From: Nanoarchaeota archaeon SCGC AAA011-G17
GTDB lineage: Archaea; Nanobdellota; Nanobdellia; SCGC-AAA011-G17
Assembly: GCA_000402515.1 (NCBI GenBank)
Contig: AQRL01000038.1
Location: 37,344-101,343 of the forward strand
Length of the DNA: 64,000 bases
Direction of reading: 5' to 3'
The translations under genes were made by a program, and so were the position numbers. The notes beneath the pieces were generated by a model. That model was not told the DNA's origin and did not search any database. It was given only the letters and a program-made list of their open reading frames with translations. The number at the start of each line of letters is the position of its first letter. Within the stretch, counting starts at the first letter, position 1. Positions 1 through 64,000 of this stretch are shown piece after piece.

Positions 1-1248
1 AAGGTTCAGTGTTATGATAAGGTTGGGAGGGTAAATATTTCTGAGGAGAGGCAGGTTAAGGTAACTTGTACTGAGGATTGGACTTGTGGTTCTTATGGAG
101 ATTTTGGTTCTTGTAGCAGTGGAACAAAAACAAGAACGAGAAGCTGTACAGATAAAAATAATTGTGGAAGAGTAAGTGTTAGTGATACTGATAGTGATAG
201 TTGTAGTACAACCAGTACTAGTTCCAGTTCAAGTGGTGGTTCAAGTTCATCAAGCAGTGTTGAGGATATTGGCTCTTCTGTGACTTTCAGCGGAGATGCT
301 GGGGATGAAAAGAAATACAGCTTTAGTGATGATATTGGGTTGACTGGAATGGAGATTACACTAAGGACAGCTGTGGCTGGAGGTACTATTGATGTTGAAA
401 AGATTTCAAAACCAAGTGATGTCAGTGCCCCTAATGGAATTGTTTATACCTATGTAAAAATAGATAAGGTTGATATAACTGATGATAATATTGATGAGGT
501 TCTTTTAAAATTCAGAATAGGAAAACCCTGGCTGAATGAGCATATTGGGGATGTTGTACTTAAGAGATATAATGATGGATGGAAGGATTTGCCAACATTG
601 AAGGCAAGTGATGATGATAATTATGCTTATTATGAGGCAATAAGCCCTGGATTTTCTGTATTTGCAATTGCAATCAGCGGAGAGGTATCTGTTAAAGATT
701 TAGAAAACAAAACAAGCGGGAATAAAACATTAAACGAGAGTAAAAGCGGATTAATTACAGGATTTTTTGGAAAGGATTTGCCTAGTGCACTAACTGGCTG
801 GATTAAGGATGTAAATAAATATGTCTGGATAGCTGGAATGCCTTTTGTTGTATTACTTATTATTGGGATTGTTTACAGGGAGAGAATATTCAGCAAAGCA
901 AGCAAAGAAGAAAGAGAGTTTGATAAGCACTTAAGAGAGAGAGCAAAATTAAAGGAGAGAGAGGAAAGAGACAGGGAAAAAAGACTTAAGGTTGAGCAGG
1001 AGATTAGAGAGGAAAAAGAGAGAATGGAGAAAAAAGATTTGGATGGTGCTATGAATAGGGCATTTAAAGACAAAAGAGGTATTTTTAGCAAAATAAAGGG
1101 GAAAGAAATTAAAGAAGAAGTGCCAAAAGCAGATAAAGTAGAAATTGTACATGAAGAGAAAAAGGGAATGTTTGGATTCTTTAAGGGATATAAAGAAAGA
1201 AGAGAAGAGAAAGAGAGAAGATTTGAATTTAAGGATATAAAGAAGTAA
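1..1248 (+). CDS. Surface protein, 5'-truncated at the window edge, with a PGF-pre-PGF-like motif, C-terminal TM helix and K/E/R-rich tail
   Basis: Frame 1 stays open from nt 1 up to the listed GTG at 280. The translation contains 'AISPGFSVFAIAISGE' (a PGF-pre-PGF-like motif). Upstream are Cys-Trp modules ('CTEDWTCGSYGDFGSC'). A hydrophobic helix 'IAGMPFVVLLIIGIVY' is followed by a highly charged KE-rich tail. Confidence 0.5.
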   Translation, partial: KVQCYDKVGRVNISEERQVKVTCTEDWTCGSYGDFGSCSSGTKTRTRSCTDKNNCGRVSVSDTDSDSCSTTSTSSSSSGGSSSSSSVEDIGSSVTFSGDAGDEKKYSFSDDIGLTGMEITLRTAVAGGTIDVEKISKPSDVSAPNGIVYTYVKIDKVDITDDNIDEVLLKFRIGKPWLNEHIGDVVLKRYNDGWKDLPTLKASDDDNYAYYEAISPGFSVFAIAISGEVSVKDLENKTSGNKTLNESKSGLITGFFGKDLPSALTGWIKDVNKYVWIAGMPFVVLLIIGIVYRERIFSKASKEEREFDKHLRERAKLKEREERDREKRLKVEQEIREEKERMEKKDLDGAMNRAFKDKRGIFSKIKGKEIKEEVPKADKVEIVHEEKKGMFGFFKGYKERREEKERRFEFKDIKK

Positions 1249-1285
1249 ATAAATATTTATATACTAGTTGATTTTAGTTAATAAA

Positions 1286-1705
1286 ATGGATGAATACACC
1301 CGTGATAATTTTTTGCATGACCTTCTCAATGATATGCATGACCTTTTAGGTGAACCAGAACAAAGACCATTTAGCGGACCAAGAAGGATTTATGGTGCTG
1401 AATATGAATTTTATGGTGATGTGGAATATCCCACTCTCAAAAGATTAGAAGGAAAGGTTCTTAATAGTGAGGTTCAGGAGATGCTAAAATTGAAGAATGG
1501 CAAGATTGAGGAATGTAAACAGAGAGGACACCATGATGTTGAGTTTGTTTATTCTTGTTCAATAGGAGATAAGGATTATATTACTGGGTTATGTAGCTCT
1601 TGTAATGTTATTGTAGCAAAAGAAAAGACAGAACCTATTCGTAAAAAAATTGCAGAATATTTCAAGACACAGAAAAGAATTAGGCATATGCCTTGCACTA
1701 TTTAA
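1286..1705 (+). CDS. Hypothetical protein with CxxC pair
   Basis: ORF only; the start is probably the internal ATG (MDEYTRD). It contains 'CSSC'. Confidence 0.3.
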   Translation: MDEYTRDNFLHDLLNDMHDLLGEPEQRPFSGPRRIYGAEYEFYGDVEYPTLKRLEGKVLNSEVQEMLKLKNGKIEECKQRGHHDVEFVYSCSIGDKDYITGLCSSCNVIVAKEKTEPIRKKIAEYFKTQKRIRHMPCTI

Positions 1706-1786
1706 AAAGTAAAACGCAACATTTATAAATACTTAATCTATATTTTTATTTTGTGAGAGAGAAAAAATCTGTTAAAATCTTTTTTA

Positions 1787-2152
1787 TTGAAAAAAAAGGA
1801 CTTTTTTCTCAGTTTGATGAAGATATTGCCTAGTTTAAGGGAAAAGAAAAGGTATTTGGTATTTGAAGTACTGAGTGAGGATAAGGTTAAAGACTTTAGA
1901 ATCATAAGAAGCGAAATACTAAATAATGTACATAGCTTTTTAGGGCAAGTAGATGCTGGAAAGGCAGGGGCAATGTTTTTGAAGGATTTATGGTTTAAGG
2001 ACAAACAAAAGGGAATATTAAGCATAAATAATAAATATGTGGATAAGGTTAAGATGTCTTTAATGCTAATAAAAAAATTAGAAGGAAAAGATGTTATTTT
2101 GAACAATATTGGATGCAGCGGAATACTAAATAAAGCTAAAAAATATATCTAA
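1787..2152 (+). CDS. rnp2: RNase P protein component Pop5 (Rpp14 family)
   Basis: Translation 'LREKKRYLVFEV' matches the Pop5 N-terminal signature. Length is ~120 aa. It sits first in the conserved Pop5-PsmA-exosome superoperon. Confidence 0.7.
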   Translation: MKKKDFFLSLMKILPSLREKKRYLVFEVLSEDKVKDFRIIRSEILNNVHSFLGQVDAGKAGAMFLKDLWFKDKQKGILSINNKYVDKVKMSLMLIKKLEGKDVILNNIGCSGILNKAKKYI

Positions 2153-2170
2153 AAAGGAGGATCATAAAAA

Positions 2171-2890
2171 ATGGAACAAACAATGTCACATCAGATGATG
2201 GGGTATGACAGGACTAGCACAATGTTCAGTCCTGATGGAAGATTATTACAGGTAGAGTATGCTAAAAAAACAGTAAGACAGGGAAGCACAGCAATAGGGA
2301 TAGTATGCAAAGACGGTGTATTATTAGTTACAGACAGAAGAGTAGCTGACAAATTAATTGTAGCAGAATCTGTTGAGAAATTATTTAAGGTAGATGATCA
2401 TATCGGCGCTGCTGTTTCTGGATTTATTAGTGATGGCAGAGTGCTAATTGAAAGAGCAAGAGTAAAGGCACAGCAATACAGAGTTACTTATGACGAGCCT
2501 ATAGATGTTCAGGAATTAGTCAAGGAAATTTCTGATGTCAAGCAGGCCTTCAGCCAGTATGGCGGTGCAAGACCTTTTGGTGTTTCAATATTATTTGCAG
2601 GAATTGATGAGAGCGGAATCAAGTTATTTGCTACAGAGCCAAGCGGGATTTTTTTCCAGTACAGAGCAACTGCCATTGGTGAAGGGGAAGTGGAGATTAC
2701 TGCTTTCTTGAATGAGGAATACAAGGATGGAATGAGTTTGGATGACGGATTGAAATTGGCTATTAAGGCTTTCAAAAAGATTCTTGGAAAAGATTTTGAT
2801 ATAAACAGGATGACTGGCGGGTATATTGATAATAATGAGAAAAAATTCACCAAATATGACATAAACCAAATCAGAAAAATAGCAAAGTAA
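2171..2890 (+). CDS. psmA: Proteasome alpha subunit
   Basis: 'GYDRTSTMFSPDGRLLQVEYAKK' is the classic alpha-subunit N-terminus. A strong SD (aaaggagga) precedes the ATG. Confidence 0.9.
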   Translation: MEQTMSHQMMGYDRTSTMFSPDGRLLQVEYAKKTVRQGSTAIGIVCKDGVLLVTDRRVADKLIVAESVEKLFKVDDHIGAAVSGFISDGRVLIERARVKAQQYRVTYDEPIDVQELVKEISDVKQAFSQYGGARPFGVSILFAGIDESGIKLFATEPSGIFFQYRATAIGEGEVEITAFLNEEYKDGMSLDDGLKLAIKAFKKILGKDFDINRMTGGYIDNNEKKFTKYDINQIRKIAK

Positions 2891-2891
2891 A

Positions 2892-3578
2892 ATGGATTTT
2901 AATAAAGCAGTTGTTGCAAAACTGAAGAAGGATGGAGAAAATTTTGAGATCTTAGTAAATTGCGACAAGGCAATTGATTTCAAGAAAGGAAAAGGAACTA
3001 TTCAGGATGCTGTTGTTGCCGAATATATCTACAAGGACAGCAAGAAGGGAGATAAGGCTTCTGAGCACGAAATAGAGAAATATTTTGAAACAACTGACTT
3101 TTATGAGGTTGCTGAAATAATTCTTAAACATGGAGAGATCCAATTAACTGCAGAATACAGGGGCAAGCTTAGAGAAGAAAAGAGGAAAAAGATTCTTGAA
3201 TTAATACATAGAAATGCTATTGATTCTCAGACAGGCTTTCCACATCCGGTAATTAGAATAGAAAAGGCTATGGAAGAGGCTAAAGTAAAGATTGATGAAT
3301 TCAAAAATGCCGAGGAGCAGATTGAGGATATTTTAGAAAAAATAAAAGAGATTATTCCAATCAAATTTGCAGTAAAAGAATTTTGGGTCAGAATACCTGC
3401 ACAGTTTGGGGGACAGGCTTATGCCATTTTCAAGAAATTCGGAAAGATTTTGAAAGAGGATTGGGGTGATGGCTTGGCTATCACTATTGAAATTCCCGGT
3501 GGAATGACAGAGGAATTTTTCAGCAAACTAAACAGCTTAACTCATGGTGATGTAGAAAGCAAGGAGATCAAGAAATGA
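2892..3578 (+). CDS. sdo1: Ribosome maturation protein SBDS/Sdo1
   Basis: 'VVAKLKKDGENFEILVNCDKAIDF' matches the SBDS N-terminal domain. The canonical position after psmA supports the call. Confidence 0.8.
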   Translation: MDFNKAVVAKLKKDGENFEILVNCDKAIDFKKGKGTIQDAVVAEYIYKDSKKGDKASEHEIEKYFETTDFYEVAEIILKHGEIQLTAEYRGKLREEKRKKILELIHRNAIDSQTGFPHPVIRIEKAMEEAKVKIDEFKNAEEQIEDILEKIKEIIPIKFAVKEFWVRIPAQFGGQAYAIFKKFGKILKEDWGDGLAITIEIPGGMTEEFFSKLNSLTHGDVESKEIKK

Positions 3579-4096
3579 ATGGAATATTTGTAAGACCAGA
3601 AACATTAGAAGAGGCATTAATGAATGAGGGATTATATTCAGGGATATTACAAGGGCTGGTTGATTCCTTTAGCGAGGATAGGAATCAGTTTGTTTTTGAT
3701 GAAATAATGGAATCTAACAAATCTGAAGAGGAAAAACTAAATATATTATCAAAAAAAGAATTTATTTTTAAAAAAGATTATAGTTTATTAAAAAGAAGAA
3801 TTAGTTATGAAGAGACAATACCTAGAAAGATATTGGTTAGTTATCCAAAGAGGTTTCTTGATAAACACTTTGGTCCAATAATTGATAAACACTTTGGTCC
3901 ACTAACATTACAGCAAGCAGTATATGCCTTTTGTAATGATAGGAATGTTTTAAGAGAATATGAAAGAGAGAAGGTAGTTGGTTCTTATTGTACTGAACAT
4001 GAGCTTTTGGAATTAGTAAAAAATAAAATGAATCCGTATGAGTATTTACTTGTTTTAAAGAATATAGGGAGGAAAAATGGGAAAAATATTAATTGA
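3575..4096 (+). CDS. Hypothetical protein embedded between SBDS and Rrp4 (overlaps both neighbours)
   Basis: It overlaps sdo1 by 4 nt and rrp4 by 20 nt. I recognise no family. It contains the internal tandem repeat DKHFGPII/DKHFGPLT. Confidence 0.4.
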   Translation: MNGIFVRPETLEEALMNEGLYSGILQGLVDSFSEDRNQFVFDEIMESNKSEEEKLNILSKKEFIFKKDYSLLKRRISYEETIPRKILVSYPKRFLDKHFGPIIDKHFGPLTLQQAVYAFCNDRNVLREYEREKVVGSYCTEHELLELVKNKMNPYEYLLVLKNIGRKNGKNIN

Positions 4097-4793
4097 GGAT
4101 AAAAGTATTGCAGTTCCTGGTGAAATATTAGCAGAGGGAATGGATTTTCTGCCTGCTGGCGGGGTATTCAGAGAGAATGACAAGATTATAGCTTCACAGA
4201 TTGGAATTGTTAATATTGATAATAGATTAGTTAAATTAATACCTTTGAACGGGCGTTACAGCCCTAAGAAGAGTGATATGGTTATTGGGGATGTTGTTAA
4301 TATAACTTTCAGCGGCTGGGTTATTGATATAGGATGCACAAATTTTGCAGTATTGCCAATAAGAGATGCAACCAGTGATTTTATTGATAAGGGTGAGGAT
4401 CTTAGCAGATATTATGGATTTAAGGACATTGTAGTTGCCAAGATATCCAATGTAAGCAAAACAAATCTTATTGACCTGACAATGAAGGGCCCCGGGCTTA
4501 TGAAAATTAAGGGGGGAATGCTGATTGATGTTACTCCTTCAAGAGTTCCAAGAATAATTGGAAAACAGGGAAGCATGATTTCTCTGCTGAAAGAGAGAAC
4601 AGGGTGCAAAATAATTGTCGGCCAAAATGGCAAGGTTTGGATCAAGGGAGAAAATTTTGAGAGTGAAAAGAAGGCAATTGATGCTATCAGGATGATTAAT
4701 AATCTGGCGCATACTACCGGACTTACTGATAAAATTTCTGAATTTTTGGGAGGAAGTGAAAATGTACAAAAGAAAGAGCAGGAAACTGGATGA
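4077..4793 (+). CDS. rrp4: Exosome complex RNA-binding protein Rrp4 (S1+KH)
   Basis: S1-like region plus KH motif 'IIGKQGSMISLLKERTGCKIIVGQNG'. The operon context supports the call. Confidence 0.85.
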   Translation: MGKILIEDKSIAVPGEILAEGMDFLPAGGVFRENDKIIASQIGIVNIDNRLVKLIPLNGRYSPKKSDMVIGDVVNITFSGWVIDIGCTNFAVLPIRDATSDFIDKGEDLSRYYGFKDIVVAKISNVSKTNLIDLTMKGPGLMKIKGGMLIDVTPSRVPRIIGKQGSMISLLKERTGCKIIVGQNGKVWIKGENFESEKKAIDAIRMINNLAHTTGLTDKISEFLGGSENVQKKEQETG

Positions 4794-5463
4794 GCCAAGG
4801 GAGATGGAGGCTAAGGTCGGAATTATAAAGAGAGCTGACGGCAGTGCGATGTTTAAGATAGGAAACACAATTGCTATGGCTGCTGTTTACGGCCCCAGGA
4901 ATTTATATCCTAAATTTATGCAAAATCCTGAAAAGGGAATTTTACGAGTTAATTATAATATGTTTTCTTTTTCAGTCAGCGAAAGGATAAGACCCGGACC
5001 AAGCAGAAGAAGCAAAGAAATCAGTTTAGTCAGCGAGAATGCTTTATTGTCCTGCCTGAACTTAGAGGAATTTCCGAATTCAGTTATAGATGTTTATATT
5101 GAAATCTTGCAGGCTGATGCCGGCACGAGATGTGCGGGTATTTGTGCTGCTTCAATGGCTCTTGCTGATGCAGGCATACCAATGAGAGATTTGGTCAGCG
5201 CTATCAGTGTCGGCAAAGTTGGGGATGCTATTGTTGTTGACCTGGATAAAGAGGAAGAGGATTATGAAGGAGGCAGTACGGACATGCCTATTGCAATGAT
5301 GCCAAGAAATGGAAAAATATCTCTGCTACAAATGGATGGAAACATGAGCAAGGAAGATATAAAGAAGGCTTTGGAGCTTGGAAGAAATACCTGTAATAAA
5401 ATTTATGAGCTGCAGAAAAGAACCTTGAAAGAGAAGTATATGGTGGAAGTTGAAAATGAATAA
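4756..5463 (+). CDS. rrp41: Exosome complex exonuclease Rrp41 (RNase PH-like)
   Basis: RNase PH domain: 'RADGSAMFKIGNTIAMAAVYGPR' and 'DAGTRCAGICAASMALADAGIPMRD'. The true start may lie downstream of 4756. Confidence 0.85.
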   Translation: MKMYKRKSRKLDEPREMEAKVGIIKRADGSAMFKIGNTIAMAAVYGPRNLYPKFMQNPEKGILRVNYNMFSFSVSERIRPGPSRRSKEISLVSENALLSCLNLEEFPNSVIDVYIEILQADAGTRCAGICAASMALADAGIPMRDLVSAISVGKVGDAIVVDLDKEEEDYEGGSTDMPIAMMPRNGKISLLQMDGNMSKEDIKKALELGRNTCNKIYELQKRTLKEKYMVEVENE

Positions 5464-6223
5464 TGTCAGCAAAGAGTATCTTCTTAGCCTATTACAGAGC
5501 GGAAGGAGATTAGATGGAAGAAAATTAAATGAATACAGAGATATTAAAATTGAATTAAATGTCAGCAAGAATGCAGAGGGCAGTGCAAGGGTTAAGTTGG
5601 GGAATAGTGAGGTTATAGTTGGTGTTAAGCTAGAGGTTGGAACACCTTTTCCTGATATGCCTGATGAGGGGAGCATTATTGTTACTGCTGAATTATTGCC
5701 TTTCTCAAATCCTGAGTTTGAATCAGGACCACCAAATTCACAGAGTATTGAATTGGCAAGGGTTGTTGACAGGGGAATCAGGGAGAGCAAGGCGCTTGAT
5801 TTCAAAAAATTGTGCATTGTAGAGGGAGAGAAGGTCTGGCTTGTACTAATTGATATTTATACTATTAATGATGAAGGGAATTTACAGGATGCTGCTGCTC
5901 TTGCTGCAATGGCTGCTTTAATGCATGCAAAGATTCCAAAGTATGATGGAAACAAGGTTGATTATCATGAGCATAGTGGAAATCTTCCATTAACAAGAAA
6001 ACCTCTTGAGTGCACTGTAATGAAGATAGGAGAGCATTTTATAGTTGATCCTGTTAAGGAAGAGGAGGCTTTTGTTGATGCCAGATTAACTGTTGCGGTA
6101 ATAGAGGACGGGAATGTCTGTGCAATGCAGAAGGGCGGAGAGAAAGCCTTAAGTATTGAAGATGCAGAAAAAATGATTGAAATTGCTATTGAAAAGACAA
6201 ACGAGATGAGGAAGAAACTATGA
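5450..6223 (+). CDS. rrp42: Exosome complex component Rrp42 (inactive RNase PH-like)
   Basis: 'LDGRKLNEYRDIKIELNVSKNAEGSARVKLGNSEVIVGVK' has the RNase PH fold. It directly follows rrp41. Confidence 0.85.
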   Translation: MKMNNVSKEYLLSLLQSGRRLDGRKLNEYRDIKIELNVSKNAEGSARVKLGNSEVIVGVKLEVGTPFPDMPDEGSIIVTAELLPFSNPEFESGPPNSQSIELARVVDRGIRESKALDFKKLCIVEGEKVWLVLIDIYTINDEGNLQDAAALAAMAALMHAKIPKYDGNKVDYHEHSGNLPLTRKPLECTVMKIGEHFIVDPVKEEEAFVDARLTVAVIEDGNVCAMQKGGEKALSIEDAEKMIEIAIEKTNEMRKKL

Positions 6224-6465
6224 GCTTTGGAACAGATAAATATGAAAGATATGAAGATTGTTCTAGACGTTGTGGTATACCTTTTCCGGAAAGTAGACAA
6301 ACACAACTTAGGAATATACCTATAGGTGAGTCATTTGTAAAGGATGGTAAGTTATACTACAACAATGGAGATGGTACAGCTGAACCAGCAATAGGTCCTA
6401 GAGTTAATTGTGGTGATGATACTTCAGAAAATTTTTCATTAGACACAATAGTAAAAAGAAGGTGA
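6220..6465 (+). CDS. Hypothetical small protein, translationally coupled to rrp42
   Basis: 4-nt overlap with rrp42. No zinc-ribbon typical of L37ae, which normally occupies this slot. Confidence 0.35.
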   Translation: MSFGTDKYERYEDCSRRCGIPFPESRQTQLRNIPIGESFVKDGKLYYNNGDGTAEPAIGPRVNCGDDTSENFSLDTIVKRR

Positions 6466-6477
6466 GCGGGGGAGAAA

Positions 6478-6699
6478 ATGAATGAAACTATTGAAAAGTG
6501 TTTAGAAGATGCTCAAACAGACAGAAAAATGGCAGAAAAAGAGTTTAGGGATACGTCTGATGGTAATTATAAAGGGGATATAGGTACTGAATTAAAAATG
6601 CATAATGCCTTAAATGGTATTTATTATATGTTGGGTGCTTTATACCATCAGCAAGAAGCAATTATTGCTCAAAATGAGGAAAGAAGTGGAAAAAAATGA
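6478..6699 (+). CDS. Hypothetical small protein, translationally coupled to rpoK
   Basis: RBS gggggag upstream. The stop overlaps the rpoK start. Confidence 0.35.
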
Positions 6700-6908
6700 A
6701 TTATACAAAATATGAAAAGGCAAGGATAATCGGGGCAAGGGCTTTGCAGATTTCAATGGGCGCTCCTTTGTTACTGAAATTAAAGAAAGAAGACTTTGAA
6801 AAAATAAATTACAGGCCTGTAGAGATTGCAAAGATGGAGTTTGAAAAGGGGATAATTCCAATTACGGTAAGGAGACCTATGCCTAACAAAGTAGCTGGAA
6901 AAGAATAA
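6696..6908 (+). CDS. rpoK: DNA-directed RNA polymerase subunit K (Rpb6 homolog)
   Basis: '[23 protein letters not shown]' is the RpoK/Rpb6 signature. Confidence 0.8.
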
Positions 6909-6944
6909 TAAAATTTATAAGGCTGACTTCTTTTTCTTTTAGTT

Positions 6945-8129
6945 ATGAAGATTAAAGGCATTAAAGCGCGAAAGATATTAAATTCTAAGGGTGAATTAAC
7001 TATTGAGATAGAGGTTGACGGCTTTAGGGCTTCTATCGGCAATGGAACAAGTGTCGGAAAATTTGAGGTTGTTGCACTGCCTCCTGATTTAGATAAACTA
7101 GTTGAATTGGTTAATCACAAATTGAACAAAGAGCTTGGAGGCTTGTCTATTAATTCTTTTGATGACCTTGATAAGATTGAAAGGGCAATAAAGACAATAG
7201 ACGCAAGCAGTAATTTCAAGGAAATAGGGGGAAATATTCTTGTTAATTTAGAGCTTGCTTTGCTAAAGGCTGCGAGTGAGAATAATGTGTGGAAGTTTTT
7301 AGATCCTAAGGTTAAAAAGATGCCAATACCAATTGGGAATATTGTTGGAGGGGGAAAGCATTCTGGAGCAAACTGCCCGGATATCCAGGAATTTTTAATT
7401 ATACCAAAAACTAAGGATATTTTTGAGGCGGTATTTGTAAATGCCAAATTTCATGAATTAATAAAAGATGATATAATCAAGAGAGACAAGAATTTTAATT
7501 TTGGCAGGAATATTGAGGGTGCATGGTGCCCTAACCTGAATAATTATGAAGTGCTTGACATGCTGAACAAATTCAGAGAGAGAATTGAAAAGGAGTTCAA
7601 GGTTAAAGTAAGTCTTGGAATTGATTTAGCTGCCTCTGGATTATGGAACGGGAGGAAGTACCAGTACAGGAATTATTCAAGGTTCAGGCAGAAGAGAGTT
7701 TTATCCAGAGAAGACCAGATTGGTTTTGTTAAGAAGTTAATAGCTAATTATGATTTGAAATATGTTGAAGACCCATTACAAGAGGAGGATATTGAAGGGT
7801 TTAAGGAATTAAAAGGAGATTGTATGATTGTTGGTGATGATTTGATTGCTACAAACTTAGACAGAATAAGACTGGCGCAAGAGGCTATCAATGGGGTAAT
7901 TATAAAACCAAACCAAATTGGAAGCCTTTTGAAAGCAAAGGCGGTAGTTGACTTTGCTAAGAGCAAGAAAATGAAAATAATTGTAAGCCATAGAAGCGGC
8001 GAGACAGAGGATAATGTTCTTGCTCATTTAGCTGTCGGCTGGGAGGCTGATTATATCAAGACAGGGATTGTTGGGGGAGAGAGGACAAGCAAGCTGAATG
8101 AGTTGTTGAGGATTAGCGAGAACTTGTAG
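6945..8129 (+). CDS. eno: Enolase (divergent)
   Basis: Exact enolase motifs 'IIKPNQIGSL' and 'SHRSGETED'. The canonical rpoK-eno-S2 neighbourhood supports the call. Confidence 0.85.
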   Translation: MKIKGIKARKILNSKGELTIEIEVDGFRASIGNGTSVGKFEVVALPPDLDKLVELVNHKLNKELGGLSINSFDDLDKIERAIKTIDASSNFKEIGGNILVNLELALLKAASENNVWKFLDPKVKKMPIPIGNIVGGGKHSGANCPDIQEFLIIPKTKDIFEAVFVNAKFHELIKDDIIKRDKNFNFGRNIEGAWCPNLNNYEVLDMLNKFRERIEKEFKVKVSLGIDLAASGLWNGRKYQYRNYSRFRQKRVLSREDQIGFVKKLIANYDLKYVEDPLQEEDIEGFKELKGDCMIVGDDLIATNLDRIRLAQEAINGVIIKPNQIGSLLKAKAVVDFAKSKKMKIIVSHRSGETEDNVLAHLAVGWEADYIKTGIVGGERTSKLNELLRISENL

Positions 8130-8183
8130 AAAAGTATATAAATAAATAATCTATATTAAATAATATATAAAGGAGGTGTTTGA

Positions 8184-8849
8184 ATGAATTTTATTGATAC
8201 TGGGAGTGCAATTCTTAATCCGTTTCAAAGCATCTGGATTAGTTTTGTGGGGATATTACCCTCATTAATTGCTGCCCTGCTTTTGATTATACTTGGTTAT
8301 TTATTGGGGACTGTTTTGGGGCATATTCTAAAATTAGCATTAGAGAAGATTGGCGTTGAGAAGAAATTACAGAAAATAGAGCTGACAAGAAATATCGGCA
8401 AGATGCATTTCTCTGCAATATGCGGTGAATTATTGAAATGGTATGTATTAATTATATTTTTGCAGGCAGGCGTTGATTTATTAAATCTTGGAACTTTATC
8501 TGATGTCCTGACAACCTTTGTCAACTGGATGCCACAGCTTATTGTTGGTGTAATCGTAATATTATTCGGAATGCTAATTGCACATTATGTTGAATTGAAA
8601 ATCAGAGAGAACAGCGATGTTAAGGGAGTAAGACTAAGTGCAGTTGCCCTGAAATGGGTAATTGTATTTGCGGTTATATTGACTGCATTAAAACAAATCG
8701 GTCTTGATATCAGCTTGTTTGAGAATGCGTTCTATCTAGTCTTTGGTGCAATAGCAATAGGTCTTGCTCTGGCTCTTGGAATAGGATTGGGATTAGGAAT
8801 GAGAAAGGGTGGAGAGAAATTTATAGACAAGATAATGAATAACTTTTAA
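8184..8849 (+). CDS. Multi-pass membrane protein (unknown function)
   Basis: Several hydrophobic helices. SD aaaggagg upstream. The stop lies inside the 35-bp direct repeat. Confidence 0.5.
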   Translation: MNFIDTGSAILNPFQSIWISFVGILPSLIAALLLIILGYLLGTVLGHILKLALEKIGVEKKLQKIELTRNIGKMHFSAICGELLKWYVLIIFLQAGVDLLNLGTLSDVLTTFVNWMPQLIVGVIVILFGMLIAHYVELKIRENSDVKGVRLSAVALKWVIVFAVILTALKQIGLDISLFENAFYLVFGAIAIGLALALGIGLGLGMRKGGEKFIDKIMNNF

Positions 8850-8871
8850 TTCTTTTTTTTCTTTTATTTTT
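8837..8871. repeat. 35-bp perfect direct repeat, copy A (copy B at 10199..10233); spans the stops of the converging genes and a T-tract
   Basis: gaataacttttaattcttttttttcttttattttt is identical at both sites. Confidence 0.8.
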
Positions 8872-9619
8872 TTGATATTTTCCATAAAGTATAAAAGTAT
8901 TGTTTGAATCCTTCTGCAAGTGTTTTGCTTCTAATAAAAATTGTGATTTCTTTTTCTTCTTTTTTTAGAATTGGGATGATTGTGATGTCTTTGTAAATAT
9001 TTATAGGAATTGCGCTTGTTTGATCTAAGAATCTTTCTTCGTTATATTTGTTTATTTTTTGGTGGTGCTCTTTTACACCCCTTAAGTTTTTTGTAAAAAT
9101 AACCTTTGTTCTTATCTTTGCGTTTATTCTTTTTTTATGGAAGTTTAGGAAAAAATTTAATTGCTGTTTATTTAGCGTATCGTCAACACCAAATACAAGA
9201 AATTCTTCTTCTTGATTGAATTCATTTTCTACTATCTGGAAGGCATTTTTTAAACCCCGAAATCCTTCAAAGATTTCTGTTCTTTGTTTTTGTATATTTG
9301 AAGATTGAATATTCATGAGAGTTGGTAATAATTCTGAAATTTCTTTTTCCTGTTCTTTTATTTTTTCTTGTTTTTTATGGAGTAAATCCAATAAAAAATT
9401 TGGCGGAGAAGCATTGTAATGTCTAACTTTATTTTTAAAAGAGATTGAAACTAATCCTTTTTGAACTAGTTTATCAAGAATGTCATATATTTTTGATTTT
9501 GTCACCCCGGATTCCTTAACTATACCCCCTATAGATGATTGCCCTATTTTTAATAAAGCAAGATATGCTTTTACTTCTCCATTTGTTAAACCTATTTCAT
9601 ATAGAATCTCTTTGTTCAT
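8864..9619 (-). CDS. TrmB-family transcriptional regulator (paralog 1 of 3)
   Basis: N-terminal wHTH 'YEIGLTNGEVKAYLALLKIGQSSIGGIVKESGVTKSKIYDILDKLVQKGLV' is TrmB-like. It has a C-terminal sensor-like domain. Paralogs at 15977 and 19211 share the 'LWKISKK' C-terminus. Confidence 0.7.
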   Translation of the reverse strand: MNKEILYEIGLTNGEVKAYLALLKIGQSSIGGIVKESGVTKSKIYDILDKLVQKGLVSISFKNKVRHYNASPPNFLLDLLHKKQEKIKEQEKEISELLPTLMNIQSSNIQKQRTEIFEGFRGLKNAFQIVENEFNQEEEFLVFGVDDTLNKQQLNFFLNFHKKRINAKIRTKVIFTKNLRGVKEHHQKINKYNEERFLDQTSAIPINIYKDITIIPILKKEEKEITIFIRSKTLAEGFKQYFYTLWKISKK

Positions 9620-9739
9620 ATTATTTCAAGAGTATCATTACTTATAAATCTTATTATAGTATCCCCCTTAGGGGAAGGATATATTTATAAACGTATAATT
9701 TTATGATACTACTATATAATAAGTAATGGATGTAATAAA

Positions 9740-10204
9740 GTGAAAATAATAAAGAATATAGCAAAGGGAGTATTAATGGGTAGTTTAGGTGCAATTATCT
9801 TTGGGTATTTATCATATATGCCACCTAATTCAAGCAAACAGTTAGAACAACAAAGGATAGAAAAAATTAAATCTGTAATAGAACCATATCATGGAAAAAT
9901 GCTTGAAGTAACAGTTACCGGACTTGATTTTGGTCGTGGTCGTTATGGTGGTCATGGTCTAGGGATTAGATTCTATGATGTTGATGGTGATGGTAAAACC
10001 GTAGAACAGTATGTTAGATCTATTGAAACAAATACTCTACCCCCTTACTGTTATAGGTATGTTGAAACAGATTTAATAAGACAAGGTCAAAAACCAGAGT
10101 TTAACCCACAAAATATTAATAATGTAAGAAGAGAGATGACAAAAACAGAAGCAGCAATTTTGGATAAAGAGTATCAAGGTCTTTTAGGCAAGTTTAAAGA
10201 ATAA
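9740..10204 (+). CDS. Hypothetical protein with N-terminal TM anchor
   Basis: ORF with a hydrophobic N-terminus. The stop lies inside repeat copy B. Confidence 0.4.
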   Translation: MKIIKNIAKGVLMGSLGAIIFGYLSYMPPNSSKQLEQQRIEKIKSVIEPYHGKMLEVTVTGLDFGRGRYGGHGLGIRFYDVDGDGKTVEQYVRSIETNTLPPYCYRYVETDLIRQGQKPEFNPQNINNVRREMTKTEAAILDKEYQGLLGKFKE

Positions 10205-10233
10205 CTTTTAATTCTTTTTTTTCTTTTATTTTT
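10199..10233. repeat. 35-bp direct repeat, copy B
   Basis: Identical to 8837..8871. Confidence 0.8.
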
Positions 10234-10276
10234 ATCGAGAGTAAGCTTTATAAATGGAGTTTTTCTGATTCTTATC

Positions 10277-10873
10277 ATGGCTACAGAAAATCAAGAAACA
10301 TTATTAGTTCCCTTGGATAATTACCTAAAGGCAGGGTTACATATTGGGACAAAGTTCAGGACCAAATATATGGCTCCTTTTATTTACAAGGTTAGGAATG
10401 ACGGTTTAAGCGTATTAAATGTACAAGAGGTAGATAACAGGATTAATATTGCTTCTAAGTTTTTAAGCCAGTATGCTCCTGAGGACATTTTAGTTGTCTG
10501 CAGGAGAGAGAATGGGTGGCAGGCTGTAAGGCTTTTTTCCAAGGCTACAGGGGTTAGGGTTTTTGCTGGGAGATATACACCAGGGGCACTGACTAATGCA
10601 AACCTGAAGGAATTTTTTGAGATTAAATTATTGATAGTAACTGATCCATGGCCTGACAAGAATATTGTTGATGATGCCTTAACATTGGGAATTCCGGTAA
10701 TTGCCCTATGCGACACAAACAATACAAGCAACGGCATTGACTTTGTTGTTCCATGCAATAACAAGGGAAAGAAGAGCCTGGGATTGATATTCTGGATATT
10801 TGCTAATGAGTATTTGAAGAACAGAAAACTAGGAATATTAAAGGCAACTATAGAAGATTTCTGCGCTGATTAA
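10277..10873 (+). CDS. rps2: 30S ribosomal protein S2 (uS2)
   Basis: 'LLVPLDNYLKAGLHIGTKFRTKYMAPFIYKVRNDGLSVLNV' and a C-terminal 'VIALCDTNN' region are typical of archaeal S2. The position after eno supports the call. Confidence 0.85.
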   Translation: MATENQETLLVPLDNYLKAGLHIGTKFRTKYMAPFIYKVRNDGLSVLNVQEVDNRINIASKFLSQYAPEDILVVCRRENGWQAVRLFSKATGVRVFAGRYTPGALTNANLKEFFEIKLLIVTDPWPDKNIVDDALTLGIPVIALCDTNNTSNGIDFVVPCNNKGKKSLGLIFWIFANEYLKNRKLGILKATIEDFCAD

Positions 10874-11558
10874 GATTTTTCAACTTTCCAAAATTATAAA
10901 TTTTGTCCTCTATTACATAGACTTCAAAATTAGAGATATTTTTTAAGAAAGGGGATAATAATCTTTGGCTTGCTATATCTGTCCCTTCTGTTAGTTGATT
11001 AAATGATGGCATTACGATTATATTCTTATTTTTCCATTTTCCTTTCAGGAAGCACTTGTATTTCTCTTTTCTTATCTTATCTGATATTGTTATTGCCGGA
11101 TGCTCATGTCCAATAATTATTGTTTTTGTTTTTATTTCTTTTAGCTTGTCTCCGTGAAGGATTGTTATTCCTTTTGTTTTGTAAGATTCAAGAATCTGGA
11201 CATTTCTTTTATTAGCAATCGGCCCTATTATTTTATCATGATTACCTCTGATTAGTATTACTGGTGCATAATTTAAACATAAATCAAGAATCTTTAAGGT
11301 GTTTCTCCATTCCTGCTCTGAGATAATCCCGAATTCGTGCTTTAAATCTCCGTTGATTATTATTCTTTTTATTTCTAACTTATCTAAAATATTTTTTAGT
11401 CTTTTTTCAATCTCTTTAAACTGAAATCTTGGAATCAGAATTCCCTGCTTGTTCATTGCTTCTTCCTGCCCGATATGCAGGTCTGCTATAATTAGTATTT
11501 TTTCTTTTTTCAAGTACAAAGCCAAATCTACAATTTCTATATTTTTTAGGATTTCCAT
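10848..11558 (-). CDS. Calcineurin-like metallophosphoesterase (Mre11/SbcD-type motifs); Lhr-associated MPE-like
   Basis: Motifs D-x-H 'IADLHIG', GD 'INGDL', 'GNHD', and GH-x-H 'IGHEH'. It lies immediately downstream of the Lhr helicase on the same strand, as in Lhr-MPE operons. Confidence 0.7.
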   Translation of the reverse strand: MEILKNIEIVDLALYLKKEKILIIADLHIGQEEAMNKQGILIPRFQFKEIEKRLKNILDKLEIKRIIINGDLKHEFGIISEQEWRNTLKILDLCLNYAPVILIRGNHDKIIGPIANKRNVQILESYKTKGITILHGDKLKEIKTKTIIIGHEHPAITISDKIRKEKYKCFLKGKWKNKNIIVMPSFNQLTEGTDIASQRLLSPFLKNISNFEVYVIEDKIYNFGKLKNLNQRRNLL

Positions 11559-11559
11559 T

Positions 11560-14500
11560 TTAGATTATATGCTCTTTTCCTATCTTTGCCATAACTAAGT
11601 TATGCATCCTTTGTATGAATTCCTGTTTGTCTTCTATTTTATAGATATCTGTATGCGCCTGTATTATTAAGTTGAATGCAAATGGAGAGGGTATTGTTGT
11701 ATTTATTTCTTTTATTTTTATTTTTTCATCTTCAATCTGTTTCAGAACTAATTCTGCATTATTAATGTCCATCAGGTCTTCAAAAACCTCCCTCTTTGTT
11801 TCTTTTATTAGTGAGAAATTTGGAGAGATTCTTTTTAATGCGTTCATCAAAATCATTGAAGAGACCTGCTGCCTTCCAACTCTTTTTTTATAACCCTTAT
11901 ACTCCCTTAAAATCATTAAAGAGCGAGTTGCTACATGCCTAAACCTTCTTGAAAGAACCTGTGTTTTATCTATTGCCAGTTCCATTATTTTCTGCAGTTC
12001 AGATGATTTTATTTTTGAAAGGGCCTGTGTTGCCTGAATATTTGTTTCAGAAGAAAGATAAAAACCATTGTCGTTTATTCCTATTTCAACGTCTTTGTGC
12101 TGAAACCTTGAGATTGCATAGGCTAATGCCCTTGATAATACATCATTTACCCTCCTTCCGTATAATGAATGGAAGATTACGTATTTTTTTTTGTCTCCTG
12201 CATAGCAGTATTCAATCACGATTTTTTTATCATTTGGAATCTCTTTTTTATAGAGGAACTGCTCCCTAAAATATTCATAAATTGCATTTGCTGCATTTTC
12301 ATCTATGTAGAGATAATCGAGAATGAACTTAATAATCTCCTCTTTATTTCTTTTTGCCAGCATTTTTTCTTCAACTAACCTCCTGAATTTTCCTATTTCT
12401 AATGCCAAATCAAAGGATAAAGGAAGCATTTCTGAGAACCAGGAGGGGATTGTTGGAAGTTTGCTGACTGTTGCCTGGACTTGGGCGGTCATTCCACGAC
12501 TGAATAGGAAAATGTATCTATTTCCTCCCAATATGAAAACATCTCCTCTTTTTAGCTTCTCAAGAAATAATTCATCTATATGGCCTACAGTCTGCTCTCC
12601 TATTTTTACTGAGATAAAGGATTCATCTGGAATTGTTCCTATATTGGTCATGTAAATCATTCTTGCTAGTTTTCCCTTTTTTCCAATCATGCCTGTTTCT
12701 TTGTCATACCAGATTTTTGCATAGATATGGCGGTCTTCTAGGCTTGAATATTCCCCTGATAGATATTCTATTATTTCCCTGAAGTCTGTCATTGACAAAT
12801 CTTTATATGGGTAAGCCTGCCTTACTAGATTGTATAACTCTTTATAGCTAATCTGATTTGAGATTGCTATTCCGTAGATCTGCTGGGCAAGAACATCGAG
12901 GCAGTTTTTTGGAATGTGAATCTTGTCTATTTTTTTTTCTATTGCTGATTTTAAAAGTACAGAGCACTCTACTAAATCATCCCTGTCTAATACTATAATC
13001 CTTCCTTTTGATGTTTCATGCAGCTTGTGCCCTGACCTGCCAATTCTCTGAATCGCTCGAGCTATACTTTTAGGACTTCCCAATAGAATTACTAAATCAA
13101 TATAACCAATATCCAAACCTAACTCTAATGATGTACTACAAACAACTACCTTTAATTTTCCTTCCCTTAGTTTTTGCTCTATGTTAAAGCGGTGCTCTTT
13201 TGACAGAGAGCCGTGATGGGCTCCAATATTTTCTGTATAATTCTGGGGGAATTTATCTTTAAGATGATAGACTACTCTTTCTGTTGCTGAACGTGTGTTT
13301 GTGAATATCAGGGTTGTTTTATGTTGCTGTATCAAGGAATCAATTAAGTTATACATCTCGGTATGGAGCTTTTCTGGTTCAATATTAATTATGTCGGGCA
13401 CTGGAGAAAGAACTTTTAGATCCATTTTTTTGATAAACTGAGAATCAACTATTTTACATGGTCGTGTTTTTCCATTTTCCAGTCCTACTAAGAATTGCGC
13501 TATTTCTTCTAATGGCGAAATTGTAGCTGAAAGGCCTATTCTTGTTAGTGGTTCTTTTGTTAGGGCTTGTAATCTTTCTAGAGATAGTGATAAATGAGTG
13601 CCTCGTTTCGAATCTGCTAAGGCATGAATCTCGTCTATTACCAGATATCTTGTACTTTTTAGATGTTCTATGAATTTTGTTGAGGTCAAAACAATTGCCA
13701 ATGATTCCGGAGTACAAAGAAGAATATGGGGAGCTTTGTTGGACATCTTTTGCTTTTCAGATGCTGTTGTATCTCCTGTTCTTACTGCTATTCTTATCCC
13801 AAATTTCTTTTCTGCTAATTTTTCTATTTCTTCCAGTGGTGTTTTTAGATTAACTTCTATATCCCTTGTTAATGCCTTAAGCGGAGAAACGTAAACAGCG
13901 TATGTTTTGTCTTCCAACATATTATTTTCTGAGAGATTTATTAATTCATTTAGGATTGAGAGAAATGCTGTTAAGGTATTATGCAGGTATATTCCCCCAT
14001 ACCCTCCAACGAAATTATGTATATCTGGAACTGTTAAATCAATAACTTTTCCATTATATTCAAACTCCTTAATTTCTTTTACTTTAAGCCAACAAATATT
14101 TTTATTTAACAACTCGTCAATTTCTTTAAATAAACCATTTAAATTTTTATTATTAAACTTTATAATTTTGTTTTTTAAATTTGTTAAAGCAATTTCAGTT
14201 ATATAACCTGTTCTTCTTACTACTTCATAAATAGTTCCAAATTCTTTATTAAATTCTATATCATTTTTACATAGTTTTGACAAGTTTCTAATCTTTTTGT
14301 AATCAAATTTATGTTTTAAAACACATTCTCCGTTAGATTTTTTTAGTATTTGTTTTTCTAATAAAAAATGGTTTGGATGATCTATATCTACTTCTTCTAA
14401 GAATAATTTAATATTTTTTATTTTTCTAATAATCAAGGAATAATATTCTCTTCTAGTTTTATTTATTGTATTTGAAGCATACCTTATTGGCTTGTTTATG

Positions 14501-15858
14501 GAGGAAAATATACCCAATGATAATAGTAAATAATTGATAATTTCAATCTTATTTTTATTAGATTGATGTAAGATAATCTCTCCACCTTCTTTTGAAATTG
14601 TAGATTCCAAAGAAAAAAATACATTTAGAAAATTAGTTTTTATATCTTTCTTTGCATCAAGAAGCCAGTTTGGTAAAGAAACATATCTTCCTCTTCCGAT
14701 TTTTATTTCTAATAAATCTCTTAAAAAATAACAAAATAATGTAAAATCTACAGAATAATCTTTTTCATTTTTTTGTTTGAACTTCACATCAAATAGTTTT
14801 TTGCTATTCTTAAAAAATTCTTTTAACAAATATTTTCTATTCTTTTGTGAAACAGCTAAGTGAGTTCCCCTTTCATAATCCCCAATAAACCCCTCTGCAA
14901 GAACAAATGATAACCACCTTGCTAACTTTATATCTACTTTTTTAGGATATCTAAAAGAGAAAGTATTATTCCCCTTGTTTTTAACAATTATCCTGTTTTT
15001 TTCAAATTTAACTTTTTTACATTCTTTTTTAAATAAATTAAATAATAATTCTTTTTTATAATTTGTTTGCTTGTTGAATAAATTATATACCTGGCTTATT
15101 GATAATCCTATTTTATTCCCTAAGTCAGCAAAGGATGTTTTTTGTAAGGTCTTAATTTCATACAGTTCTTTGATAGTTAAATTATTAAAATTGTTAAAAT
15201 TATTTGTTTTCTTTTTTAATCTTAAATAATCTTCATAAATAATGGATATTCCAGCTTTATCTTTTAAATTTTGTATTGCTAGCTTGTAATCCAGAAAAAT
15301 CTCTCTCTCAGGCAATTTAATTGTTTTTGGTACAGCTATTTTATCTTCTTTTTTGATATCTTTTGCAGGAACCCATCCTTTTCCTTCAACGAGTAATGGA
15401 TGATCTTTGCTGAGTTTTATTTCCCGACCATATTCTGTCCTTATTTTCAATAATGTATCTTTGGTGTCTTCAAAATAAACTAATGCCTTTGTCTTTTTAA
15501 TTTGATTTTCGTCCAATGAAAAACTTTTTAGAGATGATAGACTGTATAACTCTCCTGTTTTATCAATATTTGTTATTTTTTTACCTTTCTTTTTTGCTAT
15601 TTCCATTAATTCTTCTGCCTTTAGCAATTTTGTACGACCATCTAACTCTAATAAAATATTTGTATCTGGAGTTATGCATTTTGTTGCTCCTGTTGGTGCT
15701 GATATTAGAATGTTATTTTCATTATGAATTTCCATTACGCCATATAGCTGTGGGAGTGAAAACTCCTTAAACTTTGTAAAGAACCACTGCTTTACTATTG
15801 GGTTTAGGATTTTCTCTATCTGCTCTTTTGTGTGAGGTTTTTCCAAATAGGTTATCAT
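11560..15858 (-). CDS. lhr: Lhr-type ATP-dependent helicase (DEAH/DExH box) interrupted by an in-frame intein
   Basis: The extein reads 'SAPTGATK|TLTAFLSIL', 'YVSPLKALTRD', 'RTGDT', 'LLCTPESL', 'LVIDEIHAL'. These are Lhr-core motifs. The extein is ~865 aa. Confidence 0.8.
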   Translation of the reverse strand: MITYLEKPHTKEQIEKILNPIVKQWFFTKFKEFSLPQLYGVMEIHNENNILISAPTGATKCITPDTNILLELDGRTKLLKAEELMEIAKKKGKKITNIDKTGELYSLSSLKSFSLDENQIKKTKALVYFEDTKDTLLKIRTEYGREIKLSKDHPLLVEGKGWVPAKDIKKEDKIAVPKTIKLPEREIFLDYKLAIQNLKDKAGISIIYEDYLRLKKKTNNFNNFNNLTIKELYEIKTLQKTSFADLGNKIGLSISQVYNLFNKQTNYKKELLFNLFKKECKKVKFEKNRIIVKNKGNNTFSFRYPKKVDIKLARWLSFVLAEGFIGDYERGTHLAVSQKNRKYLLKEFFKNSKKLFDVKFKQKNEKDYSVDFTLFCYFLRDLLEIKIGRGRYVSLPNWLLDAKKDIKTNFLNVFFSLESTISKEGGEIILHQSNKNKIEIINYLLLSLGIFSSINKPIRYASNTINKTRREYYSLIIRKIKNIKLFLEEVDIDHPNHFLLEKQILKKSNGECVLKHKFDYKKIRNLSKLCKNDIEFNKEFGTIYEVVRRTGYITEIALTNLKNKIIKFNNKNLNGLFKEIDELLNKNICWLKVKEIKEFEYNGKVIDLTVPDIHNFVGGYGGIYLHNTLTAFLSILNELINLSENNMLEDKTYAVYVSPLKALTRDIEVNLKTPLEEIEKLAEKKFGIRIAVRTGDTTASEKQKMSNKAPHILLCTPESLAIVLTSTKFIEHLKSTRYLVIDEIHALADSKRGTHLSLSLERLQALTKEPLTRIGLSATISPLEEIAQFLVGLENGKTRPCKIVDSQFIKKMDLKVLSPVPDIINIEPEKLHTEMYNLIDSLIQQHKTTLIFTNTRSATERVVYHLKDKFPQNYTENIGAHHGSLSKEHRFNIEQKLREGKLKVVVCSTSLELGLDIGYIDLVILLGSPKSIARAIQRIGRSGHKLHETSKGRIIVLDRDDLVECSVLLKSAIEKKIDKIHIPKNCLDVLAQQIYGIAISNQISYKELYNLVRQAYPYKDLSMTDFREIIEYLSGEYSSLEDRHIYAKIWYDKETGMIGKKGKLARMIYMTNIGTIPDESFISVKIGEQTVGHIDELFLEKLKRGDVFILGGNRYIFLFSRGMTAQVQATVSKLPTIPSWFSEMLPLSFDLALEIGKFRRLVEEKMLAKRNKEEIIKFILDYLYIDENAANAIYEYFREQFLYKKEIPNDKKIVIEYCYAGDKKKYVIFHSLYGRRVNDVLSRALAYAISRFQHKDVEIGINDNGFYLSSETNIQATQALSKIKSSELQKIMELAIDKTQVLSRRFRHVATRSLMILREYKGYKKRVGRQQVSSMILMNALKRISPNFSLIKETKREVFEDLMDINNAELVLKQIEDEKIKIKEINTTIPSPFAFNLIIQAHTDIYKIEDKQEFIQRMHNLVMAKIGKEHII
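13978..15678 (-). mobile_element. Intein (567 aa) with LAGLIDADG homing-endonuclease domain, inserted between Lys and Thr of the Lhr Walker-A motif
   Basis: It starts with Cys ('CITPDTNILLELDG') and ends 'VGGYGGIYLHN', followed by Thr+1. DOD motifs are 'WLSFVLAEGFIGD' and 'FLNVFFSLEST'. Confidence 0.8.
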
Positions 15859-15976
15859 TATAAAATATTAATAAATTAGATTTATAAAGGCTACGAGGGC
15901 ATGTCAAGTGTGTCAAGTGAATGGAAGATATATATTGTAGTATATACTTTAATGTCTAAAATTTCTTTTAAAAAGC

Positions 15977-16720
15977 TTACTTTTTAGATATTTTCCATAA
16001 CAATTCAAAATGCTTTCTTTGAGTTTCTGCTATTTCTCTGCTTTTTATTAAAATCCCAAAAGGTTGTGAGCCCCACATTATAATTGATACTTTTTCCCCA
16101 TAAATGTTTGTTGAGGAATTAGAAGTAAATTCTTTTGATAGTATCCTTGCTTCTGTATGTTTTAGTTTATTCAGCTCTTTAACTCTTTGTCTTAAATCTT
16201 CAGATAATAAAATTTTATAGTATATTTTCTTTTTTTCTCTTATCTTATGAAATTTTGGAAGATTAAATTGTAGATGATATTGGAATGCTTCTGCTTCTAT
16301 TTCTGATGCCCCTATTGTAAGAATCTCATCTTTTTGATTTAACATATCATCTAATAATGATTTTATCCCCCTATTCCCCTTAAAAATAGTTGCTTCCTGC
16401 TCTTCTTTCTGTCTTTTTTCTTTTAATTCTGGGAGTATTTTCTTAAATTCCTCTTCCTGCTGCTTTATTTTTTCTTTTTCTTGACTAAAATAATCTAAAA
16501 ATTGCTCTGGATTAGAAGCCTTGAAATATTTCCTATTTGCCTGTATTACATATGAAGCCAGACCCTTTTCTATTAACTTATTTAAAGCATCATAGACTAT
16601 TTGCCTGTGCAATCTCGTTTTTTCTATAACTGCTTTTGCTGATGTTAGCCCTATTTCCAGCAATGCAAGATAAACATCAGACTCATTCTTTGTTAATCCC
16701 AACTTCTCTAGTTCTTTCAT
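15977..16720 (-). CDS. TrmB-family transcriptional regulator (paralog 2 of 3)
   Basis: 'LGLTKNESDVYLALLEIGLTSAKAVIEKTRLHRQIVYDALNKLIEKGL' is a TrmB HTH. The C-terminus 'LLWKISKK' is shared with the other paralogs. Confidence 0.7.
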   Translation of the reverse strand: MKELEKLGLTKNESDVYLALLEIGLTSAKAVIEKTRLHRQIVYDALNKLIEKGLASYVIQANRKYFKASNPEQFLDYFSQEKEKIKQQEEEFKKILPELKEKRQKEEQEATIFKGNRGIKSLLDDMLNQKDEILTIGASEIEAEAFQYHLQFNLPKFHKIREKKKIYYKILLSEDLRQRVKELNKLKHTEARILSKEFTSNSSTNIYGEKVSIIMWGSQPFGILIKSREIAETQRKHFELLWKISKK

Positions 16721-16833
16721 AAATTTTGATTGATTTTTTGTTATATAAATCTTACTATTATCGTCATTTATTTGATGACAATATTTTAAATATACTATTT
16801 GTAAAAACTAGCTAGTAATGAATAAGGAAAAAA

Positions 16834-17355
16834 ATGATAGGGAAAGATGGAAGAGATTATACCTCCACGGATGCTAAAAATGCTGAATCTAGAGGAGATT
16901 ATGAAAAAGCATTTGAGATATATAAACTTGGGTGGGATAATCATGGATTAGAGCTAGCTATAAGAATAAATGATTCTAATAGGTTTAAGGAGTTTTATGA
17001 TGAAGGATTGACAATAATGATGCTTGAGAGTGAATATTTAAGGGCTCTTGAAATTGCTAAGAATAATGGAGATACAAAAAGATTAAAAGAAATTTATAAT
17101 GCAGGGTTAAATCATTTTAGTAATATAAGTTATTTTAATGAAGCAATAAAATTAGTTGAATTTATGGGTGATGACCCTAAAAGAGAGACTCTTTATCAAA
17201 AAGCAGAAGATGAAGCAAATCTGAGATTGAGTTCTTACGAGAAACAATTAAAAAAAATGTTAATGAAAGTAGGAGTATGGACTAAAATAAGAGATGCTTG
17301 TAGAGAAAGAAGTAATGTTCTCGATGATTTACTTAAAATTGAGAATAAAATATAA
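16834..17355 (+). CDS. Hypothetical protein
   Basis: ORF only, helical-repeat-like. Confidence 0.35.
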   Translation: MIGKDGRDYTSTDAKNAESRGDYEKAFEIYKLGWDNHGLELAIRINDSNRFKEFYDEGLTIMMLESEYLRALEIAKNNGDTKRLKEIYNAGLNHFSNISYFNEAIKLVEFMGDDPKRETLYQKAEDEANLRLSSYEKQLKKMLMKVGVWTKIRDACRERSNVLDDLLKIENKI

Positions 17356-17356
17356 A

Positions 17357-17716
17357 ATGGCATTTAAGAGATATGAACTAAAACTTGAAAATCGTATGGA
17401 TGAAGTATCCTGTTTATCAGACGAGAAGAAATTATTTGATAAGCAAATTAGAGATAGTTATTCTAATTGTCAGGTAAAACTTTATCCTTCTACTTATGAT
17501 ATAAATGGAAATACAATAATTATGAGGGGGGAAGAAATAAGTGATGGATATGGATATATAGATGGTCGGCTTAGATTAACAGCATTGATTATTGGAAAAT
17601 CCAAAGAAATTCTTAATGTTAAATCACGCTTGGAAAAAAAGACTTCATTTAAACTTAAAGAGTTAGAATACGATCATCGAATGAATAATCCAGAAGCTAC
17701 GATAAAACCACTATAA
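17357..17716 (+). CDS. Hypothetical protein
   Basis: ORF only. The ATG at 17357 immediately follows the upstream stop; the listed 17294 start would overlap. Confidence 0.35.
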   Translation: MAFKRYELKLENRMDEVSCLSDEKKLFDKQIRDSYSNCQVKLYPSTYDINGNTIIMRGEEISDGYGYIDGRLRLTALIIGKSKEILNVKSRLEKKTSFKLKELEYDHRMNNPEATIKPL

Positions 17717-17831
17717 CACAATCAACAAAATAAGATTAATAGAGAAAAGTAAGTTATCATTTTCTTATACAAAATAGGAAGTTATTTAAGGCTGATTAGC
17801 ATAATTATTAAAAAATAAATGGGGTGATAAA

Positions 17832-18095
17832 ATGGTTGGTTATGGTGGATCTTTGTTACCATATTTCGGTCTGAGCTTTCTTATTTTTTTAGCAGTTGCC
17901 ATGATATGGGAATTAATCTGGAAGGGCATTGCTCTCTGGAAGGCAGCGAGGAATAAAGATAATATATGGTTTATATTCCTTTTGGTATTAAATACATTAG
18001 GGATATTGCCGATAATATACATTGCTTTCTTTTCCAAGAAAAAGCCAGCAGTTGCTAAAACAGCTCCTGTTAAAAAGGCTAAGAGGAGAAGATAG
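17832..18095 (+). CDS. Small two-TM membrane protein with basic C-terminal tail
   Basis: Two hydrophobic segments, then 'KKKPAVAKTAPVKKAKRRR'. Confidence 0.4.
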   Translation: MVGYGGSLLPYFGLSFLIFLAVAMIWELIWKGIALWKAARNKDNIWFIFLLVLNTLGILPIIYIAFFSKKKPAVAKTAPVKKAKRRR

Positions 18096-18103
18096 TTTTC
18101 TTT

Positions 18104-18505
18104 TTATTTATATTTTTTAAAGAGAGTTACCAAAGAATGACCATTATATATTTTTCTTAATTTTAGTTCTGGAAAAAATTTCATTGCATCTTCATCTGCT
18201 TTTTGAGCTGATTTATATGCCCAGTGTTTTTTATTATTACATTCTTTTTTCCAGCTGCATTCTTTACATACTGAATCTATTCCTTGGACTAATCTAACCT
18301 CTAGATTAAGGTTTTCATGAAGTTTTTTGATAGTATCTCTCCAATGAAGGATTAGCTTGTCAGAATGAAAATCCTCCTTTTGCTGTCTAAATCTTTTTAT
18401 ATATTCTTCATCAGACAGATAGTAGAATTCTGGCTGTTTTTCATGCAGATAGAACCCATAAATATGGTGGGGTCTAAGTTCCAAATCAATTTTTTCTTTT
18501 TTCAT
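18104..18505 (-). CDS. Hypothetical protein with Cys cluster (CKEC...C)
   Basis: ORF only. 'RPHHIYG' and 'CKECSWKKEC' are present. Confidence 0.35.
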   Translation of the reverse strand: MKKEKIDLELRPHHIYGFYLHEKQPEFYYLSDEEYIKRFRQQKEDFHSDKLILHWRDTIKKLHENLNLEVRLVQGIDSVCKECSWKKECNNKKHWAYKSAQKADEDAMKFFPELKLRKIYNGHSLVTLFKKYK

Positions 18506-18557
18506 ATTTTTTATTTATAAAGTAAAATATATAAAGATATATGAAAGAGGTAAGTAA

Positions 18558-19214
18558 ATGTTAATCTGCGGTATTGATGAAGCTGCGAGAGGGCCTATCG
18601 TCGGTTCACTATTCATAGCAGGAGTTGTATTTGAAGAGGGAGATGTAGCTAGTCTGCAGACTGATGGTGTTAAGGATTCTAAATTACTTACACATAAGAA
18701 GAGAGAGCATCTATGCGGGATAATAAAGAAAAAGGCTGTTAGATGGAAGATAATACAAATAAAGCCTGCTGAGATTGACGAGGCTGTTGATGGAAATAAT
18801 GCTCTTAATTTAAATTGGCTAGAGGCTAACAAGACTGCTGAACTGATTAATAGTTTGAAACCTGATATGGCTATTGTTGATTGCCCGAGCCCTAATATTG
18901 AGAAGTATACTGCTTATTTAAGAAAATTATTGGATAATAAAGATGTTAAATTAGTAATTGAGCACAAGGCTGATGTTAAATATTTTCCTTGTTCTGCTGC
19001 TTCTATTATTGCTAAATGTGCAAGAGAGGATGAAGTGAAGGAGATTGAGAAAAAAATTGGGGAGAGCATTGGAACTGGATATATGAGCAATCCTATTTGT
19101 GTTGAATTTCTTAAGAATAATTGGGAGAGGCATTCTGGCTTATTCAGGCACAGCTGGCAGCCATTTAAAGACCATAAAGCCGGGAAAAAACAGAAGAGTT
19201 TGGGTGAATTTTAG
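18558..19214 (+). CDS. rnhB: Ribonuclease HII
   Basis: 'ICGIDEAARGPIVGSLFIAG' is the RNase HII active-site signature. Confidence 0.85.
   Translation: MLICGIDEAARGPIVGSLFIAGVVFEEGDVASLQTDGVKDSKLLTHKKREHLCGIIKKKAVRWKIIQIKPAEIDEAVDGNNALNLNWLEANKTAELINSLKPDMAIVDCPSPNIEKYTAYLRKLLDNKDVKLVIEHKADVKYFPCSAASIIAKCAREDEVKEIEKKIGESIGTGYMSNPICVEFLKNNWERHSGLFRHSWQPFKDHKAGKKQKSLGEF
19184..19214. repeat. 31-bp direct repeat, copy A (3' end of rnhB; copy B at 21464..21494)
   Basis: gaaaaaacagaagagtttgggtgaRttttag with one synonymous mismatch. Both copies encode ...KQKSLGEF*. Confidence 0.8.
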
Positions 19215-19963
19215 GGCTTTGCTATCTTCCATAGAAAATTGAAATACTGCTTAAAACTTTCTGCAATTTTTTCATTCTTGATCATAAAGACAAAGGGTTT
19301 TTCTTCCCATAAAAATATATAAACATAGTCTTGAAAGATATCAATGGCTCCTGGGCTAATGTATCCCTTAGGCATATATCTTACTTCACTATATTTTTCT
19401 TTTTCTCTATCTTTCCCTAATGTTTCTTTTATAGAGTTGTCTAAGATTATTTTTAATCTTTGTCTTTTCTGAGCACTTTTTAGATTCATATTTTTAAGAA
19501 AGAGCTGTAAGGATTTAGTTTCATACTGCTGTTCGGAAAACCCCAAGATGTGAATTGTTTCTTTATTAGGGCAATCATCTATTATTTTTTTGAATGCGGT
19601 CTTAAATCCTTCAAATCCTTCAAAAACGGCGGTGTTGGTTTTAAATTCTTTTTGGGTCTTTATTTTTTTTAATTCTGGTACTATTTCTTCAATTTGTTTT
19701 CTTCTTTCTTCTTCTTTTTCAAGAAACTTTTCTGGAGGAGAGGCATCGAAATATTTTCCATCTTTTTGGATAACATAAGTTACCAGCCCCTTAGAAATCA
19801 AGGAATTTAGAGATTCATAAACTCTAGAATTTGAGATTCCTGTCTCTTTTATTATTAATCCGGTAGTAATATTTGGGTTTTTCAGCAGGAATAAGTAAAT
19901 CGTTGCTTCATTCTTTGATAATCCTAATCTGATGAGTTTTTCTTTCATAATTTTGTTAACCAA
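19211..19963 (-). CDS. TrmB-family transcriptional regulator (paralog 3 of 3)
   Basis: 'LGLSKNEATIYLFLLKNPNITTGLIIKETGISNSRVYESLNSLISKGLV' is a TrmB HTH. Confidence 0.7.
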   Translation of the reverse strand: MVNKIMKEKLIRLGLSKNEATIYLFLLKNPNITTGLIIKETGISNSRVYESLNSLISKGLVTYVIQKDGKYFDASPPEKFLEKEEERRKQIEEIVPELKKIKTQKEFKTNTAVFEGFEGFKTAFKKIIDDCPNKETIHILGFSEQQYETKSLQLFLKNMNLKSAQKRQRLKIILDNSIKETLGKDREKEKYSEVRYMPKGYISPGAIDIFQDYVYIFLWEEKPFVFMIKNEKIAESFKQYFNFLWKIAKP

Positions 19964-20034
19964 TATAACTATTTAAATGTTTCTCCTTAACGGGAGAAAT
20001 AATTATTATATCTCTATTTTTATGTAGTCACTTT

Positions 20035-20733
20035 ATGATAAATACAAAACCTCAACTTTCACAAGACTTTGTGAAAATGATTAAGGGAAAGGCCAATGAA
20101 GGAACGTATAGAGTAAATGTAGATGGGATACTAATAGATGTTTTTCCTTATATATTCCCCCCAGAGTCTCCTTTCTCTGAAAGCACTCACACAGTTTATG
20201 ACCATTTTGGACGATTAAATGGAAATAGGGTTTTAGATATTGGAACGGGCACAGGAATACAAGCGATTCAAGCAACCTTAGCGGGTGCTGATGAAGTTGA
20301 TGCTGTAGATATTTATGATAAGGCAGTAGAATGTGCAGATCATAATATAAATTTGAATAGATTAGAAGGTAAAATAAACGTTTGGAAAAGTGATTTATTT
20401 AACAATGTTCCAAAGAAAGAGTATGATTTAATTATAGCTAATTTACCTATTGTTGAGGCTAAGGAAACAGATATTAGATTACATTCTTTATTTGACCCAA
20501 ACTTTGCTTATCATGAAAGATTATTTCAAGATTCTCCAGCATATCTTTCAAATTCAGGAAGAATAACTCTTTGTCATGCTAATCTCCAAAATCAAGGGTT
20601 TGAAAAATTAGAAAAAATAGCCGAAAGATATGGATTTATTCCAAATATTAAAAAATCAGTTAATTCTTTAGGTTATGAATGGAGAAATTATGATTTTATA
20701 AGCACTAAATATACTGGAGATAAAAAACAATGA
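20035..20733 (+). CDS. Class I SAM-dependent methyltransferase
   Basis: Motif I 'VLDIGTGTGIQAI', acidic 'DAVDI', motif IV-like 'IIANLP'. Confidence 0.6.
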   Translation: MINTKPQLSQDFVKMIKGKANEGTYRVNVDGILIDVFPYIFPPESPFSESTHTVYDHFGRLNGNRVLDIGTGTGIQAIQATLAGADEVDAVDIYDKAVECADHNINLNRLEGKINVWKSDLFNNVPKKEYDLIIANLPIVEAKETDIRLHSLFDPNFAYHERLFQDSPAYLSNSGRITLCHANLQNQGFEKLEKIAERYGFIPNIKKSVNSLGYEWRNYDFISTKYTGDKKQ

Positions 20734-21434
20734 ATCCTTTATTGCTAATCTTATGGATTGGAATTATTACGGCATTCTCACTTTTTGGGTCATGGTATGC
20801 TAGGAAATATAATAAACCTGACGCCCTTATTGGGTTATATGTTGCTTTTGTTTTAATAAGTAATATTATCGCTTATAAGATTGTAACTTTTGATTTTGGA
20901 TTTATCACATTTTATGCAACTTCTGCAACTTTAGTTTTTTCAGTTACTTTTCTTTTAACAGATATTGTAAATGAGAAATTTGGAAGAAAAGAAACCCATA
21001 AAATGATTTTTATAGCATTTATAACCCAATTAGCTGTTGCGCTCTTTATTCTGTTGTCTATCTATTTAAAACCCGCACCTTTTTTTACTGACCAAGAAAT
21101 TTTTGCTAAAATATTGGGATTTGCCCCAAGAATTATGATTGCATCATGGATTGCATTTTTAATAAGTGAAAATGTGGATGCTTATATTTTTGCTTGGTTT
21201 AAAAATCTCACAAAAGGAAAACACTTATGGACAAGAAATATTTTTAGTTCTATACCATCAATGGCTTTAGATACCTTAATATTTGTAACAATTGCCTTTT
21301 ATGGTGTGCAGCCCCTTTCACCCCTAATTACTGGGGTTCTTGTAATAAAATGGCTTGTGGGAATTGTTGATATCCCCTTTATGTATTTAAATAGATGGAT
21401 AATAAATTTGAAAATAAAACAAATTCTAGAATAG
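20730..21434 (+). CDS. VUT/YhhQ-family membrane protein (queuosine-precursor transporter-like)
   Basis: ~230 aa with 6 TM helices. 'FLLTDIVNEKFG' resembles the YhhQ 'ATDLTVRIFG' core. It is translationally coupled to the MTase. Confidence 0.5.
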   Translation: MNPLLLILWIGIITAFSLFGSWYARKYNKPDALIGLYVAFVLISNIIAYKIVTFDFGFITFYATSATLVFSVTFLLTDIVNEKFGRKETHKMIFIAFITQLAVALFILLSIYLKPAPFFTDQEIFAKILGFAPRIMIASWIAFLISENVDAYIFAWFKNLTKGKHLWTRNIFSSIPSMALDTLIFVTIAFYGVQPLSPLITGVLVIKWLVGIVDIPFMYLNRWIINLKIKQILE

Positions 21435-21463
21435 AAACTTTAAGGGAGCAGTATTCTCTTTTA

Positions 21464-21494
21464 GAAAAAACAGAAGAGTTTGGGTGAGTTTTAG
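21464..21494. repeat. 31-bp direct repeat, copy B (relic duplicate of the rnhB 3' end)
   Basis: Matches 19184..19214. Confidence 0.8.
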
Positions 21495-21507
21495 AAAGAT
21501 TAGTAAA

Positions 21508-21870
21508 TTACTTAATGTTTCTCTGTCTTTCTTCTAACAATAATTTGTCTGCTTTATCAAAATCTGATTTATTAGTTAGAGAATCGGATGTCCTTGTGAG
21601 AATCTTTTCTAATTTAAATATATCTCTTACCACTAATTTATCTACTCTTATCCTATCAATTGTGTTATTTCCATCAAAATTCTGATATCTGGAAACTTTT
21701 CTTCCATTTCTAGTTAATATTTCTTCGGAACCATCTTTTAGTTGAGTGTATTCAATTTTATTTCCAATACGAAAGTACCCTGTGGCTCTTGAGTTTGAAG
21801 TGAAGTTTGGATTATCAATTTTGTAATTATTAAGACTTCTCACACCAAATGTTAAAGCAGAAATCGTCAA
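21508..21870 (-). CDS. Hypothetical membrane-anchored protein (TTG start; the frame is open further upstream through a hydrophobic helix)
   Basis: ORF. The frame upstream reads '...YYQYVGLWVTGIALTISALTFGV'. Confidence 0.35.
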   Translation of the reverse strand: MTISALTFGVRSLNNYKIDNPNFTSNSRATGYFRIGNKIEYTQLKDGSEEILTRNGRKVSRYQNFDGNNTIDRIRVDKLVVRDIFKLEKILTRTSDSLTNKSDFDKADKLLLEERQRNIK

Positions 21871-22056
21871 TGCTATACCTGTAACCCAAAGTCCAACATA
21901 TTGATAATATTTTATACTACTTATTAGTGATTAAACTATATATAAAGGTTTCTTTTTTACACTAATTAAAATTTATACCATAAATCTATTATTTGATTTG
22001 CGTTTATCAAGCGATTTTTTAGAAATGTTTAAATATCTCTGTTTACCAATTTTGGA

Positions 22057-25000
22057 GTGATGGCAGTAATAGAAAAGATTAAGATGCAGGGATTTAAGTC
22101 CTTTGCCAAGTCTACTGAAGTTCCTTTAGGCAAGGATTTTAGTGTTATACTAGGCCCTAATGGCTCTGGTAAATGCCTAATTGGCAGTTCTTTAGTACAG
22201 TTAAATGATGGCTCCTTGGTTGAAATAGGTAAAATAGTTGAGGATAAATTGAAGACCAACTCTATTAAAAAAATAGATGATGGCTTTATAGCTGAAGGGG
22301 ATGATACTAAGATTATTTCTTTAAATTTAAATAACCTGAAAAATGAGGCTAAAGAGATTAAGGCTTATGTTAAAAGGGAATCTCCTGAATATTTATTAAG
22401 AATTAAGACAAGAAGCGGCAGGGAAATTACCAGTACAGAATATCATCCTTTATTTGTTTTTGAGGAGAATAGGATTAGGGCTGTTAAAGCTGACGAACTA
22501 AAAATAGGGGTTAAAATAGCTGTTCCGAGGCAGATTAGTATTGGAAAAAATAATTATTTTTATGAGTTAATTGATTTAATTGACAAAGGTGATAGAATTT
22601 ATGTTTCTTATAATGAAGAGTTTATTTGTATTTTAAATAAGTTAAAAAAATCTACATGGAAAGACTTGGCTAATGAGATAGGAATTCCTTTGAATGCTAT
22701 TAAGGGACTATTAGATAAACAGGCTATTAATTTTGCTTATTTAATTAAACTACTTAAACACTCTAAATTAAGTAATCAGGAAATAATAAAACTCATTCCT
22801 TATGTTAAATCAAAAGGCATTGAAAGAAAATATAAAGTTCCATGGTGTAATTCCAGAGAATTTTCAAGATTTTTTGGATATTTAATTGCTGAAGGAAGGT
22901 TACCAGAATCAAGTAATCAAATATGGTTTACAAATGGGGATGAGGAGATTGTTAGTGATTATGCTAATCTAGTCGCTCATTTGTTTGAAGTTAAGCCAAG
23001 CATTAATGAATATAAAGAGGGATGCTGGGATGTTTTGTTTTATTCTGTTCCAATAAGACAGATTTTAGATAAATTTGGCATGCATGTTGGTGGAAAAACC
23101 GAAAATAAAGAACTAACTAATTTATTTTTAAAAAACAGTTCTGATATAGAATTGGGAGAATTTTTATCCGGACTTTATTCCGGGGATGGCTATGTGGGAA
23201 AAAGCAGCATTGATATAATAACCAAGAGCAGAAAGTTGGGTTTTAATATTGAGAATATTTTGGTAAGATTGGGCATATTATTTAGCTCAAGATATAAAAT
23301 TAAAATTGCTACCAACAGTGGTTTTAGCGGGATTTATAGAGAAATTTCAGTATATGGCGTTGAGAATTTCTTAAAGTTTAAAAAATATGTCAATATAGTC
23401 CATAATTCAAAGAGAGAAAGGCTTGATAATCTTTTGGGCGTTAAGTCAAATCCAAATTTAGATGTTATAGATGTTAATAATTTAATAAGGAAGGTTGTTA
23501 AAGAGTTTAATATAAAAATAAAATCAAATAAGAAAGAATTTCCAAGATTAGGTGCCTATTGTTATAAACAATGTTTACCGAGCAGGAGCGGTATAAACTA
23601 TTTGATTGATAATTTGTTTTCTAACTCTAATGAACATGAGAATTTATTACTGTTAAAACAAATAGCTAACTCTGATATTTATTGGGATGAAATTATTGAG
23701 ATTGAAAAGATAAAAAGCAATGAGAAATGGGTTTATGACCTATGTATTGAAGATAATCATAATTTTATTGCGAATAATATATTTGTACATAACAGCAACA
23801 TTACAGATGCAATATGTTTTGTTCTCGGAAGATTGAGCGCCAAAAGCCTTAGAGCAGACAAGAGCGCTAATTTAATCTATAATGGGGGGAAAAAGGGGGA
23901 GCCTGCAAAAGAGGCAGAGGTAAGCATTTTGTTTGATAATTCTAATAAGTTATTTCCATTAAATGTCAGCAAGATAAAGATTACAAGAAGCGTCAGAGAA
24001 AACGGGCAGAGCAAGTACAAAATAAATGATGAAATCAGGACAAGGCAGCAGGTCATAGATTTATTGGCTGCTGGAAAGATAAATCCAGATGGGTATAATA
24101 TTGTTCTGCAGGGAGATATTACACATGTTACTGAGATGCCTACAGAGGAGAGGAGAAAGGTTATTGAGGATATTTCCGGCATTGGTGTTTATGAGGAAAA
24201 AAAAGAAAAGGCAATTAATGAATTAACAAAGGTTGATGTGAAATTAAATGAGGCAAGCATTGTTCTGAAGGAGAGAGAAACCTATCTTAGTGAGCTAAAA
24301 AAAGACAGGGATCATGCTGCTAAATACAAGGATCTTGAAGGCAATATCAAGAGGAATAAGGCTACCTTTTTGCATGTTCAGATTAATGACAAACAAAAGA
24401 AGAGGGAAGAGTTTGAAGGCAAGATTAATAAAAATCAGGAAGAGGCTGATAAGATAAGAAAGACGGTTGATGAATTGAGAGAGGAAATTAACAAAAATAA
24501 GGAAGAGATTAGTTCTATCAGCAAGGAAATAGAGGAGAAGGGAGAGAAAGAGCAGGTTAATCTTCACAGAGAGATTGAAACTGTTAAAGAGCAGAAGGCC
24601 AGAGACCAGGCAAGAATGGAGGGTTTGGGCAATGAGCTTAACAGGATTAATGAGAGAAAGAAACAATTAGAGATTGATTTAAGAGAAATAACTGAAAAGA
24701 TAAAACAACTGGAAAATGAGAGAAATAATTTAACAAAAAGAAGAAAGATTATTGTTGAAAAAGAGAGCATCATTGAAAAGAAATTAGGAGGAAAAAGAGG
24801 AGATAACAAGGAAGAGAGGGATTTAGACGAGATTGAAAAAAAGCTGGATGAAAAACAATTTATCCTGGATGAATTAAATAACAAGAAAACAATTTTGTTA
24901 AGGGATAAAGACAGATTAGACACACAGATAAATTCTCTGAATAAATTAAGCGGCGGAGATGAATTAAAAAAATTAAAAGAGTTTAAAGAGAAATTTAAAG

Positions 25001-27072
25001 AGGTTTCCAGTAATCTTAATAGTTCTTTAAAAGATAATGATAATATTGTTTCACAGCTTTCCAAGGCAAGAAGCAAATTAAGAGAGATAAGCGAGGAGCA
25101 GGCCAGATTAAGCATAAGAGAGGTTAGTTTCAAAGAAGGGGCTTATGGCGACCTTGCTTTAAACAAGATAAAAGAGCTTAGAATGAATGGGGTGTATGGG
25201 ACAATAGCTGAGCTTGGTGAGGTTGACAAGAAGTTTTCTATGGCTTTGGAGGTTGCTGCCGGCTCCAGAATAAAAAGTATTGTTGTTGAGGATGATTCTA
25301 TTGCTGCCAAGTGCATCAAATATTTAAAAGACAATAAACTAGGTGTTGTTACTTTCCTGCCTTTGAACAAAATAAAGGCTCCTGAAGCAATTGATAAAAA
25401 AGTGGGTTATGGCATTGCCCTGAATCTAATAAAATTTGACAACAAATTCAGCAGGGCATTTGGCTATGTTTTTGGAAATACAATTGTTGTTGAGAATATA
25501 AACCAGGCAAGAAATATCGGCATTGGAAAGGACAGGATGGTTACTTTAGATGGGGATTTAGTTGAGGGCTCTGGAGCAATGATTGGTGGTTTCAGAAGGC
25601 AAAAAACAGGATTTAAACAGATGGATTTTACAAAGAACCTTGAAGAGCTTAATAATGAGATTGGAAGATTAAGAGAGATTGTAGATAGTTTAGAGAAGAA
25701 AAAATTAGAGAATGAGGATAATGTTTATCTGTTAAGAAACGATAAGTCTGAATTAGAGGGAGAGATTATAAAACTGGAGAAGAGCTTTGGCGGGGAAGAA
25801 GAGAAAAATGAAAGAGAATCAGCTGTTAAAAATCTAAATAGTGTTGAAAGGGAATTAAATAATGCTGAAGCAAATTACAATAAATTGCTTAAGGATGTTG
25901 AAGAATTAAAAAATAAAAAAAGCTCTTTGAGAGAGAGTGTAAGCAAGATAAGAGGAAACAAAGAAACTGATAAAATAGATTCTGAGTTCAGGCAGATTAG
26001 AGAAGAAAGAATTGTTTTGGAGAATGAATTAAAAAATATTGAGATACAGATAAGAGACGGATTAATTCCAGAAAGAGAAAATATAATCAGGATTATTAAA
26101 GAGCATGAAAAAGAGATTTTAGAATTCCAGAAAGAGAGCGAGGATATCAGTGATAGACTTCTTAAAAATCTTAATCTTTTAAAAGATAAGGAGAGGAATG
26201 AAAAGGAATTTTATTCTAATTTCAAAAATTTATTTAACAAGAGAAACAAATTAAGCGATGAAATACAAAAGAGGGAATTAAAGAGTGTAAGTGAGTATAG
26301 CAGAGTTAGGGCAATTGAGGACAGAACTAACAGCCTGAATATTGATAGGGCAAAGGTATGTGCTGAATTAGAAGGTCTTAATGCTGAATATGAGCAGTTT
26401 AAGGAAATTCAATTAAGAAAAGGAATTGAAATGGATAAATTAAAAGAGGAAATCAGAGATTTTGAAAAGATGATGAATAATCTTGGGAATGTTAATCTAA
26501 GAGCCTTGGAGATTTATGATGAGATTGAAAAGGAGTATAATTCTTTACAGGACAAGGCTGCTACACTAAAATTAGAGAAAGAGGATGTACTAAAGATGAT
26601 TAGTGAGATAGAAAGCAAGAAAGGAGATATGTTTATGAAGAGCTATTCTGAGATAAGCAGGAATTTTGAGAGAATCTTTTCCGAATTGACTGACAAGGGA
26701 ACTGCACATCTTATTTTGGATGATAAGGACAATCCATTTAACGGCGGATTGAAGATTATGGTAAGGATTGCTAAAGGGAAATATCTGGATATCAAGAGCT
26801 TATCCGGGGGAGAAAAGACTCTGACTGCCTTGGCTTTCATATTTGCTATACAGGAATATGACCCTGGGCATTTCTATGTCTTTGATGAGGTTGATGCGGC
26901 TCTGGACAAGACTAATTCCTCTAAATTAGCTAAATTGTTAAGAAAGTACAGCGATAAGGCGCAGTATATTGTTATAAGCCATAATGACAATTTGATTTCT
27001 GAGGCTAATCAGCTATACGGCGTTAGTATGACTGAGAATGGAATGAGCAAGGTTATCAGCTTAAAGGTTTAA
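22057..27072 (+). CDS. smc: Chromosome segregation protein SMC interrupted by an in-frame intein
   Basis: The extein reads 'FKSFAKSTEVPLGKDFSVILGPNGSGK|SNITDAICFVLG' (SMC N-terminal Walker A). It has long coiled coils. C-terminal 'LSGGEKTLTALAFIFAIQ' (signature motif) and 'FYVFDEVDAALD' (Walker B) are present. Confidence 0.85.
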   Translation: MMAVIEKIKMQGFKSFAKSTEVPLGKDFSVILGPNGSGKCLIGSSLVQLNDGSLVEIGKIVEDKLKTNSIKKIDDGFIAEGDDTKIISLNLNNLKNEAKEIKAYVKRESPEYLLRIKTRSGREITSTEYHPLFVFEENRIRAVKADELKIGVKIAVPRQISIGKNNYFYELIDLIDKGDRIYVSYNEEFICILNKLKKSTWKDLANEIGIPLNAIKGLLDKQAINFAYLIKLLKHSKLSNQEIIKLIPYVKSKGIERKYKVPWCNSREFSRFFGYLIAEGRLPESSNQIWFTNGDEEIVSDYANLVAHLFEVKPSINEYKEGCWDVLFYSVPIRQILDKFGMHVGGKTENKELTNLFLKNSSDIELGEFLSGLYSGDGYVGKSSIDIITKSRKLGFNIENILVRLGILFSSRYKIKIATNSGFSGIYREISVYGVENFLKFKKYVNIVHNSKRERLDNLLGVKSNPNLDVIDVNNLIRKVVKEFNIKIKSNKKEFPRLGAYCYKQCLPSRSGINYLIDNLFSNSNEHENLLLLKQIANSDIYWDEIIEIEKIKSNEKWVYDLCIEDNHNFIANNIFVHNSNITDAICFVLGRLSAKSLRADKSANLIYNGGKKGEPAKEAEVSILFDNSNKLFPLNVSKIKITRSVRENGQSKYKINDEIRTRQQVIDLLAAGKINPDGYNIVLQGDITHVTEMPTEERRKVIEDISGIGVYEEKKEKAINELTKVDVKLNEASIVLKERETYLSELKKDRDHAAKYKDLEGNIKRNKATFLHVQINDKQKKREEFEGKINKNQEEADKIRKTVDELREEINKNKEEISSISKEIEEKGEKEQVNLHREIETVKEQKARDQARMEGLGNELNRINERKKQLEIDLREITEKIKQLENERNNLTKRRKIIVEKESIIEKKLGGKRGDNKEERDLDEIEKKLDEKQFILDELNNKKTILLRDKDRLDTQINSLNKLSGGDELKKLKEFKEKFKEVSSNLNSSLKDNDNIVSQLSKARSKLREISEEQARLSIREVSFKEGAYGDLALNKIKELRMNGVYGTIAELGEVDKKFSMALEVAAGSRIKSIVVEDDSIAAKCIKYLKDNKLGVVTFLPLNKIKAPEAIDKKVGYGIALNLIKFDNKFSRAFGYVFGNTIVVENINQARNIGIGKDRMVTLDGDLVEGSGAMIGGFRRQKTGFKQMDFTKNLEELNNEIGRLREIVDSLEKKKLENEDNVYLLRNDKSELEGEIIKLEKSFGGEEEKNERESAVKNLNSVERELNNAEANYNKLLKDVEELKNKKSSLRESVSKIRGNKETDKIDSEFRQIREERIVLENELKNIEIQIRDGLIPERENIIRIIKEHEKEILEFQKESEDISDRLLKNLNLLKDKERNEKEFYSNFKNLFNKRNKLSDEIQKRELKSVSEYSRVRAIEDRTNSLNIDRAKVCAELEGLNAEYEQFKEIQLRKGIEMDKLKEEIRDFEKMMNNLGNVNLRALEIYDEIEKEYNSLQDKAATLKLEKEDVLKMISEIESKKGDMFMKSYSEISRNFERIFSELTDKGTAHLILDDKDNPFNGGLKIMVRIAKGKYLDIKSLSGGEKTLTALAFIFAIQEYDPGHFYVFDEVDAALDKTNSSKLAKLLRKYSDKAQYIVISHNDNLISEANQLYGVSMTENGMSKVISLKV
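22174..23793 (+). mobile_element. Intein (540 aa) with LAGLIDADG homing-endonuclease domain, inserted between Lys and Ser of the SMC Walker-A motif
   Basis: It starts 'CLIGSSLVQLNDG' and ends 'NFIANNIFVHN', followed by Ser+1. DOD motifs are 'FFGYLIAEGRL' and 'FLSGLYSGDGYV'. Confidence 0.85.
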
Positions 27073-28083
27073 TCTTTTTTCTGCTGTATTTAGTATCATA
27101 TGGAGCATTTCTGGATAAGAGTATTTTGCGAATGAAGCAGCTCTTGCAAGATGCCCGTCCCAGCACCATCCAGGATTTGGGTTTATTTCAAGAAGTTTTG
27201 GAATTCCCTTTGAATTTAAACGCCAGTCAAATCTTGCATAGTCTCTGCATTCAAGAGCTTCAAATAAAGTTAAAGAGCCATTAACAATTTTTTTTCTTGT
27301 CTTATAATGAAGGTTTGCTAAAACAGGACGAATGCTATAATATGGTGAGCTCTCATCCCATTTTGCCTCTCTTCCGCAAATATGTGGTGAATCTTTCGGC
27401 AAACCAGAGTAATCTTCTTTTATTAGTGGAAGAAGTTCAAATAAACCTGGATTTCCAATAATACCCAAGGTTATATCATCACCCTGCAAAAATTCTTCAA
27501 TCAGGATTGGATCTTCAGAAACCCGGCAAAGCTCTGAAACTGCCTGCTCGAGCTCTGATAAATTATTAGCAACGCTTTTTTGATTTATATTAAGGCTTCC
27601 ATCACCATAATTTGTTTTGACAATGACTGGGTAATTTTCAATAGATAGTTTTTCAAGATCTTTTCTTTTATTTATCATTACTCCTTCTGGAATCTGGATC
27701 TTACGTTCTTTTGCTATATTTTTTACAAGAGATTTATCATAACAGTTAACCATACACATTTTTCCGGCGCCAGTATAGTGAATACTAAAAAAATCTAACA
27801 TCACTGGGATACGATCTTCTTGTTTGGGGTCGTTCATATAACCCTCATCGCATAAATTAAATGCAAGGTATATTTCTTTTCTTTGAAAGAACAAAGAATA
27901 GAATAAGTTTTCATGATCGTCAAAATAATCAAATTGATAGCCTTCTAGTGTAGCAAGGGCCTCTTTAAGTCTTTCAACAGTCTCTTTGTCATCTTGATCA
28001 AATTTATTTCCCGGCTTGATTGGGTCAGGCTTGGTAGGATCACCTAAGATAACTGCTATTCTTTTTAGGTTTATGTCTGTCAT
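27061..28083 (-). CDS. ATP-grasp family protein (D-Ala-D-Ala ligase-like)
   Basis: 'IAVILGD', 'YPVIVKTNYGDGS' and 'LLEINPNPGW' resemble the Ddl/ATP-grasp core. It is convergent with smc and overlaps it by 12 nt. Confidence 0.5.
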   Translation of the reverse strand: MTDINLKRIAVILGDPTKPDPIKPGNKFDQDDKETVERLKEALATLEGYQFDYFDDHENLFYSLFFQRKEIYLAFNLCDEGYMNDPKQEDRIPVMLDFFSIHYTGAGKMCMVNCYDKSLVKNIAKERKIQIPEGVMINKRKDLEKLSIENYPVIVKTNYGDGSLNINQKSVANNLSELEQAVSELCRVSEDPILIEEFLQGDDITLGIIGNPGLFELLPLIKEDYSGLPKDSPHICGREAKWDESSPYYSIRPVLANLHYKTRKKIVNGSLTLFEALECRDYARFDWRLNSKGIPKLLEINPNPGWCWDGHLARAASFAKYSYPEMLHMILNTAEKRLNL

Positions 28084-28156
28084 TTTTTAGTTAGCTGTTA
28101 AAAAGGAAACTTTTGTTTTTATAATGTTCTCTCTAAGATGTTATAAAAAGAAAAAA

Positions 28157-28924
28157 TTATTGAAGATATATTTCTACTTCATTCCCAGTTAGCATTTCTA
28201 CAATCCCATCTAGATTTCTTGGGTCTACTTCTTTAACAAGATCTGTTCTACCAGGATACACATATTTTGCATCTGCTCCTGCTCCGTATAAAACATCTCC
28301 TTCTTTTATATCAGTTATGGATTTTAATAAAGGGTAACCAGTTATTCCAGCAATTTCTCCTAAATCGAAACCAGAAACTTCTGTTGCAATCCAATAACGT
28401 AATGCAAAATTATCCTGCCATGTTGCAGGTCTAGCATCTCCATACCAATAGGTGGGGAAATTACCAGAACCAATAGGAAATTGTATATCACTTGTCCAAT
28501 ATTGACCTACCCCCAGTTCTGCCCATTTATTATAGTTTCTTTGCAATAATGAATCTCTTCTTTCGATTAAATTAGCATCAACAGTTACTGGTGTTTTTAA
28601 GATAAAATCTACCCCTATCCTATAAACAATATCATTGTATTCAAAAATTCCCTTATAAATATCAAAAGCACCTATCTTTACTGAATCTATTTTTGATGGG
28701 AGGGTTGTATCTGAACCATAAGGTGGAAATGGATATATACCTATTTTTTTAAGAGTTGTTGAATCTAGGGTAAGTATTATTGGGTCATTAGGAATGTTAT
28801 TGGTTGGCAGTTGATTTTCTGTAGAAGGAAGGTTGTTAGGTCCTGTAATACTTAATAAATTGTTTCTATCTTCAGAGCAAGCTAAGGCACTAATAAATGC
28901 TAGTGGAATAATTAATCTTTTCAT
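28157..28924 (-). CDS. Secreted/lipoprotein-like protein (signal peptide with 'LAC' lipobox-like site)
   Basis: N-terminus 'MKRLIIPLAFISALACSED'. No recognisable domain. Confidence 0.4.
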   Translation of the reverse strand: MKRLIIPLAFISALACSEDRNNLLSITGPNNLPSTENQLPTNNIPNDPIILTLDSTTLKKIGIYPFPPYGSDTTLPSKIDSVKIGAFDIYKGIFEYNDIVYRIGVDFILKTPVTVDANLIERRDSLLQRNYNKWAELGVGQYWTSDIQFPIGSGNFPTYWYGDARPATWQDNFALRYWIATEVSGFDLGEIAGITGYPLLKSITDIKEGDVLYGAGADAKYVYPGRTDLVKEVDPRNLDGIVEMLTGNEVEIYLQ

Positions 28925-28936
28925 CTTATTTCTTCC

Positions 28937-29278
28937 TTATCCTTCTCTTTTATCCTTGTAGCTTTTTATTCTATCTTTATATATTATGTATTGATGTATA
29001 AAATCTCTATATAATGGTCTAATAATACTGGATAACATTAATAATGTACTAAAATCAAATTCTGTTTTATTAAAATATTCTGTTGTATTTATTCCTAAGT
29101 AAGAATGTATTGGTCTATCCATCCATGGGTTTGCATCTATTGCACCTGTAAATCCTATCAAACCAATAAGTAATTCAGAACCGGAAACTATTAATTCTAC
29201 ACCATCTCTACCAATTTTTTTGTTCATTATTGTTTTTAATTTATTTTTAATGTTCATTTTTAATATGGTTCCCCCCAA
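28937..29278 (-). CDS. Hypothetical protein
   Basis: ORF in the operon context of the surface cluster. Confidence 0.3.
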   Translation of the reverse strand: MGGTILKMNIKNKLKTIMNKKIGRDGVELIVSGSELLIGLIGFTGAIDANPWMDRPIHSYLGINTTEYFNKTEFDFSTLLMLSSIIRPLYRDFIHQYIIYKDRIKSYKDKREG

Positions 29279-29327
29279 GGTTTATAAGTTTTTTTAAAAA
29301 AAATAAAAAAAAGAAAAAGGGTTTTTC

Positions 29328-30587
29328 TTAGTAATAAGTCTGTCCTGCAGATGGCTCTTCTATTGATTCCTCGCCTTCATCTTCTTTTAACTTTTTGAAA
29401 GCAATGATTAATCCTAGAACAACCAAGATTATTGCTAATACTGCAAATCCTATCTGCAATACACTCTTCAAGCTGCCCATACTGGAAGCCTGAGCTTGAA
29501 CATCTGCTTCTAGATTCAACTCTTTAACAGTCTTGCCGTTTGATTTTATCTTAACAGTGAATGCGTGTTTTCCTGCCTCTGCGTTTGCATTAGCAGTTAA
29601 TTTAACATACATTTCACCTGTCTCGTCAGGCATAATTGTTACAATTGCTGGATCTACTCTTGCAGCTGCGAAAGCACCTACACCGGTTACTTCTGCTGAA
29701 TAAACTGCTTTTTCAGCTTCAAAGTTAGCAAACATCAACTTGTATACAACTTCACTTCCTGGAGCTACTGCTTTAGATGCTGCATCTACACTTATCATTG
29801 AATTTGATAATTCTGCGGATACAATACCTTTTACGTGAAGTGTCTTTGTTTCTTTCAGTGTTGAATGACCGTTGTTATAGGTAACTTCAACTTCAGCCTT
29901 GTAATCTCCTGTCTTGGCATCAGCAGGTATTCTTGCGAATAACTCTACCTGAGCTGAGGATTCATCATCGTTATTAGTATCTTCTGCATTTTGAGTTATT
30001 AACTCAGCTAAATAATCGGATGTTGAAACTCCAAGGTCTGGAATTGTCAAGCTTACTTTGATGTCTTCTTCTTTCTTGTAACCTATGTTCTCAAGCCTTA
30101 CTGAAACAAATAAAGCTGAATCAGCATCTATTGAGCTTGAAGGCCTGAAGATTACGTCTTGGATTGACAATGAATGCCTTGATTCTTTGACTCTTACATC
30201 AAAGTCTTTTTCTTCAGAATCTGTTTTGTCTGATACCTTAACAGTTAGTGTGTAGGTTTCAGAAGCGTCTAAGTCTGATGGAATGTCTAAGGTAAGTGTT
30301 TTCTTGTATGTAACACCTGATTCAACTTCAAATACATCTGATACATCTGAAATTGAGCCGTATTCATAACCATCTATCTCTGCTCTTACTTTAACGTTGT
30401 CTTTGTTTCCAGTAGCTTTAATCCATACTTCTACTGGTAATTGTTCCCCTCTTACAACATCCACTACACTTCCTGTAGCTGAGACGTCGTCTATTTTTAC
30501 ATCTGCTATTCCATAATTACTAGAACTAGCTGATACTGTTGTTAGCACCAGTAATAGTGCAAATAACATTGCTAATATTTTCTTCAT
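29328..30587 (-). CDS. Surface protein: signal peptide, beta-rich repeat domains, C-terminal TM anchor with acidic tail
   Basis: 'MKKILAMLFALLLVLTTVSASS' signal peptide. C-terminal 'IGFAVLAIILVVLGLIIAFKKLKEDEGEE'. Confidence 0.5.
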   Translation of the reverse strand: MKKILAMLFALLLVLTTVSASSSNYGIADVKIDDVSATGSVVDVVRGEQLPVEVWIKATGNKDNVKVRAEIDGYEYGSISDVSDVFEVESGVTYKKTLTLDIPSDLDASETYTLTVKVSDKTDSEEKDFDVRVKESRHSLSIQDVIFRPSSSIDADSALFVSVRLENIGYKKEEDIKVSLTIPDLGVSTSDYLAELITQNAEDTNNDDESSAQVELFARIPADAKTGDYKAEVEVTYNNGHSTLKETKTLHVKGIVSAELSNSMISVDAASKAVAPGSEVVYKLMFANFEAEKAVYSAEVTGVGAFAAARVDPAIVTIMPDETGEMYVKLTANANAEAGKHAFTVKIKSNGKTVKELNLEADVQAQASSMGSLKSVLQIGFAVLAIILVVLGLIIAFKKLKEDEGEESIEEPSAGQTYY

Positions 30588-30646
30588 TTTTTTAACCCCC
30601 CATCAAAGTGGTATTATTATGTTGTTATTTTGTAGTTAATACTCAT

Positions 30647-33073
30647 TTATAAACCTTTCTGTTGGTTCTTTAGGTCAATAAAAAAGTATTTTGTCTCGGT
30701 ATCCTTGTTATTACTTACAGTTACAGCAATTACTTCCTGTTTCCTATCTGTATTCACTGGCAGTTTAAACATGAAGGTCTGTGTCTTTACTTCTTTTGGA
30801 TTTAGGTCAAAGCTTGATGAATATTGTATCTGGTTAAGCTCTGGCAGGGATATTGTTACTCTAACATCCTTTTCCTTTAATCCTGCAAAATTTGCTGCAA
30901 ATACTGTTACTGGGAAATACTCTCCAGGAACTACATTTTTCATGCTGTTAACTATTACTCTTTCGATTCCAATATCATGCTTTGTAGCTCTTAGTGACTT
31001 TGCTTCTTCTGTTACTGTAATCACTGCTGTTTTTTTAGATTCTAAAACACCATCTGTAACTTTGAAAATTAGATTATAGTTACCTAGTGAGCCTGGCACC
31101 CAGGTGAATAACTGATTGTTAAATGCTGCTCCCTCTGGCTTGTTTTCTGCACTGAAGGTTAGTTCATTACTGCCATCATACTGTGCTGAAATTGTGAACT
31201 CTACTTTCTGCCCTAATTTTATTTCCTGTGATGGAATATCATTCAGGCTTAAGTGGAATTCTACTGGCTCTGTGTATTTTGGAAGAACCTTGATTAGTAT
31301 TTCCTGCGTTGCTTCTGCCATGCCATCAGATGCTATTATTATTGAGATGTATTCTCCTGCATCCCCTACTCTTGTCTGCCATTCACCATTCTGGTTTAAT
31401 GGAGAGGTGTAGGAATAGGTTAATTTGTCAAAGTCCAAATCTGTAAATGAATTTCTTGGAACTATCTTTACCAAGTCTCCCTCTGTTACTATAATCGGAC
31501 CTATTGGATTAACTATATGCGGCAATCTGTTAACATCCTTTACTGAGATTATTACTTCCTGCTGGGCATTCAAACTTCCTGCAGATGCCTTGAATGTTAG
31601 TTTAAACTCACATTTTCCGTCATTTCTGCACTGCTTCCCATTTGTGAAATAGTTTGTTATGAATATCTTTATTGTGTCAATAAATGTCCTTTCATGGCTT
31701 ACTGTGTTGTAATCAGGAGTCCAAGCGAATTTATAGCCCAGTAATGGGGCTGGATAATTTAGTACTCCTGGGCCATAGACTGGCTCAAAGGCTGCTCCAC
31801 TTGGCAGGTTTTCTGCAGAATAGTCTATCTTTTGATTTCCATTATAATAAGATGGAGTTACAAAGAAGGTTAATTCTGAGCCTTCATTTACACCCTGATT
31901 AGGTATGAATTTCAAGTCTAGTACTTGTTCTGTTGGAGTTGTTTTTTCGTGAACGGTTAATGGAATTGTCAATACTTGTGATGGATAGTTGCTTATTCCA
32001 TTACATTTTGGATCCTCTGGCATTCCTTCTACTCTTATTGTGTAATCCCCTGCTTTATTTGGTGTCCATGTAAATGAAAACTCTTTTGTATTCTTTAGAT
32101 AGTAATAGGTGTAAGTATAAGCTACTTTCCCGCTTGAATCTTTTACTGTTAGCTTAACTTTATCTTTTACAGGCTCTGTATTCTGGTAGTTATCAATGTA
32201 ATAGGATGATTTATCCCCTGTGATTGTTATTAATTCTCCTACTTCTGCATCAATTGGATTTGATGTTCCTGGTCTATTTAGAATGGTGTAGCAGGCATTT
32301 TGCGGAACATTTTCATGAACCTTGAATTCTGCACTAGCTGTATTTGTTTTTGAAGATGAGCATTTTGAATCAACTACATCTGTTGTTATAAACGCTACAT
32401 AATCATCCTCTAGTGTTGGTGTCCATGTAAATTCAACTGATTGTGAAGAATCCATGAAGATATTTAGTGTCTTTGATTCTTTATATTCATAAGTTGAAAT
32501 ATTGAGATTAGATTTCTTGTAAATCCATAGTGTTACTTTTGTTTCAGCTGAATAGAAATCCCTGTACTCTGCTGGTATGAAAGCAGGTGTATTGCTATTT
32601 GAATGTAATGCTGAATAGGTATCTGCATCTAGTGAAGCTGGAACTTTGATTATTAATGGGATGTTCGGTCTTACATCATTTAGAACTTCAATATGGTCAA
32701 TAGGTGCTGAGCACTGGGCTTTCTTCTCTAGAGTAACTAGTTCAGTTGATTCACCATTTCCATAAACACTCTTGAATGCTTCTTTTCCAAGATATCCCTG
32801 CTTAAAGGCATAAACAGCATATCCGTATTGTGTTGGCAGATTTGTTGGGTACCATACTTTTATATCATAATTTGGATCATTGGCATTTGTATTCCCATTT
32901 GCATGAGGCGTTACAGAACTACAAGATGCATCATTACAAGTATAGGCTAGAAAATTAACATTGTCTAATTTATTCCCATCTTTATTCTGAAATTCATAAG
33001 TCATAATTACCTGAGCACTAGCTAGACTTATTAAAAATACAAATAAGATAGGGATTAAAAGTAATTTTTTCAT
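30647..33073 (-). CDS. Large secreted adhesin-like protein (808 aa) with multiple Ig/cadherin-like repeat modules
   Basis: Signal peptide 'MKKLLLIPILFVFLISLASAQ'. Repeated '...FTWTP...' beta-sandwich-like modules. No TM. Confidence 0.5.
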   Translation of the reverse strand: MKKLLLIPILFVFLISLASAQVIMTYEFQNKDGNKLDNVNFLAYTCNDASCSSVTPHANGNTNANDPNYDIKVWYPTNLPTQYGYAVYAFKQGYLGKEAFKSVYGNGESTELVTLEKKAQCSAPIDHIEVLNDVRPNIPLIIKVPASLDADTYSALHSNSNTPAFIPAEYRDFYSAETKVTLWIYKKSNLNISTYEYKESKTLNIFMDSSQSVEFTWTPTLEDDYVAFITTDVVDSKCSSSKTNTASAEFKVHENVPQNACYTILNRPGTSNPIDAEVGELITITGDKSSYYIDNYQNTEPVKDKVKLTVKDSSGKVAYTYTYYYLKNTKEFSFTWTPNKAGDYTIRVEGMPEDPKCNGISNYPSQVLTIPLTVHEKTTPTEQVLDLKFIPNQGVNEGSELTFFVTPSYYNGNQKIDYSAENLPSGAAFEPVYGPGVLNYPAPLLGYKFAWTPDYNTVSHERTFIDTIKIFITNYFTNGKQCRNDGKCEFKLTFKASAGSLNAQQEVIISVKDVNRLPHIVNPIGPIIVTEGDLVKIVPRNSFTDLDFDKLTYSYTSPLNQNGEWQTRVGDAGEYISIIIASDGMAEATQEILIKVLPKYTEPVEFHLSLNDIPSQEIKLGQKVEFTISAQYDGSNELTFSAENKPEGAAFNNQLFTWVPGSLGNYNLIFKVTDGVLESKKTAVITVTEEAKSLRATKHDIGIERVIVNSMKNVVPGEYFPVTVFAANFAGLKEKDVRVTISLPELNQIQYSSSFDLNPKEVKTQTFMFKLPVNTDRKQEVIAVTVSNNKDTETKYFFIDLKNQQKGL

Positions 33074-33082
33074 TTGAACCCC

Positions 33083-33883
33083 CTAATAAGTGTTATTGCT
33101 CCAGTCGCCTGTGTTGTATACCTTTTCCTTTCCGCCCTTTCTTTTAGTAATCAAATATGTTGCTGTTCCTACTGCTGCAGTTGCTGGTACAGTGAACTTC
33201 CAATTTTTGTACCATGATGTCTTTAATGCCTGAGCAACTGCTGCTTGAGTAATGTCTGTTACTCTGTCTATATAATTATTGAAATTATTCTGTGCTGAAA
33301 GTATCAAGTCATATGAATCTTTAGGCAGTGATTCTTTCAATCTGTTAAGGTCTGCAGTTGGAAGAGCATATTTTGGCTGTAATAGATTTGAAATTTCTTC
33401 AGATGTTAGTTTTCCATCTTTTACCATTCCATTATATGATTTTACAGCATCTTCTATACTTTTTCTTATTCTATATACTTCAAAGTTTATTAACTTCTTT
33501 TCTTCAGCATTTAATGAATCAAATTCTATTGTATATGCTACTGCCCTGTCAATAACATCTAATACATCTAATGAATCTTCAACAGTCATATCAAATGCAT
33601 TTGAATTTACAGAAATCCCATCTGGATATTTTTTGTTTAATGCTTTAATCTGCTTTGCTGTCAAACCCCTTACTGTTGTTTGTCTTATTGGTGCAGCATC
33701 ATATAATGAATCTGTTCCTGTGTATTTAACTGGCAATAGTGGAACTGAGGTTGTATCTTCTGCTACCTGTTCTTGAACTGATAAAGAAGTTGTTGGAACC
33801 TCTCTTAATTCCTGTGCTTTTGCTGTGCTGAATAATAAACCTCCAGCAAGCAATCCTGTTGCTAAAATATGATTTGTTTTCAT
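33083..33883 (-). CDS. Secreted protein with C-terminal TM anchor
   Basis: Signal peptide 'MKTNHILATGLLAGGLLFSTAKAQE'. C-terminal hydrophobic helix plus 'KRKGGKEK'. Confidence 0.4.
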   Translation of the reverse strand: MKTNHILATGLLAGGLLFSTAKAQELREVPTTSLSVQEQVAEDTTSVPLLPVKYTGTDSLYDAAPIRQTTVRGLTAKQIKALNKKYPDGISVNSNAFDMTVEDSLDVLDVIDRAVAYTIEFDSLNAEEKKLINFEVYRIRKSIEDAVKSYNGMVKDGKLTSEEISNLLQPKYALPTADLNRLKESLPKDSYDLILSAQNNFNNYIDRVTDITQAAVAQALKTSWYKNWKFTVPATAAVGTATYLITKRKGGKEKVYNTGDWSNNTY

Positions 33884-33898
33884 TTTAATCCTCCATGA

Positions 33899-34948
33899 TT
33901 ATTTTTTTTGATAACTTTGCATTTTTCTCCAACCACTTGGAATATTTATTTTTCCAATTTTCTGCTTTATTTCTTCTTTGCTTGGTCCTGTGTATGTAAC
34001 ATTCTGTCTTGCTAATTCATCAAGCCCAATTACTTTACCATTTTGTGATTTTACACCATATAATATTCCATCTTTTGCATTTACTTTGTATAATGTTCTT
34101 ACGTCTTCTCCTAAAATGTCTCCTCTATATGTATCATATTTTCCATTAAAGAATTCATCTATTGAACTTTTTGGTACATAACTACTATCTCCAAGTGCTT
34201 TTATTCTTAGGTAGTCACTAATGTTCTTTGTAGGACCTGTTGCATAATTCACAAATTCTTTGTTATCTAATGATGGTTTCCATGGTAATTGTTTTGCACT
34301 GAAACTTCTTTGTCCATCGATTATATAGTCTATTAATACGTTAAATCCTGGATAATTTAGTTCATGATTTGCTTTTATAGTTAGTATTGTTTCTCTTTCT
34401 GTTATTTGTGCTTCTCTTGTTGTTTTTTGTGCATGAGCAATAGCTGCATTTTTTTCCTTTGTAGCTTTTTCAGCTTCTTTGACTTTTTCTTCTTTTTCTT
34501 TAACTGCAACGTTCTTTCCCATTTCTGCAATATTCTTTGCTTCTCTTGCTTTCTTAGCCAAATCAAAAGTTATTTGGGCTGATTGTGAAGCATATTGCGC
34601 TGATTTAAGGCTTGATTGTGCTATGTCTTCTTGATTTTTTGTAGACTTCCAAGAATATGCTGTGTAGATTGGAATCCCAATTAATGCTGAGAATAATGCA
34701 CCCCTTAGTATTTGTGTTCCATAATTAACAATCTTTCCTCTTATTGTATGGTCTGTTTCTGTAACATGTACTTCTCCATTGTCTTTTTGTTCTGTTGGAT
34801 TATCACTTCTTTCCAAACCAAATTTAAGTACTTCTTTTGCTGGTATTTGTCCATTTCCTACTCTCTTTTGAAAACCTTTTTTTGGATCTTTGAAATCCAT
34901 TCCTCTTTCACTTTGGTTTCCTTCTGATTCTGATTTTTCATTTGCCAT
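33899..34948 (-). CDS. Single-pass membrane protein with cytoplasmic N-terminus and extracellular coiled-coil/globular domain
   Basis: TM 'LRGALFSALIGIPIYTAY'. K/E/A-rich coiled-coil region. 2-nt gap to the upstream ATPase gene. Confidence 0.4.
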   Translation of the reverse strand: MANEKSESEGNQSERGMDFKDPKKGFQKRVGNGQIPAKEVLKFGLERSDNPTEQKDNGEVHVTETDHTIRGKIVNYGTQILRGALFSALIGIPIYTAYSWKSTKNQEDIAQSSLKSAQYASQSAQITFDLAKKAREAKNIAEMGKNVAVKEKEEKVKEAEKATKEKNAAIAHAQKTTREAQITERETILTIKANHELNYPGFNVLIDYIIDGQRSFSAKQLPWKPSLDNKEFVNYATGPTKNISDYLRIKALGDSSYVPKSSIDEFFNGKYDTYRGDILGEDVRTLYKVNAKDGILYGVKSQNGKVIGLDELARQNVTYTGPSKEEIKQKIGKINIPSGWRKMQSYQKK

Positions 34949-34949
34949 T

Positions 34950-35939
34950 TTATTTACTCTCCCTTTCTTGCTTTTGATAGTTTATAGCATGTGATATGAT
35001 ATCTGCAACAAGATTTTGTGTTGTTGATTTAAACTGCCTTATCCCATCTTCATTTAGAGACATTATGTTTCCAGGACCTGTTGCTTTTTCTATTTCTGGT
35101 CTTTCTTGAATGAAATAAACATATTCCCCAAAGAAATTTTCTTCTGGTAAGAGTGGTTTTAGTCTTTCAAACTCTCTTTTTGCTTTATCTATTTTTAGTT
35201 CATCAAGCGGTCTTGCTAGAATTCTTTTCAGTGTGCTGCTTTCTTCTTCTATTCTATTTATTATTAGTAATTTCTGTTTTTTTGTTTCTTCATAGTAATC
35301 TCTTTCCTTTGTTAGTTCTATTATTTCTTTCACTATTTTTGGGATAGTGCTCATTGATGCATCCCCTCTTTGACTTACTATTACCCTGTTATCTGTTTCT
35401 ATTAATGGCTCTAAACCCATTTGTTTGGAGGCATAGTTCGGAAAGTCATAAATAACCACCCCATAACTGCTATTCTTTAAACCTTCTATAATTTTCATTT
35501 GTGCATTTAATGTTTTTTTATCGTTATCAATGGTTATCCCATTTATCCAATCATCATTTCTTATTAAAAAATAAGATAAGTTAGGACAGCTAATACTTTG
35601 AGAATATAATGATGGGTCGATACCTTTTTTTGTGACAAAGGACCTGATTCTATTTTTTTCTTTTATATCCTGGAAAACTATTGAAACAAGATTTGGATTA
35701 TTGATCCAATTAAATTCTACTGCTGCTGTTTTTAATCCTGATTTTGCAGATAAGTAGGCAAGCCATGCTGCTAGTGTTGTTTTTCCTACCCCCCCTTTTG
35801 CAGATGAAATACCCACTTGAATTGGTCTGTATAATCCTTGTTCTTTATACCAAATAGTTCCATCAGTGTTTGGATCAGAATTTCTTTGCTGTGATAACAT
35901 ATGTTGTAATACTTTTGTTCTTACATTATAGTCTGGCAT
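34950..35939 (-). CDS. ParA/MinD-family P-loop ATPase (deviant Walker A)
   Basis: 'GISSAKGGVGKTTLAAWLAYLSAKSG' is a deviant Walker A of the SIMIBI ParA/MinD class, with a ~45-aa N-terminal extension. Confidence 0.65.
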   Translation of the reverse strand: MPDYNVRTKVLQHMLSQQRNSDPNTDGTIWYKEQGLYRPIQVGISSAKGGVGKTTLAAWLAYLSAKSGLKTAAVEFNWINNPNLVSIVFQDIKEKNRIRSFVTKKGIDPSLYSQSISCPNLSYFLIRNDDWINGITIDNDKKTLNAQMKIIEGLKNSSYGVVIYDFPNYASKQMGLEPLIETDNRVIVSQRGDASMSTIPKIVKEIIELTKERDYYEETKKQKLLIINRIEEESSTLKRILARPLDELKIDKAKREFERLKPLLPEENFFGEYVYFIQERPEIEKATGPGNIMSLNEDGIRQFKSTTQNLVADIISHAINYQKQERESK

Positions 35940-36014
35940 ATCATAACCCCCAACACTATTTTTAAAATGTTATCATTATATAAAGGTTTCGGTAAAGTTA
36001 CTATTTTATAATGA

Positions 36015-36668
36015 TTAACGTATTGGTCTCATGCTTCTCCAATTTTTCTTTTTTGGAGCTGACAGCTTAAATTCTGTAGAATCTTTTTTTGTTTCAGTTG
36101 ATATAGAATCTTTTTCGGCATAGGATAAATCTGAGCTAAATATTAAAATCTGGGGATACCAGACATAAGCATCTTTGCCATTAAAACTTTTATCTGTCGG
36201 CACTTTTTCTTTTGTAAAATAGGCTATTGCTGTTTTTTCTTTTAGTAGTGAACGAAGCGTTGAAAATTCTGCTGGCTCTAACATGTTATCACTGAAACAG
36301 ATATCAAAGCAATCAAGTAATACAGGATCAGTAGTAATAATGTTTTTCAGAGTATCTTCCAATGCCCTTCTTTTTTCATTTAAGGTATCCTCTCCAAAGA
36401 GATTATTTAAGATTGGAGTTAATACTTCTCCCTTTATTCTCTTTTTAACTGATTCTATGCATACTTCTGAACTGTCTGAATAGTCATTCAATGGAAGGAT
36501 TAGATATTGTGCTTTGTATATTTTTCCTATCCTGTCTGTTTTGTAAGGATATGAGATAGTATCATTAGATGCTGGATCCGGCCTTAACCCATAATTTCTT
36601 GAGTCTGCATTTAATCTTGTTAGTAAAAATGGGATGGATGCAATCGTCAATAAATTTCTTAGTTTCAT
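36015..36668 (-). CDS. Secreted hypothetical protein
   Basis: Signal peptide 'MKLRNLLTIASIPFLLTRLNA'. Confidence 0.4.
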   Translation of the reverse strand: MKLRNLLTIASIPFLLTRLNADSRNYGLRPDPASNDTISYPYKTDRIGKIYKAQYLILPLNDYSDSSEVCIESVKKRIKGEVLTPILNNLFGEDTLNEKRRALEDTLKNIITTDPVLLDCFDICFSDNMLEPAEFSTLRSLLKEKTAIAYFTKEKVPTDKSFNGKDAYVWYPQILIFSSDLSYAEKDSISTETKKDSTEFKLSAPKKKNWRSMRPIR

Positions 36669-36715
36669 AATAATTTTTACTTTAAAGTAGTTATATAAAT
36701 CTTTTGATAGAAATT

Positions 36716-36828
36716 TGGGAACGTGGGGATTTGAACCCCAATCAACTGGTGTCTTCTAAATCACAGCCGAAGCTCATCACTCCAAACACTGGAGCCAGTT
36801 ACACTAAACCAGGTTGTGCTACGCTCCC
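36716..36828 (-). tRNA. tRNA-Trp (anticodon CCA) containing a 38-nt intron at the canonical 37/38 position
   Basis: Reverse complement folds as a cloverleaf. Acceptor GGGAGCG/CGTTCCC. D-arm GCAC..GTGT with GG in the loop. Anticodon stem ACTGG/CCAGT. Loop CUCCAG|A. T-arm TGGGG-TTCAAAT-CCCCA. Discriminator A73. No encoded CCA. Confidence 0.7.
36751..36788 (-). other. tRNA intron (bulge-helix-bulge type)
   Basis: The intron TGTTTGGAGTGATGAGCTTCGGCTGTGATTTAGAAGAC pairs TGGAG with the anticodon-loop CUCCA. It contains a box-C-like GTGATGA. Confidence 0.6.
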
Positions 36829-36864
36829 TATAATTAAAAATTGAAGATTTTGAGTATTTAAATA

Positions 36865-37386
36865 TTACTTGTATATTATATATAGGTAGAGCTCTTCAAA
36901 AAAGAACTTTTGTTTTTCCAATTCTTTGAATTTCAGATTATTTTTTTTAATTAAAGAATTTATTTTCTTCTTATTTGTTAGTGAGGAGAAGATTAAGAGG
37001 ATTTTTCCATTCTTGTTCAGATGAGAATTAACTTGATTAAGGAATCTTTCAATTAGCTCATATCCTTTTTTTCCTCCATCCAGTGCCTTGTCTTTTACTA
37101 ATTGATCATTTGGAAGATAGGGGGGATTAAAGATAATTAAATCAAACTTTCCTTTTACATTTGAAAATAGATCTGATAGCTTGAATTTTATATTTTTTCT
37201 TTTAATATTTTTTTTACAATAATCAATTGCTTCTTTATCAATATCAACAGCAAGAACTTTTTTGCAGTAGTTTGATGCTTCGAGTGCAAGAATTCCTGTA
37301 CCTGTTCCTATTTCCAAGCATGAATCTGATGGATAGTTTTTGATATGTTTTTCAATAAGATAAGAATCTTCTTCCGGCTCGTACAT
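36865..37386 (-). CDS. HemK/Mtq2-family protein (release factor glutamine) methyltransferase
   Basis: 'CLEIGTGTGILALE' (motif I), 'LAVDID', and 'NPPY' in 'IIFNPPYLP'. ~170 aa, as in archaeal Mtq2. Confidence 0.7.
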   Translation of the reverse strand: MYEPEEDSYLIEKHIKNYPSDSCLEIGTGTGILALEASNYCKKVLAVDIDKEAIDYCKKNIKRKNIKFKLSDLFSNVKGKFDLIIFNPPYLPNDQLVKDKALDGGKKGYELIERFLNQVNSHLNKNGKILLIFSSLTNKKKINSLIKKNNLKFKELEKQKFFFEELYLYIIYK

Positions 37387-37452
37387 GAAAAAATAGAAAT
37401 CTTTTTATATTATTAAGTTATCTAAATTTTACAAATTTATGGGGGTGCATAA

Positions 37453-37932
37453 ATGAAAAAAGGATTAGTTCTAGGATTAATTGCAGTGATGCTGTTAGCA
37501 ACAGTGAGTGTAGTATTTGCAGCTGGTGGTTTTGATAAATTTGGGTATAACTATCAGGCAAGAGTTTTTGTAGGGGCTGCTGATGGTGTAGATAGAGTAC
37601 TCGATGGAAAAGTTTGGGGGGACTCAACATATGCCAAAGACCATTTAGTTATGAAATGGAGCAAGGGATGGGATGATGCAAGATTCCATGGAGCAGCTTG
37701 GACACCAGAGGCATGGGAAGACAATGAATGGAATGGAGCAGTTCCTGGTGGTTCAGGAGAGGTCTGGCATTATAAAATAATATGGGTTGGACCACAATTA
37801 GAAAATAGTCCCTACTGGAGAGAAGGCGGATACCCTGTCTGGGGTCAGTTTGAGGTAATTATGGACCAAGGAACTTCGCAGGGAGAACATTTATGGTTTA
37901 CTCATGCAATTCCAACAGGATACGGCAAATAA
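37453..37932 (+). CDS. Secreted Trp-rich hypothetical protein
   Basis: Signal peptide 'MKKGLVLGLIAVMLLATVSVVFAAGG'. Confidence 0.4.
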   Translation: MKKGLVLGLIAVMLLATVSVVFAAGGFDKFGYNYQARVFVGAADGVDRVLDGKVWGDSTYAKDHLVMKWSKGWDDARFHGAAWTPEAWEDNEWNGAVPGGSGEVWHYKIIWVGPQLENSPYWREGGYPVWGQFEVIMDQGTSQGEHLWFTHAIPTGYGK

Positions 37933-37954
37933 ACTTTTTTTTATTTTTTCTTTT

Positions 37955-38647
37955 TTAGAATCCTTCTGCTTTTTCTGCCTGCTCTATCTCTTCCTGGGAT
38001 ATTGCACAGCCATTAAGCTTCAAGCCCCATAGAATCCCATCCACAAGCTCATGCTTAAGATTATAATTTGTCAAATGGTCTTTCTGCACCAGATTTTTTA
38101 ATATTCCAAGAGAGTAAGCCACTAAACCAAGTTCAGATGAGCGAATTATATTAACGTTTATCTCTTTTTTCAGCTCTTTTAAATTTTCTTGGTTGATTGT
38201 TATTTTTGTGTGCAGTTTTCTTTCAAAAAGGTTTTTCAGCTCATTTGGATTTTCTATTATCATTCTTATTGTTCTCTCATCAACTACATAGGTTGCTTTC
38301 AATAGATTTGCTAATGCCAGTGATTCCACTTCTGCCGGGTCTACTAACTTAATAAAATGGTTTTCTGCTTTGAAGAGATTGTTAATGAGATTTAATAAAT
38401 TCTGTGTCTGCTTTTCCAACTGCTGGCCATAAATCTCTAAGGTGTTATCCAGAATTAATTGGTGGATTTGGAGTGCTTCTAATTTGAATTTCTTTGACTG
38501 TATTGGCTTGTCTATTATTTCTTTTTTTACTTCATTTGTTATAAAGAACTGCCCATTGAATCTGTGCTTTAGCTCTGGGAGCAAGTAGAGCAGATTATTT
38601 AGAGATAAACTGATTATTGTTGAGCTATCAAATACCATGGATTTCAT
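37955..38647 (-). CDS. Hypothetical protein
   Basis: ORF only. Confidence 0.35.
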   Translation of the reverse strand: MKSMVFDSSTIISLSLNNLLYLLPELKHRFNGQFFITNEVKKEIIDKPIQSKKFKLEALQIHQLILDNTLEIYGQQLEKQTQNLLNLINNLFKAENHFIKLVDPAEVESLALANLLKATYVVDERTIRMIIENPNELKNLFERKLHTKITINQENLKELKKEINVNIIRSSELGLVAYSLGILKNLVQKDHLTNYNLKHELVDGILWGLKLNGCAISQEEIEQAEKAEGF

Positions 38648-38681
38648 AAAATTGATAATACAATTTAGTATATATTAATTT

Positions 38682-39242
38682 CTATTCAAATAAAGATTTA
38701 GCGAATTCAATTCTCTTTTTTATGTCTTTTGTAATCCCCTTTTCCGATATTCCTGTCTGCCCTGTGTATTTCTGCAATTCCCATGGAGAAACTTTTAATG
38801 TAGATGCTGCCTGGCCAAGAGAAATTCCATGCTCTGTAATTCTTGAGGCCTTTGCTATTTTTGATTCTTCAAATACTTCCTTTAATGCATCCTGTATTTT
38901 TGGGTCCAGAAGATTAATTGATTTTTGAATTTTGGTCAAAGAATTTGTGTACTGGTCAACTTCATCGTTTTCTAAATATGATTTTGCCATACTAAGGTCT
39001 TCCAATATAGTTGAGTAGAATTTATCCCAGCCTTTTTTTTCAAAATAATCTGTTCTTCCTAATATCTTGAATAATGAGTAAGTCATTACTGCTATATCTC
39101 TTGACAGATTGTCCTGAAAGATTGTCAGAGAGTGGATTGTCTGATTGCTCAATTCTTTTATCTGAACCAGATCTTTTTTTTTTACTGCCTCTACCAACTG
39201 AGAGATAATATCCAATAGATGATCCTTGAAACCTGACTGCAT
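38682..39242 (-). CDS. Hypothetical protein
   Basis: ORF only. Confidence 0.35.
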   Translation of the reverse strand: MQSGFKDHLLDIISQLVEAVKKKDLVQIKELSNQTIHSLTIFQDNLSRDIAVMTYSLFKILGRTDYFEKKGWDKFYSTILEDLSMAKSYLENDEVDQYTNSLTKIQKSINLLDPKIQDALKEVFEESKIAKASRITEHGISLGQAASTLKVSPWELQKYTGQTGISEKGITKDIKKRIEFAKSLFE

Positions 39243-39338
39243 AATATTAATTTATTCTTTCAATATAAATAGTTTGTTCTAATTAGTTTCAATTTTAAAG
39301 TAGTAACAAATAGAAAGGTTTATAAAATATCTCTTACT

Positions 39339-40142
39339 ATGAAAATTATGGCTATACAAATTCCAGTTGGAAGAGAAGTATTAAATGAAGAAGAAGTTTA
39401 TGTGCGCAGAGGCAGTGGAAAATATTATGCTTATCCCAAGAAGATAGAATCCTTTACAACTAATGCTATTATTTCTCCTGAAGATTGTGCTTTGGTGCAG
39501 GAAGGAAATCAAGCAAGGTATGCTATATCTATGAAGCAAATGTATGGTGGCTCTAATTTCATTTCTGTGAGTGTAGAAGGCTTGAATAATGGATTGTTTA
39601 TCCCAACGCTAGCTATTTTTATGCCTCATTATATAAATGTTAATGAAGCCAGTCAGGGAAAGAATGTTTTGTATGACGCTAATGGAGAGGTGATAGAGAA
39701 AGAAAGATTACATGAATATGCAGCTAAATTAAATCGTGGTTGCTGGGTTTGGATAAATGCCATGTTTCCAAAAGAAAAGACTAAAGATACTGGATTTAAA
39801 GGATTAGACTTAGCTATTATTAATGGATTTGAAGAAGAGCAGCCGATATTTAAAAGAGAGCCATTAGAAAGATGCTTGGAAGATGACAGCTGGGCAGATT
39901 TGGAATCATTAAACAGACAAGGGTTTCCAACAGAAAAAGCAAAAATAGGAAAATATGAGCCAGGCAAAACAATTTATTTTTTGGCACCTTTTTTAAGAGA
40001 AGATGATCCTGAAGTTGGATTTGTCGCGTGGTTCTTCGCCAATTCCGGCAGGGCGGTCCTCAATTGCTTCTGGAATCCTCAGTACTCGTATGCCGGCCTC
40101 GGGGTATTTTTGTGTGCCGAAGGCACCGCGCAAAAAAGTTAA
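39339..40142 (+). CDS. Hypothetical protein; the last ~45 codons lie in an anomalously GC-rich segment
   Basis: ORF. The local GC spike at 39990..40140 is visible by eye. Confidence 0.35.
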   Translation: MKIMAIQIPVGREVLNEEEVYVRRGSGKYYAYPKKIESFTTNAIISPEDCALVQEGNQARYAISMKQMYGGSNFISVSVEGLNNGLFIPTLAIFMPHYINVNEASQGKNVLYDANGEVIEKERLHEYAAKLNRGCWVWINAMFPKEKTKDTGFKGLDLAIINGFEEEQPIFKREPLERCLEDDSWADLESLNRQGFPTEKAKIGKYEPGKTIYFLAPFLREDDPEVGFVAWFFANSGRAVLNCFWNPQYSYAGLGVFLCAEGTAQKS

Positions 40143-40197
40143 TACCTCATGCTGAGAGTTATGTACAGATCAAAAATCAAAAAATAAATATTTTACT

Positions 40198-40923
40198 ATG
40201 AGAAGAAGACTTTTTTGTATTGGATTTGGTGCATTTGCTTATTCCTTGTTAAATGCAGAAGATAGGAAATTTTCTGATCTAAATGACAGTGAGAAAAAGG
40301 ATGTTTTATTTGATATTGTCAAGGAGATGGATGGAAAATATACATTTCCTGTTCCTATGGCTTCTGGTTTAGAAAAGAAACAGGCATTATCTGTGAATAA
40401 ATCTTTGTTTGAATTTGGTGCGGGAAGACCGTATGGCCAAAAACATAAGGGCATTGATGTATATGGCTTTGGCAAAGATGTTGTTTATTTTGCTGATGGT
40501 AAAATTGAGGAAGCAGGAAGGAACATCAACAGCTTTGACCATGGAAATATTGTTGTTGTGAATCATGGAGATATTAATGGATATAATTTATGGAGCTATT
40601 ATCTACATATTGGCGGGATTAATGGAATTAGGGAGGGAGATAGTGTAAAAATTGGAGATGCTTTTGCCAAGATTGATTGTACTGGGATAAGCCCTGATAG
40701 TAGAAGATTGTATAACCCAGGCTCTAAAGATTGCAAGAGAGTAGCACATTTACACTTCCAGATAAGAATAGGGGACATGCATGTCAATCCGAATTATTTT
40801 TTTCCAGAATATTCAGAAAACTCTTTACCAAACTTAAAGAGATGGAGATTGGCTATAAAGGCTAGCTCTTTAGAGGATAATATTGCTGGATTCAAAGGCA
40901 AACAGAGTCGCGGCTCTTTCTGA
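40198..40923 (+). CDS. Secreted M23-family (LytM-like) metallopeptidase
   Basis: Signal peptide, 'KHKGIDVYG' (HxxxD) and 'AHLHFQI' (HxH) zinc motifs. Confidence 0.65.
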   Translation: MRRRLFCIGFGAFAYSLLNAEDRKFSDLNDSEKKDVLFDIVKEMDGKYTFPVPMASGLEKKQALSVNKSLFEFGAGRPYGQKHKGIDVYGFGKDVVYFADGKIEEAGRNINSFDHGNIVVVNHGDINGYNLWSYYLHIGGINGIREGDSVKIGDAFAKIDCTGISPDSRRLYNPGSKDCKRVAHLHFQIRIGDMHVNPNYFFPEYSENSLPNLKRWRLAIKASSLEDNIAGFKGKQSRGSF

Positions 40924-40959
40924 GGTTATATTTATAAACCTTTTTTAATTTAAGTATTT

Positions 40960-42810
40960 ATGAACAAGAAGGATATTTTATTTCCCTATGATGAATTGAG
41001 GAAGGGGCAGGAGGATTTTATTGTTGATGTAAATAATTCTATTTTATTCGGTGGAAAATTAATTGGAAGTGTTCCTACTGGTGTTGGAAAGACTGTTTCT
41101 GTTTTAAGCCCTCTGGTTTCATTTGTTCTTGACAGGAATTACTGCGGTTTTTTTCTTACTCCAAAACATACACAGCATAAACTTGCTATTAATACTTTAA
41201 GACTGATAAAAGAGAGATATAAAATTAAATTTAATGCTGTTGATTTTATCGGCAAGAGGTTCATGTGCGGGCAGGAGGGGGTGGCTGTTCTGAGCAATGG
41301 TGAGTTTCATGAATACTGCAGGGATATTAGAGAGAAGGGAACATGCGACTTTTATAACAACTGTACAAACAAGAAGAGCAGTGCTAAAAAAGAATTATTA
41401 ATAGAGAGATTAAAGGAATTGGGTCCTTTGCATGTTGAGGATGTGTGCAAGCTTTGCATTGATGAAGGATTCTGCCCGTTTGAGATAAGCTGTATGATTG
41501 CCAAAGAGTCCAAAGTTATTATCGGGGATTATTACCATATTTTAAGCACTGGAGTAAGGGATGCTTTGTTTCTTAAGATTAATAAAAGTCTTGATAAGAG
41601 TATTTTGATATTTGATGAGGGGCATAATCTGATCAGCAGAGTAAGGGATTTAATGACTGTCAATCTAAGCAGTTTTATCCTGGACAATGCAATCAAAGAG
41701 GCTAATAATTTTCATTATGATGAGTATGCTGATATTTTAAATGAATTAAAAAACAAATTAGAGAATCTGAATAAAGATAAATTAAGTGTTGAGATTAATG
41801 AGGGTTTGGTCAAGAAACAGGATTTTATTTTTAATGAGCAGTATATCCAGGACTTTTCTATAATAGCTGATGAGGTCAGGGAAGTAAAGAAGAGGAGCTT
41901 TATCGGACTAGTTGGAGGTTTTTTAGAGGCATGGCTCGGGGGTGAAACAGGCTATGCAAGAATATTACAGCGTGGATTTTTAAAATCAGGAAAAGTAAAT
42001 ATCAGCCTGAGCTATAGATGTTTAGACCCTTCTTTAATTACAAAGAAGATAATTGACGAGGCCTATTCTGTAATTGTGATGAGCGGAACTTTACTGCCAT
42101 TAGAGATGTACAGGGATTTATTAGGATTTTCAGATGTTAAGATGAAGGAATATGATAATCCGTTTCCTGTTGAGAATAAATTAAGTTTAATAGTCCCTAA
42201 TATCAGCACTAAATTTACAAAGAGGAATGAGGAGATGTACAAGAGGATTGCAAATGAGGTTTCAGAGATAGTAAATAATGTTCCAGGCAATGTTGCTGTT
42301 TTTTTCCCAAGCTATAATATTCTGAAAGATGTTGACAGGTTTACTGTTATTAAAAAAACAGGATTTTATGAAAGGCAGGGGTTGACCAAAGAGGAGAGGG
42401 ATGAGGTAATTGAGAAATTCAAGAGCCATAAAGATCATGGGGGAGTATTATTTGGGGTTTCTGGCGGAAGCTTTTCAGAGGGGATTGATTTAATCGGGGA
42501 TTATCTGAAGGGAGTAGTTGTTGTTGGACTGCCGTTATCAAGACCTGATGTTGAGACAAAAGAATTGATAAAATATTATGATGATAAATTTTCTAAGGGA
42601 TGGGATTATGGATATATATTACCGGGAATGACGAAGGCAATACAGGCTTCTGGAAGATGCATTAGGTCAGAGACTGACAAGGGAGTAATTATTTTCCTAG
42701 ATGAGAGGTATACCTGGGATATGTATCACAGATGCTTTCCAAAAGACTGGGATATTAAAATAAGTAAGCTACCTGTTGAGAGAATAAATAGATTTTTTAC
42801 TTCAAAGTAG
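40960..42810 (+). CDS. xpd: XPD/Rad3-family 5'-3' DNA helicase with 4Fe-4S domain
   Basis: Walker A 'SVPTGVGKT'. Four Cys in 'FMCGQ...EYCRDIREKGTCDFYNNC'. DEAH box 'IFDEGHNL'. ~616 aa. Confidence 0.8.
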   Translation: MNKKDILFPYDELRKGQEDFIVDVNNSILFGGKLIGSVPTGVGKTVSVLSPLVSFVLDRNYCGFFLTPKHTQHKLAINTLRLIKERYKIKFNAVDFIGKRFMCGQEGVAVLSNGEFHEYCRDIREKGTCDFYNNCTNKKSSAKKELLIERLKELGPLHVEDVCKLCIDEGFCPFEISCMIAKESKVIIGDYYHILSTGVRDALFLKINKSLDKSILIFDEGHNLISRVRDLMTVNLSSFILDNAIKEANNFHYDEYADILNELKNKLENLNKDKLSVEINEGLVKKQDFIFNEQYIQDFSIIADEVREVKKRSFIGLVGGFLEAWLGGETGYARILQRGFLKSGKVNISLSYRCLDPSLITKKIIDEAYSVIVMSGTLLPLEMYRDLLGFSDVKMKEYDNPFPVENKLSLIVPNISTKFTKRNEEMYKRIANEVSEIVNNVPGNVAVFFPSYNILKDVDRFTVIKKTGFYERQGLTKEERDEVIEKFKSHKDHGGVLFGVSGGSFSEGIDLIGDYLKGVVVVGLPLSRPDVETKELIKYYDDKFSKGWDYGYILPGMTKAIQASGRCIRSETDKGVIIFLDERYTWDMYHRCFPKDWDIKISKLPVERINRFFTSK

Positions 42811-42860
42811 TTATAAACAGAAAAGTTTTTAAATATAGATTTTTGTTATGATATCAAAAA

Positions 42861-44123
42861 ATGGCAAAATCAAAATCTTCACAAATATCTATCTCTGCTA
42901 GAGAAGCACGAAAAGCATCTCAGAATTTTAGTAGAATTCATGGAGAAACACCAATTGTTCCTTTAGAAGAAATAGAGAGAGATGGAGTTAAATTGAACAT
43001 CTATGGTAAATTGGAAAATGTTCAATCTGTTTTTACTTTCAAAGCAAGAGGTGCCGAACATTTTGTTTATCTTCTTATGGATCAATATCATAATAAAAGG
43101 GGTATGTTTAGGAATGTTGAGAAAAAACCTGAATTGGTAACTGCTTCTGCTGGAAATCATGCACAGGGACTTGCATTAGCAGCAAATAGATATGGTTTGT
43201 ATGCAGTTATTTTTGTTCCTGAAGAAACTCCTGAAGTAAAATTAAATAGAGTCAAGGAGTTGGGTGGAAATATAGAAGTTCAAGGTATAATTTTTGATGA
43301 AAGTTTGGAAGCTGCTTTACAATATAGCAAGGGAAAACAAAATAGGATATTTGTTCCTCCTTTTGAGAGTCCTCATATTATGGCTGGTCAAGGTGGAGTT
43401 GCTGTGGAAATTTTTTCAAGAACTTGTCCTTATCATTCTGAGTATTGGAGATTAAATGGTATGAAGTGGAATGCTCCGGATGTTATTATTGCTGGATTGG
43501 GGGGAGGAGGACTTGTTAGCGGAATGGGGGCTGTGGTTGAAGAGTTCAATGAAATAACTGGTAATAAAACTAAAGTTATTGGTGTACAATCAGAAGCTGC
43601 GGATTCTATGTATAGATCTGTAAAGGAAGGTAAGTGTCTTCCGAGTACCAACATGAATGCAAAAACTTGTGCAGATGGAATTAATGTAAAACAAGCATCA
43701 CAAAGGATGATTAATACTGTAAGAAAATATGTGCATCAAGTAGTTAGAGTACCAGAGGAGAGTATTATTGAAAGTATTGTGCATATAGCAGAACATCCAG
43801 AACTTATTGATAAAAGATGGCATACTAATGAATGGTATGACCTTATGATTCCATTTAGAATATTACCTGGAGGGACACATCATGTTCATGAATATAGAAG
43901 AATGAATAGAGTAGAGGGAGCTGCGGCTGCTCCATTTGCAGCTGTTTTTTATGGAGATTTAGATGGAGAACTTGACTGGAGAAAAATAGCTGATGGTAAA
44001 AAAGAACTTGATGTCTATTGTGTCTTTACTGGCGGGAACATACCTAATGATAAATGGGTATCTTTAATAAATAAATATGGGAATGTATTTGTAGATGGAA
44101 CAACTATGAGGAAAAGAAAATGA
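42861..44123 (+). CDS. PLP-dependent threonine/serine dehydratase (threonine ammonia-lyase family)
   Basis: PLP-lysine motif 'FTFKARGA', 'SAGNHAQGLALAA', Gly-rich 'GLGGGGLVSG'. Confidence 0.7.
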   Translation: MAKSKSSQISISAREARKASQNFSRIHGETPIVPLEEIERDGVKLNIYGKLENVQSVFTFKARGAEHFVYLLMDQYHNKRGMFRNVEKKPELVTASAGNHAQGLALAANRYGLYAVIFVPEETPEVKLNRVKELGGNIEVQGIIFDESLEAALQYSKGKQNRIFVPPFESPHIMAGQGGVAVEIFSRTCPYHSEYWRLNGMKWNAPDVIIAGLGGGGLVSGMGAVVEEFNEITGNKTKVIGVQSEAADSMYRSVKEGKCLPSTNMNAKTCADGINVKQASQRMINTVRKYVHQVVRVPEESIIESIVHIAEHPELIDKRWHTNEWYDLMIPFRILPGGTHHVHEYRRMNRVEGAAAAPFAAVFYGDLDGELDWRKIADGKKELDVYCVFTGGNIPNDKWVSLINKYGNVFVDGTTMRKRK

Positions 44124-44668
44124 ACTTGTTAGAAAGAGCATGCCTGAAAATTAAACATAAAACTATTAAATGTTTAATTGGATATATATCATTAAATAAA
44201 TCTAGATACCTCAATAATAATATTGCTGATATTTCTGATGGCTACAGTTTGGTTCTGGAATTTGGATTTGGTCGTAGACTGTATGGGTATATATACAGGG
44301 ATGCAGTGAATTCTTTGGTTCTTTATAACGGAAGCCCAAAAGAGGATGCTGTTCTTGGATTTGATGCTGTTGGTAATTCTTTGAGTGTGGTTCAATTACA
44401 AGCAAGAAAGGGGATTGGTAAAGAAAATTTGCCGTATAAATGGGAAAAAATTTTATTGGAAGCAGGAATTGATTATGCTAGGGAAACTGGGTTTAAACAA
44501 ATACATGTTCAGAGAGCAAAGAATAATAAGTGGTTCTGCAAGCATGAATCTAACTCTAATGAATCTGAAAGGAACAAAAGATTAGAGATAAGATATGATG
44601 TAACTGCAAAAAGGAGAGGATTTAGTTTAGATGAAAAGTTAGATGCTTGGGTTTTGAATTTAAAATAA
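44120..44668 (+). CDS. Hypothetical protein, possibly GNAT-fold acetyltransferase
   Basis: Motif-A-like 'QARKGIGKE'. Overlaps the dehydratase by 4 nt. Confidence 0.3.
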   Translation: MNLLERACLKIKHKTIKCLIGYISLNKSRYLNNNIADISDGYSLVLEFGFGRRLYGYIYRDAVNSLVLYNGSPKEDAVLGFDAVGNSLSVVQLQARKGIGKENLPYKWEKILLEAGIDYARETGFKQIHVQRAKNNKWFCKHESNSNESERNKRLEIRYDVTAKRRGFSLDEKLDAWVLNLK

Positions 44669-44748
44669 CAAAAGAGATAGTTATAAATTTTTTTGGAAAA
44701 TCTTTATAGTACAATAATATTTATAAGTTTTATTGATATGTTATTGTT

Positions 44749-45819
44749 ATGCAAACTTCCCGCTTTATGCAACCTGGTAAAGAAGGAGTGGTTATAGCTA
44801 CCCATAATATGTATCAGGATTTTGGTAGATTATTCTTATGGTACTATGACAGACCCAGGAAATTTTATAAGGGAAATCCAGTGCATAAGCTAGTTTATCA
44901 CGATGGAAAACTTCTTGGTATGCAATTTTATAATAACCATGGTGGTTACACTAAATATGGTTTAAAGGATATTCTTGAGAACAGAGTTGTTTTTGAATCT
45001 TGTTTTAAGCATTTATATTCTGATGGAGAGAATTTATACGGTGCAAGAGAATCTGAAAAGATGATTGATGTTCATGAAGATAGTTCTTTTTATGGATATA
45101 ACCCTATAGAGATAGGGAAAATTTTTGATAATGAATTTGAAACTGATATTGTAAGACATATGTTTGTTAAATCTATTGCTAGTGAAAGTGAGAATGTATT
45201 TTTATCTGAAAGAAAATTTCCCATAGTTAGATTATCTACAGATCTTGGAGCAAGATGTGTAAGAATTTCTAAGGGGAATGAGGAAACTCTTTTGGATCTT
45301 GGAAATATCCCCCCTCCTTATTGTCTTCTTCCTACTAAAGGGGGTTTGCTTGCGGGTGTTGAGTTTGGGATATGGAATGTTACTGAAAAAAAATCTGTGA
45401 AACACTTTTCTGAGTCCCATAGATATTTTAGGGATTTGAGAGAATTAGATGGCTATAAATTAGACGGAGGAGATGTTGAATTAATAAATGATGCTCGAGA
45501 CTTTTTGAAGGAAAATGGCCTCCCATTAAACAAAGAGAGAAGCCAAAGAATCGATGACTGCTTAGTTGGAATATTAAGATATGAATTTGATGTTAGACAT
45601 ATGGTTGAATTTCAGGGTAAATTAGTTTTTTCTACCTTTCATAATTTGTATATCTCTGGAACAGAAAATCCTGTTTGGAGGTTTAGAGATTATATTGTTG
45701 GATTAGTCAGAGTGGATGATGAAGATTTGTTAAGAAAACTTAAAGGAGAAACAAATGTTAGAGGAGCTAAAAATGCCGAAGTTGTTAGCCTTCTTACAAG
45801 TATTAAATTAGCAGCATGA
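44749..45819 (+). CDS. Hypothetical protein
   Basis: ORF only. Confidence 0.35.
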   Translation: MQTSRFMQPGKEGVVIATHNMYQDFGRLFLWYYDRPRKFYKGNPVHKLVYHDGKLLGMQFYNNHGGYTKYGLKDILENRVVFESCFKHLYSDGENLYGARESEKMIDVHEDSSFYGYNPIEIGKIFDNEFETDIVRHMFVKSIASESENVFLSERKFPIVRLSTDLGARCVRISKGNEETLLDLGNIPPPYCLLPTKGGLLAGVEFGIWNVTEKKSVKHFSESHRYFRDLRELDGYKLDGGDVELINDARDFLKENGLPLNKERSQRIDDCLVGILRYEFDVRHMVEFQGKLVFSTFHNLYISGTENPVWRFRDYIVGLVRVDDEDLLRKLKGETNVRGAKNAEVVSLLTSIKLAA

Positions 45820-45900
45820 TTTGAAAATATTTATAATTCCCCTTTGGAATATAATTCAGACAATCTAAATGCTTAAGAATATTATTTTTTTTTAATAATT

Positions 45901-46653
45901 ATGAAAACTGCTTTATTATTAGCTGCTTTGACTGCTTTTAATTTGAATGCAGAAGAAACTGCTCCACTTAGTATTGCCACAAACGGAGTACATCCTTTAG
46001 AGCAGAAAATTTTAGAAAGCTCTACTAATCCTCATGGTTTTTTATTTGATGTATACTATGATAATCTTTTTTTAGATCATTCAGGATGGCTTTTGTTTAC
46101 TACCTTTAATAAAGCAGATAGCTCAAGAGTATCAATGGAATTTTCTCTGTCTTGTCCTGGTATTTTGGGATATTTTTTTGATAATATTAATAGGAATTAC
46201 AGAAGCGTAACCACAAGCGAGGATAGCTTATTCTGTGCAACAGAGAACAGCTATAATATTGGTGGAGAGAATATTATCAGTTTTTTTGAAAACCTAAGAG
46301 TATCATTGGCTGAAAAGCCATTGCAGAGCTATGATGGAGCACTGCCAGTAATTCACTACAATGTTCTGAAAGAGGTTAATAAGAAGAAATACCATTATGA
46401 ATTAAAGAGAATAGATTTGGGGTATGAATTTAAAAAAGTTGAGAAGATTTATGACAGTGATTATCTACTTGTTTCTATTCTTCCCATGAATTCTGACCAT
46501 TTCAAATCACTCTCTTTTTTTATTTCTCAGGACGTGATTATTCCGTGGATGTATGCTGATGCTGTTTTTAAATTAAGATTAGTTAACAGGGATTTTAAAG
46601 AGAAAGTATCTAAAAAAGATGAATTCTATAAATTCTTTAAGAGATTTAAGTGA
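45901..46653 (+). CDS. Secreted hypothetical protein
   Basis: Signal peptide 'MKTALLLAALTAFNLNA'. Confidence 0.35.
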   Translation: MKTALLLAALTAFNLNAEETAPLSIATNGVHPLEQKILESSTNPHGFLFDVYYDNLFLDHSGWLLFTTFNKADSSRVSMEFSLSCPGILGYFFDNINRNYRSVTTSEDSLFCATENSYNIGGENIISFFENLRVSLAEKPLQSYDGALPVIHYNVLKEVNKKKYHYELKRIDLGYEFKKVEKIYDSDYLLVSILPMNSDHFKSLSFFISQDVIIPWMYADAVFKLRLVNRDFKEKVSKKDEFYKFFKRFK

Positions 46654-46696
46654 TTATTACATAAGACAAATGCTTAAATATCTATCTTAAGATTTT

Positions 46697-47047
46697 ATGA
46701 TGATGGATAAAAATGATTATTTAACATTTGTTTGTTACCCTTCTGAATTTCTTTTAGATATCCCAAGACCAAAAGAGGCTGATAGATTGTTGCGTGGGAT
46801 TATCATAGGCCAAAGACCATTTGTAGTTATTTTTGATTACGATGGAACTGGAAAATTTAAATATAGAAGAGCCAAGACATATTTTGAATCCAAAGAAGCT
46901 TTAGAAAATATAACTGACCTAAAACTAAGAAGGAGATACGGATTTAGGATAGAGGTTAAAGAAGGGATAGTTTATCTAAATGGAGAAGAAATGAGAGTAT
47001 TTGTTGATAAGCATAGATTAGAAAGGATTGTTGAAGAAAAGTCTTAA
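46697..47047 (+). CDS. Hypothetical protein
   Basis: ORF only. Confidence 0.3.
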   Translation: MMMDKNDYLTFVCYPSEFLLDIPRPKEADRLLRGIIIGQRPFVVIFDYDGTGKFKYRRAKTYFESKEALENITDLKLRRRYGFRIEVKEGIVYLNGEEMRVFVDKHRLERIVEEKS

Positions 47048-47066
47048 ATAGTATTTTTTTATTTTT

Positions 47067-47627
47067 ATGAAAAAAGATATTAAAAAACTGGAAGAGGTAT
47101 TAATACAGGTTGGATTGAGAATTGCTAAAAGAGGAGAGGGGGCTTTATTTGTTGTTGGTGATGCAGCATACAAACCCCTTGTTGATCAGTCTGTTCCTCC
47201 TTTTATGGTTGTAGATAATCCCAAATTGCTTGAGTCCTTAGCATTGATGGATGGTGCGGTTGTTATCGACCAAAAAGGGATGCTTGAAGCTTATGGAGCA
47301 ATGATTGAATCTACTAAAACTTTCAAGAATTTCGGCACAAGGCATAGTGCTGGGATGAGTGTTTCTGAGAAAAAAGGCAATCTTGTAGTTGTTGTTTCTG
47401 AAGAAGACAGGAAAATAAGAATATTAAAAGAGGGAAAGATGATTATGCAGATTGATGCTCTGCAAAAAAATGTTGAGGGTTCTGTTGATGAGGCTGTAAA
47501 TATACTTGAGTCTGTTGGTGCTGGATTATTAGTTCCCGCACTTGGTGTAACACTATTACCCGGAATTGTAATATTCGGCTCTGCCTATTATCTTACAAAA
47601 TTATTACATAAAAAGTTTAAAGAATAG
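47067..47627 (+). CDS. Diadenylate cyclase (DAC/DisA_N domain; c-di-AMP synthase) with C-terminal TM helix
   Basis: 'GALFVVGD', 'DGAVVID', 'GTRHSAGMSVSEKKGNLVVVVSEEDRKIRILKEG' match the DAC motifs (DGA, RHR, VSEE). C-terminal 'LLVPALGVTLLPGIVIFGSAYYL'. Confidence 0.7.
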   Translation: MKKDIKKLEEVLIQVGLRIAKRGEGALFVVGDAAYKPLVDQSVPPFMVVDNPKLLESLALMDGAVVIDQKGMLEAYGAMIESTKTFKNFGTRHSAGMSVSEKKGNLVVVVSEEDRKIRILKEGKMIMQIDALQKNVEGSVDEAVNILESVGAGLLVPALGVTLLPGIVIFGSAYYLTKLLHKKFKE

Positions 47628-47639
47628 GTTTGTATAAAT

Positions 47640-47873
47640 TTATTTTTCTTTTATAATCTGTTCCATGGCTTTTTCTATTTTTGCACTCATATTATATCCT
47701 TTTTCCCTGCAGAATTTCTTAAATTTTGAGGCTATTGATTTGTCTATTGTGAAATTCAGCTTTGTTTTTGTTCTTATTTTTTTTGTTTTTTCGAATTCCA
47801 TTAGATTATTAAACAGCTCAGGGTTATTTTTTACTGTTCTCTTTGCTATTTTCAGCAGTTTATTTGATGGCAT
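47640..47873 (-). CDS. Small ribbon-helix-helix (CopG-like) protein, putative antitoxin/regulator
   Basis: 'KLNFTIDKSIASKFKKFCREKGYNMSAKIEKAMEQII' is an RHH pattern. Confidence 0.4.
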   Translation of the reverse strand: MPSNKLLKIAKRTVKNNPELFNNLMEFEKTKKIRTKTKLNFTIDKSIASKFKKFCREKGYNMSAKIEKAMEQIIKEK

Positions 47874-47909
47874 CTTTTTAGGTATGTATTTATACGTATA
47901 AATGTGTAT

Positions 47910-48185
47910 CTATTTTTTATAAACGCATTTTCCCAAGAAGGAATAGTTAACTGCTTCTTCTATAGCTATCGGCCAGCTCATAATGCTGAAGCTTTCTCTT
48001 GTTTTTCTGAAAAGCCTTAATTCCAAATCAGCTAGCTCTTCCTCAAATTCAATATTAAATTTATAATTCGGTGAAATAAAATAATAGGTTAGATAGTTTT
48101 TTTCTTCTGGATTATGGCCCTTGTAAACTGCACTAATTATTGGATATTTATCAGCAAACTTAATTAGTTCCTTTAGAATATTCAC
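47910..48185 (-). CDS. Hypothetical protein, translationally coupled to the upstream AAA ATPase
   Basis: 4-nt overlap with 48182..48994. Confidence 0.3.
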   Translation of the reverse strand: MNILKELIKFADKYPIISAVYKGHNPEEKNYLTYYFISPNYKFNIEFEEELADLELRLFRKTRESFSIMSWPIAIEEAVNYSFLGKCVYKK

Positions 48186-48994
48186 AATCTTGACCTGTTT
48201 ATTGTTCTTTTTTTAAGCGGAAATCTTGATGGAGAAATTGGAAGTTTTGGGGCTTCTAACCCCAGTTTTCTTACATCCTCGATTTTTATTTCTTTTTCAT
48301 GCTTCTCTGCTGCTTCTTTGCATAATCTGTCCAGGTTCTGAAGCATTCTTCTTGGGTTGTAATCAGACAAAATAAATACTTTTTTTACTAATTCATCTGA
48401 GATTAATTCTAATTCCCCCACCCTGTTTCTTACCAAGTCAACTGCCTCTTCTTCTGACAATTCCTTTACCTTGAATAGATTAGTTCCTATCCTTTCTTTG
48501 ATAGACTGATGGAGATTAACTTCTCTATAGTTTGTTGCTGTAAAGACAACTGATTTGATATTGCCCTGGTCAAAGAAATATTTTATTCTTTCTGTGTTTA
48601 CCGGTGTTAAATCCTGGACCTCATCAAGGAGAACAATCATGTCCTTTGGCATCATTCCGAATAATCTTCCCCAGAAGCCGTATCTTCCACGTAATAATTC
48701 CTCTATGTTTAAGTCCTGGTCTATCCTGTTGCAGGAAAAGAAGATTACCCTCTTCTGGCCCCTGTATTTAGTTATTAAGTGATGCAGAACAGAGGTTTTT
48801 CCTGTTCCTAATGGGCCTTCTATGAAATTCATTGTTCCTGCTGGAAGCTGGTAAAACAATGATTCTAATAATTTATCCTGGCCAAAGATCTTATTATCAA
48901 ACTGGCCCGGCTTTATGCTGAAGGGACTATTAAAAAAACCGTATTTTCTAAACCATAAATCCTCTTCGTGAGCTTCTTCATCAGTATCTTTCAT
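48182..48994 (-). CDS. AAA+ ATPase (archaeal ATPase/ORC-like P-loop NTPase)
   Basis: Walker A 'GPLGTGKTS', Walker B 'VLLDEVQD'. N-terminal 'KYGFFNSPF' is typical of the Arch_ATPase family. Confidence 0.55.
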   Translation of the reverse strand: MKDTDEEAHEEDLWFRKYGFFNSPFSIKPGQFDNKIFGQDKLLESLFYQLPAGTMNFIEGPLGTGKTSVLHHLITKYRGQKRVIFFSCNRIDQDLNIEELLRGRYGFWGRLFGMMPKDMIVLLDEVQDLTPVNTERIKYFFDQGNIKSVVFTATNYREVNLHQSIKERIGTNLFKVKELSEEEAVDLVRNRVGELELISDELVKKVFILSDYNPRRMLQNLDRLCKEAAEKHEKEIKIEDVRKLGLEAPKLPISPSRFPLKKRTINRSRL

Positions 48995-49009
48995 ATTTCT
49001 AATCCTCCT

Positions 49010-49462
49010 TTATAATGTTGCTTTTATTTCCCTGGCTTTCTGCCTGAATTTTTCTGCTTTTTTATGCGTTTTTTCTGCAAGGGCAGGGAATCCATCCTGG
49101 TGATATTCTTCTGCTGTTTTATGCATTTCTTCTGCCTTTTTGTAGTATTTTTCTATGTCTTTTTCAGAGTCTTTTTCCAATAATAAGTAAATGAAGTAGA
49201 TTACTAAAATGAATACAACTAAACCAATTATGTATTTTATCGGGTTCTGGATGATATTATCTTTTATTTTCTGGAAAGATGTCCTTGCTGCGTCTGTTAT
49301 TCCCGGGATTGTCTGTGCGGTTATATTGGTGTTGTTTTCTATTGAATTAACTGTCTGATTTGTTGTGTTTCCTATTAGATTAACTGTCTGATTAGTTATG
49401 TTTTCTGCATAGACCAATGGGATAAGAAAGATAAGTAATGTTAATAATAGTATTTTTTTCAA
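49010..49462 (-). CDS. Membrane protein with N-glycosylation sequon repeats (NQT/NTT/NIT) and charged C-terminal tail
   Basis: Signal/TM. 'NITNQTVNLIGNTTNQTVNSIENNTNIT'. Confidence 0.35.
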   Translation of the reverse strand: MKKILLLTLLIFLIPLVYAENITNQTVNLIGNTTNQTVNSIENNTNITAQTIPGITDAARTSFQKIKDNIIQNPIKYIIGLVVFILVIYFIYLLLEKDSEKDIEKYYKKAEEMHKTAEEYHQDGFPALAEKTHKKAEKFRQKAREIKATL

Positions 49463-49544
49463 GTTTATTCCTCCTTTTTGTTTTAATAAAAGGCTCTTAT
49501 TGTGTATTTAAATATTATTGTAGTAGAGTAATAAAATAGAAGTG

Positions 49545-49961
49545 TTATGTATGAGTAGTACTTACTTTTATTTTTGAGATAAATTCCCTTACATCCTTTT
49601 CTAATTCTTCTGTTATTGATTCAAAGACTATGGTATCATTAATTTCTCCATACTGGTGGGCAAGAATATTCCTCATCCCCTTTGCTTCTCTTAATTTTTG
49701 GCATAGTGCTTCATGAATTATTTTGTGGTCAAATAGTATTCTAAAAGCGTCAATATCATCTTCTGGGATCTCGAATTTTTTTTGTTTTATAACCATAAAG
49801 GCTAGATCTGTTATTCCTTCAATTATTTTTTCAGTGTACCTTTCGCATGCAGCTTTTAATATCTTATTTGATTTATATTCTTCAATGGTGTTAGGTATGA
49901 TTTCTTCTAGGTCTGTCAATAAACCTTCAATTTCATTTATTTTATCCTTTAATCTGCTCAA
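49545..49961 (-). CDS. HEPN-domain toxin (HepT/DUF86)
   Basis: Rx4-6H motif 'MRNILAHQYGEI'. Downstream of, and overlapping by 4 nt with, the MNT gene. Confidence 0.65.
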   Translation of the reverse strand: MSRLKDKINEIEGLLTDLEEIIPNTIEEYKSNKILKAACERYTEKIIEGITDLAFMVIKQKKFEIPEDDIDAFRILFDHKIIHEALCQKLREAKGMRNILAHQYGEINDTIVFESITEELEKDVREFISKIKVSTTHT

Positions 49962-50548
49962 GCAGCTTCACCCATTATCTTTTTCATTCTTATAAAATAA
50001 TCATTATCCTTTAAATATTTTATACTGAATGATAGGTTATCAAAACTTCCTTTTTTATATAGTATCTTGTGGTTTCTTGCTATTTCCCTTTTTATTTTCT
50101 GAGGCAGAATGTTAAATACCTGTATATCTACATTTTTAGGCAGCTCTCCTGATATTCTTATTCTAAATCTTGTTGCTTCTTCTACAGAAATATCCCTGAA
50201 TATAACACAGATGTCAATATCTGATCTTTTTGTAACTATACCCTTAACATGAGAGCCAAATAACAGTATTGCTTTAATTTCCTCTTTTAATTTATCCTTA
50301 AGCATTAATTCAACAGCCTTTTTGATTAATTTTTCAATTCCTGCTCTTTTTTTTAAATTAAATTCTTCTTTGAATGCTGAAATTTCAGAAATGAATTCCA
50401 GTTTTTTTCTTATATCTCTTGAGAGCCTGTTTTTTTCTGATTGAGTCAAGCTGATTCCGAGTAATTGTTTTTCTATTATTTTTAGCTCTCTCTCTCCAAA
50501 TATTTTTCTTGCTTTTTCATTATTCCTTAGAAAGTTTAGTAATGACAT
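49958..50548 (-). CDS. Minimal nucleotidyltransferase (MntA-like antitoxin)
   Basis: 'LLFGSHVKGIVTKRSDIDICVIF' is the NTase GS...DxD motif. Confidence 0.7.
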   Translation of the reverse strand: MSLLNFLRNNEKARKIFGERELKIIEKQLLGISLTQSEKNRLSRDIRKKLEFISEISAFKEEFNLKKRAGIEKLIKKAVELMLKDKLKEEIKAILLFGSHVKGIVTKRSDIDICVIFRDISVEEATRFRIRISGELPKNVDIQVFNILPQKIKREIARNHKILYKKGSFDNLSFSIKYLKDNDYFIRMKKIMGEAA

Positions 50549-50652
50549 CTTAAAATAACCTAAATTATGGTTATATTTAAACTTTTCTATTAATAATAAT
50601 TAGCTTTTGTCTGATTACCTTTACGAAATATTTATCTAAACTTGGGTGGTTG

Positions 50653-51312
50653 TTACCCGATTTTGTGCTTCTTCTCACAGTCATTAAGATACTTATTTCT
50701 CATCTTGTTGATTTCACGCATGATAGGCATTTCAAGACCCCTTTCTTCCAGTAAATCAAGCCTTTCTCCTATCCAGGTTATCCATACATCTTGTTTGCTC
50801 TCTTTAATCTGGTTTTTTAGTTCTTGAAGGATTGTTTTCCATTTTACTCCTATAGATACAAGGCTTTCACAGTCTTCTAAGTCGCCAGCTCTTTCAGTTA
50901 TTGTCTTGAATAAAAAAACATCTTCATTTGAACAGAGAAATAATGTTATATGCCTGAGATTAATCATTTTTCTTGCTCTTTGCATCATATCTTCTGATAA
51001 TGAAAATTTTCCGCAGACCTCCCTTTCAAAAAGGTCAATTCTATGGTCTCCTTTTTGGAATATTTGATTAAGGTTCATGTGCCTGTATTCTCTTCCGGGA
51101 ATTTTTAGTGAGAAGCCAAGTTGTTCCAATGCTCTCTGAAGCTCGATGAATTCTTTTTTTGTCGCCACAACAATATCAATGTCTTTAGTTGCCGCTTTAA
51201 TCCCCTGTTCAAGAAGCACTGTTCCCCCTATTGTATAGATATTAACTTTTTTGTACATGACCTTATCTATCTCTTTAAATAGCTCTTCAATCTGTTTAAA
51301 TTTTGATATCAT
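50653..51312 (-). CDS. Nucleotidyltransferase-fold protein (AbiEii-like)
   Basis: 'IYTIGGTVLLEQGIKAATKDIDIVV' resembles the AbiEii GGTAL...DxD motif. Confidence 0.45.
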   Translation of the reverse strand: MISKFKQIEELFKEIDKVMYKKVNIYTIGGTVLLEQGIKAATKDIDIVVATKKEFIELQRALEQLGFSLKIPGREYRHMNLNQIFQKGDHRIDLFEREVCGKFSLSEDMMQRARKMINLRHITLFLCSNEDVFLFKTITERAGDLEDCESLVSIGVKWKTILQELKNQIKESKQDVWITWIGERLDLLEERGLEMPIMREINKMRNKYLNDCEKKHKIG

Positions 51313-52187
51313 CTTATCTTTATCTTATATACAGCTGCCCTATCTTTTATCTCCTGATAGGTTGGATACCCCTTTATTGTTTTACCATCAAAAACAGCAT
51401 CTAAATTTGTGAGTATCTGATGCTTTATCTTAAATTCATTCCTGAATTTTGCATAGAACAGGGATATAAATATCAAATTTTTTATGCCCATATCTTTTTC
51501 TACGATATAAAGCGAGTGCTTTAATATGTCTTTCTTTGTAAGCTTCTTTTTTGGAAGATAATAATAATTAGTTATAGTGAGGATTTCTATTTTATAATCC
51601 TTATATGCTGAGAAAGCTGTTTTTGTAGCATCAAGCTCCTCTTTGTTTGAAAAAATAATCTCATCATTCTTTTTATAGTAAATTATTGAGCTTGCAGGAA
51701 TCCTTTCATCTATTTTAGCTTCATATTTTTTTAGCTCTTCCAAGAATTCCTTTAGTGAAGACCAGAGCTTATCATTTATCTCAAATGTCGACATATTTTT
51801 TCTTATTAAACTTCTTTTCTTTGCCTGCTCAAGCTTCTTGTATATTACTGTTTTTTTAAAACCTGTCTCATTCATTATATTTTTAATTGTTACTGGCTTT
51901 AGCATTGCTGTAAATATTGCTATTCCTGAATTAGAAAGCACAGGAGCCAGATTTGGCGTTTTTGCCAGCATTTGAAGGAGAAGAGAGATACAGGTTGTTT
52001 TTTTGGATTCATTGCCTCTTTCAATAATTTCTTTGTCTTGAAGCCTTTTAGTTGTAACATATATCTGCTTATCACTTTTTTTTAGGGCTTTCGCTAGTGA
52101 TTTTATGGATTTATTGCCATTTGCTATCTGTTCAAGCACCAATATTTCTGTTTTTGATAATTGCATAATTCCGTTAAAACGTAACAA
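51309..52187 (-). CDS. wHTH-containing protein (AbiEi-like antitoxin/regulator candidate)
   Basis: N-terminal 'LSKTEILVLEQIANGNKSIKSLAKALKKSDKQIYVTTKRL'. 4-nt overlap with the downstream NTase gene. Confidence 0.4.
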   Translation of the reverse strand: MLRFNGIMQLSKTEILVLEQIANGNKSIKSLAKALKKSDKQIYVTTKRLQDKEIIERGNESKKTTCISLLLQMLAKTPNLAPVLSNSGIAIFTAMLKPVTIKNIMNETGFKKTVIYKKLEQAKKRSLIRKNMSTFEINDKLWSSLKEFLEELKKYEAKIDERIPASSIIYYKKNDEIIFSNKEELDATKTAFSAYKDYKIEILTITNYYYLPKKKLTKKDILKHSLYIVEKDMGIKNLIFISLFYAKFRNEFKIKHQILTNLDAVFDGKTIKGYPTYQEIKDRAAVYKIKIR

Positions 52188-52409
52188 CTATATAAATCTT
52201 TCTAATTTTAGCGGAATAAATAAAAAAGAAATTATTTGTATCTGATAGTTGGCAGTTTGATAGATGAACTTACCCTCTAAAATCAAATTTTTTAAATAAA
52301 GGGTAAAGGGGAATTTATTCAAAACAAGCGTTTTTATCCCCCAGAATTGTTTGGTGCTTCATATCCCAAAATACATAATTTATATAAAGAAAAGTTAGAA
52401 TAAGATATT

Positions 52410-53024
52410 ATGGAATTAATTAAAACAATAAAAACAATCTCAAATATAATTTATATCTATAAAATAGATAATGATTTATTAGCCTTTAAACCCAGCAAAA
52501 ATATAGAAAAAGAGATATTAGCAAACAAACTGGCCAAATTGTTTAATATAGATACACTAGACATAAGGCCTGCTGAGATAAATAATAAGGAAGGAATTTT
52601 AATGCCTTACCTGAAAGACAGCAGCCTATTGATGCTTTACAAAAGGGAGCTGGATAAAAAACAAATAAGGCAGTTAAAAAGAATAATCCTATTTGATATA
52701 TGGATAGGGAACAAAGACAGGCATACAGCAAATATTTTTGTTAATCATAACTTAACTATATTTGACCATGAGAAGATATTCCAAGGCGGAAATGCAAGAA
52801 ATTTCATTAAGCTGGATATAGGAAGAAAGTTAGATAAAGATTATGTCAGCATAATTGAAAATCTGCTGGACAAGGATTTAACAGCAATGCAGGCCTTAAA
52901 AAGACTTAACTTTGGAAAAGAAGATTTTGTAAATATAAATGATGAGGATATTAAGAATATAACACAAGATGAAGAAATAAGTAATTTTTTAATTTCAAGA
53001 AAAAACTTTGATATTAGGTTCTAA
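52410..53024 (+). CDS. HipA C-terminal-like kinase-fold protein (short)
   Basis: 'ILFDIWIGNKDRHTANIFV' and 'IFDHE' resemble the HipA catalytic and DFG-like motifs. Confidence 0.4.
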   Translation: MELIKTIKTISNIIYIYKIDNDLLAFKPSKNIEKEILANKLAKLFNIDTLDIRPAEINNKEGILMPYLKDSSLLMLYKRELDKKQIRQLKRIILFDIWIGNKDRHTANIFVNHNLTIFDHEKIFQGGNARNFIKLDIGRKLDKDYVSIIENLLDKDLTAMQALKRLNFGKEDFVNINDEDIKNITQDEEISNFLISRKNFDIRF

Positions 53025-53495
53025 ATCTTTAAAAACAGCCATCAAAGCATCATCCTCTCTGCCATCCCCGATAAACCAAGATTTTATTTTAATAATTTTT
53101 TCCTGCTCTAAAAAAGATTCTGGAATATCATCGATTGCAGTAATATTATTTATATCTACATTTAAATCATCTGCTATTTTTTTAAGAGACTTTTTTCCGT
53201 TCTGCAGGTCCTCTTTCCCATATATCTTGATGAAATTGTCTAAAATATTCAATGCTTTTAATTTCCTGATAGTTATTTCTTTACTTACTACAGAAAAAGC
53301 AATCAATTTAAAGTGTTTTTTTGCCTCTCTAATGAATTCACCCACTCCAGGCCTTGGGCTAAGATAGTATTTATCAAATATTAATTTTCCTGCGTAATCC
53401 TTATAATTTTTTTTGAATTTCTCCAGAAAGAATAGCGGTTCTATATTCAGCAGGGTTTCATCAACATCCAGGACAAGAAACTTTTCTGAACTCAT
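52995..53495 (-). CDS. HAD-superfamily hydrolase (NIF/FCP1-like small phosphatase?)
   Basis: Motif I 'LVLDVDETLL'. Confidence 0.5.
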   Translation of the reverse strand: MSSEKFLVLDVDETLLNIEPLFFLEKFKKNYKDYAGKLIFDKYYLSPRPGVGEFIREAKKHFKLIAFSVVSKEITIRKLKALNILDNFIKIYGKEDLQNGKKSLKKIADDLNVDINNITAIDDIPESFLEQEKIIKIKSWFIGDGREDDALMAVFKDLEPNIKVFS

Positions 53496-53543
53496 AGATT
53501 TAAATATAGATTAATATGTTTATATAGTTAACTATAAAATAAG

Positions 53544-54893
53544 TTATTCGTATCTTGCAGATGGTTGATATTTTTTACCCTTGCCTTTTCCGAATGGGTT
53601 CTTTATAGAAACTCTTGTTAAAATTAAGATTACTAAAACTACTGATACTATGACTATTAATACTGTACTGTTATTCTTTGCTGCCCCTATAACTGCACCT
53701 GTAATTCCTGCTAATCCTCCTGTTGTTGGTGTTACTGTTTCAGTTGGTGCTACTTCTGTTGGTGTTACTGGTGTTTCTTCAGTAGTTGTTTCTGCTGGTG
53801 TTACTCCAACTCGTGTTCCACCTGCACCACCTGCATTTGTTGTTGTACTTGATGATGGTGTTGAAGTTGTTGTTGTACTTGTATCTGCTAATAATGTGAA
53901 TTTTGTAAAGTGGGACACCTTGAACTCTATTTTGTTATTTGCAGGATCTCTTACTATCTCTGTTATTCCTGCATTTGTCCAATCATTAGATGCTACATCA
54001 AAGAAGTATGGGCTTATTTTGCTTTCATCTGTAATTCCTGCTAAAGCAAGTTCTTCATCAGTATAAGTAATGGTTAATGTTACTGGCTCATTAAATACAT
54101 TTGTTGTTCCGCCATCTATCTGGAATTCAAATATTTTTGATAATACCTTTAATGTAACTGTTGTTGGGGCTGCTACAGCATTCTTTGCTATTTGCTGTAC
54201 TTTAATCCCGGTTGCTCCTGCTGGTAGTGCATTTGCTGGGATTTTAATTTCTGAACTACCTAAATTAATAGTATTTTCTACTCTCTTGTCTGTAACTGTG
54301 ACTGGTGTTTCTGGGGCGGTTACTTCAAAATTTGAAGGGCCTCTGAAATTAGCTTGGTTATCATCTGTTCCGCCATAAACTCTTGCTTCTACTTCTACAC
54401 TTTGATCAACAAATGTTCCTGGAAGCTTTGACTGGTCAATTATTAGTGTGTAGGTGATAAAGCCTGAGCCTTGATTTGGTATTGCTCCATAGCCATAACC
54501 ATATCCAAAGTTCTGATATCCATACCCATTTCCATAGCCGTAGCCATAACCATAATCCTGTTTATAATTCAAATTACTAACATCTGTTTGTACTGATGTT
54601 ATAAAGTCACAATCTGACTTATCATCTTGTATTCTACATGTAAGTTTATTATCCCCATCATTGAAGATTAAATCTGTGTATTGTATTGGAAGGAATTCTC
54701 CATCATTTATTGTTACACTAATAGTAAATGTGTATTTTGTTGGATTTCCATTCCCATCCTTAGAAAAAACATTAATATCTGGTGTTGTCAGAGAAACGTC
54801 AATTGCTCGTGCTGGACCTGAGAAAATAAGTAAGGAAATAACTGCAATTGTCAAGAAAATACTGATTATATTCTTTTTTGCATTAGTGTTCAT
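53544..54893 (-). CDS. Surface protein: signal peptide, YG-repeat domain, Thr/Pro-rich stalk, C-terminal TM anchor
   Basis: 'YGYGYGYGNGYGYQNFGYGYGYG'. 'STTTTSTPSSSTTTN...TPTEVAPTETVTPTTGG'. C-terminal TM plus 'KGKGKK'. The N-terminal domain is paralogous to 55710..58787. Confidence 0.5.
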   Translation of the reverse strand: MNTNAKKNIISIFLTIAVISLLIFSGPARAIDVSLTTPDINVFSKDGNGNPTKYTFTISVTINDGEFLPIQYTDLIFNDGDNKLTCRIQDDKSDCDFITSVQTDVSNLNYKQDYGYGYGYGNGYGYQNFGYGYGYGAIPNQGSGFITYTLIIDQSKLPGTFVDQSVEVEARVYGGTDDNQANFRGPSNFEVTAPETPVTVTDKRVENTINLGSSEIKIPANALPAGATGIKVQQIAKNAVAAPTTVTLKVLSKIFEFQIDGGTTNVFNEPVTLTITYTDEELALAGITDESKISPYFFDVASNDWTNAGITEIVRDPANNKIEFKVSHFTKFTLLADTSTTTTSTPSSSTTTNAGGAGGTRVGVTPAETTTEETPVTPTEVAPTETVTPTTGGLAGITGAVIGAAKNNSTVLIVIVSVVLVILILTRVSIKNPFGKGKGKKYQPSARYE

Positions 54894-54974
54894 CAGAATC
54901 TTTTTAGAAACTCAAACTTTATAAATATTCCTACTAATCTTTAGATAGTTAAAAATATATATTTGAGTATATAA

Positions 54975-55295
54975 TCAAGCAGGAATTGAAATTTTTTCCT
55001 TTAAGAGTTTTTCTGCTTCTATATTAACAACAGACCAATAATAATCTATAAACTTCTCTACCAAGGGATTATCCCTGTTTAACTTATACATCTTAGCTTT
55101 CCCAACATCCCTTGTATGTATAACTATCTCTCTTTTAATCAATTCTTTCCAGATTTCCTTTAGAGCAGTATAACTTACTTTTGAATATCCTGCAATGTCT
55201 TTCATTGAATAGTCAAATTCAGAATGAACTATCAAAAAATTCCAAATCCTATTTTTTACATTATTCCCTTCAATTTTTAAAAATGCAGATACCAT
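54975..55295 (-). CDS. Small winged-helix DNA-binding protein
   Basis: ~106 aa. 'MKDIAGYSKVSYTALKEIWKELIKREIV' has a wHTH-like layout. Confidence 0.35.
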   Translation of the reverse strand: MVSAFLKIEGNNVKNRIWNFLIVHSEFDYSMKDIAGYSKVSYTALKEIWKELIKREIVIHTRDVGKAKMYKLNRDNPLVEKFIDYYWSVVNIEAEKLLKEKISIPA

Positions 55296-55398
55296 ACATT
55301 ATTCAGTAATTTAGTTATTTATAAATGTTTCTTTTTTGACTCTTAAGGGCCATAAAAATGGCTAAATATTTATATTGTTAAAATTATTTGATCATTAT

Positions 55399-55708
55399 AT
55401 GAAGATAAAGAAGAGCGAATATATTATAATAAGCAGAACCTTAATAAGAAAATTATATGATGAAACCTGTTTTGGCAAGGGTTCCTTATATGCTGAAAAT
55501 CTAAGGGGGGGGCATTCCAAATAACTATATTGATAAGATGGAAATTGTTCTTGATGCTTTAGTTAAACAGAATATCTGTGGAAGAAAAAAGAAAGAACAT
55601 GGCTGGAAATATTTTTTAAATATAAAAAGAATGGATAAAATAAAAGAGATAATAAAAGAAAAAGGGGATAACTCGATAATTCCTATTTTGTTAATTTTAG
55701 AGATTTAG
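55399..55708 (+). pseudogene. ~104-aa ORF split by a +1 frameshift in a G8 homopolymer (55505..55512)
   Basis: Frame 1 ends 'LRGGHSK*'. Removing one G fuses it to the downstream frame 'IPNNYIDKMEIVLDALVKQNICGRKKKEHGWKYF...ILEI*'. Confidence 0.35.
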
Positions 55709-55709
55709 A

Positions 55710-58700
55710 TTATACACATTCCTCTGTGCTGAGATAATTAAGGAGCTTTATCATGTCGTGTATATCTGTTTTACCGTCCTGATTTACATCTGCCTTATTA
55801 TCCTCTGTGTTTAGTATCTTTAGTATTTCAAGCAAATCATAGACATCTACCTTATCATCCTTTGTTATATCTGCATACTGCTTACAGCTTGGGTTAATAA
55901 TCAAAACTGTCTTTGCTGCTGCTGCTGTTAGTGTGGCTTTTGATACCTCCAAGGTTATTCTCTGCTGCCCTGTTGTTGTGTAAAAGTGTGTTGTTGCTGG
56001 TGTATCAAGATAAGGTGTATCAAATGCGCCATCATTATTGAAGTCCCATCTGTATCTTAGTTTCTCATCACATCTCTTTGTATCAAGTAATTTTGTCAGC
56101 TTGTAAATGTCTATAGCATCAATCTTTCCGTCAGCATTTAAATCTCCCTTCTTAACAGGGGATTGTTTCGTCAAGGATAGTAATTCGATAAGGTCAAAAA
56201 TATTTATTTTATTATTTGAATCCAGATCAGCGTTCTTACACTCTGGGTCGTAACTTGAATCTGCATTTAATGTGAAATTTAATCCTATTCCTCCCTTATC
56301 CGGGGTTGATGTGAAGCTTGCTAGTATTGAGGAGAAGGAAACATCGAATCCTTCATCTATCTGTCCATCACAATCATTGTCTTTTCTATCAAAGATTTCT
56401 GTTGCTCCTGGATATGATTCTTTATTAAGATCATCACAGTCATTTGTCTTTCTTGCTGTGTAATAGCCTTCTGATTTTTCTAATTCCTTGAATCTGGAGG
56501 TTCCGTAGCCATCCTTATCAAAGTCGTAATAGAACTTGAATAATTCTACTGGCTTTACCTCTGTTTTCTTTCCCATTGTGAACAGGGATAAGTGATTAGT
56601 AATTGCCCATACATAATTCTCCTCTGTGTTTACACCTGAGTTTGGCTCCTGGACCCAGTCTTTCAGATCTTCATTATAGTAATACATACGTAATTCTGAT
56701 TCTGGAGTAGTTCCAAGATCTTCTGGATCTCTGTAATGCATCTTTAATAATGCCTGCTTGATGTCATTCTCTATCTGTGCTTCTGGTTCTATAACCATGA
56801 ATTTTTGATTTGTTAATCCGGGTAGTGTAAAGCTCTGCTCTGCTGGCATTTCATCGTATACCTTTACAGTAATGCTTCCTGATTGTTGCTCATTTGTTGA
56901 TATGCTTAATTCAAATCCTGTTTCATCTTCATTTGTTTCTATCTTTGATAGTGTTTGTTCAGCTTGTTGCAGTGTTTCTACGATTGTTGTTATTAATGGG
57001 ACTAGAACATCCTGCTTTGTTTCCATCTTTGGTGGCTCTGAGCCTATGCATGTTCCCCAAACACCTGTTGACTGACATGTCTTTGTTCCTCCGACTCCGC
57101 AGATATTTGTTGCTGCCGGCTTACAATCTTGCAATGAACCGGATTCTGAATTATCTGTTAGACTTGAGCAGTCAAGGTCGTTAAGATCTGAAAATCCGTC
57201 ATTATCATTATCTAGATTATCATTACACTGGTTTGGTGTTTCTGGGATTGGGATGATACAATTATTTCCTGATTTTACATAGCCAACGTCACAGGTGTAT
57301 TCACACTTTTGAGAAGAGCATGAAGATACTAAATTTCTTGATGCATCTGCTGTTAAACCCTTATTATCGTCTGTGCATAATCCAGAATTTGCTGGGATTA
57401 ATCCTGTACATAGTGGAGGAAGTTGTAAGGTACAACTATTTCCTGATTTTGTATAGCCAGAAGGACATATATATTCACACTTATTAGCATCAGTACAACT
57501 GTTTGCCAGACTTCTTGTTGTGTCTACTAGTAAATTCTTATTATCATCTGCACATAACTGGGCATTAGATATAGTTGCTCCTGTACATGAGAAGGTTGGT
57601 GGGATAACTGCACACTCATTTCCTGATTTTGTAAATCCTGATGAACAAGTATATTCACATTTTACAGTTGTACATGAGGATGTTAAACTTCTTGTTGTGT
57701 TTGCTGTTAATCCAGTATCATCATCTGCACATAACTGGGCATTAGATATAGTTGCTCCTGTACATGAGAAGGTTGGTGGGATAACTGCACAGACATTATT
57801 TTCATCAATCAAGTTATTACAATTATTATCTATTCCATCACATATTTCTGTTGATGGTGTGCATGTTGGCTGACAGATGTTTCCTTCATCTACATTTCCA
57901 TCACAATCATTATCTATATCATCACATTTTTCAATTCCAGGCTCTATCTCAGACTGAGTAAGCGACCATGAGCCTGAAACACAGGTGTTTATTTCTTTTC
58001 TGCATGCCCCTTCATCTGTTCCTGTTTCTGCTGTTAAATCCTCATCTATTATATTATTACAATTATCATCCTTGTTATTACAGACTTCTGCTGCTGATGG
58101 TTTTTCTCCTATACAGGCAGACCATTTTCCAGCTGTACAGGTTTGAGTTCCAAATTTACACTCTCCTGTATTTGAAGAACCACATGGCTTTGTATCCCCA
58201 CTCTGGCATTCACCAACTGTAAATGTGCTTGAATCTTTTGCATATTCAAAGGAGTTTATTTCCCCGACTGAATTTACCTTTAGCGTTGCCTTGAAATTTC
58301 CAGCTGTCAGTGATTCTGAAGAAACATCCCATGTAATTGTGTATGATAAAATACCTGTGAAGCCAAATCCGGTTCCTCCGTAGCCATAGCCATAGCCGAA
58401 TAGAGTTCCCTGGTAATTATTATTTGCACCATAGCCATAACCATATAATTGTTCACTTGTTCCATAATCCCCTGAATTTGTTCTGGTTATTGTCAGGTAA
58501 TCACAGCCTGAAACCTTTGTGCCATCTGGGTAAAAAACACATTCTTTTAAAAATGGAAGAGAATTATCATAAATCTGCAACTTTAAGGTCTGAATAGGAA
58601 TTCTTTCATTAGCTGGAATATCTATCCCTACATTGAAATTAATTGTTTCTGTTTTCAGATAACTTGCTTTGTTTGTTGTTATGCTCAAGTCTACTGCATT

Positions 58701-58787
58701 TGCAATTCCGGTGAAAAGCAGGATAATTATTATAGAAACAGTAAGAATACTACTAACTAAAGTTTTTCCCCTCTTGTTCAATTTCAT
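55710..58787 (-). CDS. Giant surface protein (1025 aa): signal peptide, YG-repeat domain, Cys-rich EGF-like modules, two C-terminal dockerin-like modules
   Basis: 'YGYGYGANNNYQGTLFGYGYGYGG'. Repeated 'CAVIPPTFSCTGATISNAQLCADD' modules. Ca-binding-like 'DLDSNNKINIFDL', 'DLNADGKIDAIDI', 'DITKDDKVDVYDL', 'DVNQDGKTDIHDM'. Confidence 0.6.
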   Translation of the reverse strand: MKLNKRGKTLVSSILTVSIIIILLFTGIANAVDLSITTNKASYLKTETINFNVGIDIPANERIPIQTLKLQIYDNSLPFLKECVFYPDGTKVSGCDYLTITRTNSGDYGTSEQLYGYGYGANNNYQGTLFGYGYGYGGTGFGFTGILSYTITWDVSSESLTAGNFKATLKVNSVGEINSFEYAKDSSTFTVGECQSGDTKPCGSSNTGECKFGTQTCTAGKWSACIGEKPSAAEVCNNKDDNCNNIIDEDLTAETGTDEGACRKEINTCVSGSWSLTQSEIEPGIEKCDDIDNDCDGNVDEGNICQPTCTPSTEICDGIDNNCNNLIDENNVCAVIPPTFSCTGATISNAQLCADDDTGLTANTTRSLTSSCTTVKCEYTCSSGFTKSGNECAVIPPTFSCTGATISNAQLCADDNKNLLVDTTRSLANSCTDANKCEYICPSGYTKSGNSCTLQLPPLCTGLIPANSGLCTDDNKGLTADASRNLVSSCSSQKCEYTCDVGYVKSGNNCIIPIPETPNQCNDNLDNDNDGFSDLNDLDCSSLTDNSESGSLQDCKPAATNICGVGGTKTCQSTGVWGTCIGSEPPKMETKQDVLVPLITTIVETLQQAEQTLSKIETNEDETGFELSISTNEQQSGSITVKVYDEMPAEQSFTLPGLTNQKFMVIEPEAQIENDIKQALLKMHYRDPEDLGTTPESELRMYYYNEDLKDWVQEPNSGVNTEENYVWAITNHLSLFTMGKKTEVKPVELFKFYYDFDKDGYGTSRFKELEKSEGYYTARKTNDCDDLNKESYPGATEIFDRKDNDCDGQIDEGFDVSFSSILASFTSTPDKGGIGLNFTLNADSSYDPECKNADLDSNNKINIFDLIELLSLTKQSPVKKGDLNADGKIDAIDIYKLTKLLDTKRCDEKLRYRWDFNNDGAFDTPYLDTPATTHFYTTTGQQRITLEVSKATLTAAAAKTVLIINPSCKQYADITKDDKVDVYDLLEILKILNTEDNKADVNQDGKTDIHDMIKLLNYLSTEECV
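57543..57614. repeat. 72-bp perfect direct repeat inside the giant surface-protein gene (second copy at 57720..57791, period 177 bp)
   Basis: Identical DNA at both sites. It corresponds to the duplicated Cys-rich module. Confidence 0.8.
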
Positions 58788-58877
58788 TACAGCTAAAAAG
58801 AAAGAAGAGATTATATATAAAGTTAATGGGAATAGAGTATATATTTAGGAATAGCTCTTAATCTTGTTTTTTCTTTT

Positions 58878-59420
58878 TTACGCATTTATACCCACTTCAA
58901 ACGGCTCTATATTTTCTTTTATATAGAATCCCTTAATAATGTTTGGGATTAATTTTGGATCCAACTCTTTTTTGATTTTTTTCGGGTCTTCATAACTTAA
59001 AACCTGTATTTCTCTATTTAGTTTTGTTTCGAATTCTGCTTCGTAAAATTCTTTGTCATCCCCGTATATAAAAATATCTATATCACTTGATTTGCTCCAA
59101 TCCCCTCTTGAAAAACTTCCGAATAAAATAGCTGTTTTTATCTTTTTAATATTACTGAGATGCTCAAATAAACCACTTTTTTCCAGAATTGAAAGCCCAT
59201 AGAGCCTTTTTTCATTTCTGAATTTTGGCAAATCCCTATTAGCTGTGTAATAAGGCATCCTGCCTCTTTTTTTATTTTTTTTAATGAAATCTTCCTTTAG
59301 CAATTCTTTTAAGAAATGATTAGTTCGTTCTCTACTAATTCCTGCTTCCTTTACAATCTCTTCAAAATGCCATCTTTTTAATGATTCATTGAAGAATAAT
59401 ACTTTGATTTTTTCTTTCAT
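58878..59420 (-). CDS. Nucleotidyltransferase with N-terminal HTH
   Basis: 'AILFGSFSRGDWSKSSDIDIFIY' is an NTase motif. N-terminal 'WHFEEIVKEAGISRERTNHFLKELLKEDFI' is HTH-like. Confidence 0.55.
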   Translation of the reverse strand: MKEKIKVLFFNESLKRWHFEEIVKEAGISRERTNHFLKELLKEDFIKKNKKRGRMPYYTANRDLPKFRNEKRLYGLSILEKSGLFEHLSNIKKIKTAILFGSFSRGDWSKSSDIDIFIYGDDKEFYEAEFETKLNREIQVLSYEDPKKIKKELDPKLIPNIIKGFYIKENIEPFEVGINA

Positions 59421-59548
59421 ATTTAGTATGAAAAATCATACTATTTATAAGTGTTTTGGTATGGAAATTATACTGATTCTAAAATCTATGAAAAGCTAAA
59501 GAGTAAAGAGAGGAAAGATTTATTAATCGACAAAGAGATATATAAAAT

Positions 59549-59737
59549 ATGGAAGATAAGAAAGCCAAATTTATGAGAATTTTTGCCAATATCCCCGATA
59601 AGGTTAGAAATGAGGATATAATCGCTGTTATTGATAATAAGCCATATACGTGGAATGCTGCGATGATTGAGATTAAAAATAATTCTGAACTTGGCAAGAA
59701 AATTATAAAAAAATTAGGAGAAATGGAAATAATATGA
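59549..59737 (+). CDS. Hypothetical small protein (first of a 3-gene coupled operon)
   Basis: 4-nt overlap with the next ORF. Confidence 0.35.
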   Translation: MEDKKAKFMRIFANIPDKVRNEDIIAVIDNKPYTWNAAMIEIKNNSELGKKIIKKLGEMEII

Positions 59738-59970
59738 TAAAGGGGAAAATCAATAAGGAAGTCAAGGAGCTTGTTTTGTGGCGTTTAGAAACAAGCGTAC
59801 CAGAGCATTTTAAATTATCTGTAGGGGGGAAGGGATCTTTTAACAAAGAAGAGCTGAAAAAGGCTGTTGAAGAAGAGACTGATGTTGGAATAGCCTTTAT
59901 AGATATGCAGCTTAATTTTATTAAAGCACTAACCAGCGGCAAGTTTTATAAGATTCCAATATCAGAATGA
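59734..59970 (+). CDS. Hypothetical small protein (second of the operon)
   Basis: 4-nt overlaps on both sides. Confidence 0.35.
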   Translation: MIKGKINKEVKELVLWRLETSVPEHFKLSVGGKGSFNKEELKKAVEEETDVGIAFIDMQLNFIKALTSGKFYKIPISE

Positions 59971-60629
59971 GAAAAGCAATTTTGGTAACAAGACCCAGAT
60001 ATGATGATGCAACAGAATATCTTTTTTGTTATGCTAAAAAAGCAATAGACTTTGCAAAAGAAAAAAATATTGAAGTTCTTGATTTAATAAGGTCACGCTT
60101 AACCCAGAAAAATTTTTCAGATTTAATTTCCAAGAAAGACCCTCTTTTAGTTTTCTTTAATGCACATGGAGATGAAAACACAATATATGGAGATAAGATT
60201 AAGGGTGAAGAAGAGGCATTAATCAAGGAGGATAAAAATCATAATCTTCTAAATAAAAGAATTGTTTATGCCCGTGCCTGTTTGTCTTCAGCTTCTTTGG
60301 GGCAAAAGGCATGTAAGGACGGCTGTTTTATTGGTTATAGAATGCCCTTTAGTTTTTGGGTTGATAATAGGTGGTCTGCCAAGCCATTGAATGATAACAC
60401 AGCAAAATTATTCCTTGAGCCTTCAAATCTAATTATCATTTCTTTATTGAAGGGAAATAGCGCCAAGGAGGCACATGAGAAATCATTGAAAATGGCAAGC
60501 AGGAACATCTTGGAATTATTGAAAAATAAAGACGAGCCAGGGGCAATGGCATCTATTATGCTGTTATGGAACAATATGCAGTATCAAGAAATTCTTGGAA
60601 ATGAAGATATGGCTTTTGATGTTCTATAG
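59967..60629 (+). CDS. Hypothetical protein with a caspase/CHAT-like His...Cys arrangement
   Basis: 'FFNAHGDENTIYG' (His-Gly) and 'VYARACLSSAS' (Cys) are spaced ~38 aa apart. The assignment is speculative. Confidence 0.3.
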   Translation: MRKAILVTRPRYDDATEYLFCYAKKAIDFAKEKNIEVLDLIRSRLTQKNFSDLISKKDPLLVFFNAHGDENTIYGDKIKGEEEALIKEDKNHNLLNKRIVYARACLSSASLGQKACKDGCFIGYRMPFSFWVDNRWSAKPLNDNTAKLFLEPSNLIIISLLKGNSAKEAHEKSLKMASRNILELLKNKDEPGAMASIMLLWNNMQYQEILGNEDMAFDVL

Positions 60630-60870
60630 GTTAAGCTTAAATATTTTTTTAATATGGAAATCATATGGTTTGGGGGTTTTAATGATAAATTTAGAAGATA
60701 AATGCAGCTATGGTAAATTATCCAGTATAGTACCAATCGGATCTTGGAAGAACAAAACCCTGGCCGGGTATTGTGTTTCTTGTTCCAGAGAGGTTATAAT
60801 TGATTATCATTATTTTGTAGTGTTTAACAGGGCGTATAAGATATTCGGGAGGAAGAATGGTAAATGTTGA
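60595..60870 (+). CDS. Hypothetical Cys-containing protein
   Basis: ORF; 'CVSCSRE'. Confidence 0.3.
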   Translation: MEMKIWLLMFYRLSLNIFLIWKSYGLGVLMINLEDKCSYGKLSSIVPIGSWKNKTLAGYCVSCSREVIIDYHYFVVFNRAYKIFGRKNGKC

Positions 60871-60997
60871 TATTGATTCTAAAATATACGAGAAGCTGAA
60901 GGAAAAAGTGAAAAATGATAAAGTAAAGTATCCTTCTGTGAAATTTCTTGTTCATAAACTGATAATGGAGAAGATGGATGAAACCAAAGGATTGTGA
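60857..60997 (+). CDS. Small RHH-like protein (46 aa)
   Basis: 'MVNVDIDSKIYEKLKEKVKNDKVKYPSVKFLVHKLI' is an RHH pattern. Not in the ORF track because it is under 60 aa. Confidence 0.35.
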   Translation: MVNVDIDSKIYEKLKEKVKNDKVKYPSVKFLVHKLIMEKMDETKGL

Positions 60998-61118
60998 ATA
61001 TGCAATAGCTGTAAAGTGGTCAGATGTGGTTTATAAGTGCGAGAATCTGGATAAATGCGAGTTTGAACTGAAACGTACTGAAGCTAAATACTGCATGCTG
61101 AAGGAGAAAAAGGAATGA
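60978..61118 (+). CDS. Cys-rich mini-protein, paralog 1 (46 aa)
   Basis: 'MKPKDCEYAIAVKWSDVVYKCENLDKCEFEL'. The stop overlaps the next start (ATGA). Confidence 0.4.
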   Translation: MKPKDCEYAIAVKWSDVVYKCENLDKCEFELKRTEAKYCMLKEKKE

Positions 61119-61309
61119 CATGCAAATATCTTAATGGGTTTAACTGCTCTTTGAGAAAGGACAGCTGTCTTGGCTATTACAAAACTGAAAATGGGGAAGG
61201 ATTGGATGAACTGACTATAAGGAGAATGGAGTGCTTTGACGGGAGCAGCTATCTTGATGGATTGTTATTACAAAACCAGTTACAAAGAGGATTTAGGTGG
61301 GAAGAATGA
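61115..61309 (+). CDS. Cys-rich mini-protein, paralog 2
   Basis: 'CKYLNGFNCSLRKDSC...ECFDGS'. Confidence 0.45.
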   Translation: MTCKYLNGFNCSLRKDSCLGYYKTENGEGLDELTIRRMECFDGSSYLDGLLLQNQLQRGFRWEE

Positions 61310-61316
61310 AGCTAGC
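61254..61316. repeat. 63-bp direct repeat (2 mismatches), copy 1; copy 2 at 63729..63791
   Basis: ttgatggattgttattacaaaaccagYtacaaagaggatttRggtgggaagaatgaagctagc. It encodes the '...DGLLLQNQLQRGF(R/G)WEE*' tail plus 'ATGAAGCTAGC'. Confidence 0.75.
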
Positions 61317-61328
61317 GGGGGAATTAAA

Positions 61329-61535
61329 ATGAAATGTGAATATATGAATGGATATGACTGTGTAAAGTATGGTAAAAAATGTCGGGCTCATTTCAAAACT
61401 GAGAGAGGGAATGAGGGAATAAATGATGGTGTTTTGAGAATTTTGGACTGTTATGATGGACCGGATAAAGTAGTATTTCAAGGGGCATTCAAAAGGGGTT
61501 TGGAGAGTGTTTCCAGTGCTTTATCAAAAGAATAA
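61329..61535 (+). CDS. Cys-rich mini-protein, paralog 3
   Basis: 'MKCEYMNGYDCVKYGKKCRAHFKTERGNEG...LDCYDGP'. RBS ggggga upstream. Confidence 0.45.
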   Translation: MKCEYMNGYDCVKYGKKCRAHFKTERGNEGINDGVLRILDCYDGPDKVVFQGAFKRGLESVSSALSKE

Positions 61536-61759
61536 TTGCCAAAAAAACAAGAATAATAAGGAAATAGTCAAGCTTTAAAATGGAAAAATTAAAAATAGAC
61601 AGGGCAAGAACTAATATGATGAAAACTACCAATAATTTATCAAAGGTATCTTTGAGCATGATTTTCTTAATAAAAAACAATTTATAAAATAGCTGGTTGA
61701 GAAGAATATTCTAAGTTTAGTTGTTAGTGTTAATTCTAAGTAAACAAGACAGTTAATTG

Positions 61760-61809
61760 GAAACTTTTAGGAAAAGTTTCATCAAAAAATCTTGAAAAAT
61801 AAATCAGAG
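61760..61809 (+). promoter_or_regulatory. Conserved hairpin motif, copy 1 (gaaactttt-agg-aaaagtttc + atcaaaaaatcttgaaaaataaa), ~85 bp upstream of hicA
   Basis: Perfect 9-bp inverted repeat plus a conserved tail. A second copy lies at 62656..62702. Confidence 0.45.
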
Positions 61810-61892
61810 AAACAGAATCATTTAAAATATCTTTAAATTTATTAAATAATACAAAATGCTTATAAATAAATAATTTAATAATAATATAAAAA

Positions 61893-62099
61893 ATGTCAAA
61901 ACTTCCCAAGGTCGTTAAAGGTAAAGAGATTCTCAAAGTACTTGTTAAACATGGTTATGAAATTAAAAGGCAAAAAGGAAGTCATGTTTCTCTTTCAAAT
62001 AAAGAGATTAATATTACTGTTGTTCTTCCACTAACAACCATTGGAGTCTACAGGCAAATTTCTAAAAAAACAGGGATTCCTGTTGAAGAGTTTTTATAA
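61893..62099 (+). CDS. hicA: HicA-family (YcfA-like) mRNA interferase toxin
   Basis: 'KVLVKHGYEIKRQKGSHVSLSNKEINITVVLP...IGVYRQISKKTGIP' is the HicA pattern with the conserved GSH. Confidence 0.55.
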   Translation: MSKLPKVVKGKEILKVLVKHGYEIKRQKGSHVSLSNKEINITVVLPLTTIGVYRQISKKTGIPVEEFL

Positions 62100-62384
62100 G
62101 AATATTTTTGTTAACATTGGCATTTCAAACTTTTCTTCATCAGATTCTATAAGAGAGCATCTCTCTTCCGGAAAACTTTCTAGATGAAATCTTGCTCCTT
62201 CAGTAAATTTATTAACTGCCTCATCTATTGTTTTTCCTTCTGCAAAAACATTAATATCCGGGCTAGTAGCTATAAACATAGTACTATCTTTAACTTTTCC
62301 CTTTTCTATAACAATATTTAAACCAATCTTTTCCATTTTAACACCCTTAAAAATGAATACCTGCTCCTTTTTAAAACTTTCCAA
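62094..62384 (-). CDS. hicB: HicB-like (UPF0150) antitoxin-domain protein, convergent with hicA
   Basis: 'IVIEKGKVKDSTMFIATSPDINVFAEGKTIDEAVNKFTEGARFHLE' matches the UPF0150/HicB N-domain pattern. Confidence 0.45.
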   Translation of the reverse strand: MESFKKEQVFIFKGVKMEKIGLNIVIEKGKVKDSTMFIATSPDINVFAEGKTIDEAVNKFTEGARFHLESFPEERCSLIESDEEKFEMPMLTKIFL

Positions 62385-62655
62385 AACCCCTATTAAATAT
62401 GAAGATTTGCTAGAAAAATTTAGAAGTTAATTTAAATTATAAATTTTAGTTGTTGCTTTTATGAATCTGTCTATTTCTTTTATAAATTCTGGATCTTTCT
62501 GGGCTTGTTTTATAGTTAATTCTTTCATATTTGTTTAGTTAAATTAGATTAGATATAAGCCTTTCTGTTAAAAAAATATTTCTTAAAACAGTTTTATCAG
62601 AAGAAATCTCCAAGATTAATCAGTTGTTTATCTGTAAGCAATCTCTAAGCCTTAG

Positions 62656-62702
62656 CCGAAACTTTTAAGAAAAAAGTTTCATCAAAAGACTTAAATAGAA
62701 AA
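62656..62702 (+). promoter_or_regulatory. Conserved hairpin motif, copy 2 (gaaactttt-aagaa-aaaagtttc + atcaaaagacttaaatagaaaa)
   Basis: Same 9-bp stem and similar tail as 61760..61809. It lies ~125 bp upstream of the 62827 ORF. Confidence 0.45.
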
Positions 62703-62826
62703 GGGTATTAAAAAATATATCAAAAAACGGAGGGATAGTAATGGATAATAAACAGTTTGGTCTTTCTAATTCTAAAACAAAACTCTTAAATATCTATTCC
62801 AAAACAGCAATCTTGGAGGGATTAAT

Positions 62827-63060
62827 ATGACTAGTGAAATGCTTTTATTAAATAGATTAGATGGAGATATAAACTGGTTTAAAGAACATCAAACAGAGTT
62901 AGAAGAGAAATATGATAACCAATTCATAGCTATTGAAGATGAAGAGTTAATCAGCACTGATAAAAATCTAGACATTCTTATTACTAAATTAAAAAAAATG
63001 GGCAAAGATCCAGCAGGTGTATTAATTAAATTTGTATCAACAACAATAATTATACTTTAA
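62827..63060 (+). CDS. Hypothetical small protein, coupled to the downstream aspartic protease
   Basis: The stop is 1 nt before the next start. Confidence 0.35.
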   Translation: MTSEMLLLNRLDGDINWFKEHQTELEEKYDNQFIAIEDEELISTDKNLDILITKLKKMGKDPAGVLIKFVSTTIIIL

Positions 63061-63061
63061 T

Positions 63062-63508
63062 ATGGTTAAGATCCCCTTAAAGGTCACAAAAGACCGTATT
63101 TTTTTAGCATCTGTAATCTGTGCATTGAAATATAAAATTCCATTTAGACCAATAGAGTTCTGTGTTGATACTGGGAGCCCAGAAACCTATATCAGCTATG
63201 GCATTGCAAGAATTCTTAACCTTCCATTAGGATCGCTATCTGAAAGCGAAAAGATAATCTGTATAGGCGGCATAAAATGCAAGCCCCTGGTTATGAAAAA
63301 TGTCTCTCTTTATCTTAAAGAAGAGAGTGGAAAAAGCGTTAAATTTGATATTCCTGAAATCTATGTGCTAAATCCCACAAGCAAAAAACAGGATTCCTTG
63401 AATCAGGCACAATCAATATCTTCTATTTTAGGGTTAGACTTTTTGAGAGAGAGAAAATTCAAGTTTTTTTGTGATATGGCTAATGATATATCTTATTTAG
63501 AGGATTAA
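63062..63508 (+). CDS. Retropepsin-like (clan AA) aspartic protease
   Basis: 'FCVDTGSPETYIS' has the DTG(S) catalytic motif. ~148 aa. Confidence 0.5.
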   Translation: MVKIPLKVTKDRIFLASVICALKYKIPFRPIEFCVDTGSPETYISYGIARILNLPLGSLSESEKIICIGGIKCKPLVMKNVSLYLKEESGKSVKFDIPEIYVLNPTSKKQDSLNQAQSISSILGLDFLRERKFKFFCDMANDISYLED

Positions 63509-63666
63509 ACTTAACCCAAAAAATCTTCTATATTCTGCTGTTAGGCAACTAATTTTTATGCTTCATGTGATATTTGATGGAAAATCTTCCTCCTTGGGCA
63601 ATTGTAATGATTTTTAAAAAAGATTAGTTTTAAATAGCTTTTTAATTTATTACTTATAGGTTAAAA

Positions 63667-63850
63667 TGATATCTGTTATAATTCCTGCATATAATGAAGA
63701 AGGGAATGTTGCTGTTTTATTTGAGAGAGATAGTTATTTTGATGGATTGTTATTACAAAACCAGCTACAAAGAGGATTTGGGTGGGAAGAATGAAGCTAG
63801 CTGTTGTAATTCCTGCTTATAATGAGGAAGTTAGTATTGGAAGAGTCTAA
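63667..63850 (+). pseudogene. Two remnant N-termini of a family-2 glycosyltransferase ('MISVIIPAYNEEGN...', 'MKLAVVIPAYNEEVS...') fused to a 63-bp repeat
   Basis: The GT2 N-terminal signature 'VIIPAYNEE' appears twice. Each fragment terminates after fewer than 45 codons. Confidence 0.4.
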
Positions 63851-64000
63851 ATGAGAACATTTATATCAGAGCAATTAAATAAGAATGACAATCTGTTGAG
63901 GCATAGCTTGTTTATTTTGGTTGCAGCCTTTATTGTCAATATCTTAAATTATGCTTTTCAATTATACATGGGTAGGGTTTTGGGTCCTATTGATTATGGT
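63851..64000 (+). CDS. Wzx/PST-family oligosaccharide flippase, 3'-truncated at the window edge
   Basis: 'LFILVAAFIVNILNYAFQLYMGRVLGPIDYG' matches the N-terminal region of polysaccharide-biosynthesis flippases ('R.LGP.DYG'). Confidence 0.45.
   Translation, partial: MRTFISEQLNKNDNLLRHSLFILVAAFIVNILNYAFQLYMGRVLGPIDYG

Follow-up and report, generated by a model that had tools for sequence, protein, structure and literature searches.

A short hairpin with an ATCAAAA tail, found twice around a convergent hicA and hicB-like gene pair, recurs across archaea and may be a REP/MITE-like palindromic element

In a 64-kb stretch of DNA from Nanoarchaeota archaeon SCGC AAA011-G17 (here referred to as the window, i.e., the whole stretch analyzed), a short hairpin followed by an A-rich tail is found on either side of an overlapping hicA and hicB-like gene pair. 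Does it serve these genes, as a shared operator or promoter, a small RNA, or the terminal repeats of a mini-cassette (the candidates put forward in the original prediction), or does it have a wider existence? Hairpin copy 1 (61760-61780, + strand) has a perfect 9-bp stem, GAAACTTTT/AAAAGTTTC, closed by the loop AGG (-7 kcal/mol as RNA), and copy 2 (62658-62680, + strand) has the same 9-bp stem, GAAACTTTT/AAAAGTTTC, around the loop AAGAA (fold z = -3.2). Both are followed by the tail ATCAAAA (61781-61787 and 62681-62687, + strand), which is kept family-wide, and then by a local extension. In copy 1, this is the A/T-rich aatcttgaaaaataaatc (61788-61805, + strand), containing a TATA-like box and 96% conserved in the related locus L004 but not across the family, and in copy 2, it is gacttaaatagaaaa (62688-62702, + strand), with the TATA-like box CTTAAATAG ca. 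45 nt upstream of a small ORF at 62741; the reading of CTTAAATAG combines its sequence with inference from archaeal promoter geometry. Hence, of the tail initially proposed, atcaaaaRa(t)cttRaaa(a)ata, the ATCAAAA part is conserved across the family, while the cttRaaa(a)ata part is local, common to close relatives, and TATA-like. The copies are spaced 898 bp apart on the + strand, direct rather than inverted, each preceding + strand genes of the same orientation by ca. 60 to 110 nt and with a TATA-like box 9 to 12 nt after it. The tail of copy 1 ends ca. 87 nt ahead of the hicA ATG, and copy 2 starts 273 nt past the TTG start of the hicA partner, or 318 nt past its ATG start.

A gapped hairpin+ATCAAAA pattern had exactly 2 matches in the 64-kb window versus 0 in 100 dinucleotide shuffles. 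When the family covariance model was run on the window, the two copies scored 48.3 and 39.2 bits (E = 2e-8 and 2e-6), and the next full-length match reached 15 bits (E = 0.4); intermediate matches of 23.2 and 17.8 bits were the palindromic stems of the two copies read on the minus strand. The motif, present twice in the same orientation as predicted, is therefore real, nonchance, and structured. No other perfect 9-bp hairpin exists in the window, which contains 6 hairpins of at least 8 bp, versus ca. 12 in shuffles. No larger fold was found around the copies beyond the hairpin (100-nt folds, z = -0.2 to -1.3), nor a bulge-helix-bulge motif, as the flanks pair over only 4 to 5 bp with large internal loops. 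A terminator scan gave no match at either copy, and the single match of an Rfam gathering-score search of the window was one tRNA, with none at the motif. Among known motifs compared by eye on both strands, C/D box, K-turn, H/ACA, and hammerhead were rejected, the second box or stem II missing in each. A bacterial-type terminator was discarded on the grounds of a stem with only two G-C pairs, an A-rich tail, no scan match, and a T4 in the 5' arm as the only T-run; an archaeal oligo-T terminator was discarded as well, with that T4 as the only T-run and with family copies inside tRNA introns and an operon. A promoter element was likewise set aside: the window, L014, and L081 have TATA-like boxes behind the tail, but most copies do not.

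The gene between copy 1 and the overlap, hicA (61893-62099, + strand; 68 aa), belongs to the HicA toxin family, its identity being borne out by a full-length match to PF07927 (E = 4.7e-10, 39.9 bits versus a cut-off of 27), and has its own TATA-like box ca. 30 nt before the ATG. The partner (62094-62339, or to 62384 with the TTG start, - strand; 80 aa) meets it tail to tail with a 6-nt overlap and has the N-terminal beta-beta-beta-alpha domain only. In contrast to HicA, the HicB part of the predicted pair remained below the family cut-off (PF15919, E = 0.003). Thirteen of 30 homologues match PF15919, weakly, and the best matches of a profile search versus the PDB were the HicB entries 6g1c and 6g1n (E = 0.06 to 0.1). 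The AlphaFold model (81 residues, pLDDT 83) is beta-beta-beta-alpha, with no HTH/RHH or other DNA-binding domain, and Foldseek with this model returned nothing at E <0.05; the best, nonsignificant matches were dsRBD-like folds, 2yzt (probability 0.97; an uncharacterized Thermus protein that we take to be HicB-like), and the putative antitoxin 3k6q. Overall, we regard the HicB identity of the 80-aa partner as weakly supported. The convergent layout with overlapping stops was also found in 28 related loci (L002-L004 and L257-L280, with L272 lacking a hicA call). The tail-to-tail overlap, described at the outset as atypical, is thus real and unusual for the family generally, but in the relatives checked, the window lineage and three other DPANN lineages, it is the conserved norm of this DPANN subfamily.

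Each window copy lies within a weakly repeated unit of ca. 100 nt ahead of a two-gene cassette (hicA/hicB and DUF5678/aspartyl protease). The upstream parts of units 1 and 2 (61681-61759 and 62579-62657, + strand) open with the TATA-like boxes TTTATAAAATAG (61681-61692) and TTTCTTAAAACAG, respectively, and such a box stands at a fixed ca. 70 nt upstream of the hairpin in both window copies, L002, L004, and L279. The upstream part of unit 1 is weakly similar to the stretches upstream of copy 2 and of the L002, L004, and L279 copies; measured by local-alignment scores versus shuffles, z values were 2.7 to 4.8 for most pairs and 1.6 for one (free-end-gap alignment identity was discarded as uninformative, since shuffled sequences reached 0.76). 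Ahead of the second cassette, a 29-aa ORF (62741-62830, + strand) has the SD GGAGGG and a stop that overlaps the DUF5678 start (ATGA). The cassette itself consists of a 77-aa DUF5678 protein (62827-63060, + strand; PF18929, E = 1.4e-7, above the cut-off) followed by a 148-aa retropepsin-like aspartyl protease with a DTGS motif (63062-63508, + strand; PF13975/PF13650, E of ca. 1e-4, just below the cut-offs).

At its hicB-side end, the hicAB module carries the junction sequence AAGCCTTTCTGTT (62557-62569, + strand). The window has one exact copy of it; L002, L003, and L279 also have it behind hicB, and L279 has it a second time immediately to the left of the hairpin unit. Identity over the module is 96 to 97% in the window, L002, and L004; what flanks the module differs among the window, L002, L003, L004, and L279. 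Between the window and L004, identity is at background level up to the hairpin, where it rises sharply to 96%, and L004 has at the orthologous site a compensated stem 1 bp shorter. The hairpin is not a fixed breakpoint, since the window and L279 remain homologous for 45 nt or more on its upstream side. In close relatives, the hicA-hicB module and its upstream hairpin unit are found in three different contexts; the module travels with its hairpin unit from one genomic context to another. Within the window, the element is rare and confined to a mosaic, rearranging island of small toxin-antitoxin-like cassettes. The mini-cassette idea finds some local support in these three contexts; the window copies are direct and thus not terminal inverted repeats.

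Looking for the motif elsewhere, we found that it recurs in many archaeal genomes. A genome scan located the hairpin and tail in at least 118 stretches of archaeal and bacterial genomes, against a chance expectation that we estimate at 3 or fewer. Among the matches listed, ca. 88 stretches from ca. 68 species assemblies were archaeal, and the rest came from Clostridia and one CPR bacterium. Archaeal carriers include Micr-, Aenigmat-, Woese-, Pace-, Nano-, Iain-, Alti-, and Undinarchaeota as well as Methanocaldococcus, Thermococcus, Methanobacteriaceae, "Methanosarcinales," and Nitrosopumilaceae. Thirteen contigs of viral collections also contain the element, and blastn versus annotated plasmids and phages gave no real match. 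A single copy per 8-kb locus was the case in 63 of the 88 archaeal loci (among the matches listed), and copy numbers were high in a few hosts only (Defluviitaleaceae and one Aenigmatarchaeota genome); in GC-rich hosts, the element is compositionally foreign. Rfam returned only tRNAs and unrelated riboswitch/leader matches on 37 related loci, a literature search by sequence and topic retrieved no description, and we found no Rfam family or paper that describes the element. It is neither hicAB specific nor organism specific.

Across the family, the stem has the form N2-A-(A/C)-C-T3-6 paired with A3-6-G-(T/G)-T-N2, with a short, purine-rich loop of 2 to 10 nt and a fixed 3' tail, A(T/C)CAAAA, giving an element of ca. 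28 to 30 nt (hairpin alone, 21 to 25 nt). The bases 5' of the stem are variable, and the conserved flank is the 3' ATCAAAA. Tail and hairpin are coupled: in an unbiased hairpin-only scan, the tail matched at 6 or more of 7 positions in 29 of 126 occurrences, mostly exactly; conversely, a perfect hairpin stands ahead of 207 of 1,068 ATCAAAA sites, versus 0 to 5 for control 7-mers, and 36 of the 207 have noncanonical stems. The outer stem pair varies (G-C, T-A, C-G, or A-T) with few mismatches (1.8% overall), and Thermococcus versions have stems lengthened by G-C pairs. A G·U wobble test for RNA-level selection revealed no excess, the stems being perfect Watson-Crick helices. The perfect-stem statistics and covariation counts carry no independent weight, given that the sequences were preselected for perfect stems.

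In other genomes, the occupied sites are transcribed, noncoding "safe" positions. All 20 copies in tRNA introns are in sense, and 16 of them begin -1 to +4 nt from the predicted intron start (the 5' splice site). They sit in many different tRNAs at differing positions, the hairpin occupying the h' position of the bulge-helix-bulge, whose central helix was traced by hand in L007, L012, L044, and L066; in the same tRNA-Thr, the element is at position 37/38 in L044 and L066 and in the D-loop in L024. Seven further copies abut tRNA ends. The upstream ORF is co-oriented in 61 versus 33 cases, with some hairpins directly at stop codons and one within a POR operon. Other copies lie between cistrons in operons, flush with ORF ends, or in tandem arrays; in-frame insertions were seen in degenerate TnpB remnants (L015/L084) and a real ORF (L027), and the introns of L077 and L100 contain copies paired in inverted orientation. 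In L006, L061, and L113, direct repeats of 20 to 27 nt enclose inserts that have the hairpin on the left, and direct repeats in some cases span 20 to 70 nt, with no fixed length. The hairpin as a general left boundary of inserts was rejected, as shared flanks showed no asymmetry. Up to 15 loci of Woese/Nanoarchaeia, two of which had their gene order checked, keep the element in the rpoD-rpl18e spacer, where it adjoins the covarying hairpins P1 and P3; conservation of the hairpin at these 15 loci is partly by construction because they were selected by the pattern itself. All-against-all ORF clustering within 2.5 kb of 128 copies revealed no conserved neighboring gene, only synteny among a few ribosomal/RNAP operons, and no transposase or RAYT-like gene linked to the element. 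No empty/filled site pair with a clean target duplication was recovered, and at 22 homologous convergent hicB/hicA loci from three other lineages, the motif was absent from all.

How can these distributions be explained? The reading that we prefer, with confidence about evenly divided, is that the motifs are copies of a widespread archaeal REP/MITE-like palindromic element carried in cassette leaders. Such an element would behave as selfish palindromic DNA, spreading within and between genomes by a trans-acting mechanism and tolerated wherever a stable stem-loop is harmless. The window copies would be transcribed in the leaders of both cassettes, acting there at most as a generic RNA stem-loop (e.g., exonuclease protection or insulation from upstream transcription), and, being palindromes at cassette junctions, they may be prone to recombination. 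Against the selfish reading stand the lack of a clean target duplication and of a linked transposase or RAYT-like gene, together with the mostly single-copy archaeal loci. The strict sense orientation in introns and the retention at rpoD-rpl18e speak for function or selection acting on the RNA and against neutral selfish DNA, and the position of the window copies 5' of co-oriented genes, with TATA-like boxes 9 to 12 nt behind them, makes a local promoter-proximal role possible. A functional cis-acting RNA module, hairpin+AUCAAAA, recognized by a widely distributed factor is a real, though rather unlikely, contender. It might be a processing/stability signal at transcript ends, the h' helix beside the 5' splice-site bulge, or a T-run-based archaeal termination/insulation signal, and both window cassettes would have 5' leaders shaped by it. 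The intron copies (20 of 20 in sense, most starting from the 5' splice site, with the central helix traceable in four loci: L007, L012, L044, and L066) speak in its favor, as do the bias to positions just after co-oriented ORFs, the G-C-extended Thermococcus stems, the compensated, 1-bp-shorter stem at the orthologous site of L004, and the retention beside P1/P3 in up to 15 rpoD-rpl18e spacers (gene order checked in two); constraint also accounts for identity across phyla more readily than drift does. However, there is no G·U excess among the perfect Watson-Crick stems, Clostridia and the CPR bacterium carry the element without an archaeal splicing endonuclease, and the contexts are mixed (upstream and downstream of genes, in either orientation, in frame within ORFs, and in degenerate TnpB). 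Most genomes have very few copies, that of the window being almost devoid of such hairpins, and a terminator role conflicts with the copies in tRNA introns and the POR operon.

Mobility of a more specific kind can also be envisaged. We consider it doubtful, although worth stating, that hairpin+ATCAAAA is the core of a previously unrecognized tiny archaeal mobile element, also reaching some bacteria, that seeds new bulge-helix-bulge tRNA introns, lands at RNA-gene/ORF boundaries, and travels with small defense/toxin-antitoxin cassettes; the hairpin would then supply the helix beside the 5' splice site, and spread might proceed via an RNA intermediate or an enzyme acting on single-stranded DNA. 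It is improbable that the hairpin units are recombination sites bounding mobile cassettes, similar to attC or IS200/IS605 ends, with an HUH or tyrosine recombinase cutting beside ATCAA. A hairpin unit does open three different cassettes of the lineage (hicAB, DUF5678/protease, and that of L002), the 96% identity of the window to L004 sets in at the hairpin, AAGCCTTTCTGTT recurs as a junction repeat, the left-end-hairpin inserts of L006, L061, and L113 have 20- to 27-nt direct repeats, and the tail TCAA and its complement TTGAT resemble IS608/ISDra2 and pC194-type nick sites. But no integrase or HUH gene turned up among the ORFs scanned around the motif, a hairpin of 21 to 25 nt lacks the R''/L''/L'/R' architecture and GTTRRRY core, the tail abuts the stem versus 10- to 19-nt spacers at IS608 ends, and the shared flanks show no family-wide left/right asymmetry (upstream only, 9; downstream only, 7). 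That each unit is a small noncoding RNA gene, with a TATA-like box, a ca. 45-nt transcript, and a 3' hairpin, is very unlikely. The TATA-like box at a fixed ca. 70 nt upstream of the hairpin (window copies, L002, L004, and L279) would suit it, but the surrounding region folds no further than the hairpin (z of -0.2 to -1.3), so that the small RNA originally proposed is not supported as a structured one, a T-run terminator is missing after the hairpin, conservation of the upstream 100 nt is weak, and Rfam has no match. Scarcely credible, finally, is a shared operator/promoter that would place hicA and the neighboring operon under HicB, HicAB, or some other local regulator, even though the copies precede + strand genes by ca. 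60 to 110 nt in the same orientation with a TATA-like box after each. The 22 homologous hicB/hicA loci lack the motif, and at least 118 stretches of unrelated genomes have it with no conserved neighbor, so the hicAB-specific operator must be abandoned; moreover, the motif is pan-archaeal without gene association, its loop length of 2 to 10 nt argues against a double-stranded dimer operator, the HicB-like partner has no DNA-binding domain in the predicted structure, and hicA has its own TATA-like box ca. 30 nt before the ATG. The element is thus probably not a binding site for HicB or HicAB.

If the family is as it appears, one 28-nt hairpin module is letter-identical in more than 10 archaeal lineages plus some gut/termite Clostridia, and it would provide a sequence tag with which horizontal DNA flow between uncultured DPANN archaea can be followed. 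With the module repeatedly at the 5' splice site, it would become possible to test directly how tRNA introns arose and spread in archaea, and were the mobile-element reading true, the element would give archaeal tRNA intron gain a concrete source and mark gene flow across phyla. For annotation, it is a warning that such hairpins should not be read as gene-specific operators. The convergent HicA/HicB-like layout with overlapping stops across DPANN is itself unusual for a toxin-antitoxin pair, and one may ask how such a pair is regulated when the partner is predicted to have no DNA-binding domain.

We also compared the element with known systems. Classical type II HicAB shares with the window pair the PF07927 HicA, the beta-beta-beta-alpha N-terminal domain of HicB, and tight linkage, but it is a co-directional operon, while the window genes are convergent with overlapping stops, a layout kept in at least 4 DPANN lineages, and the partner is below family cut-offs and without a DNA-binding domain. 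Integron attC sites and IS200/IS605 hairpins are alike in that structure is kept more than flanks, in their presence at cassette junctions, and in a TCAA/TTGAT-like motif beside the stem. Yet attC sites are 55 to 140 nt long with R''-L''...L'-R' boxes, while the element has 21 to 25 nt and its GTTTCAT does not fit GTTRRRY; the 100-nt window units do not fold into a long imperfect attC-like hairpin, and no integrase was found among the flanking ORFs (ca. 24 larger window ORFs versus Pfam or NCBIfam). IS200/IS605 ends have distinct left and right hairpins cleaved 10 to 19 nt off the stem, unlike the single hairpin type with an abutting tail found here, and relative to IS608/ISDra2 ends, the geometry differs, no TnpA is linked, and the sole link to TnpB is insertion into degenerate remnants.

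Mobile or transposed bulge-helix-bulge tRNA introns have been described for Thermoproteales and ARMAN (PMC4090602). As in those introns, related sequences occur at different positions in different tRNAs, and at differing positions of the same tRNA in related genomes, with the hairpin at the expected h' helix; however, the shared module is here only 28 nt, crosses phylum and domain boundaries, and occurs just as often outside tRNAs, behind ORFs and in leaders, and the window copies have no bulge-helix-bulge. Palindromic selfish elements that invade genes are known as Rickettsia palindromic elements and as organelle GC-cluster/palindromic repeats, e.g., in Volvox (PMC2670323). They are similar as small hairpin repeats tolerated in RNA genes and in-frame in ORFs (L027; TnpB remnants in L015/L084), but they are lineage restricted and longer or GC rich, whereas our element is AT rich, shorter, and common to distant lineages. 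Compared with MITEs, its only inverted repeat is the hairpin itself, and there is no target-site duplication of fixed length. Finally, the RAYT-mobilized REP/REPINs of bacteria are likewise extragenic palindromes of 20 to 40 nt with a fixed motif flush with the stem, located after genes and between cistrons, with occasional inverted pairs (as in the L077 and L100 introns) and high copy numbers in some hosts. They differ in having 5' GTAG or CGTC rather than 3' ATCAAAA, and classical REPs are high copy and species specific, while the element described here is letter-identical across phyla and two domains, exists at few copies in most archaeal hosts, with no RAYT-like gene found among the neighboring ORFs of the 8-kb loci, and is present in tRNA introns.

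The hairpin with its 3' tail occurs twice in the window, both times on the + strand: copy 1 at 61760-61787 (GAAACTTTT-agg-AAAAGTTTC-ATCAAAA) and copy 2 at 62658-62687 (GAAACTTTT-aagaa-AAAAGTTTC-ATCAAAA). Searched as a gapped pattern, it gave 2 matches in 64 kb versus 0 in 100 dinucleotide shuffles. A covariance model of the family found copies 1 and 2 alone (48.3 and 39.2 bits); the best full-length match after these reached 15 bits (E = 0.4), and two intermediate-ranked matches were the minus-strand reading of the same palindromic stems. The only additional match to any perfect hairpin followed by NCAAA was an unrelated 7-bp stem with TCCAAA (1197, - strand). Perfect hairpins of at least 8 bp were scarce (6 in the window versus ca. 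12 in shuffles), and RNA folding around the two copies showed nothing besides the hairpin itself. The repeated motif of the original prediction was thus confirmed by the sequence, the pattern counts and the covariance model; of its proposed tail consensus, ATCAAAA is conserved throughout the family, while the remaining letters are local.

The motif is one member of a hairpin family with a conserved sequence and a wide distribution. When one genome of each prokaryotic species was scanned for exact matches to GAAACTTT-N2-10-AAAGTTTCATCAAAA, it turned up elsewhere, in at least 118 stretches, against a chance expectation that we estimate at no more than about 3, even with all genomes at 35% GC. 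Among the matches listed, ca. 88 stretches from ca. 68 assemblies were archaeal, from Micrarchaeota, Aenigmatarchaeota, Woesearchaeota, Pacearchaeota, Nanoarchaeota, Iainarchaeota, Altiarchaeota and Undinarchaeota as well as Methanocaldococcus, Thermococcus, Methanobacteriaceae, "Methanosarcinales" and Nitrosopumilaceae; the non-archaeal ones came from Defluviitaleaceae, with many copies in each genome, from a few further Clostridia and from a single Falkowbacteria. Most archaeal loci had a single copy, and clustering the ORFs within 2.5 kb of 128 copies revealed no recurrent partner gene. Hairpin and tail were also present in 13 IMG/VR contigs and absent from the curated plasmid and phage collections searched. 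With no match in Rfam and no description in the searchable literature, the element is an apparently undescribed variant within the known class of palindromic repeat elements.

Hairpin and tail are closely linked. In the fetched loci (1.6 Mb), 207 of the 1,068 ATCAAAA sites directly followed a perfect hairpin of at least 7 bp, compared with 0 to 5 for composition-matched control 7-mers. When metagenomes were scanned for the hairpin alone (tail not required), 29 of 126 occurrences matched ATCAAAA at six or more of seven positions on one side, mostly exactly. Since the tail-linked hairpins include non-canonical stems (36 of the 207, e.g., CAAAC/GTTTG, TGAAC/GTTCA, TAAAC/GTTTA, GCAAC/GTTGC, CAACC/GGTTG and CGACC/GGTCG), the invariant core is A(A/C)CTTT...AAAG(T/G)T plus A(T/C)CAAAA. 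The two outermost pairs vary in concert, the T/A runs range from 3 to 6, and the loop is variable (2 to 10 nt, usually purine rich). With up to two mismatches allowed, 1.8% of stem positions were mispaired, and G.U pairs were not enriched in the family stems. Thermococcus versions have stems lengthened by G-C pairs, and in the relative L004 the orthologue of copy 1 has lost one base per arm, a compensated change. The stem covariation table carries no independent weight because its sequences were selected for perfect stems.

Both window copies flank a toxin-antitoxin-like pair, of which the original prediction had considered them a possible operator. HicA (61893-62099, + strand) is solidly identified (PF07927, E = 4.7e-10). 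Its 80-aa partner (62094-62339, - strand) does overlap it tail to tail, by 6 nt, has no DNA-binding domain, and is HicB-like, a probable but unproven HicB: the match to HicB_lk_antitox is weak (E = 0.003; likewise weak in 13 of 30 homologues), the HicB structures 6g1c and 6g1n rank first with the family profile (E = 0.06 to 0.1), and the AlphaFold model is beta-beta-beta-alpha (pLDDT 83). Foldseek gave no significant match with this model, its best entries being dsRBD-like folds and two small ones, 2yzt (an uncharacterised Thermus protein, which we take to be HicB-like) and 3k6q (a putative antitoxin). Homologues of the partner carry the labels Nanoarchaeia or Pacearchaeota. The convergent layout with overlapping stops recurs in loci with homologues of 63 to 84% identity, next to a trypsin-like protease, LonB or a proteasome subunit, and also in close relatives. 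The module (61893-62339; loci L257-L280) is kept in at least four DPANN lineages, each time in another genomic neighbourhood, and its layout is no chance feature of the window locus. The hairpin was absent, by regular expression and covariance model, from all 22 more distant hicB/hicA loci, which removes the operator hypothesis; the motif has no tie to hicAB. The original interpretation therefore stands in part, with a real motif, HicA and the overlap but without a hicAB operator.

The window is an archaeal chromosome segment encoding proteasome alpha, SBDS, exosome Rrp4, enolase, TrmB and XPD, together with an Lhr-type helicase (11560-15858, - strand) and an SMC protein (22057-27072, + strand), both with inteins containing a LAGLIDADG domain; its right end exactly matches contig AQYW01000052.1 (single-cell assembly GCA_000380905.1). 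Both hairpins lie in an island of small ORFs and toxin-antitoxin-like pairs at ca. 60.7 to 63.9 kb, flanked by a conserved region and a polysaccharide-synthesis cluster. In this genome the hairpin is rare; its two copies belong to paralogous intergenic units, each placed at the head of a two-gene cassette in this variable island. Small Cys-rich ORFs that are paralogues of one another (46 to 70 aa) are strung along 60978-61535 (+ strand); none had a Pfam match. Downstream, a 29-aa ORF, a DUF5678 protein and a retropepsin-like aspartyl protease (DTGS motif) are tightly coupled (62741-63508, + strand), the first junction overlapping (ATGA) and the second being a 1-nt gap; this trio may be a toxin-antitoxin-like or defence module. 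A weak, below-cut-off match to an MntA-like nucleotidyltransferase antitoxin (58878-59420, - strand; E = 4e-7) adds to that character of the island.

The hicA-hicB module, which is 96 to 97% identical among the window, L002 and L004 and is also carried by L003 and L279, has different surroundings in each of these five loci. The Cys-rich block precedes the module in the window and lies on the opposite side of hicAB, downstream, in L003 and L279. L002 has a further hairpin unit downstream of hicB, past a scaffold gap, and then a different gene, and in L004 a glycosyltransferase 5' fragment and ca. 90 nt precede the hairpin and hicA-hicB. Window and L004 show background similarity upstream of the hairpin versus 96% downstream; homology with L279 extends at least 45 nt upstream of it, so the hairpin does not mark a constant breakpoint. 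Weak but collinear similarity links the 100-nt stretches upstream of the four or five local copies (local-alignment z of 2.7 to 4.8 for most pairs, 1.6 for one), and each unit has at its start a TATA-like box, TTTATAAAATAG, TTTCTTAAAACAG or a variant, ca. 70 nt before the hairpin. In the window, L002, L003 and L279, the module ends on its hicB side in a 13-nt junction, AAGCCTTTCTGTT, which L279 has a second time left of the hairpin unit. The picture of a recombining mosaic is reinforced by a 70-nt direct repeat (61247-61316 and 63732-63801, 94% identical) and by two or three glycosyltransferase fragments. The repeat ends in a Shine-Dalgarno sequence and ATG AAG CTA GC, and its copies bracket a 2.4-kb block with a Cys-rich ORF, both hairpins, hicA/hicB and the DUF5678/protease pair. 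Truncated glycosyltransferase-2 (GT2) N-terminal fragments (MISVIIPAYNEEGNV... and MKLAVVIPAYNEEVSI...; 63666-63731 and 63787-63840) stand just before the flippase gene at 63851, and a third (L004:28-65) directly before the L004 hairpin unit; all three resemble scars left by recombination at the 5' ends of GT2 genes.

Across the family, 20 copies lie within intron-containing tRNA genes of many specificities (ARAGORN, introns allowed), all in sense, with 16 starting -1 to +4 nt from the predicted intron start. The 4-bp central helix of a bulge-helix-bulge could be traced by hand in L007, L012, L044 and L066, where the hairpin is the inner helix adjoining the 5' splice-site bulge. In tRNA-Thr(GGT), the element is at position 37/38 in L044 and L066 versus the D-loop in L024, whose anticodon loop is uninterrupted, which indicates independent gains. 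Seven further copies directly border tRNA genes, four of them at the 3' end in sense and three at the 5' end in antisense. The window's own intron-containing tRNA gene (36716-36828, - strand; intron of ca. 40 nt), detected by Rfam and missed by default ARAGORN, holds GUGAUGA...CUGUGAU, possibly C/D-like, and no GAAAC hairpin.

For intergenic copies, the nearest upstream ORF was co-oriented in 61 versus 33 cases, often with the hairpin 0 to 50 nt past the stop codon. Family hairpins occupy many spacers of L202, L102, L106 and L126 (most spacers in L126), including one within a pyruvate:ferredoxin oxidoreductase operon. L126 is an IMG/VR viral-collection contig (239 kb, 20% GC) that may be viral or archaeal, SNF2-type helicases being its only recognisable genes; on it and L131, hairpins take up most of the spacers, following genes in sense (tails AGCAAAA, ATCAAAA and AACAAAA) or standing in antisense ca. 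40 nt before starts. Tandem arrays occur in L081, L014, L123 and L032, and direct repeats of the target (20 to 27 nt) flank some inserts whose left end carries the hairpin (L006, L061 and L113). The element is in frame within a plausible real ORF (L027) and within degenerate TnpB remnants. The latter (L015:100-260, - strand; L039; L084) are internally deleted IS200/IS605 OrfB genes with the insertion between the ...NAKAILKRA and TLGQRESHAQGE... parts, an insertion shared by two different MAGs.

Some copies have neighbouring hairpins. In 15 loci (L037, L040, L053, L064, L075, L079, L086, L092, L094, L110, L114, L121, L215, L227 and L034), a composite spans positions -45 to +75 of the motif: a GC hairpin that covaries (CAAGGG/CCCTTG versus CAACGG/CCGTTG) and a linker come before the GAAAC hairpin with its ATCAAAA tail, and a third hairpin comes after it. 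This composite lies, in L079 and L114, in the spacer between putative rpoD and rpl18e, judged from operon order and protein sizes, and the other 13 have the conserved upstream flank common to these two. A similar pairing of first and GAAAC hairpins was seen in Eubacteriales (L021, L076 and L105); the composite had no Rfam match. Defluviitaleaceae (L005, L013, L019, L030, L036 and others) carry a high-copy composite repeat ordered as an GGGGCTCTGCCCC hairpin, ACCCCG, the GAAAC hairpin with ATCAAAACTTTAAC and a GC-rich terminator-like hairpin, and in a related bacterial family the GAAAC hairpin is nested inside a GC stem.

The interest of the element rests on the tRNA-intron link and the breadth of its distribution. 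The main alternative to selfish DNA is that a conserved factor may recognise the hairpin as a true RNA signal. In favour of this are the strict sense orientation of intron copies, the GC-reinforced stems of thermophiles, the compensated stem change and the element's retention beside covarying hairpins at the rpoD-rpl18e spacer, in up to 15 loci (gene order checked in two). Yet it also occurs in bacteria, in heterogeneous contexts and as in-frame ORF insertions, and G.U pairs are absent, all of which argue against such a signal. The most interesting point, letter-perfect identity across phyla, is accounted for by neither reading. Read as selfish DNA, the palindrome would persist at positions that are transcribed but non-coding, and copies within introns may have been recruited as a helix. 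Those of the window are probably part of the cassette leader transcripts and would be at most generic stem-loops or recombination-prone palindromes. We infer that the family behaves like selfish palindromic DNA of the REP/MITE type.
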